A stretch of DNA of 32,000 bases from an uncultured Chloroflexia bacterium (GTDB lineage: Bacteria > Chloroflexota > Ktedonobacteria > Ktedonobacterales > JADMIN01). Where the stretch lies: assembly GCA_963718915.1 (NCBI GenBank), contig CAVRAI010000006.1, positions 154,827 through 186,826 on the forward strand, given 5' to 3'. Every line of letters starts with the position of its first letter. The first letter of the stretch is position 1. Positions 1 to 32,000 of the stretch are shown piece by piece. The notes under the pieces are model-generated. The model saw only the letters and a program-made list of their open reading frames with translations. It was not told the origin of the DNA and made no database searches. The translations under genes and the position numbers were made by a program.

Positions 1-741
1 GAACTGCGCGCCCGCCTGCTTCATCTTGGTGACCTGCGCAGTATACGTCGTATCCGTCAGCTCATAGGTCGCCTGCGCGACATTGTTCAGGGACGTATAG
101 CAGCCAAGCGCCTCGTTGTAGCCAGTAACACCATCCTGACCGTAGGCGTCATCCTGGGAGATGATGCCCACCTTGGGATTCGTGACGCCCAGCTGCGTGG
201 CCACTTTGGTCGCGTACTCGAGGCCGTTTTCGACTTGCAGCCGATACGGCGTCCCAATCAGAATCATATATTGCTGGCGTGCCAGGATTGAGTCCAGCGA
301 GGCGGCGGAGACCAGCATCTTATCGCGCTCAGACAGGCTCACGATGGCCTGTGTGGTCGGGGAGCCAAGACTCTCGGCCAGCATCAACACCTGATTGTGA
401 ATCTGGTTATACATCTGAACCTGGGTCTGTGGGTCGTATTTCGAGTCCTTCTCGATCAGGTTGATCTTGTAGCCGTCGATGCCGCCGCTGGCGTTGACAG
501 CATCGAAATAGGTCTCGATGCCTTTGGTCAGCGGAATGCCGATAGGCGCCGCCACCGGCCCGGAAAGCGGTGTGAGAACACCGAGATCGATCGTCTTCTT
601 GGCCGTGTCAACGCCGGGTCCAGCTTTGATCCCGCCGCCACCAGAGGTACTGCAAGCCGAGAGAAATGTGCCAAGAACGACGAGGACGGTCAACACGCCC
701 AGCAGATGGCCACGCGCGCGCCGCGACAGATGAATCGCCAT
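1..741 (-). CDS. ABC transporter substrate-binding lipoprotein, branched-chain-amino-acid (LivK / type I periplasmic binding protein) type; C-terminus lies beyond the window start
   Basis: Absent from the ORF track because it runs off the edge. My minus-strand translation from ATG (complement of 739-741) stays open to base 1: MAIHLSRRARGHLLGVLTVLVVLGTFLSACSTSGGGGIKAGPGVDTAKKTIDLGVLTPLSGPVAAPIGIPLTKGIETYFDAVNASGGIDGYKINLIEKDSKYDPQ... This gives a signal peptide, a lipobox (LSAC) and a LivK-like core. A purine-rich SD (GAGAGGGGG) lies just upstream. It is the last gene of the liv-type operon. Confidence 0.85.
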   Translation of the reverse strand, partial: MAIHLSRRARGHLLGVLTVLVVLGTFLSACSTSGGGGIKAGPGVDTAKKTIDLGVLTPLSGPVAAPIGIPLTKGIETYFDAVNASGGIDGYKINLIEKDSKYDPQTQVQMYNQIHNQVLMLAESLGSPTTQAIVSLSERDKMLVSAASLDSILARQQYMILIGTPYRLQVENGLEYATKVATQLGVTNPKVGIISQDDAYGQDGVTGYNEALGCYTSLNNVAQATYELTDTTYTAQVTKMKQAGAQF

Positions 742-820
742 GAGTTCCCCCTCTCGAAGACAGATGAACGGTGACGGATGCTCGGTGGGTCGAACACCGT
801 CCGCTCGCGAGCAACGCGCA

Positions 821-2047
821 TTAGACGGGCGGTTGAGGCGCGTCTGTGCGTTGCGCAAGATCCACGCGCTCGACGTCGAGCTGGAATGCATGCTCCGATG
901 AGGCCGTCGTGGCCAGCTCACCTCCTTTGCGTCGCGCTTCAAAGCGCTGGATTGCCGCACGGAACCGACGGATAAGGCCAATGAAGCCCGCCGGCTCGTA
1001 CAACAGGAAGACAATAATCAACAGGCCGTAGAGTACCGCGCTCAGGTTGCCGGGTGAGAGCAGCGTCGAACTGGTATTTTGTGGCAGGATCGAGAAGGTG
1101 TTGAGCGCGGTCGGCACGGCGAAGACGAAGGCCGCCCCCAGGATGGATCCCCAGACGCTGGCGACCCCGCCAATCAGGATGGCGGCGATGAACCCAATAG
1201 AGAAGACCAGGCTCCATGTTCCCGGCGTGGCGATGCCCACAAACGAGCTATAGAGCGCGCCCGCGATACCTGCCAGAAATGATGAAAGGATAAAGGCGCC
1301 CATCTTCGCCTGGAGCAGATTGACGCCCATGATCGAGGCCGCGACCTCGTTATCCCGCACCGCCTGCCAGGCCCGGCCAATCCGCGTGCGCGCCACATTG
1401 CCCACGAAGACCGCCGCGACTCCCAGCAGCAGCAGCAGGAGCAGGAAAAACCACTGGTTCGTCGTCAGATCCAGTCCTAATACCGTCGTGGGACTAGCGA
1501 ATGAGAAGTCGCCGAAGCTGGGGGTCGGGAAATCGAGGCGTCCCTGCGTGCCGCCAGTGATGGATTTCAGGTTGATGAACAGGTATTGTCCGATGAAGAT
1601 CAGCGCCAATGTGACGATGCCAAGGTAGAAGCCTTTGAGGCGCAGCGCCGTCGGGCCGATCAGCGCGCCGATCAGCGCCGGAACGATACCAGCGGCGGGC
1701 AGCCAGATCAGGAACGAGAGACCCAGGCCAGTCGGGTCGCCGGGGAAAATTGGTGGGCCTCCGCCCAGCCAGCCAGCCGTGTAGGCGCCGACACCCATAA
1801 AGAAGGCAATGCCGAGCGAGACCTGCCCCGCGTAGCCCGAAAGCACATTCAGGCCGAGCGCGGCAATGGCGGTGACCATCGTGTAGTCGAGGACCGAGAC
1901 CCAGCCATCACCGCCAAAGAGGAATATCAGCGCCAGAAGAATAATGCCGAAAAGCAGCAGCGCGCGATTCCGCGAGGAGCGCAGCAGCCCACGGCGCGCG
2001 ACAACTGGCGTCGCCGGAGGAGTGGTGGCAGGCGTGGAGGCGCTCAT
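821..2047 (-). CDS. livM: Branched-chain amino acid-type ABC transporter permease (LivM family)
   Basis: 408-aa multi-span membrane ORF with LivM-like motifs (LGLNVLSGYAGQVSLGIAFFMGVGAYT). Its ATG (2047-2045) overlaps the upstream livH stop as ATGA. Confidence 0.9.
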   Translation of the reverse strand: MSASTPATTPPATPVVARRGLLRSSRNRALLLFGIILLALIFLFGGDGWVSVLDYTMVTAIAALGLNVLSGYAGQVSLGIAFFMGVGAYTAGWLGGGPPIFPGDPTGLGLSFLIWLPAAGIVPALIGALIGPTALRLKGFYLGIVTLALIFIGQYLFINLKSITGGTQGRLDFPTPSFGDFSFASPTTVLGLDLTTNQWFFLLLLLLLGVAAVFVGNVARTRIGRAWQAVRDNEVAASIMGVNLLQAKMGAFILSSFLAGIAGALYSSFVGIATPGTWSLVFSIGFIAAILIGGVASVWGSILGAAFVFAVPTALNTFSILPQNTSSTLLSPGNLSAVLYGLLIIVFLLYEPAGFIGLIRRFRAAIQRFEARRKGGELATTASSEHAFQLDVERVDLAQRTDAPQPPV

Positions 2048-2943
2048 ATCCGCTCCACCTTTCGGGTGCCGAAAAGCCCATATGGGCGGATCAGCAGGAC
2101 GAGGATCATGACCAGATACGGCGCAATGAGGTGAAAATTCGTGCCGAGGAAGCCGCTTGTCTCGTAACCCTGCGTCAGGACATAGACCAGCCCGATGATG
2201 ATGCCGCCAACCACCGCGCCGGGGATCGAGTCCAGCCCGCCGAGGATGATCGCCGGGAAGGCGACCAGCGCGGCTTGCCCCAGACCCACGTCGAAGGCGG
2301 GATTGCCCGCGCCCGCCGAGAGAAAGACGCCGCCGATGGTGGCGATAGCTCCCGAGATGCCCCAGGCCAGCGCGTAGACCGTCGAGATTCTGATGCCCAT
2401 CGCCCGCGCCGCCTCCTGATCGATGGCGGTGGCGCGCATCGCCAGCCCGTAGCGGGTGTAGCGCAGGAAGGCGAAGAGCGCCGCACAGATCAACGCGGTG
2501 ACGACAATGCTTGCGATGGCGTTGGCGCCGAATTTGACGCTGCCAATGGTGATGGCGCTCAGGATGTCGAACGGTGCGGGCGAGGCCGGATTATTTCCAC
2601 CTACCAGTATCTCGACCGCCGTCAAGAGCAGGACATCGAGGCCGATGGTGACCATGATGATGGTGAAGGGTGGCCGCCCGATCATGCGCCGTAAGACGAC
2701 CCGCTCGAAGATCACGCCGATCAGCGCGGTGACGAGCATGCCGATCAGCAGCGCCGGGATGAAGCCGAGCTTCCACGAGAACATCGCCACCGAGACGACG
2801 AAGGTTCCCACCAGCAGAAACTCGCCCTGCGCGAAGTTGATGACCTCGCTGGCTTTGAAGATAATCGTGAAGCCCAGCGCGATCAGGGCGTAGTCACATC
2901 CGAGTGCGAGGCCCGAAAACACTAGCTGGATGAATGTCGTCAT
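2044..2943 (-). CDS. livH: Branched-chain amino acid-type ABC transporter permease (LivH family)
   Basis: The ORF track gives 2044-2985. I prefer the internal ATG at 2943 (MTTFIQLVFSGLALGCDYALIALGFTIIFKAS...), which is preceded by AGGAG with 5-nt spacing. This is a typical LivH N-terminus. Confidence 0.88.
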   Translation of the reverse strand: MTTFIQLVFSGLALGCDYALIALGFTIIFKASEVINFAQGEFLLVGTFVVSVAMFSWKLGFIPALLIGMLVTALIGVIFERVVLRRMIGRPPFTIIMVTIGLDVLLLTAVEILVGGNNPASPAPFDILSAITIGSVKFGANAIASIVVTALICAALFAFLRYTRYGLAMRATAIDQEAARAMGIRISTVYALAWGISGAIATIGGVFLSAGAGNPAFDVGLGQAALVAFPAIILGGLDSIPGAVVGGIIIGLVYVLTQGYETSGFLGTNFHLIAPYLVMILVLLIRPYGLFGTRKVERI

Positions 2944-2987
2944 TGCCACTCCTGCTCGCCGCGTCTGGCCCGCGGCTGGCCCCACTC

Positions 2988-3013
2988 TGCCTTGCCTGCT
3001 TGCCTTGCCTGCT
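2988..3013. repeat. Exact 13-bp tandem duplication TGCCTTGCCTGCT x2, immediately 3' of the livG stop codon
   Basis: Read directly: 2988-3000 and 3001-3013 are identical. It lies in the 70-bp livG-livH spacer. Confidence 0.9.
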
Positions 3014-3750
3014 CAGCCGTCCGAGTCTGTTCTCGCCTCCCCGCCCGCGGGCGCCTTCTCCGCCAGATCCTCACCCAGATAGGCTCTGATGACCTCTGGG
3101 TTGGCCTGCACCTCCGCTGGCGCACCCCGCGCGATGACACGCCCGAAATCCAGCACCAGTATCCGGTCGGCAATGCCCATCACCATCGCCATATCATGCT
3201 CGACCAGGATTTGTGTGATGCCAAGCTGCTCCTGGATATCCAGCATCACCGCCGCCAGGTCGTGGCTCTCTTCGAGGCTCATGCCCGCCACTGGCTCATC
3301 CAGCAGCAGAAGGCGTGGCTGCGCCGCCAGCGCCCGCGCCAGGTCGGCCCGCTTCTGCAGGCCAAACGGCAGGCTGCCTAGCGGACGGTCCTGAAAACGT
3401 TCCAGTCCCAGCAGCGCGAGCAGGCGCTGGCAATACGCCCGGTTCTCGCGCTCCTCCGCCGACGCCATGCCGAAATACAGTCCGCCGCGCAAGATTCCGC
3501 TACGCATGCGACTATGCCGCCCCAGCAGCAGATAATCCATGACGGTGGTATGTGGGAATTGGCCCAGGTTCTGGAAGGTGCGCGCGATGCCCGCGCCCGC
3601 GATCTGGTCGGTGCGCAGCCGCAGGAGATTGCGCCCCTCGAAGCTCACCTCGCCAGCCACGGGACGGTAGACGCGCGAGAGCACGTTGAAGAGTGAGGTC
3701 TTGCCCGCGCCATTTGGCCCGATGATGGCAAATAGCTCGCCGGGCATCAC
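3013..3750 (-). CDS. livG: Branched-chain amino acid-type ABC transporter ATP-binding protein (LivG family); 5' end anomalous
   Basis: Walker A GPNGAGKT, signature LPFGLQKR, Walker B LLLLDEP. The first in-frame canonical start is GTG at 3750, only 10 codons before Walker A. Conserved LivG N-terminal sequence (SPILSVRDITVRFSGLTALSDVSFEV) continues upstream in the same frame with no ATG/GTG/TTG. See the finding at 3751-3862. Confidence 0.8.
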   Translation of the reverse strand: MMPGELFAIIGPNGAGKTSLFNVLSRVYRPVAGEVSFEGRNLLRLRTDQIAGAGIARTFQNLGQFPHTTVMDYLLLGRHSRMRSGILRGGLYFGMASAEERENRAYCQRLLALLGLERFQDRPLGSLPFGLQKRADLARALAAQPRLLLLDEPVAGMSLEESHDLAAVMLDIQEQLGITQILVEHDMAMVMGIADRILVLDFGRVIARGAPAEVQANPEVIRAYLGEDLAEKAPAGGEARTDSDG

Positions 3751-3858
3751 CTCGAAGCTGACGTCCGAGAGCGCCGTCAGGCCAGAGAAGCGTACCGTGA
3801 TATCGCGTACAGAGAGTATCGGCGATCTGTGTCTGAGCCGCTGCGTCTGATGGCGCGC

Positions 3859-4650
3859 TCATAGCGCCCACCTCCTCTCTGGCCGTCGTTGGCGGAGCGT
3901 GGCGAAGTCGGCGCGCCCGCCCTCCTCATGCAGTCCCAGGTAGAAGGTGCGCACGCTCTCGTCGCGCAGCAGTTCCGCCGCGCTCTGGTCGAGCACAACC
4001 TGTCCGGTCTCCAGCACGTAGCCATGGGTTGCGTGGGTCAGCGCCATCCGGGCGTTCTGCTCCACCAGCAAGACCGCGGTGCCCCCGGCGCTAATCTCGC
4101 CGATAATGGCGCCAATCTGCTGCACCATCACCGGCGCCAGCCCAAGCGATGGCTCGTCGAGCAGCAGCAGCCGGGGATTGGCCATCAGCGCGCGCCCAAT
4201 GGCGAGCATCTGCTGCTCGCCGCCAGAGAGGTAGCCCGCCGCGCTCCGGCGACGCTCGCGCAGAATCGGGAAAAGCTCCATCACGCGCTCGTAGCTCCGG
4301 CGCGTCGCGGCGGCGTCACGTGAGGCGTATGCCCCCGCGCGCAGATTTTCGTCCACCGTCAGCGAGCCGAAGAGCCGCCGACCCTCCAGCACCTGCGCGA
4401 TGCCCATACGCACGATACGTGTGGCGTCCAGCGTGGTGATCGGTTGGCCGTCGAACTCCACCGAGCCGTGGGTGATGCGTCCACCTTGGGATCGCAGCAG
4501 GCCCGAGATCGCCCGCAGGATGCTCGTCTTGCCCGCGCCATTCGCGCCCAGCAGGGCCACCACACCGCGTTCCGGCGCCTCCAGCGTCACCCCGCGCACC
4601 GCCTTGATGACGCCCTGATAGGTCACCTCAAGCTCCCGGACGACCAGCAT
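3859..4650 (-). CDS. livF: Branched-chain amino acid-type ABC transporter ATP-binding protein (LivF family)
   Basis: 263 aa, MLVVRELEVTYQGVIKAVRGVTLEAPERGVVALLGANGAGKTS..., with LSGGEQQMLAIGRAL and LLLLDEPSLGLAP. It is the first gene of the operon. Confidence 0.92.
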   Translation of the reverse strand: MLVVRELEVTYQGVIKAVRGVTLEAPERGVVALLGANGAGKTSILRAISGLLRSQGGRITHGSVEFDGQPITTLDATRIVRMGIAQVLEGRRLFGSLTVDENLRAGAYASRDAAATRRSYERVMELFPILRERRRSAAGYLSGGEQQMLAIGRALMANPRLLLLDEPSLGLAPVMVQQIGAIIGEISAGGTAVLLVEQNARMALTHATHGYVLETGQVVLDQSAAELLRDESVRTFYLGLHEEGGRADFATLRQRRPERRWAL

Positions 4651-4727
4651 CTAGGCTACCTCCCGCTGACTCCGATAGTGGCGTGTGTTTTCACAACCCG
4701 CAGCAGTATGAACGTTCACTGATTCCT

Positions 4728-4830
4728 CCGAACACCGCGCGTTGTGGCGGGCGAGGCAGACCGTAGCGTTGACGCAACGGTGAATTTCCCTCCACCCATT
4801 CGCCGTGGCCTTCAGGCTACGGCGCGCATC
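4728..4830 (-). repeat. Intergenic repeat family, copy A (reverse-complement orientation, partly degenerate)
   Basis: The forward sequence CCGAACACCGCGCGTTGTGGCGGGCGAGGCAGACCGTAGCGTTGACGCAACGGTGAATTTCCCTCCACCCATTCGCCGTGGCC... aligns along its length to the reverse complement of copy C (17533-17660). The alignment includes the hairpin at 4760-4781. Confidence 0.75.
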
Positions 4831-4861
4831 CCTCACTGCCAACGCTCCAAAGGAATCGCTA

Positions 4862-6031
4862 CTACTCGGCCCATTCGCCAACCTTCACATGCCCTTTGAA
4901 TAGATTGCGCGCGATAATGAAACGTTGAATCTCGTCGGTTCCATCGAAGATACGGAAGACGCGCATCTCGCGATACCAGCGCTCGATGGGCAGTTCGCGG
5001 GTGTAGCCCATGCCGCCGTGGATCTGAAGCATGCGGTCCACGACGCGGTTCGCCATATTCGCGCCGTAGAGTTTCGCCATCGCGGCCTGGTGGCGGTTAT
5101 CCTGACCACGGTCGGCGAGCCAGGCCGCCCGCAGCGTGATCCACTTTGTCGCCTCGATCTCCACCGCCGAGTCGGCAATCATCCACTGGATCGCCTGTCG
5201 ATCCGCCAGCGGCTGCCCGAAGGTGACGCGGTTCTTCGCGTGCTCGATGGACATCTCCATCATGCGCTCACATGCGCCTACCGCACGCGCGGGGATCGCC
5301 CAGCGCGCCGCGCCAATCCATTGCATCGCCGTATCGAACCCGTGCCCGACCTCGCCGAGCACGTTTTCTTCGGGCACGCGCACATCCTCAAAGATCAGCG
5401 CCGCTGGATCCCATGCCCCCATGGTAGCAATACGTTCGGAACGCCATCCCATCTCACGATCTACCAGGAAACACGTAATGCCGCCGTGTGGCCCCGCCTC
5501 CTTATCGTTGACGGCGAAGACCATCGTGAAGTCGGCCTCGTTGCCGTTGGTGATGAAGATCTTCTCGCCATTCAGCACCCACTCGTGGCCGTCTTTCACC
5601 GCCGACATACGGATGTTGCCCGCGTCCGATCCGGCTCCCGGCTCGGTGAGCGCGAAGCACGACCGGAGCGTGCCCTCGATGGTCGGTAGCAGGTAGCGAT
5701 GTTTCTGCTCTTCATTGCAGGCGTAGAGGATGTTATCGGCGGCGCCGCCGAAGCTGAATGGCACGAACGTCCGCCCCAGCTCGATCAGGGTCAGGCAGGT
5801 GGCGACTGAGCCGAGATTCGCTCCGCCATACTCCTCCGGCGTGTTGATGCCCCAGAAGCCCAGGTCGCGCGCCTTTGTCTGTAACGCGCGTAGTTGCCCC
5901 GGCTCTAATCCAGGGCGCCCCTCGCGCTCGTTGCGCAGGACATCGCCTTCCAGCGGCATCAATTCGCGCCGCACGAAGTCTCGCACCGTCTGCTGGATAA
6001 GCTTCTCTTCGGGAGCCAGCGTGAAGTCCAT
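4862..6031 (-). CDS. Acyl-CoA dehydrogenase
   Basis: The ORF track gives 4862-6097. I prefer ATG 6031 (MDFTLAPEEKLIQQTVRDFV...), preceded by GGAGGGTGATA. ACAD motifs are present: CFALTEPGAGSDAG, IFITNG, QIHGGMGYTRELPIERWYRE. Confidence 0.9.
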   Translation of the reverse strand: MDFTLAPEEKLIQQTVRDFVRRELMPLEGDVLRNEREGRPGLEPGQLRALQTKARDLGFWGINTPEEYGGANLGSVATCLTLIELGRTFVPFSFGGAADNILYACNEEQKHRYLLPTIEGTLRSCFALTEPGAGSDAGNIRMSAVKDGHEWVLNGEKIFITNGNEADFTMVFAVNDKEAGPHGGITCFLVDREMGWRSERIATMGAWDPAALIFEDVRVPEENVLGEVGHGFDTAMQWIGAARWAIPARAVGACERMMEMSIEHAKNRVTFGQPLADRQAIQWMIADSAVEIEATKWITLRAAWLADRGQDNRHQAAMAKLYGANMANRVVDRMLQIHGGMGYTRELPIERWYREMRVFRIFDGTDEIQRFIIARNLFKGHVKVGEWAE

Positions 6032-6152
6032 TATCACCCTCCACGAATAACGACAGGTTGTCTCGCCATTCTCGATTCTGGCGCCCTGCCCGGCCATTGC
6101 TCTGACTACGCTCTGAACTTGCGATGACTTTTATGAGTGCTACGCCACCGGT

Positions 6153-6965
6153 TTACACCAGCGCCGCTTCGGTTGCCGCCTCGTCCCCTGAGTGGGGCGT
6201 GTAGCCGTTCCATTCCGAGAGTCTGCGCGCGGCGGCGCGGACAGTATTGACGACGTTGGCCAGATGCCGCTCATCGAGCTGCGACGTGATGCACACACAT
6301 GAGATAACCAACTCGACCTGCCCGGTCTTCCCGAAGATGGGAGCATCCACGGCGGTCGCGCCCCGGTGAAATTCGCCATCGGAGACGGCGTATCCCTGGC
6401 GTCGCACACGGCGCAGCGCCTCGATGAACTGAGCGGAATCGGTGATGGTAGTTGGCGTGATGTGACGCAGCCCGGCCGCGATATGGCGCTGCCACTCCGC
6501 CTCGTCATCGAATGCCAGGAAACAGCGTCCGTGTGCGCCCGCCGTCAGCGGGATCGCCTCGCCGATGGAGATGCTCAGGCGCGTGAACCGATTATCGTCG
6601 ACTGGTGGCTCAGCCGAGGCGATAAAGACGGGAAGGTCGTCCCAGCGCTGAACCAGCGCGGTAATCAGGCCGGTCTGCGCCGCGACGCGCTTGATCTCCG
6701 CCGCCGCTCGCGCGAAGGCGTCATTCAGCTCAGCGGCGCGGTTGCCGAGCGGGATGAGATACGGGCCGAGGCTGTACTTGCGCGTCTCTCGGTCGTAGCG
6801 GACGAAATCTTCGCGTTCGAGCGAGCGGAGGATACGCAGACAGGTCGTCGGGCTGGCGTCGAGCCGGGTCGCGATGACTTTCAAGGACGAGGACCGGTAC
6901 TTGTGGCGGCTGAGCAGCTTTAGCGCCTGCGCTGCCAGCGCAACGGACGGAACGCCGTACTCCAT
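6153..6965 (-). CDS. IclR-family transcriptional regulator
   Basis: 270 aa with an N-terminal wHTH (ALKLLSRHKYRSSSLKVIATRLDASPTTCLRILRSLEREDFVRYD) and a C-terminal IclR effector domain. Confidence 0.88.
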   Translation of the reverse strand: MEYGVPSVALAAQALKLLSRHKYRSSSLKVIATRLDASPTTCLRILRSLEREDFVRYDRETRKYSLGPYLIPLGNRAAELNDAFARAAAEIKRVAAQTGLITALVQRWDDLPVFIASAEPPVDDNRFTRLSISIGEAIPLTAGAHGRCFLAFDDEAEWQRHIAAGLRHITPTTITDSAQFIEALRRVRRQGYAVSDGEFHRGATAVDAPIFGKTGQVELVISCVCITSQLDERHLANVVNTVRAAARRLSEWNGYTPHSGDEAATEAALV

Positions 6966-6991
6966 CGCCCCCTCCCGGACATCATCGTCCG

Positions 6992-7013
6992 TGATTTCAT
7001 ATATGAAATCACA
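6992..7013. promoter_or_regulatory. Perfect 22-bp palindrome GTGATTTCATAT/ATGAAATCAC, candidate IclR-type operator
   Basis: The sequence equals its own reverse complement. It lies 27-48 bp upstream of the iclR-family start codon (6965). Its TTTCA..TGAAA half-sites resemble known IclR/KdgR-family operators. Confidence 0.5.
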
Positions 7014-7170
7014 TTTCGTCGCTGCGGGATGTCAGCAGTATACACAGTTGAGTTCTGCCCGTCAACACACAAGATTGCGGTTGTTTCTTAGCAAATTTTG
7101 CGGACAGCCCAGCCGCGTGAGGTGGTTTTAGAATTTATGGGGGGACACGCGGCTGGCGGTTCATGTGGTT

Positions 7171-7265
7171 TTAGGTTCTGTTGACATTTATGCGGGACCA
7201 TTCAGCGTAATCAAACGAGCGCACACGCGAACACGAACGTTTCGCGGTCGAGATAGCCATGCTCT
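7171..7265 (-). mobile_element. Terminal fragment of a second, diverged IS5-family copy (terminal inverted repeat plus the last ~20 codons of the transposase)
   Basis: TTAGGTTCTGTTGACATTTATGCGGGACC (7171-7199) matches the complement of the right terminal inverted repeat of the 8660-9479 IS at 26/29. A 14-nt identical block CAAACGAGCGCACA occurs at 7212-7225 and at 8696-8709. The minus-strand translation ..LDRETFVFACALV* parallels ..LDRSFLGFVHFVCALVWLR*. The right boundary is approximate. Confidence 0.65.
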
Positions 7266-7308
7266 TTCGCTTTTCAAAGGAGTATGGGACACACTGGTAA
7301 ATTCTCCT

Positions 7309-7950
7309 TCAGGGTACATTAAGGATGATATCCTTCAATTCAATTAGAGTTTCGATTCGATAGCGAGCTGGTGAAAAATCCTGTCCTTTTGTAAAGTCGT
7401 TATAGACAATGACACAGTCAATACCGGCCGCCACGGCCGAGTTCAGCCCTCTGGATGAATCCTCTACAACCAGTGTCTCTTCTTTGGTGGCTCCGAAGCG
7501 TTGTAAGCCGGTCAGGTACGGTTCCGGGTGCGGCTTGGCGAACTTGTAGTCTTCGCGAACAAGGACGAAATCCATGAATTGTCTAATTTGGCGCTTTTCA
7601 TGGATAATTTCAAAATCCACACGTTTTGCGGTCGTCACGATGGCCATGCGGACATATTTCGACAGTTCAGCAAGAGTTTCAACGACGCCTTCAATCTCAA
7701 TGGGTTCTGTTCTAAGATATTCCTGGTAGTAATCATTACGAACCTCACGCAGCCTGCTAATGGTCTGTTCATCAATACCTGCCGCCGTGGCTTGCGCCCA
7801 AGTGCCCAATCCCTGGTTCATGTCCCGGAGGTATTGATCCTTGTCCAAAGGCAAACCAATGTCCGCCAGGGCGCGTTCTCCAGCTTTGTAATACCAGAAT
7901 TCGGTATCCACCAGGACACCATCATGATCGAAGAGTATGTACTTTTTCAC
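7309..7950 (-). CDS. HAD-superfamily hydrolase, subfamily IA (phosphatase / beta-phosphoglucomutase-like)
   Basis: All four HAD motifs are present: FDHDGVLVDT, VTTAK, KP, and EDSSRGLNSAVAAG. The ORF track start is TTG 7980. I prefer GTG 7950 (VKKYILFDHDG), preceded by GGAAAGGAAC. The gene is visibly AT-richer than its surroundings. Confidence 0.85.
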   Translation of the reverse strand: MKKYILFDHDGVLVDTEFWYYKAGERALADIGLPLDKDQYLRDMNQGLGTWAQATAAGIDEQTISRLREVRNDYYQEYLRTEPIEIEGVVETLAELSKYVRMAIVTTAKRVDFEIIHEKRQIRQFMDFVLVREDYKFAKPHPEPYLTGLQRFGATKEETLVVEDSSRGLNSAVAAGIDCVIVYNDFTKGQDFSPARYRIETLIELKDIILNVP

Positions 7951-8158
7951 TCTCTTGTTCCTTTCCGGTAGCCGCAGCAACCATGTGCGCCATCACGAAT
8001 CGCACCGTGATCACCGATAATAGTCAACACGATCGCACCTGATGTCTTCAGGCCTTCTAGTACTCAGTCCAGTTGGGTTATGACAGTCGAGGCAGATTGC
8101 TGGGGTCTGCTGGTGGCTGCGGCTCTGAGCGCCGGTCTGCCGCCGGTTCCCGGTAGGA

Positions 8159-8545
8159 CTAAGGCGCAAGGGGAAACGGTCCGGCTAATTGGAATAACAC
8201 GACAATTACGGCAATGAAAGCCAAGGGCAGGAGCGTGCCTCCATAGCCGAGCACGAGACCAGCCGTGGCGAGCACCGCGCCGCTGCTGCCTAGCATGGCA
8301 CGACCGGCGCGGGCGAGATGGCCGAGCACGACGCCCATGACGCCGCAGGCTACGCTGAGGGCAAAGAACCACCCGAGGAGAAAGAACCATCCGTGTAGGG
8401 AAAAGATTACAGCGGTATAGGCTCCGAAGAGGAGGAGACTGAGGATGCCACAGAGGAGGCTGGCGACGGCTGTGGCCAGCAGCCAGGGCGCAGTGGTGGC
8501 TGCGGCCTGAGGACCGTCGGGCAAAGGAAGGGGTGACGGTAACAC
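8159..8545 (-). CDS. Small hypothetical integral membrane protein (3-4 predicted TM helices, DUF4190-like appearance)
   Basis: The ORF track gives 8159-8626 (TTG). GTG 8545 has a much better SD (AGGAG plus 7 nt). Hydrophobic segments include LLATAVASLLCGILSLLLFG, GWFFLLGWFFALSVACGVMGVVLG and LVLGYGGTLLPLAFIAVIVVLF. I do not recognise a function. Confidence 0.55.
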   Translation of the reverse strand: MLPSPLPLPDGPQAAATTAPWLLATAVASLLCGILSLLLFGAYTAVIFSLHGWFFLLGWFFALSVACGVMGVVLGHLARAGRAMLGSSGAVLATAGLVLGYGGTLLPLAFIAVIVVLFQLAGPFPLAP

Positions 8546-8655
8546 CAGCTTACTCCTCGGACTACCTAGCGTCCCACTGTCGCAGTGTGTGGGCGCCAAC
8601 GTGACAGATGCTAGCGGCCGAAGCAATCGCTGTCAAGTTCTCTGTGGACTGGGCA

Positions 8656-9483
8656 CTAGGTTCTTTTGCCATTTAGGCAGGGCCTTCACCGCAACCAAAC
8701 GAGCGCACAAACGAAGTGGACAAAGCCGAGAAAGGAGCGGTCCAGTTTCTCGAAACGCGAGAAGATGCGGCGAAAGTGCTTGAGTTTATTGAAGCAGCAT
8801 TCGACCAGATGGCGTTCGCGGTAGACCCAGGGATCGTACTCGCGTTTGACCTTGGCGCACTGATGCGGTGGAATGGCCGCCTCACAGCCGCGCTGATTCA
8901 CGTAGGCGATGAACGGCGCTCCGGCATAGCCCCGATCTGCCAGGACTTTCTGGAAGGTCAACGCAGTGAGCAACGCCTCGGCTTGGATGCTGTCGTGGCG
9001 TTGGCCAGGCGTCAAGATGACGCGTAAGGGATTGCCTAAACCGTCAACGGTGAGGTGGATTTTGCAACTGAAGCCGCCGCGACTCCGCCCGAGCGCTTGC
9101 GCCCCGTATTTTTTTGCGCGCTTGCGGCACAGGGATGGGCCCGCACAATCGTGGCGTCAATCATCCCATGTTCGGTATCGGGGTCGCTGGCCAACGCAGC
9201 GAGCAGGCGTTCCCACACCCCAGCTTCGCACCAGCGCACAAACCGCTTGTACACGCTATTCCACGCCCCATATTCCGCAGGCAGCAAGCGCCATTGCGCC
9301 ACTGCGGCTCATCCACTTCACCGCCTCCACGAAGCGGCGGCACGCCTGCTCATCTCGGCCGATGTAGGCCTGCGACTCCTGGCGCAAGAACGGGTGGATC
9401 TTGGTCCAGTCGGCGTCGCTCAATCGAATGTCGGTCATGCCTCCTACTCTAGGGGGTCCTGCCTAAATGTCAACAGAACCTAG
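8656..9483 (-). mobile_element. IS5-family insertion sequence (IS427/IS1031-like size): 820-bp element 8660-9479 flanked by CTAG/CTAG target duplication
   Basis: Terminal inverted repeats GGTTCTTTTGCCATTTAGGCAGGGCC (from 8660) and GGTCCTGCCTAAATGTCAACAGAACC (to 9479) match 26/29 when the flanking CTAG is included. CTAG lies directly outside both ends (8656-8659 and 9480-9483), fitting the YTAR target of the IS5 family. The interior encodes a DDE transposase. Confidence 0.85.
8686..9438 (-). pseudogene. IS5-family DDE transposase split over three reading frames
   Basis: The three minus-strand ORFs (9438-9256, 9302-9036, 9015-8686) join into one ~250-aa IS5-type transposase: MTDIRLSDADWTKIHPFL...WMSRSGA / [32 protein letters not shown]...[16 protein letters not shown] / [41 protein letters not shown]...LADRGYAG...YRERHLVECCFNKLKHFRRIFSRFEK. 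The first break is near 9294-9302. The second is at an A7 run (T7 on the plus strand, 9109-9115). Confidence 0.8.
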
Positions 9484-9508
9484 AAATAACCCCGTACCGC
9501 GTGCTGGC

Positions 9509-9632
9509 GTGGGCCTGCCGGAGCCTGCCAGCAAATGGGCCAGAGAGACCGGGAAATTCGCCGTAGCGTTCACGCTACGGCCTACCTCGCCCCACCGCAA
9601 AGCCCGTCTCCGTCGCACATGCTAAAACGACA
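9509..9632 (+). repeat. Intergenic repeat family, copy B
   Basis: Blocks shared with copy C: GTGGGCCTGCCGGAGCCTGCCAGC (24/24), AAATTCGCCGTAGCGTTCACGCTACGGCCT (28/30, both differences within the hairpin), CTCGCCCC and GCTAAAACG. The hairpin GCCGTAGCG-TTCA-CGCTACGGC is at 9560-9581. Confidence 0.8.
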
Positions 9633-9845
9633 TAAACCCCGCCTGAATGGCCTCGCTGCGCTCCGCCACGAAACCCGCGACGGCGGGTTGTAGCGATCCA
9701 CTCGCCAGCGGGTCTCGCGTTGGGACCCGGTCTGAGAGTCCGCGCAGGCGGACTTCGTGGCCGCAGGCCGTAAAGGCGCGACTTCAGTCGCCCGCCGATG
9801 CGCTTGCTTGCGCAAATCGAAGCTCTTGGGTAGACTAGGGCCACG

Positions 9846-12800
9846 TTGTTGGGTAAAACCATCGAATGGGAGAACTGGCCGGTGTCTCCACGTCGCATCC
9901 CTATTGTCATTGACGATCATCTGGTGACCAATGCGGGCGAGCCTCATGCCATCGCGGTTGGGTCGCAGGGATGGTTTGCGTGGCTGTGCAGTGAGACTCC
10001 GTCCTCGTTTTCGTATCAGACACCCGACGGCGCCATCACCATCCGGCCCGAAAAGAAACGCCAGGGCTGGTACTGGTACGCCTATCACGCGACGCAAGGC
10101 TCACTGCGCAAATCGTATCTGGGCAAAGCGAACTCCATGACCGCGGAACGCCTGCGTCTGGTCGCCGCCACACTGACCCACCAGCCTGGAACCCCGGAGC
10201 AGTTATCCGGCGTGCGCATGACATTTCTTGGCGCGACGCACCTGACACGCGCTGACCGTGACATCACCCTCACATCCATGAAAGCCATTGGCCTGCTGGC
10301 CTATCTCGGCGTCCATGGGCGCCCGCAACGCCGGGAGCATCTGCTGGCGCTGCTGTGGCCCGAAAGCCCCGTTGCCCAGGCGCGCAAGAATCTGCGTAAC
10401 CTTCTCTGGTCCATCCGCGATACGCTCGGCCAGGAGGTGGTGACCGGCCAGGAGAGCCTCGTCCTGGGTGCGCTGGTCTCGGTGGATATCGGACGCTTCA
10501 CGCAGGCGCAGCGTGAGGCGCGGCAACGCGAGGCAGGCGGCGCGAGCGCGCTCGAATGTTATCAGACGATGATTGCGCTCTATCAGGGCAGCTTCCTGGA
10601 TGGAATCGCCATCAACGACGCGGCTGAGTTCGAGACCTGGGTCGCCATGACACGCGAACACTTCCACGAGGCGCACACCCATGCGTTACGCGCGCTCGCC
10701 GCATACTATCGCGCGGAGGGGCGCTGGGCGGATGTCATCACCCTCGCACGGACGGCCGTTATGGCGGATATCCTGCAGGAGCCGATGTATCGGATGTTGA
10801 TGGAGGCGCATGCCCGAATGGGAGATCGCGCCTCGGCGCTGCGCCAGTACGAGACGCTTCGGACGACGCTCGATCGCGAGTTGGGGGTGGCGCCGCTCGC
10901 CGAGACCGAGCAGCTTCGCCGCGATATTCTCGATGGACGCCTGCAGCCTGTCCCGGCGGATACCTCCGTCTCGTCGCTGCCAGCGCGATCCGCATCGAAT
11001 CAGCCTGCCGCGCCCTTCATCGGGCGAGATAGTGAGATGGCGGCGCTCGATGACCTCTGGGCGACGGCGCAGCAGGGGCAGGCGCAGGCGGCGCTCATCG
11101 CGGGTGAGGCTGGTCAGGGCAAATCACGTCTGTGGCAGATGTGGTCCGCGCGACTCGCCCCAGCGGCCACAGTGCTGGAGGCGCAATGTCTCTCCACCAC
11201 ACAGAGTTTGCCGTTCGCGCCCGTGGCTGATCTGTTGCGCAGCCCGCTGATGCGCCGCCGGTTGCTGCGGCTGGCCCATGCGGCGCCGGTCTGGCTGGAA
11301 GACGTCATGCAGCTTGTCCCTGACCTGCGCGACGAACTACCGGTTCCGCTGCCGTCCACCATTCTTCCCCCGCTCGAGGAGCAACGGCGGCTCTTCGAGG
11401 CGCTGGTGCAGAGCCTTGGCATCCGGGCGGAGCATCCGCTGGCGCTATTTTTCGATAACCTGCACTGGGCGGATCAGGCGACTATTGAGTGGCTGGGCTA
11501 CCTGCTGCATCGGGAGCACAATCTGCCATTGCTCGTCGTCGGCGCCTACCGGCCAGAAGAAGCGCCGCCACCGCTCATGGCGCTGATAGCCTCGTGGATG
11601 CGCGACGGAGTGGCCCAACGTCTTCCGCTGGCACGGCTCGACCGCGAGGAGACAGCCCAACTGATCGCAGCGCTCAGTGGCGATGTAGGGCGCGTTGAAG
11701 AACTCTATGCCCGGAGCGCGGGCAACCCTTACTTCCTGATCGAGTTGCTGCGCGCCGAACCCGGTGCGATGCCCGCCCAACTGGCCGACCTCATCATCTT
11801 GCGGCTCGACCAACTGCCCGGCGCCGCGCGCCAGATATTGCAGGTTGCCGCGTTGATACAGCCGGAAATTGACTGTACGCTGCTTCAGTACATTAGTGGG
11901 CGAACCGAGGAAGAGACGATTGAGGCGGTCGAAACGCTGCAGCAGACCGGGCTGCTCCGCGACGAAGGGCAGCGTTACGCCTTCGGCCATCCGCTGATTG
12001 CCGATGTCGTCGGCGCCGAGATGAGCCGCGCCCGCCGGACCATTCTGCATCGGCGCGTCGCCGAGACGCTTGAGCGCCTCGCGAGCGAGCGGCTGACGGA
12101 GATTTCAGGGCGGCTGGCTCATCACTTCCGCGAGGCTGAGAATCCCGAGCGCGCCGCCTACTACGCCGAGTTGGCGGGGGATCGCGCGCTCTCGCTGGCC
12201 GCGCCGGTCGAGGCGGCGCAGTTCTACGAGCAGGCGCTGGAGTTGCAGGCCACCGCGCTCCGCTACTATCGCCTAGGATTGGCGCGTCGTCGCCAGGCGG
12301 ATCTGGAGGGCGCTCGCGCCGCCTACATTCAGGCGTTACGCGCCTGCGAGCAGGCCAACGAATGGTCGTGGGCATCGCGCATCTGCCTGGAAATGGCGCG
12401 CATCTGTCTGGCGCGCAACCAGTTCGACGACATTGTGACCTGGGTGGAACGCGCCCGTGGCTATCTTCCCTATGATGAAGACCCCGTGCTGCCACACGTG
12501 CTATCCGCCTACCTGATGGGCGGCCACCTGCGCGGCACCGGCCAGTCGCTGCAAGCTGCCATCGCTCAGCTCAACGAGGCGTTGCTCGGCGCCATCAAGG
12601 GGAATATGGTCGAGCTACTGCCCGGCATCCTGCTGGAGCTAGGGACGGTCGTCGCCCACACCGGAGAGTCTACCAGCGCCATTCGCTGCTTTAATGAACT
12701 CATCGCCATCGCCCATACCATCGGCGACTACTTCCACGAAGCCCTCGGCTATCACAATCTGGCGGCTACCGCGCTCCAGGTGGGTGACCTGCCGATGGCG

Positions 12801-13259
12801 CGCAACGCCATCGAGGCGGGGATGAGGCTGGCGCGCTCGCGGGCGGTGCATCTGGTCAACCAGTGGCTCTTTGCGACACGCGGCGAGCTAGCCATGGCCG
12901 AGCGGCACTGGCATGAGGCGGAAACCTGGTTTGCGCGCGGCCTGGCCGAAGCCGAGCGCCACGATAACACCGTCCAGATTGCGCACCTTCAGGCGGATAG
13001 GGGATTGGTCGCGTTCGAGCGCGGCGAGGTCGATCAGGCCATCACACTGCTGGAAAACACTCACACACGCCTGACGCGCGAATCCGCGCGCTATCTGCTC
13101 ATCACCATTGATCTGCGTCTCATCGAGATTGAGGTGCAGGTAGGCAGGCAGGATGTCGCAAGGCTCATCCTTAATCGCGCGCAGGAACTGCTACGCGGGA
13201 GTGACTACGCCGCGCTGCATGCCTGGGCGGATCGTCTGCGGAGCCTGCTCTGCCCATGA
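9846..13259 (+). CDS. Large SARP/AfsR-like transcriptional regulator: N-terminal uncharacterised domain + winged-helix/BTAD + P-loop NTPase (AAA_16/STAND-like) + TPR-like repeats
   Basis: Winged-helix and BTAD region: KAIGLLAYLGVHGRPQRREHLLALLWPESPVAQARKNLRNLLWSIRDTLG ... YRMLMEAHARMGDRASALRQYETLRTTLDRELGVAP. Walker A GEAGQGKS. Walker B-like LALFFDNLHWAD. The C-terminal ~500 aa are helical-repeat/TPR-like. The start is uncertain: TTG 9846/9849, or GTG 9882 with GGGAGAA upstream. Confidence 0.85.
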   Translation: MLGKTIEWENWPVSPRRIPIVIDDHLVTNAGEPHAIAVGSQGWFAWLCSETPSSFSYQTPDGAITIRPEKKRQGWYWYAYHATQGSLRKSYLGKANSMTAERLRLVAATLTHQPGTPEQLSGVRMTFLGATHLTRADRDITLTSMKAIGLLAYLGVHGRPQRREHLLALLWPESPVAQARKNLRNLLWSIRDTLGQEVVTGQESLVLGALVSVDIGRFTQAQREARQREAGGASALECYQTMIALYQGSFLDGIAINDAAEFETWVAMTREHFHEAHTHALRALAAYYRAEGRWADVITLARTAVMADILQEPMYRMLMEAHARMGDRASALRQYETLRTTLDRELGVAPLAETEQLRRDILDGRLQPVPADTSVSSLPARSASNQPAAPFIGRDSEMAALDDLWATAQQGQAQAALIAGEAGQGKSRLWQMWSARLAPAATVLEAQCLSTTQSLPFAPVADLLRSPLMRRRLLRLAHAAPVWLEDVMQLVPDLRDELPVPLPSTILPPLEEQRRLFEALVQSLGIRAEHPLALFFDNLHWADQATIEWLGYLLHREHNLPLLVVGAYRPEEAPPPLMALIASWMRDGVAQRLPLARLDREETAQLIAALSGDVGRVEELYARSAGNPYFLIELLRAEPGAMPAQLADLIILRLDQLPGAARQILQVAALIQPEIDCTLLQYISGRTEEETIEAVETLQQTGLLRDEGQRYAFGHPLIADVVGAEMSRARRTILHRRVAETLERLASERLTEISGRLAHHFREAENPERAAYYAELAGDRALSLAAPVEAAQFYEQALELQATALRYYRLGLARRRQADLEGARAAYIQALRACEQANEWSWASRICLEMARICLARNQFDDIVTWVERARGYLPYDEDPVLPHVLSAYLMGGHLRGTGQSLQAAIAQLNEALLGAIKGNMVELLPGILLELGTVVAHTGESTSAIRCFNELIAIAHTIGDYFHEALGYHNLAATALQVGDLPMARNAIEAGMRLARSRAVHLVNQWLFATRGELAMAERHWHEAETWFARGLAEAERHDNTVQIAHLQADRGLVAFERGEVDQAITLLENTHTRLTRESARYLLITIDLRLIEIEVQVGRQDVARLILNRAQELLRGSDYAALHAWADRLRSLLCP

Positions 13260-13298
13260 ATTACCCAACACCTCTTCCACGCCGCATTGGGTAATTCA
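13257..13298. other. Perfect 12-bp inverted repeat TGAATTACCCAA ... TTGGGTAATTCA with an 18-nt spacer, overlapping the regulator's stop codon
   Basis: 13257-13268 is the exact reverse complement of 13287-13298. No U-tract follows, so it is not a classical intrinsic terminator. It could be an atypical terminator or a protein-binding palindrome. Confidence 0.45.
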
Positions 13299-13540
13299 CT
13301 TCGCAAGGAAGCCCCTTGATATCCCTATCTTAAAAAAGGACAGTGCAAGGGATAGCCTGAATGACATGTCTTGTTTACACTCCTCGCAATATCCATGCTC
13401 AGCCGTTCCCGCTGACTTTGAGAACCACCATCTGCGTTGGTTGTGTCTGTTGGCGCTCTGGCGCCAAAGCGCCTTGCATAACCTGCATGACCCGTAGCCG
13501 TCGTCTGCCTGATAGTACGCCGTTGTACGAAGGAGACCGC

Positions 13541-15019
13541 ATGAGTTCCCCAGTATCCCCATACCTGCTTGACCCCGGCATCTGGGGCGGAAAAGTGTTC
13601 AACGGAGAATGGGTTGCTCCGGCTGGTGGCATCTTTCCCGTCACCGAGCCAGCAACCGGCGCATCGCTCGGCGCCGTAGGGCGGGCAAACGAGGACGACG
13701 CGCGCCAGGCGGGGAGGCAGGCGGCGGCAGCCCAGAAAGAATGGGCGCGCCTCCCGTATGCCGAACGCGCGCGCATCATGCGCCGGGCTGGCGACCTGCT
13801 GGCGCAACACGCTCGCGAAATCCAGGCGTGGATCATCCGCGAGACGGGTTCGATTCCTGGCAAGGCGGGTTTCGAGCTACACGTCGGCTCCAGCGAATGT
13901 TACGAGGCCGCCACACTGCCATCGCAACCCTACGGGCGTCTCATCCCCTCCGAGGAGCCACGGCTGAGCATGGCGCGACGGATTCCGTCCGGCGTGGTCG
14001 GCGTGATCGCCCCGTTCAATGTGCCGCTGATCCTGGGCATTCGCTCGGTGGCTCCGGCGCTGGCGCTGGGGAATGCCGTCATCCTCAAGCCCGACCCACG
14101 CACCGCTGTCAGCGGGGGCGTTGTGCTGGCGCGCGTCTTTGAAGAGGCTGGCGTGCCCAAAGGCGTGCTGCATATGCTTCCGGGCGGCCCAGATGTGGGC
14201 GAGGCGATGATTACCGATCCCAACGTCCGCGTCATCAGCTTCACCGGATCGACCGCCGCCGGGCGACGAGTCGGCGAGCTGGCGGCGACACACCTGAAAC
14301 GCGCCCACCTCGAACTCGGCGGCAACAGCGCGCTCATTATCCTCGACGACGCCGATCTGGATCTCGCGGTAAACGCGGGCGCGTGGGGGTCATTCTTCCA
14401 TCAGGGCCAGATTTGCATGACGACCGGCCGCCATCTCGTCCATCACCGCATCGCGGACGAGTATACGCAGCGGCTGGCCGAGGCCGCCGAGCGTATGGCG
14501 GTGGGTGATCCGGCGCAGCAGCCAGTCTCGCTGGGGCCAATCATCGACGAGCGCCAGCGGGACAAGATTCACGGGCTGGTGACCGAAAGCGTGCGGGCGG
14601 GCGCGCAGCTGGCGGCGGGCGGACGATACGAGGGGCTGTTCTATCGTCCGACGGTGCTGGCGAACGTGACGCCGACCATGCCCGCCTATGCCAATGAGGT
14701 CTTTGGGCCGGTCGCGCCCGTGATTCGCTTCTCATCGCTCGACGAGGCGGTCGCGCTGGCGGGCGACACCGAGTACGGGCTTGCGTTGGGGATTCTGACC
14801 CGCGATGTCATGAAGGGCCTGGAACTGGCCGACCGCATCCCCAGCGGCATCGTGCATATCAACGATCAGACCATCAACGACGAGGCAGTGGCGCCCTTTG
14901 GCGGTCTCAACGCATCGGGCACGGGCGCGCGGTTTGGTGGCGCGGAGTGGAACATTGACGCCTTTACCGAGACGCAGTGGGTCACAGTTCGCGGCCAGAT
15001 CGCGCCCCATCAGCTCTGA
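13541..15019 (+). CDS. NAD(P)+-dependent aldehyde dehydrogenase (benzaldehyde / vanillin / hydroxybenzaldehyde dehydrogenase-like)
   Basis: The ORF track gives 13361-15019. I prefer ATG 13541 (MSSPVSPYLLDPGIWGGKVFNGEWV...), preceded by GAAGGAG. ALDH motifs: FNVPLILG, ELGGNSALIILDDADLD, catalytic Cys context GQICMTTGR, and FGGLNASG. Confidence 0.88.
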   Translation: MSSPVSPYLLDPGIWGGKVFNGEWVAPAGGIFPVTEPATGASLGAVGRANEDDARQAGRQAAAAQKEWARLPYAERARIMRRAGDLLAQHAREIQAWIIRETGSIPGKAGFELHVGSSECYEAATLPSQPYGRLIPSEEPRLSMARRIPSGVVGVIAPFNVPLILGIRSVAPALALGNAVILKPDPRTAVSGGVVLARVFEEAGVPKGVLHMLPGGPDVGEAMITDPNVRVISFTGSTAAGRRVGELAATHLKRAHLELGGNSALIILDDADLDLAVNAGAWGSFFHQGQICMTTGRHLVHHRIADEYTQRLAEAAERMAVGDPAQQPVSLGPIIDERQRDKIHGLVTESVRAGAQLAAGGRYEGLFYRPTVLANVTPTMPAYANEVFGPVAPVIRFSSLDEAVALAGDTEYGLALGILTRDVMKGLELADRIPSGIVHINDQTINDEAVAPFGGLNASGTGARFGGAEWNIDAFTETQWVTVRGQIAPHQL

Positions 15020-15188
15020 GTTCAAGAGGACGCGCCATGACCGCACCGTCATTTGATAATGGCAATGAACCAACATTGGCGACGGATCAATCGCAGCCAT
15101 CGCGAGCCATGCCTCGTCGCAGCCATCGCCGTCGTCGCAGGATACGCTCGTTCCACACGCCGCTGAAGCCAGCGTCAGTGGCGATTCC

Positions 15189-16196
15189 TTGCCGACCCCT
15201 GGCGGCGGTCGCGTACCTTCAGGAGTGCGCGCCGTCGTCCGGGTGATCGGTTCGCGCGACTATGTTGGCGTGCTCGTCGCCATCGTGGCGCTGGCGCTCG
15301 TCATCGGCCTGGCGCATCCGGCGTTTCTACGATTCAGCCAGTTGACCGATGTCCTCAACCAGGCGACATTCGTTGCCATTCTGGCCTGTGGCATGGCAAT
15401 GCTGCTGGCGATGCGCGAACTTGACCTCTCCGTGGGGTCTATCTACGCGCTGACCTCGGTGTGCGCCGCGATTCTCATGAAAAACGGGATGAACTCATGG
15501 GTCGCGGCGTTCATTGGCATCGGTGTCGGCGCCGCCCTCGGCCTGACGAACGGACTGATCGTCCAGTTGTTTCGCCTGCCATCCATCGTCGCCACACTGG
15601 CGACACTCTCGATCTTCCGAGGCCTGGCATACGCCATCAGCAATGGGCAGCAGTTGCTTGGCCCGTCGCTGAGCGACTCGTTCTCGGTCTTCGCGGGCGG
15701 CCATCTCTTCGGCATCCCGAACACGGTCTATGTGATGGTCGCGCTGGTGGCCGTGCTCACTGGAGTCCTCTATTACACGCCGTTTGGGTATCGTATCCGG
15801 TCGATTGGCTCCAATCCAGAGGCCGCGGCCTTCAGTGGCATTCCTGTTGTGCGGATTCGCTTGCTGGCGTTCGTCCTGATGGGGACACTTGGAGGTTTGG
15901 GAGGGGTATTGTCGCTTGGCTATTTCGGGGCTGGCGACCCTAACCTGGGAATCGGCTACGAGCTACTCGCGGTAGCGGCGGCGGTGATCGGTGGGACATC
16001 GCTCATGGGCGGAAAAGCCACCATCGTGGGCGCCGCGCTAGGCTCGATCTTATTAGCGGTCGTTGCCGCTGGCCTTGCGTATTTCAGTGTCCCCATCAAC
16101 TGGAATTCATTCGCGACAGGGGCAGTCATCCTGCTCGCGGTGATTCTCGATAGTTTACTGCGCAGACGTCGCACCAATAATTCCCCTCGACTCTGA
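15189..16196 (+). CDS. Sugar-type (CUT2, RbsC/XylH-like) ABC transporter permease
   Basis: Multi-span membrane ORF with an RbsC-like core (LDLSVGSIYALTSV..., GGTSLMGGKATIVGAALG). The start is uncertain: TTG 15189, GTG 15225 or GTG 15243. The frame is open from 15069 but has no canonical start before 15189. Confidence 0.8.
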   Translation: MPTPGGGRVPSGVRAVVRVIGSRDYVGVLVAIVALALVIGLAHPAFLRFSQLTDVLNQATFVAILACGMAMLLAMRELDLSVGSIYALTSVCAAILMKNGMNSWVAAFIGIGVGAALGLTNGLIVQLFRLPSIVATLATLSIFRGLAYAISNGQQLLGPSLSDSFSVFAGGHLFGIPNTVYVMVALVAVLTGVLYYTPFGYRIRSIGSNPEAAAFSGIPVVRIRLLAFVLMGTLGGLGGVLSLGYFGAGDPNLGIGYELLAVAAAVIGGTSLMGGKATIVGAALGSILLAVVAAGLAYFSVPINWNSFATGAVILLAVILDSLLRRRRTNNSPRL

Positions 16197-16235
16197 AATA
16201 TTGCCACGCTGACCTGACATGTGGATGGTTCATGT

Positions 16236-16253
16236 GGATCTCCGTGGAGATCC
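16236..16253. promoter_or_regulatory. 18-bp palindrome GGATCTCC-GT-GGAGATCC preceded by CATGTGGAT direct repeats, in the permease-SBP spacer
   Basis: The arms 16236-16243 and 16246-16253 are exact reverse complements. CATGTGGAT occurs at 16218-16226 and at 16231-16239. Confidence 0.35.
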
Positions 16254-16332
16254 CTCATACATTGCGCGTTGCGCCTCGATTCAGGCAGGCGTCTACGCAT
16301 AGATTGTCATCGTTGACCTGGAGGTGGAGATC

Positions 16333-17406
16333 ATGCGATCAAAGGTGATTTCGTTAGTCGCCATTGTCGTCGTCGTCATTGTCGCGCTCGCCGGTTGTGG
16401 TGAGAGCACGAGCAGCACGGGAGGAAACAAGAAAAACCCGTCAGATATCCATGTTGCGTTTGTCTATTGGACGACGGCCATTAATGCCATGTCGGAGATG
16501 GCGGCAGGGGCGCAATACGCCGGAGAGCAGTATCATGTCAACGTGCAGCTGCTGGCTCCGCCCAACCCCAACGACCCGCAGGCCGAAGTCAACCTGCTGC
16601 TGAACGCGGCCAAGACGGCGACCGACGGCATCGCAGTCGAGACGCTCGCGCCGGATGTCTTCGATCATCCTGAGGCCAACATCGTGAATTCAGGTATTCC
16701 GATTGTCGCGGTTGATACCGTTGCTCCGGCAGATACTGGCATCAAGACCTATGTCGGCAATGACAATGTCGCTGCGGGAGCCGCTCTGGCCGACGCCGCG
16801 CTGGCGAAGATTCCCGCAGACGCCAAAGGCACAGTAGTCATTGGTAACCCTATACTCGCCGTGCCAGTGCTCGCATTCCGCGCTCAGGGCATCAAAGACG
16901 AGTTTGCGGCGAAGCGCCCAGACATTCAGGTGCTTGGCCCGTTCCAGACGGCGAACGACCCGCAGGGCAACTATAACGCCTGGAATAACCTCGTCAACGC
17001 GCATCCGAACGCCCTCGCCTACCTTGGCGTTGGCGACCAGGATAGTGTCTCGCTTGCGAAGATCAAGACGGCGAACAACGGCAAATACCTCACCGGCGCC
17101 TTCGATCTCAACGACGCGACGATTCAGGCGGTGAAGGATGGCGTCAACTTTGGTCTGCTCGACCCATATCACTTCATGAAGGGCTACGTTGCCATGCGGC
17201 TGCTGATCGAGCACGCGCTCAATGGCACAGCCATTCCTGAGGGCTGGTGGAACACCGGGCATCTGATGGTTGACCAGACGAACATCGACCAGATCATCGC
17301 GCGCCAGGCGAGTCTTGACGCGAAGGGCGCCTACTACAAGCCGATCATCGCCCAGCAGTTCGCGAACCCATCGGCGTATATCAAACCGATGGATCAGGCA
17401 AAGTAG
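16333..17406 (+). CDS. Sugar-type (RbsB/Peripla_BP_4-like) ABC transporter substrate-binding lipoprotein
   Basis: The ORF track start is GTG 16324. ATG 16333 follows GGAGGTGGAG. Signal peptide with lipobox (ALAGC), then a type I periplasmic binding fold (IPIVAVDT, YVGNDNVAAG, YLGVGDQD). Confidence 0.88.
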   Translation: MRSKVISLVAIVVVVIVALAGCGESTSSTGGNKKNPSDIHVAFVYWTTAINAMSEMAAGAQYAGEQYHVNVQLLAPPNPNDPQAEVNLLLNAAKTATDGIAVETLAPDVFDHPEANIVNSGIPIVAVDTVAPADTGIKTYVGNDNVAAGAALADAALAKIPADAKGTVVIGNPILAVPVLAFRAQGIKDEFAAKRPDIQVLGPFQTANDPQGNYNAWNNLVNAHPNALAYLGVGDQDSVSLAKIKTANNGKYLTGAFDLNDATIQAVKDGVNFGLLDPYHFMKGYVAMRLLIEHALNGTAIPEGWWNTGHLMVDQTNIDQIIARQASLDAKGAYYKPIIAQQFANPSAYIKPMDQAK

Positions 17407-17532
17407 CCGCTCACTGTTTCTTGTAGCTTGCGGATTGTGCATGGTCTCGGCCTTGAAGGGCCGGAGTAATTGGGCAGAAGGCTTGAAAGCCTATCAGGGC
17501 GGGATGGCCATTATGAACTTTTAGAATTACCT

Positions 17533-17660
17533 CCGAACACGGTACTCGGGTGGGCCTGCCGGAGCCTGCCAGCGAATGGGGCGGGGCAAATTCGCCGTAG
17601 CATTCATGCTACGGCCTGCTCGCCCCGCCATCGCGCTGGGTGTTCGGGCTAAAACGTACA
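17533..17660 (+). repeat. Intergenic repeat family, copy C (most complete; nested inverted repeats)
   Basis: Three nested inverted repeats: CCGAACAC (17533-17540)/GTGTTCGG (17640-17647); GGCGGGGC (17580-17587)/GCCCCGCC (17622-17629); and the central hairpin GCCGTAGCA-TTCA-TGCTACGGC (17594-17615). It is homologous to 9509-9632 and, reversed, to 4728-4830. Confidence 0.8.
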
Positions 17661-17736
17661 AGTTCATGTATAGCCCAATGAGTCATACTCCGGCCATTTA
17701 TGGCCGAGGGAGTGCATCGATAGAAGCGAGGGACGC

Positions 17737-19254
17737 ATGAATACACTGCCCGATACGCTCAATGCGACCGGCATTCGTAAGTCGTATGGCGGGATTGCGG
17801 CCCTCAAAGGCGTAGACTTTCGCGTCCGCGCGGGAACAGTCCACGCACTGCTCGGCGAGAACGGCGCGGGCAAATCGACGTTGGTCAAGGTGCTGGTTGG
17901 GGCGACATCGCCCGATGCCGGAACGCTGCAACTCGACGGACGCCGGGTGCGCTTCAGCAGCACCGCCGATGCGGCGAGCCAGGGCATCGCGGTCGTCTCG
18001 CAGGAACTGAATCTCTTTCCTGACTTAAGCGTTCTGGAGAACCTCTTTGTCCTGCGTGAGCCACGCCGCGGGCCAGTCGTCGCGCGTGACCGTATGGCGC
18101 GCCTCGCCTCTCCGGTGATGGAGGAACTCGGTCTGCGGGTGAACATGCGCGCGCCTGTCTCATCGCTCTCCCTCGAACAGCGCCAGCTGCTGGAGATCGC
18201 GCGGGCGTTGATGATTAATCCGCGGGTGCTCATTCTCGACGAGCCGACCTCAGCGCTGCATATCCACCAGACCGAGCGACTGCACAACCTCCTGCGCACG
18301 CTCCGCCAGCGGAACGTCGCCGTCGTCTACGTCTCCCACATCCTGGAAGACGCGCTGAATCTCTGCGACGTCGTGACGGTTCTGCGCGATGGCGAGCGGG
18401 TGCTCGACGCCGTCCCCGCCGCGCACCTGGGGATCGATGAGATTGTCCGGGCGATGCTGGGCGAGAAGAAACAGCTTCCCGCGCGCCAGGATGTGACCCA
18501 CAAGCGCTACTCGCCGACTCAGGATGCCCTGCGCTTTGTCGATGTCACGGCGCCGGGGCGCCTCGATGCAGTCTCGTTCGCGGCTCCGGCAGGCTCCATA
18601 GTGGGCGTCGTCGGGTTGGCCGATTCGGGGCATCGCGATGCGCTGGCGGCGGCGGCGGGTCTGCTTCCGCTCTCTAGTGGGCAGATACAGCTACCGAATG
18701 GCGTGCCCATCCAACCGCGACGCCGGGCAGCCGTGCAGCAGGGGGTGGCGTTAGTCCCAGGGGATCGTCGGCGCGTCGGTCTGACACTCGACGCGCCTCT
18801 CTGGGAGAATATGGCGCAGGTGCGGTCGGTCGCGCTGGGGCGGGATGGCAGCCTCATCCGCCCCCATGTGCTGCGGGCGCGGGCGCGAGTTCGCATGGCC
18901 CAGCTTGGTATCCGGGCAAGCTCCGTGAATCAGGAGGCGGGCCGTCTCTCGGGCGGCAACCAGCAAAAAGTGGTGTTTGCCAAGTGGCTTGAAGCGAACC
19001 CCTCGGTGCTCCTGCTGGATGACCCCACGCGGGGCATTGATATTGGGGCAAAGGCCGAGATTTATGGGCTCATGCGCGATCTTGCGCGTCAGGGTGTCGT
19101 GCAGGTGCTGGCATCGACCGATCTCGAAGAACTCGCCACGATATGCGATACCGTGCTAGTCTTTTTCGGGGGGCGCATCTGCGCGACCCTCAGCGCAGAG
19201 CACCTGAACGCTCACACTATTCTTGAAGTCATGAATACCGGCAAACAGCCCTAG
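17737..19254 (+). CDS. Sugar-type ABC transporter ATP-binding protein with duplicated NBDs (RbsA/XylG-like)
   Basis: 505 aa. The first NBD has GENGAGKST, LSLEQRQLLEIARAL and ILILDEPTSAL. The second, degenerate NBD has LSGGNQQKVVFAKWL and LLLLDDPTRGID. Confidence 0.9.
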   Translation: MNTLPDTLNATGIRKSYGGIAALKGVDFRVRAGTVHALLGENGAGKSTLVKVLVGATSPDAGTLQLDGRRVRFSSTADAASQGIAVVSQELNLFPDLSVLENLFVLREPRRGPVVARDRMARLASPVMEELGLRVNMRAPVSSLSLEQRQLLEIARALMINPRVLILDEPTSALHIHQTERLHNLLRTLRQRNVAVVYVSHILEDALNLCDVVTVLRDGERVLDAVPAAHLGIDEIVRAMLGEKKQLPARQDVTHKRYSPTQDALRFVDVTAPGRLDAVSFAAPAGSIVGVVGLADSGHRDALAAAAGLLPLSSGQIQLPNGVPIQPRRRAAVQQGVALVPGDRRRVGLTLDAPLWENMAQVRSVALGRDGSLIRPHVLRARARVRMAQLGIRASSVNQEAGRLSGGNQQKVVFAKWLEANPSVLLLDDPTRGIDIGAKAEIYGLMRDLARQGVVQVLASTDLEELATICDTVLVFFGGRICATLSAEHLNAHTILEVMNTGKQP

Positions 19255-19317
19255 CGCGACGACTCCCGGCCCCCAGGGGGTTGGCTCTCATCGCAACATC
19301 GCACTCTGGAGAACATC

Positions 19318-20208
19318 ATGGCGCAGCTCATGTCGTTGAGCGAAGCCGTCGCGCAGCTCATTCACGATGGTGATACGCTAGCGATGGAGGGATTTACCCA
19401 TCTCATTCCCTTCGCCGCTGGCCATGAGGTGATTCGCCAGCGCAAACAGCGTCTGACGCTCATCCGCATGACCCCAGATGTCATCTACGATCAACTCATC
19501 GGCGCTGGCTGCGCGCAACGGCTCGTATTCTCGTGGGGTGGCAATCCCGGCGTTGGCTCGCTGCATCGCCTGCGCGACGCCGTGGAGCACGACTGGCCGC
19601 AGCCGCTCGAAATCGAGGAGCATAGCCACGCGGGCCTGTCAAACGCTTATGTCGCGGGCGCGTCGCATCTCCCGTTTGGCGTCCTGCGCGGCTACAGCGG
19701 CACTGACCTGCCGCGCAACAACGACCATATCCGTTTCATCCAGTGTCCCTTCACCGGCGAGGAGTTATCGGCGGTACGCGCGGTGCGCCCAGATGTTGCT
19801 GTAATTCACGCGCAGAAAGCGGATCGCAAGGGCAATGTGCTGCTCTGGGGCATTCTGGGCGTCCAGAAAGAGGCGGCGCTGGCGGCGCAGCGCGCCATCG
19901 TCACCGTCGAAGAGGTCGTAGATGATCTGGAGGCGTGGCCCAACGCCTGCATACTTCCCTGGTGGGTGGTCAGCGCCGTCTGTGTCGTTCCCGGTGGCGC
20001 GGCGCCATCCTACGCGCAGGGCTACTATCAGCGCGATAATCGCTTCTATCTAGCCTGGGACGCCATCGCCCGCGAGCGCGATCGTTTCCAGGCGTGGATT
20101 CAGCGCCACATTCTCGATACCGGCGACTTCGCCGAATTTCAGCGGGTGCTTCAGGAATCGCAACAGGAATCGCAACAGGAATCGTCGGGCGACGAGGTGC
20201 AGCCATGA
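19318..20208 (+). CDS. pcaI: CoA-transferase subunit A (family I, glutaconate-CoA-transferase-like); probable 3-oxoadipate:succinyl-CoA transferase by context
   Basis: MAQLMSLSEAVAQLIHDGDTLAMEGFTHLIPFAAGHEV... is typical of a CoA-transferase A subunit. It has an ATGA overlap with the B subunit and sits directly upstream of pcaHGBDC. The symbol is assigned from context only. The C-terminal QESQQESQQES tail is encoded by a 12-bp tandem repeat. Confidence 0.7.
   Translation: MAQLMSLSEAVAQLIHDGDTLAMEGFTHLIPFAAGHEVIRQRKQRLTLIRMTPDVIYDQLIGAGCAQRLVFSWGGNPGVGSLHRLRDAVEHDWPQPLEIEEHSHAGLSNAYVAGASHLPFGVLRGYSGTDLPRNNDHIRFIQCPFTGEELSAVRAVRPDVAVIHAQKADRKGNVLLWGILGVQKEAALAAQRAIVTVEEVVDDLEAWPNACILPWWVVSAVCVVPGGAAPSYAQGYYQRDNRFYLAWDAIARERDRFQAWIQRHILDTGDFAEFQRVLQESQQESQQESSGDEVQP
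20152..20184 (+). repeat. 12-bp tandem repeat CAGGAATCGCAA x2.75 (heptamer GGAATCG x3) at the 3' end of the CoA-transferase A gene
   Basis: Read directly: GGAATCG at 20154-20160, 20166-20172 and 20178-20184. Confidence 0.9.
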
Positions 20209-20999
20209 GCGACAGTATGAGCGATATGCCGTACACCACCAGCGAGATGATGACCGTCGCCGCCGCCCGCCTGCTCCCCGACCGCGCGGTCTGTTTCGTC
20301 GGCATCGGCCTGCCCTCGACGGCGGCCAACCTGGCGCGGCTGACCCACGCGCCGGATCTCGTACTCATCTACGAATCTGGCCCAATTGGCGCCAAACCCG
20401 CCGTGCTGCCACTCTCGATTGGTGACGGTGATCTGGCCGAGACGGCGGATACGGTCGTCTCGACCTCCGAAATCTTCCGCTACTGGCTACAGGGCGAGCG
20501 CATTGACATCGGGTTTCTGAGCGCCGCGCAGATTGACCGCTTCGGCAACCTGAATACGACTGTGATTGGCGACTACGACCATCCGCGCACGCGATTGCCC
20601 GGCGCTGGTGGCGCGCCAGAGATCGCCGGGGCGGCGCGCCAGGTCTTCATCCTGCTCAAGCAGTCGCCGCGCGCCTTCGTCGAGCGCCTCGATTTCGTCA
20701 CCTCCGTTGGCTATGGTGACGGCGGCGATGCGCGCGCGCGTCTGGGCCTGAGCGGACGCGGCCCCACCGCAATCATCACCGATTTATGCATCATGGAGCC
20801 AGAAGACATCACGAACGAGTTTATCGTGACACACCTGCACCAGGGGGTGACCCGCAATCAGGTGCGGGAGACTATCGGCTGGCCGGTACGATTCGCGGCC
20901 ACATTGGAGACAACCATGCCGCCATCCGGGCAGGAGCTTGCCACGCTGCGTGATCTGCAACGGCGTACGGCTCTGGCGCATGGGACACAGCACGAGTGA
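20205..20999 (+). CDS. pcaJ: CoA-transferase subunit B; probable 3-oxoadipate:succinyl-CoA transferase by context
   Basis: The ORF track gives 20094-20999. I prefer ATG 20205 (MSDSMSDMPYTTSEMMTVAAARLL...), which overlaps the subunit A stop as ATGA. The sequence is B-subunit-like (ESGPIGAKP; QIDRFGNLNTT). The symbol is assigned from context only. Confidence 0.7.
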   Translation: MSDSMSDMPYTTSEMMTVAAARLLPDRAVCFVGIGLPSTAANLARLTHAPDLVLIYESGPIGAKPAVLPLSIGDGDLAETADTVVSTSEIFRYWLQGERIDIGFLSAAQIDRFGNLNTTVIGDYDHPRTRLPGAGGAPEIAGAARQVFILLKQSPRAFVERLDFVTSVGYGDGGDARARLGLSGRGPTAIITDLCIMEPEDITNEFIVTHLHQGVTRNQVRETIGWPVRFAATLETTMPPSGQELATLRDLQRRTALAHGTQHE

Positions 21000-21022
21000 T
21001 AGAGCAGTGAGGAGGTCTGACG

Positions 21023-21727
21023 ATGCCCAAAATTCGCGGTTATCGGCGGCTTGAGGAGGAGACGCAGCCACCCTACCTCTACCCGCAATATGCCTCGACG
21101 CCCAAACGCGCGCCCACCAGGCCGCTGATCCTGCTGCCGCATACGCTCTCGGAGGTGACTGGGCCAGTCTTCGGCTATGACCGTATCGCGCCAACGGACA
21201 ACGACCTGACCGCACACCACCAGGAAGAACCCCTGGGCGAGCGTATCATCGTCTGTGGGCGCGTGCTCGACGACTATCGTCGGCCTGTGCGCCACGCGCT
21301 GATCGAGCTATGGCAGGCCAACGCCGCCGGACGCTACCGGCACAAATCCGACATGCACAATGCGCCGCTCGATCCCAACTTCGACGGCTATGGGCGGACC
21401 ATGACCGACGATGAGGGACGCTATACCTTCCTGACCATCAAGCCGGGAGCCTATCCCTGGGGCAATCACTACAACGCCTGGCGTCCCGCGCACATCCACT
21501 TCTCGCTCTTTGGCGCGGGCATCCTGAGCCGACTGGTCACACAGATGTACTTTCCCGGCGACCCACTGATGGATGAAGACCCGATATTCAACAGTATTCC
21601 CGATGAGAAAGCGCGCCGCCGCCTGATCTCGACGCTCGACTGGGAGCTGACCAGCCCGGACTACGCCCTGGGCTATCGTTTCGATATTGTGCTACGCGGT
21701 CGCGATGACACACCGATGGAGGCTTGA
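21023..21727 (+). CDS. pcaH: Protocatechuate 3,4-dioxygenase beta subunit
   Basis: 234 aa, with GAGGAGG upstream. Intradiol dioxygenase core: LWQANAAGRYRHKSDMHNAPLDPNF..GRYTFLTIKPGAYPWGNHYNAWRPAHIHFSLFG. Confidence 0.92.
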   Translation: MPKIRGYRRLEEETQPPYLYPQYASTPKRAPTRPLILLPHTLSEVTGPVFGYDRIAPTDNDLTAHHQEEPLGERIIVCGRVLDDYRRPVRHALIELWQANAAGRYRHKSDMHNAPLDPNFDGYGRTMTDDEGRYTFLTIKPGAYPWGNHYNAWRPAHIHFSLFGAGILSRLVTQMYFPGDPLMDEDPIFNSIPDEKARRRLISTLDWELTSPDYALGYRFDIVLRGRDDTPMEA

Positions 21728-21728
21728 A

Positions 21729-22292
21729 ATGGGACTGCATCCAACCGCATCACAGACCATCGGACCGTATCTGCGCATTGGCCTGACGCCCATGTTCGTC
21801 ACCGACATCGCTGGGCCAGATGTGCCCGGCGAGCGTATCACCCTGCGCGGGCGTGTGCTCGACGGCGACGGCAGACCCGTTGACGACGCGCTGATCGAGG
21901 TGTGGCAGGCGAACTCCGCGGGCAGATACGCCCACCCCGACGATACGCAGGAGAAGCCGCTGACGCCTGGATTTCAGGGGTTTGGCCGCTCGCCCACCGA
22001 TGACGACGGCGCGTTTCACTTCACCACGATCAAGCCGGGGCCAGTTACAGGGCCAGACGGGCAGGCGCAGGCGCCACATCTGGCGGTCGTGGTCTTCATG
22101 CGCGGGCTGCTGCGCCAGTTGGTGACGCGGGTCTACTTCCCTGGCGATCCAGCGAATGCGACTGATCCCGTCTTGCGGTTGGTTTCCGAGGAGCGACGCG
22201 CGACGCTGATTGCGCGGCCCGCGGCGGATGGGACACTGGAGTGGAATATCCACCTTCAGGGGCCAGACGAGACCGTCTTCTTCGCAACCTGA
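21729..22292 (+). CDS. pcaG: Protocatechuate 3,4-dioxygenase alpha subunit
   Basis: The ORF track gives 21687-22292. I prefer ATG 21729 (MGLHPTASQTIGPYLRIGL...), one nt after the pcaH stop. Motifs: EVWQANSAGRYAHPDD and FHFTTIKPGPV. Confidence 0.9.
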   Translation: MGLHPTASQTIGPYLRIGLTPMFVTDIAGPDVPGERITLRGRVLDGDGRPVDDALIEVWQANSAGRYAHPDDTQEKPLTPGFQGFGRSPTDDDGAFHFTTIKPGPVTGPDGQAQAPHLAVVVFMRGLLRQLVTRVYFPGDPANATDPVLRLVSEERRATLIARPAADGTLEWNIHLQGPDETVFFAT

Positions 22293-22351
22293 TACGACCC
22301 GACCCGACATGACCCAACACGACCTGATACGCGCCACGGCGGAGGTTTCTC

Positions 22352-23683
22352 ATGTTCGATCACCTGTTCACCACCGACCGGATGAGAACCATTTTTTCGG
22401 ATTTGGCGCGCATTCAGGGCATGCTGGACTTCGAGGCGGCATTGGCGCGAGCGGAGGCGCGCGCTGGCATGATCGGCGAGGGGACCGCGGTGGCTATCGC
22501 GGCGCACTGCCATGCCGACCGTTTCGAGCTTGCGACGCTGGCGACGGCGACGGCGACGGCTGGCAATCCGGCCATCCCGCTGATCGCGGCGCTGACCGCG
22601 CAGGTTGCCGCCGATGATGCGGAGGCGGCGCGCTACGTTCACTGGGGAGCCACCAGTCAAGATGTGATGGATACGGGACTCGTCTTGCAGCTTCGCGGCG
22701 CACTGGATGCGCTCGATGCTGATCTGACGCGCCTGGCGGCGGCATGCGCGCGACTGGCCGAGCGCAACGCCGATCTGACGATGGCCGGGCGCACCTGGCT
22801 CCAGCAGGCGCTGCCGATCACTTTCGGCGTGAAGGCGGCTGGCTGGCTCAGCGCCGTCAATCGCCACCGCGAGCGACTGCGGCAGATGCGTCCGCGCGTG
22901 CTCGTGACGCAGCTTGGCGGGGCGGTCGGCACGCTGGCGGCGTTTGGTCCGGCGGGGCTGGTGGTAGCGGAGGCGCTGGCCGATGACCTTGGCCTGGCGC
23001 TGCCAGATATTCCCTGGCATACGCACCGTGACCGGCTGGTCGAGGCCGCCACGACCCTCGGCTCGCTGGTGGGGACGCTTGGCAAGATGGCGCGCGATCT
23101 CGCGTTGCTGGCGCAGACGGAGGTCGGTGAGGCGTTCGAGCCAGCGGAGCCGGGCAAGGGCGCGTCTTCGACGATGCCGCAGAAGCGCAATCCGGTGGGC
23201 GCGTCGGTGGCGCTCGCCGCGGCCGTCCGCGTGCCTGGGCTGGTGGCAATCATGCTCGCGGCGATGCCCCAGGAGCACGAGCGCGGGCTGGGTGGCTGGC
23301 AGGCCGAATGGGAGACGCTGCCGGAGATAGTGCGGCTGGCGGCTGGCGCGCTCTGGCAGATGGCTCAGGTTGCCGAGGGGTTGGAGCTTGACGCTGATCG
23401 CATGCGCGCCAATCTCGACATCACGAAAGGGGTGATCTGCGCCGAGGCGGTCGCGATGGCGCTCGTGCCGACGCTGGGGAAAACGTCCGCGCATCAGGTC
23501 GTCGACGACGCCTGCCGCCAGGCGCTGGCCCGGGATGTTGCGCTGCGTGACGTCCTTGCCGAAGACCCACAGGTGACGGAGATACTTTCCGCCGATGCCT
23601 TAGATCGTCTCTGCGACCCGCGCAACGCCACCGGGCTTGCGGACCAACTGATCCAGCGGGCCCTGGCGCGCCGCGTTGAATGA
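22352..23683 (+). CDS. pcaB: 3-carboxy-cis,cis-muconate cycloisomerase
   Basis: 443 aa of the fumarase/aspartase superfamily (GATSQDVMDT, GSSTMPQKRNP) with a PcaB-like N-terminus, MFDHLFTTDRMRTIFSD. GGAGG lies upstream. Confidence 0.9.
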   Translation: MFDHLFTTDRMRTIFSDLARIQGMLDFEAALARAEARAGMIGEGTAVAIAAHCHADRFELATLATATATAGNPAIPLIAALTAQVAADDAEAARYVHWGATSQDVMDTGLVLQLRGALDALDADLTRLAAACARLAERNADLTMAGRTWLQQALPITFGVKAAGWLSAVNRHRERLRQMRPRVLVTQLGGAVGTLAAFGPAGLVVAEALADDLGLALPDIPWHTHRDRLVEAATTLGSLVGTLGKMARDLALLAQTEVGEAFEPAEPGKGASSTMPQKRNPVGASVALAAAVRVPGLVAIMLAAMPQEHERGLGGWQAEWETLPEIVRLAAGALWQMAQVAEGLELDADRMRANLDITKGVICAEAVAMALVPTLGKTSAHQVVDDACRQALARDVALRDVLAEDPQVTEILSADALDRLCDPRNATGLADQLIQRALARRVE

Positions 23684-23710
23684 ATCATGATCAAAAGGAC
23701 CCCATGACGT

Positions 23711-24499
23711 ATGCATTCAATTGATCTGCCGTCGGGCAAGTTTTATTACCAGTTTGACGGTCCACCCGATGCCCCGGTGCTGATTCTCTCCAATTCGCTC
23801 GGCACCGATCATACGATGTGGGATCTTCAGATGCCTGCGCTGGAACGCTATTTCCGCGTGCTACGCTATGACAGCAGAGGGCACGGCGCGTCGGCCGTTC
23901 CTCCTGGCCCCTATACCATCGAGATGCTGGGGCAGGATGCGCTGGCGCTCTTAGACGCGCTTGATATCACACGGGCGCACTTTTGCGGGCTGTCCATGGG
24001 CGGCATGGTGGGCATGTGGCTGGCTGCCAACGTGCCGGAGCGGATCAACCGGCTGGCGCTCTGTAACACCGCCGCGCGCATGGGGCCGCCTCAACTGTGG
24101 GATGCCCGTATCGGATCGGTGCGCCAGTGGGGTATGGCAAATATCATTGCCGCAGTGATCGTACGCTGGTTCACCCCGGCATTTTTCGAGCGCGAGCCGG
24201 AGATGGTCGAGACGATGCGCCAGACACTGTTGCGTACCCCGCCTGAAGGGTATATCGCCTGTTGTGAGGCGATTCGCGACATGGATATGCGCGCCACTCT
24301 GCCCCGCATTCGCGCCAGCACCCTCGTCATCGCCGGGTCGCTCGATGCCGCGTCGCCGCCCGCCGATGGACGCTTCCTGGCGGAGACGATTCCCGACGCG
24401 CGTTATCAGGAGTTCCTCGCGGCGCATATGGCTAATATCGAGGTTGGGCAGCCATTTACCGATGCGCTGGTGCGCTTTTTCAGGGGATCAGAGGCATGA
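23711..24499 (+). CDS. pcaD: 3-oxoadipate enol-lactonase (alpha/beta hydrolase)
   Basis: 262 aa: PVLILSNSLGTDHTMWDLQ...FRVLRYDSRGHGAS...GLSMGG nucleophile elbow. Confidence 0.88.
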   Translation: MHSIDLPSGKFYYQFDGPPDAPVLILSNSLGTDHTMWDLQMPALERYFRVLRYDSRGHGASAVPPGPYTIEMLGQDALALLDALDITRAHFCGLSMGGMVGMWLAANVPERINRLALCNTAARMGPPQLWDARIGSVRQWGMANIIAAVIVRWFTPAFFEREPEMVETMRQTLLRTPPEGYIACCEAIRDMDMRATLPRIRASTLVIAGSLDAASPPADGRFLAETIPDARYQEFLAAHMANIEVGQPFTDALVRFFRGSEA

Positions 24500-24918
24500 C
24501 GAAGGAAGAACCGAAGGGTAAACCGATGGATGAACAGGAGCGCTACGAGTCCGGCCTGACCGTTCGCCGCGCGGTGCTGGGCGACGCCTATGTGGAGCAG
24601 TCGTTGGCCAGTCTAACGCCATTCAACGCGCCCTTCCAGAACCTCATCACCCGCTACGCCTGGGGCGAGATTTGGGAGCGCCCGGGCCTGCCCCGCCAGA
24701 CACGCAGCTTGATTACGCTGGCGATGCTAGTCGCGCTCAATCGTGGCGACGAACTGCGCATGCACATCCGCGCCGCATTGCGTAACGGCGTCACCATCGA
24801 GGAAATCCAGGAAGTATTTCTGCAATGCGCAATCTACTGTGGCGTGCCAGCGGCAAACGCGGCGTTCCATCTGGCAGAGGACGTGCTGGCGACTGATACC
24901 CCCGACCAACCGGAATAA
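24496..24918 (+). CDS. pcaC: 4-carboxymuconolactone decarboxylase
   Basis: 140 aa of the CMD family (ITRYAWGEIWERPGL..RSLITLAMLVALNR..EL..HI). It has an ATGA overlap with pcaD. An alternative start is ATG 24526. Confidence 0.88.
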   Translation: MTKEEPKGKPMDEQERYESGLTVRRAVLGDAYVEQSLASLTPFNAPFQNLITRYAWGEIWERPGLPRQTRSLITLAMLVALNRGDELRMHIRAALRNGVTIEEIQEVFLQCAIYCGVPAANAAFHLAEDVLATDTPDQPE

Positions 24919-24981
24919 CGCGCTTCATTACCCCACATCTCCCCACGACAAGAGCCTGCTACGACTTCCTAAAATTGCCGC

Positions 24982-25010
24982 TTGACAACGAGAAGCGTTC
25001 AGTGCATACT
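24982..25010 (+). promoter_or_regulatory. Candidate sigma70-type promoter: TTGACA - 17 nt - CATACT (TG immediately upstream of the -10)
   Basis: TTGACA at 24982-24987 (consensus -35), an exact 17-nt spacer, and CATACT at 25005-25010 (4/6 to TATAAT). It lies about 100 nt upstream of the LacI-family start codon. No experimental support. Confidence 0.4.
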
Positions 25011-25019
25011 CCTTGTGAT

Positions 25020-25070
25020 CGATTCCGGACATCGATTCCGGACACGATTCCGGACACGATTCCGGACACG
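25020..25070 (+). repeat. 12-bp tandem repeat CGATTCCGGACA x4.2 (first unit 13 bp)
   Basis: Read directly: CGATTCC at 25020, 25033, 25045 and 25057. Each unit contains the palindrome TCCGGA. Confidence 0.95.
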
Positions 25071-25111
25071 CTCACAGTGCTGTTGTACTCGGCGAGGCTG
25101 AGAGGGTCGGC

Positions 25112-26212
25112 ATGCCAAAGAAACCAACGATCGAAGACATCGCACGAATGGCAGGCGTCTCGCGCACCACGATCTCGCGCGTCTTGAACCATCGCCCCGA
25201 TGTGGATCGCGTGACACGTGAGCGCGTCCTCCGCATCATTGACGAGCAGGGCTACGTGCCCAGCCTTACCGCTGCCGGGCTGGCGGGAGGGCGCAACCGC
25301 CTGTTGGGCATGCTGCTCCCTGTCTTCACCTGGCCCATCATCCCTGACCTCATTCGTGGCATCAGCGAAATCCTGAATCAGACGCCCTACGAGCTGGTGT
25401 TGTACACGTTCAACGACGAAGACCTGAATCGCGACCGCCGTGATGTCGTCAATCGGTTGGCGGCCAATCTGACCGCTGGACTTCTGGGGGTGTTTCCCGG
25501 CGCACTCTCCAGCCAGTTAACCGAACTACATCAACAGGGCGTTCCCGTGGTCATCATTGATGACCAGCAAGCGCAGGTGACTCCCTGGGTGCGTGCGGAC
25601 AACATCACTGGCGCCTATGATGTGGTGCGCCATCTGACCCAACTTGGTCATCGCCGCATTGCTCATATCCAGGGGCCAGCGGAGTATCTCGCCTCACACG
25701 ACCGCCAGCAGGGCTATCTCCGCGCGCTGGCAGAGGCAGGCATTTCGCCCGACCCCGCGCTCATCCTCGACGGCGACTTTCTGCCGCAATCCGGGTATGG
25801 TGGCGCCATCCGGATCTTCGATATGCCGCCTGAGACGCGGCCCACAGCGATCTTTGCCGCCGCTGACCAGACGGCCTATGGTGTGCTTCGAGCCGCCGAG
25901 GAACGCAGTATCGCCATCCCCAAAGATATCGCCCTGGTCGGCTTCGACGACGACGCGCCATCTGCCCACGTGTTACCTCCGCTGACCACCGTGCGCCAGC
26001 CGTCTTTTGAGATGGGTCAGGAAGCGATCAAGCTGCTCCTCAATCTGGTCGCACAGACAGAAGAACAGGAGTCGGGGCTGGGAGGCTCGCCAATTGGGAG
26101 CGGCGATACCCTGGCCAACCCACTGCGGATCGTTCTGCCAACATCGCTGATTGTGCGCGCTTCGTCGGGTGCGGCCAATCCCATCTCGCTGCCACTTTCT
26201 TCGACGATGTGA
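25112..26212 (+). CDS. LacI-family transcriptional regulator
   Basis: The N-terminal HTH is [51 protein letters not shown], followed by a periplasmic-binding-protein-like effector domain. Confidence 0.92.
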
Positions 26213-26320
26213 TGTAAAGCCCTGTAAGACCAGGCCTGCGGGACAGGCAATTTCGCGCAACCTCGTCTGTCCGTCTCATGGGAACAATGACCGTTCCCTA
26301 CTCGACACTGGAGGTGTGTT

Positions 26321-28000
26321 GTGACAGGTCGCCTTTTTGGCCAGCGCGGTCCTCGAATTGGAACGTTCCTGCTTGCGTTCCTGGTGGCATCTTCATTGCT
26401 CCTCTCCGCCTGTAACAGCGGCGCGAAGAACGTGGCGCATCGCAACTACATCACCGTGGTCGCGAATGCATCCGGCGATTATACCCAGAACTTCAACCCG
26501 TATAACACGTCGAATCTGACGACATCGCAGGGCGTCATCTATGAAACGCTACTCTTCTTCAATCGTGGTGACGAGAGCATTACGCCGTGGCTCGCTTCGA
26601 GCTATCAGTATTCGAGCGATCTGAGCCAGATCACGTTTACGATCCGCCCCAATGTGAAGTGGTCAGATGGCCAGCCGTTCTCCAGCGAGGATGTGGCGTT
26701 CACGCTCAATGAGCTGAAGCAGTATCCGGCGATGGATATCAATGGCCTCTGGAATGAGATCACCAGCGTCACCGCCCCCGATCCCTCAACTGTTATCGTG
26801 AAGCTGAATGCGCCCTTCACGCCGCTGTTGTGGTACCTGGGTGGTCAGACATACATCCTGCCCAAGCATATCTGGGCGAGCGTCGGTGATGGCAGCAAGT
26901 ATGCGGACCCGAACCCTGTCGGCACAGGACCATACGTGGTGAAGTCATTCACGCCACAACTCGTCACGCTGGCGAAGAATCCGAGCTTCTGGCAGGCCGA
27001 TAAGGTGCAGGTGCAGGAGGTACGCTATCCCGCCTTCGACTCGAATACCAGCGCGGAGCTGGCGATGGATCAGGGTACGGTGGACTGGGCGGGCATCTAC
27101 ACCGCCGACATCCAGAAGACGTACGTTAATCGCGATCCAGCGCACAACCACTACTGGTTCCCTCCGAGCGACATCTTGATGCTCTTCGTCAACACCGCCA
27201 AGTATCCATTCAACCAGCTTGCCGTGCGCAAGGCGCTGAGTCTCGCCATTGACCGCGCCAAACTCTCAAAGATCGCCGAGAGTGGGTATGAGCCGCTTGC
27301 CAGCCCGACGGGCCTGGTATTGCCATACGACCAGAAGTTCCTTGCGCCACAGTATGCAAACGCGCAATTCACCTTAGACGTGAACGGAGCGCAGCAACAG
27401 CTCGAAAGCGCCGGATTCACGAAGGGTTCTGACGGCATCTATGCCGACAAGAATGGCAAGAAGCTTTCGATGACGCTGGATGTGGTGACTGGCTTCACCG
27501 ACTGGATTACGGGCGCGCAGATTATCGCCAGCAACTTGAAGACGCTGGGCATCGACGTCAACGTCAACACGATCTCACAGGATGCCTGGGCAAACGATCT
27601 CGCCGTCGGCAGCTTCGACATCTCGCTCTGCTGGACCAATCCGGGGCCGTCGCCGTATTTCATCTTCGATGCGCTGCTGCGCACAACCAATTCGGCGCCG
27701 GTGGGACAATCAGCCAACTCGAATTACGAGCGCTGGAACGATCCGGCGATTGATAAGCTACTCGATCAGTTCGCGCAGTCGAACGACCTGCCGACGCAAC
27801 AGCAGGCGATGGCGAGCATCGAGCAGGTCATGGTCGAGCAGTTGCCAAGCATCCCCTTGCTCAATGAGCCATACTGGTACGAATACAACACCAGCAGCTA
27901 CGTTGGCTGGCCGGACGCGCAACATCTCTACGCTGAGCCTTCGCCCTATACCTATCCCGACAACGAGATGGTGCTGCTCCACCTCCAGCCCGCCAGTTAG
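26321..28000 (+). CDS. ABC transporter substrate-binding lipoprotein, family 5 (peptide/nickel/oligosaccharide, Opp/Dpp-type)
   Basis: 559 aa with a GTG start after GGAGGTG. Signal peptide with lipobox (LLSAC) and SBP_bac_5-like sequence (VKWSDGQPFSSEDVAFTLN). Confidence 0.88.
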   Translation: MTGRLFGQRGPRIGTFLLAFLVASSLLLSACNSGAKNVAHRNYITVVANASGDYTQNFNPYNTSNLTTSQGVIYETLLFFNRGDESITPWLASSYQYSSDLSQITFTIRPNVKWSDGQPFSSEDVAFTLNELKQYPAMDINGLWNEITSVTAPDPSTVIVKLNAPFTPLLWYLGGQTYILPKHIWASVGDGSKYADPNPVGTGPYVVKSFTPQLVTLAKNPSFWQADKVQVQEVRYPAFDSNTSAELAMDQGTVDWAGIYTADIQKTYVNRDPAHNHYWFPPSDILMLFVNTAKYPFNQLAVRKALSLAIDRAKLSKIAESGYEPLASPTGLVLPYDQKFLAPQYANAQFTLDVNGAQQQLESAGFTKGSDGIYADKNGKKLSMTLDVVTGFTDWITGAQIIASNLKTLGIDVNVNTISQDAWANDLAVGSFDISLCWTNPGPSPYFIFDALLRTTNSAPVGQSANSNYERWNDPAIDKLLDQFAQSNDLPTQQQAMASIEQVMVEQLPSIPLLNEPYWYEYNTSSYVGWPDAQHLYAEPSPYTYPDNEMVLLHLQPAS

Positions 28001-28034
28001 CTGGGCCACGGTTTACAGGCTCATCGGGACATCT

Positions 28035-28090
28035 AAGCAACTGAGCAACTAAGCAACTAAGCAACTGAGCAACTGAGCAACTGAGCATTC
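28035..28090 (+). repeat. 8-bp microsatellite RAGCAACT x7 (AAGCAACT/GAGCAACT; last unit degenerate)
   Basis: Read directly: aagcaact gagcaact aagcaact aagcaact gagcaact gagcaact gagcattc. It lies in the SBP-permease spacer. Confidence 0.95.
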
Positions 28091-28147
28091 GCCTGGATAC
28101 TCCGATGGGCGCCCTTGACGGGCTTCGCCACGACGAGGAGAAGCATC

Positions 28148-29143
28148 ATGCGTCACCTGTTGCGACGCGCGGTTTTTTATGCAATCGCGCTCTGGGTCGC
28201 CGTTACGCTCAATTTTCTGATTCCACGGCTCTCGCCAGGCAATCCCGCGGAGGCGATGCTGAGCCGCCTGCGTGGCAAGGCGTCCCCGCAGGCGATTCAT
28301 GCCCTCGATATTCTCTTCGGCGTCAATACGCACGAGTCGCTCTGGTCGCAATATGTCCAGTACATCGGCAACCTGCTACATGGTAACCTGGGCATCTCGA
28401 TCACCTATCTGCCCGAGCCGGTCTCCAGTGTGATTGCGCGTGACCTGCTCTGGACGCTGATCCTCGTCGGCGTCACGCTGATCATCAGTTTCGTCGTCGG
28501 TACGCTGCTCGGCGCGCTGGTCGCCTGGCGCCACGGCTCAGCGCTGGACTCGATTCTGCCGCCGATGTTCACCTTTCTTTCGGCGATTCCCTACTTCTGG
28601 CTGGCGCTGATCTTTCTCTACGTCTTCGGATTCACGCTCGGCTGGTTTCCGATCTATGGTGGCTATGACGCGACCACCACTACACCGGGCTTCAACCTGG
28701 ACTTTCTCGTCAGCGCCTTCGAACACGCCTTCCTGCCAGCGATTACCATCATCATTGGCTCGATTGCTGGCTGGATTCTTGGTATGCGCAATACCATGAT
28801 TACGACACTCTCGGAGGACTACGTCCTGATGGCAGAGGCGAAGGGGCTTTCGGATCGGCGCATCATGCTGACCTATGCGGCGCGCAATGCTATCCTGCCC
28901 AATATCACCAGTTTCGCCCTCTCGCTTGGCTTCGTCGTCAGCGGCGCACTGCTCACCGAGATTGTCTTCTCCTATCCTGGCATCGGCTACGCGCTCTTGC
29001 AGGCGGTCGAGAACCACGATTACTCGCTGATCGAGGGGATATTCCTGTTGGTCGTCATTGCGGTGCTGGTTGCGAACTTCCTCGCCGACCTGGCGTACGT
29101 CGCGCTCGATCCGCGCGTGCGCCACGAGAGGGGGCGATCATGA
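28148..29143 (+). CDS. Opp/Dpp-type ABC transporter permease (DppB/OppB-like)
   Basis: The ORF track gives 28115-29143. I prefer ATG 28148 (MRHLLRRAVFYAIALWVAVTLNFLIPRLSPGNP...), preceded by GAGGAG. Confidence 0.88.
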   Translation: MRHLLRRAVFYAIALWVAVTLNFLIPRLSPGNPAEAMLSRLRGKASPQAIHALDILFGVNTHESLWSQYVQYIGNLLHGNLGISITYLPEPVSSVIARDLLWTLILVGVTLIISFVVGTLLGALVAWRHGSALDSILPPMFTFLSAIPYFWLALIFLYVFGFTLGWFPIYGGYDATTTTPGFNLDFLVSAFEHAFLPAITIIIGSIAGWILGMRNTMITTLSEDYVLMAEAKGLSDRRIMLTYAARNAILPNITSFALSLGFVVSGALLTEIVFSYPGIGYALLQAVENHDYSLIEGIFLLVVIAVLVANFLADLAYVALDPRVRHERGRS

Positions 29144-30090
29144 ACACATCCGTGACAGCCTCTCCTGGCCGATTGTCCGCCCTCTGGCGCTTTGTCACCC
29201 TCAATCGCAAAGTAACCGTCGGTATCGTGATCGTCGCGTTCTTTGTGCTGGTGGCGCTCTTTGGGCCAGTGCTGATGCGTCAGGATCCGACCGCGTTTAC
29301 CGAAGACCTGCTCCAGCCGCCCTCATCGGCGCACTGGCTCGGCACGACCCAGAACGGGCAGGATGTCTTTGCGCAACTGATCGTTGGCACACGAGTGTCG
29401 GTCGCGCTCGGTTTCATCGTCGGCATCCTGACCACGGTGGTCTCGGTCGTCGTCGGTGTGGTATCGGGCTACTTCGGTGGCGTCATCGACGAGGCGTTTT
29501 CGCTCGTGACCAACGTCTTTCTCGTGCTACCAACGCTTCCGCTGGCCATCCTGCTGGCGGCGTTCCTTCCCTACAAAGGCCCGCTGACCCTTGGCATCGT
29601 TATCGGCGTCACTGGCTGGTCGTGGGGCGCGCGGGTACTGCGCGCGCAGACGCTCTCGATGCGCGGGCGTGATTTCGTTGAGGCGGCGCAGGCGAGGGGT
29701 GAGACCTCATCTCGCATCGTCTTCTTCGAGATATTGCCCAACGAGACAGCGCTGGTGGCGGCGGAACTGCTGGGCACAATTATCTACTGCATCCTCGCTG
29801 AGGCGGGGTTGGAGTTCCTGGGTCTTGGCAACTTCAGTAGCGTCAGTTGGGGAACGATGTTCTTCTTCGCGCAGAATAATGATGCGCTGCTGCTGGGCGC
29901 GTGGTGGTGGTTTCTGCCGCCAGGCCTCTGTATCGCCATGCTGGGCGCGGCGCTGGCGCTCGTCAACTTCGGCATCGATGAGATTGCCAATCCCCGCCTG
30001 CGTACCGAACGCGGGCGCAAGCCGTCGTTGCTCAAACGCGCGCTTGGTGTTCCGGTGTCCACACCGCAGCTACAGGAGGAGACGGTATGA
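29140..30090 (+). CDS. Opp/Dpp-type ABC transporter permease (DppC/OppC-like)
   Basis: 316 aa, with ATGA overlap to the previous gene. DppC-like N-terminus and EAA-loop region (FVEAAQARGETSSRIVFFEILPN). Confidence 0.88.
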   Translation: MNTSVTASPGRLSALWRFVTLNRKVTVGIVIVAFFVLVALFGPVLMRQDPTAFTEDLLQPPSSAHWLGTTQNGQDVFAQLIVGTRVSVALGFIVGILTTVVSVVVGVVSGYFGGVIDEAFSLVTNVFLVLPTLPLAILLAAFLPYKGPLTLGIVIGVTGWSWGARVLRAQTLSMRGRDFVEAAQARGETSSRIVFFEILPNETALVAAELLGTIIYCILAEAGLEFLGLGNFSSVSWGTMFFFAQNNDALLLGAWWWFLPPGLCIAMLGAALALVNFGIDEIANPRLRTERGRKPSLLKRALGVPVSTPQLQEETV

Positions 30091-31256
30091 CCGTGCCACA
30101 GACGACTCCCTTCTCCTCAGCGACTAATATCCTGGAGATCAAGAACCTGAGCGTCGAATATGCGTCGGCCAGCGGGACCGTACGCGCGCTCAATAACGTC
30201 AGCATTGCCCTCGGACGCGGCCAGATTCTGGGACTCGCGGGCGAGAGCGGCAGCGGCAAGACAACCCTCGGGCATGCGATTGCGCGGCTGCTCCGCCCAC
30301 CCGCCGCCATCACAGGGGGGCAGGTGCTCTACTACCCAACGGAGGATTCGCCGCGCGCCCGGTCGCTCAACACGCCTGGCGATGGTCAGGCAGTCGATAT
30401 CCTTCAGCTTACCAGTAAGCAGCTACGCGCCGTACGCTGGAGCACGCTCGCCATTGTCTTTCAAAGCGCCATGAATGCGCTCAATCCAGTCTTGCGGCTC
30501 AGCAGCCAGATTGACGATGTCCTGAAGGCGCACCGACCAGAGATGACGGCGCGGGAGCGGCGCGAGCGTGCGAATGAACTGCTACGGCTCGTTGGCATCT
30601 CGCCCGACCGCATCAAGAGCTATCCGCACGAGTTGAGCGGTGGCATGCGCCAGCGCGCCATCATCGCTATCGCCCTGGCGCTCTCGCCGGAAATCATCAT
30701 CATGGATGAGCCAACCACCGCGCTCGACGTGGTCGTGCAGCGCGAGATTCTGATGGAAATCGCCCGGTTACGGGAACGCTTCAACTTCTCGGTGATATTC
30801 ATCACTCATGATCTCTCGCTGCTGCTGGAGCTTGCCGACAAAATCGCGATCATGTACGCGGGGCGTCTCGTCGAGACGGCTACCTGTCTCGAACTGAAAC
30901 GTCAGCCGCGCCATCCCTACAGCTATGGCATGCTGCACTCATTCCCGACGCTGCATGGCCCGCGCCGCCGGATGACCGGGATTCCTGGCTCGCCGCCCGA
31001 TCTGCGTGAGTCGCCCGCGGGCTGTGCGTTTCATCCGCGCTGTCCCATGGCGTTCGCTCCCTGCGCAACAGTGCTGCCGAAGCTGCGCGGTTCCAGCGCT
31101 GAGACGCCCCAGCAACTGGTCGCCTGCCACCTCTATGATTCCACGTATGCGAGCGGGCCGTTGCCAACAAACGCCGACCTTGGCGCGCGCTATGAGGAGG
31201 TGTACGCACGGTCCAGCCTGGGAACAAGGCGTGCCGTGGTGGAGGAACCTCGATGA
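30087..31256 (+). CDS. Opp/Dpp-type ABC transporter ATP-binding protein (OppD/DppD-like) with C-terminal oligopeptide-transporter domain
   Basis: Motifs: GESGSGKTT, LSGGMRQRAIIAIAL, IIIMDEPTTALD. C-terminal HPYSYGML...GCAFHPRCP motif. Confidence 0.9.
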   Translation: MTVPQTTPFSSATNILEIKNLSVEYASASGTVRALNNVSIALGRGQILGLAGESGSGKTTLGHAIARLLRPPAAITGGQVLYYPTEDSPRARSLNTPGDGQAVDILQLTSKQLRAVRWSTLAIVFQSAMNALNPVLRLSSQIDDVLKAHRPEMTARERRERANELLRLVGISPDRIKSYPHELSGGMRQRAIIAIALALSPEIIIMDEPTTALDVVVQREILMEIARLRERFNFSVIFITHDLSLLLELADKIAIMYAGRLVETATCLELKRQPRHPYSYGMLHSFPTLHGPRRRMTGIPGSPPDLRESPAGCAFHPRCPMAFAPCATVLPKLRGSSAETPQQLVACHLYDSTYASGPLPTNADLGARYEEVYARSSLGTRRAVVEEPR

Positions 31257-32000
31257 GTGCGGAGGATACCGGTGTGAACAATACGACCGACACCACCAGC
31301 GCTAACCCACCTCTCACCGCGCTCTCGCTGGCAGCGGAGTTCGCCAGCGGTCCGCCGAAGACGCCGCCCGTGCTGGAGGGCATTCATCTGCGCAAGCATT
31401 TCCCGGTGCGACAGTTCAAGGTTGGCGGCGCTAGCAGCGTCGTTCACGCGGTCGAAGATGCCACACTCGCGCTCTATCCTGGGCGGGCGCTGGCGCTGGT
31501 TGGCGAGAGTGGCAGCGGCAAGAGCACCATCGCGCGCATGCTGGCACGGCTCTATACACTGACCTCAGGCGTCATGCGCTTCGAGGGAAAGCCCGTCACT
31601 GGCAACGGGCGCGCCGCCCTGCGCGAGTATCGCCGCCACGTCCAGATGATCTTTCAGGATCCATTCTCATCGCTTAATCCCATCCATAGTGTCCGCTACC
31701 ACCTGAGCCGCCCGCTGCGCCTCTACGGCCACGCGGAATCTCAGCGGCAGGAGACCGACAAGATACTTACCCTGCTTGATCGCGTCAGCCTGAGTCCGGC
31801 GGAACAGTTCATCCAGAAATATCCGCACCAGTTGAGCGGCGGTCAGCGGCAGCGCGTCGCGATTGCCCAGGCGCTGGCCGTCCGGCCCAAGGTCATTTTG
31901 GCCGATGAGCCAGTCTCGATGCTGGATGTTTCGATCCGGCTCGATATTCTCAATCTGATGTTGGCCCTCAAAGATGAGGAGCGGCTTGCATTCCTCTTCA
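31252..32000 (+). CDS. Opp/Dpp-type ABC transporter ATP-binding protein (OppF/DppF-like); 3' end beyond window
   Basis: Absent from the ORF track because it runs off the edge. ATG 31252 overlaps the previous gene's stop codon (31254-31256) by 5 nt (31252-31256). My translation: MSAEDTGVNNTTD...LALVGESGSGKSTIARMLARLY...LSGGQRQRVAIAQALAVRPKVILADEPVSMLD... Confidence 0.85.

Follow-up and report, generated by a model that had tools for sequence, protein, structure and literature searches.

A family of palindromic intergenic repeats in a Chloroflexota genome, probably non-autonomous mobile DNA of REPIN- or MITE-like build

The structured repeat found in three intergenic spacers of the window (the whole 32,000-nt stretch of DNA that was analysed) most probably represents a non-autonomous mobile DNA family whose members measure 155-175 bp and are built like a REPIN or a MITE (rough probability 0.8). 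Each copy is a long imperfect palindrome of non-coding sequence. The initial annotation had left the choice between a REP/MITE-like element and a family of cis-regulatory or small RNAs. The former is supported, as the repeat is dispersed, intergenic, palindromic and missing at the orthologous sites of close relatives; it is not a conserved cis-regulatory RNA or sRNA. The family is new and its kind (a REPIN/MITE-like repeat) is familiar. Judging from sequence comparison with relatives, the element entered its three sites in the window recently. One of its properties is mildly unusual: it is found inserted at the dyad of other hairpins, with no duplication of the target.

The repeat had been described from three places, copy C at 17533-17660, copy B at 9509-9632 and copy A at 4728-4830, and this recurrence was borne out. 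B and C are 77.6% identical across 116 nt (E 4e-21) and A is similar to C with an e-value of 3e-9; e-values among copies range from 1e-9 to 1e-21. All earlier coordinates and quoted strings are exact, including the stop codon of the SBP gene at 17406 and the ATG of the ABC ATPase gene at 17737, and the 24/24 block common to B and C (GTGGGCCTGCCGGAGCCTGCCAGC) was verified again in the sequence. The three extents were right in position but too small. Aligning the copies with relatives from other sequences gave fuller boundaries, and the real element is larger in each case. The features are as follows, with L and P numbers denoting related loci and contigs.

17513-17667, plus strand: copy C, complete, 155 nt, between the SBP gene (stop 17406; Peripla_BP_4) and the ABC ATPase gene (ATG 17737), co-directional with both
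17513-17540, plus strand: left inverted end of C, ATGAACTTTTAGAATTACCTCCGAACAC, pairing with 17640-17667; 93% identical to the left end of L004
17640-17667, plus strand: right inverted end of C, GTGTTCGGGCTAAAACGTACAAGTTCAT, pairing with 17513-17540
17583-17629, plus strand: REP-like unit of C, made of GGCAAATTC, the hairpin 17594-17615 and CTGCTCGCCCCGCC; CM score 67.2 bits
17505-17512, plus strand: left half of the C target hairpin, TGGCCATT; uninterrupted in L024, where GATGGCCATT is followed directly by TATGGCCCAATG
17669-17677, plus strand: right half of the C target hairpin, TATAGCCCA, from the comparison with L024
7163-7174, plus strand: left terminus of copy B, ATGTGGTTTTAG; boundary set by the empty site of L013, where GGCGGTTC is followed directly by AAACCGCGCC
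9484-9633, plus strand: remainder of copy B, AAATAACCCC…GCTAAAACGACAT, with the REP-like unit at 9549-9595 and the hairpin at 9560-9581
7155-7162 and 9634-9643, plus strand: left half (GGCGGTTC) and right half (AAACCCCGCC) of the B target hairpin, contiguous in L013 as GGCTGGCGGTTCAAACCGCGCCTGAATGGCC
7175-9480: IS5-family insertion complex of 2.3 kb that splits copy B at TAG in the left inverted end; separate from the repeat
4708-4861, minus strand: copy A, between the acyl-CoA dehydrogenase (ACAD) gene (stop 4862-4864) and an ABC ATPase gene (start 4650)
7117-7162 (TTTTAGAATTTATGGGGGGACACGCGGCTGGCGGTTC) and 9634-9700, plus strand: left and right parts of B0, an older, decayed relative of the family in whose hairpin copy B sits

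Copy A is co-directional with both neighbouring genes. It has two hairpin units, at 4746-4792 (minus) and 4791-4837 (plus), and its right inverted end lies at 4708-4735; the left end is truncated (the first ~9 nt are missing) and adjoins the stop codon. The complex inside copy B was identified by inverted repeats I4/I6, direct repeat D17 and the DDE_Tnp_1_2 and DUF4096 ORFs. TAG is found on either side of it (7172-7174 and 9481-9483), its IS5 element has ends unrelated to those of the repeat, and the complex is missing from L013, L015 and L022. B0 is common to the window and L013 and is therefore older than the insertion of copy B. An intact second copy of the C target hairpin, CGGCCATTTATGGCCG, is present at 17691-17706 in the window and also in L024.

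All complete copies start with ATG and finish with CAT. The inverted ends are ~28 nt long (ATGAAC-TTTTAG-AATTACCT-CCGAACAC) and are common to copies of different genomes. They enclose one or two REP-like hairpins, each with a 9-bp stem and a TTNA loop (GCCGTAGCN-TTNA-NGCTACGGC) and each the centre of a 47-nt unit (GGAAATTC, the GC-rich stem and loop, CTGCCTCGCC). Copies A, L004, L006 and L010 contain two units in mutually inverted orientation, which makes the element an inverted duplication. In B and C the first unit is replaced by the block GTGGGCCTGCCGGAGCCTGCCAGC and a single unit remains, and in L005 a solo 47-nt hairpin unit (5485-5531) stands without inverted ends. Because both the ends and the units are inverted, a single strand can form either one long hairpin or several local ones in a clover.

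The helices that had been drawn on paper for copy C are all present: the outer helix CCGAACAC/GTGTTCGG (17533-40 and 17640-47), the helix GGCGGGGC/GCCCCGCC (17580-87 and 17622-29) and the hairpin at 17594-17615, a perfect 9-bp stem with a TTCA loop that has its counterpart in B at 9560-9581. An additional outer helix in C, ATGAACTT/AAGTTCAT, was detected beyond these. The copy A hairpin, ACCGTAGCG-TTGA-CGCAACGGT with one T.T mismatch, is likewise as described. The hairpins of C and B are the two longest perfect GC-rich hairpins of the window; its sole other 9-bp stem is an AT-rich, operator-like palindrome at 6991-7012. RNAfold reproduced the nested helices on the plus strand of copy C (-68.6 kcal/mol, z -3.5), and for the minus strand the fold is no worse (z -5.4); with DNA folding parameters copy C has a z of -5.65. 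For L006 a single long hairpin is predicted (-85.7 kcal/mol, z -7.8), for L004 a clover (-77 kcal/mol, z -4.6). The copy B fold is no better than that of shuffled sequences (z -1.0).

Homologues of the SBP (gene at 16333-17406) place the host, a soil bacterium, in the Ktedonobacterales (Chloroflexota). The strongest sign of mobility comes from syntenic relatives. The identity of their SBP to that of the window is 96.6% in L024, 96.1% in L021, 95.5% in P0002 (gene table only), 94.7% in L013/L014, 92% in L022 and 86% in L015-L020. The spacer between the SBP and ATPase genes (site C) is 330 nt in the window, and in these relatives it has the following lengths.

L024: 195 nt, without the element
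L021: 165 nt, without the element
P0002 contig: 109 nt, shorter, with the length taken from the gene table only
L015: 88 nt, without the element
L022: 275 nt, filled with other material, without the element

At site A, the spacer between the ACAD and ATPase genes is 211 nt in the window vs 24 nt in L015, and in L013 and L022 a different hairpin repeat fills it. Since sites A, B and C are empty in close relatives, the three copies are lineage-specific insertions. The element is missing from orthologous spacers and so is not a conserved part of these operons.

Two of the sites could be compared exactly. The empty site C of L024 reads GATGGCCATT^TATGGCCC (in longer form GATGGCCATT^TATGGCCCAATGCGTCATACTCC), where ^ marks the insertion point. 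In the window the filled site consists of GATGGCCATT, the element (ATGAAC…GTTCAT), G and TATAGCCC, elsewhere given as G-TATAGCCCAATGAGTCATACTCC; the one extra G at this junction is unexplained. The empty site B of L013 reads GGCGGTTC^AAACCGCGCC (in longer form GGCTGGCGGTTC^AAACCGCGCCTGAATGGCC), and the filled site in the window consists of GGCGGTTC, the element (ATGTGG…CGACAT) and AAACCCCGCC, or, written with the termini, GGCGGTTC, then ATGTGGTTTTAG … GCTAAAACGACAT, then AAACCCCGCCTGAATGGCC.

At each of these two sites the insertion falls on the dyad centre (loop) of a short intergenic hairpin that was there before; the two dyads are GCGGTTC^AAACCGC and GGCCATT^TATGGCC. A target duplication of 0-1 nt is possible and there is none of ≥2 bp (L013 for B, L024 for C). 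The copies in L004 and L006 also sit between palindrome halves (GGCGGTTA^TAACCG and CGCGGCATG^AAATGCCGCG), and the palindrome split in L006 is a REP-like unit that L013 and L022 carry intact. The tetranucleotides directly preceding the insertions differ (GTTC, CATT, GTTA, CATG).

Related copies were found in two Chloroflexota MAGs and three soil-metagenome contigs (L004, L005, L006/L009, L010), and seven independent copies were analysed. Scanning with the core pattern matched 5 stretches in the genome collection, 2 of them real, and 7 in the metagenomes, 3 of them real; the remaining metagenome stretches were chance matches without flanking similarity. The same pattern had no matches in viral contigs, and BLASTN against plasmids returned no match to the element. 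A covariance model of the 47-nt unit, run over 142 kb of related loci, recovered the training copies only. All copies are extragenic. Their density is three in the 32-kb window vs none in ~75 kb of syntenic relatives, and as the strict core pattern matched once per genome in the two MAGs, copy number there may be low. Eleven open translated stretches, covering three reading-frame classes through the core in five copies, had no homologue in a set of 5.8 billion proteins. Rfam 15 at the gathering threshold gave no match in the whole window, and around copy C at E ≤ 10 the best hit was CRISPR-DR16 (15.3 bits vs a threshold of 35). A scan around copy C, covering 17300-17800 for terminators, found neither a sigma-70-like promoter nor an intrinsic terminator; the hairpin is followed by CTGCTCGCC and no T run. 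A search of the literature turned up no description of the element.

Paired (compensatory) changes in the inner hairpin, previously noted among three copies, were upheld and are stronger with 10 units. Standard pairs make up 98.9% of cells, and both partners have changed in 3 of the 9 pairs, namely the one closing the loop (G-C, A-U or C-G), the fifth (U-A or G-C) and the outermost (G-C or A-U). The observed covariation score was reached by 0 of 500 shuffles, and when the hairpin alignment was slid as a control the paired fraction dropped to 20-47%. Every single-sided change (5/5) is a G.U on the unit's own strand. Because the units are mutually inverted, no single transcript carries both in the G.U-favourable sense. 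Across the six full copies, 91% of cells are paired in the terminal helix, 81% in the CCGAACA/TGTTCGG helix and 98% in the hairpin, but only 46-53% in the two middle helices of copy C. The three nested helices proposed earlier thus exist in copy C, where RNAfold recovers them, but not as a feature of the family, the two middle ones being specific to C. Complementarity of the 32-nt ends within a copy is not above the level between copies, so that the long ends behave as ordinary inverted repeats. At the termini, positions 4 and 6 co-vary between the ends (AAC/GTT, TGG/C.A and CAG/C.G at 4-6; six full copies).

REPINs are defined by their linkage to RAYT, a REP-associated tyrosine transposase whose gene is flanked by the same REPs, and number tens to hundreds of copies per genome, all in extragenic space. 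The element resembles REPINs and REP-BIMEs in being extragenic, in its short GC-rich hairpin units and in their arrangement as an inverted doublet with a spacer (PMC3116915, PMC2817692, PMC3733652); A, L004, L006 and L010 have the two inverted units, B and C one. The long hairpin (L006) and the clover (L004) are the two folds described for REPINs (PMC3116915). Further likenesses are the compensatory hairpin changes, the lack of target duplication, the solo units and the mosaics with other hairpin modules, and, as for REP, the location of copy C after a binding-protein gene in an ABC-transporter operon. The element differs in its length (155-175 nt vs roughly 70-110 nt in REPINs), in the extra ~28-nt inverted ends outside the doublet, in an apparently low copy number in two MAGs, in its host phylum Chloroflexota and in its use of the dyad of other hairpins as insertion point, a feature that has not been described for REPINs. 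In RAYT-associated REPs a conserved GTAG (or CGTC) tag at one end of the stem is left unpaired (PMC3733652), whereas the GTAG/CTAC of the element is base-paired inside the 9-bp stem.

Palindromic MITEs (ERIC/IRU, Correia/NEMIS, RUP; PMC3184786, PMC10969869) are similar in size (100-200 bp), in being non-coding and in their terminal inverted repeats. Like the element, ERIC, Correia and RUP are intergenic, often co-transcribed with their neighbours and present or absent between close relatives, and MITEs of this type can form long RNA hairpins which affect mRNA stability (PMC3184786, PMC10969869). However, they leave a target duplication (TA for Correia) and share their ends with a parent IS where one is known, while for the element neither a duplication nor a parent was found. 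Several autonomous ISs target REP palindromes: IS1397, ISKpn1 and ISPsy8 of the IS3 family, and IS621, ISPa11 and ISPpu9/10 of the IS110 family (PMC1525189). These too enter short extragenic palindromes at a fixed point, and those of the IS110 family lack typical inverted ends or duplications, but they are 1-1.5 kb long and encode a transposase, unlike the 155-nt non-coding element. As the target hairpins of the element differ in sequence, their recognition seems to be based on structure and not on sequence. PATEs, non-autonomous derivatives of IS200/IS605, share small size, non-coding sequence, hairpins, orientation bias and the lack of target duplication. Inverted ends, present in the element, are missing in IS200/IS605.

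Several other identities were rejected. Integron attC sites have RYYYAAC … GTTRRRY core sites bounding an imperfect palindrome and mark the 3' end of mobile gene cassettes. Neither TCCGAAC…GTTCGGG nor ATGAAC…GTTCAT fits GTTRRRY, and relatives without the element carry the flanking genes in synteny, as core operon genes. An intrinsic terminator is ruled out by the missing T run, and a CRISPR repeat by single copies and the sub-threshold score. A leader peptide does not suit a terminal ATG that occurs on both strands and, in copy A, antisense to the operon. IS200/IS605 elements insert 3' of a fixed tetra- or pentanucleotide; a fixed target of this type was dismissed because the upstream tetranucleotides are not conserved.

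The selection on the helix suggested earlier does not point to a cis-regulatory or small RNA, and a structured RNA family under such selection is now very unlikely. Strong predicted folds and compensatory hairpin changes would suit it, as would the sense orientation of A and C within operons and the co-directionality with the upstream gene in all six cases. However, no locus conserves the element: five relatives with 86-96.6% identity in the flanking genes all lack it in the orthologous spacer. It matches no Rfam family and has neither a promoter nor an intrinsic terminator. The fold is equally good on either strand, and the inverted hairpin units are each G.U-tolerant on their own strand only. 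The middle helices of C are not conserved and the flanking genes are unrelated in function. Compensatory changes are a known property of mobile palindromic repeats and are reported to be common in REPINs (PMC3116915). Even less probable is a history with no transposable unit, in which the repeat spread by recombination or gene conversion between intergenic palindromes, or was precisely deleted in the relatives. B and the L004 copy do lie at equivalent points of similar host elements (GGCGGTTn^nAACCG…TGCCTG.ATGGCC), as conversion between such elements could produce, and the intergenic regions are themselves mosaic, made up of several hairpin modules. But B, C and L006 were inserted into hairpins of unlike sequence, which leaves homology unable to direct the insertion. 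Precise deletion is unparsimonious, as 5 of 5 relatives of varied divergence are empty at site C and there are no flanking direct repeats.

The main rival is a classical MITE, that is, an internally deleted IS mobilised in trans by a DDE transposase through the ~28-bp terminal inverted repeats, with the hairpins incidental. This is a serious possibility, though on balance an unlikely one. The inverted ends common to copies of different genomes, the 155-175 bp of intergenic sequence without coding capacity and the presence/absence polymorphism among relatives all agree with it, and DDE-type ISs are active in this genome, as the IS5-family IS within copy B shows. DDE transposition, however, normally leaves a target-site duplication, and there is none of ≥2 bp in either exact filled/empty pair. 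Moreover, no IS with these ends was found in the window or the 26 loci, nor in ~140 kb of related sequence. The resident IS5 element has unrelated ends, and the solo 47-nt hairpin unit without inverted ends (L005) better fits REP-like behaviour.

If the repeat is a mobile DNA family, it was probably moved in trans by an enzyme acting on folded single-stranded or cruciform DNA. The best guess, a tentative one that falls short of even odds, is a RAYT or IS200-IS605-type HUH tyrosine transposase, in preference to a classical cut-and-paste DDE transposase. The same regions of relatives contain IS605-family TnpB genes, hence IS200/IS605-type elements exist in this lineage; the window itself shows no evident Y1 transposase gene, and no gene that mobilises the element was found in the sequence analysed. 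Inverted ends of ~28 nt are more typical of DDE-type MITEs, and both these ends and the location of GTAG/CTAC within the stem run against a REPIN/HUH reading. In favour of an HUH enzyme are the lack of duplication, the REP-doublet architecture, the two alternative folds and the REPIN-type compensatory changes (PMC3116915). The hairpin may have been kept paired because only copies with an intact hairpin would be recognised and propagated, and palindrome-templated correction may also contribute.

It is also conceivable, though improbable, that the family represents structure-targeting transposition, in which a non-coding palindrome integrates precisely at the dyad (loop) of unrelated short hairpins without duplication and so builds nested palindromes. 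The co-varying copy ends are a hint of a fold-back single-strand intermediate. The enzyme for such an intermediate might be a divergent HUH/RAYT protein, an IS110-like or another recombinase, of a kind not yet linked to such elements.

Where a copy has an upstream gene, it is co-directional with it in 6 of 6 cases (p about 0.03), and five of these six copies lie 0-17 nt past the stop codon. The flanking genes (ACAD, sugar SBP, release factor, kinase) are functionally unrelated. This bias towards the sense orientation is suggestive, and either strand-specific insertion linked to replication or selection on the transcript would fit it. Copies A and C lie inside operons and are co-directional with the genes, so they are expected to be transcribed within the polycistronic mRNA. 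A structure of -60 to -70 kcal/mol could block 3'-5' decay as REP/BIME does and favour the upstream SBP message. REP elements at malE-malF and hisJ-hisQ are a precedent for a location after periplasmic binding-protein genes in ABC-transporter operons, and REP-like stabilisation of the upstream SBP mRNA is plausible by analogy. Such an effect on host mRNA would be a by-product and not the reason why the element exists. If the host does use the copies as 3'-end mRNA stabilisers after stop codons, the sense orientation in all six cases would be explained.

To our knowledge, REP, BIME, REPIN and MITE repeats have received much study in Proteobacteria and hardly any in Chloroflexota. An annotator who knows the family will not take the structured spacers of 150 nt in Ktedonobacteria for riboswitches or sRNAs, and the family also accounts for breaks in the assembly that follow genes in related MAGs. 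In both exact empty/filled pairs the insertion lies in a hairpin loop without duplication, a testable clue to how targets are chosen. Copy C, with close relatives that lack it, is a natural experiment on how a large stem-loop bears on the ratio of SBP to ATPase expression.

Copy B of the palindromic mobile repeat family lies within an older, decayed member of the same superfamily (TTTTAGAATTT…GGCTGGCGGTTC^AAACCGCGCCTGAATGGCC), which is common to the window and to a 95% relative (L013). The hairpin loop of this decayed element is the insertion point, at the same position, for both copy B and the copy in L004, a sequence from outside the window. The elements are therefore nested. Copy B is itself interrupted by an insertion with IS5-family inverted repeats at its borders (GGTTCTGTTGACATTTA…), both of which are flanked by TAG. 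No syntenic relative has this insertion. It contains a complete IS and, standing alone, an additional IS left end, and a HAD-hydrolase gene and a DUF4190 ORF are thus carried between two IS left ends.

Features in and around copies B and C, and the second REP-like family (window coordinates unless a sequence is named)
7117-7162 and 9634-9700; L013 2290-2400: decayed older member of the repeat superfamily
7175-9480: 2.3-kb insertion interrupting copy B
7175-7231: additional, isolated IS left end
7309-7980: HAD-hydrolase gene
8659-9480: complete IS, ~820 bp (ORFs: DUF4096, DDE_Tnp_1_2)
17447-17467: hairpin module CTCGGCCTTGAAGGGCCGGAG, present too in relatives and beside the copy in L009 (from outside the window)
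17490-17503: hairpin module AGGCTTGAAAGCCT
17691-17706: hairpin module CGGCCATTTATGGCCG
L013 1-75; L022 (a syntenic relative) 1095-1200; flanks of L006 (from outside the window) 924-1097: second REP-like family

Another REP-like family, TTCGCGGCAT(G/A)AATGCCGCGGCTAA, has a 7-bp stem and a TGAA or TAAA loop. In relatives it is arrayed in tandem within the ACAD-ATPase spacer, and the hairpin targeted by the L006 copy is one of its members. The SBP-ATPase spacer outside copy C (17407-17512 and 17668-17736) is a mosaic of further small hairpin modules. Directly 3' of the SBP stop codon relatives carry a C-rich hairpin, CCCCCTCCCCTAAAAGGGAGGGGG, whereas the window has 38 unrelated nt.

A divergent, weak hairpin similar to the 47-nt unit is found at L005 2904-2936 (GCCGCAGCA-TTCA-TGCTGCG; L005 is another sequence from outside the window), with C-G instead of T-A at pair 5. 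The covariance model gives it no more than 16 bits (E 0.35), so the resemblance may be due to chance.

Two tandem repeats are also present in the window. A perfect-looking 8-nt repeat (AGCAACTG, 6.5 copies, 28036-28087) separates the SBP_bac_5 gene (stop 28000) from the permease gene in an oligopeptide-type ABC operon, and a 12-nt repeat (CGATTCCGGACA, 4.2 copies, 25020-25070) is located upstream of a LacI-family gene.

A 22-bp perfect palindrome, GTGATTTCATATATGAAATCAC (6991-7012), adjoins the start of the IclR-family gene and is kept in L013 and L015, another syntenic relative; it is probably the operator of IclR. Inserted IS605-family TnpB genes (OrfB_IS605 / Cas12f1-like_TNB) were observed in relatives (the P0002 contig and L022 17578-20006). 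In one relative the TnpB gene occupies the IclR-BTAD spacer, where the window has copy B. This spacer is a landing site used repeatedly by different mobile elements.
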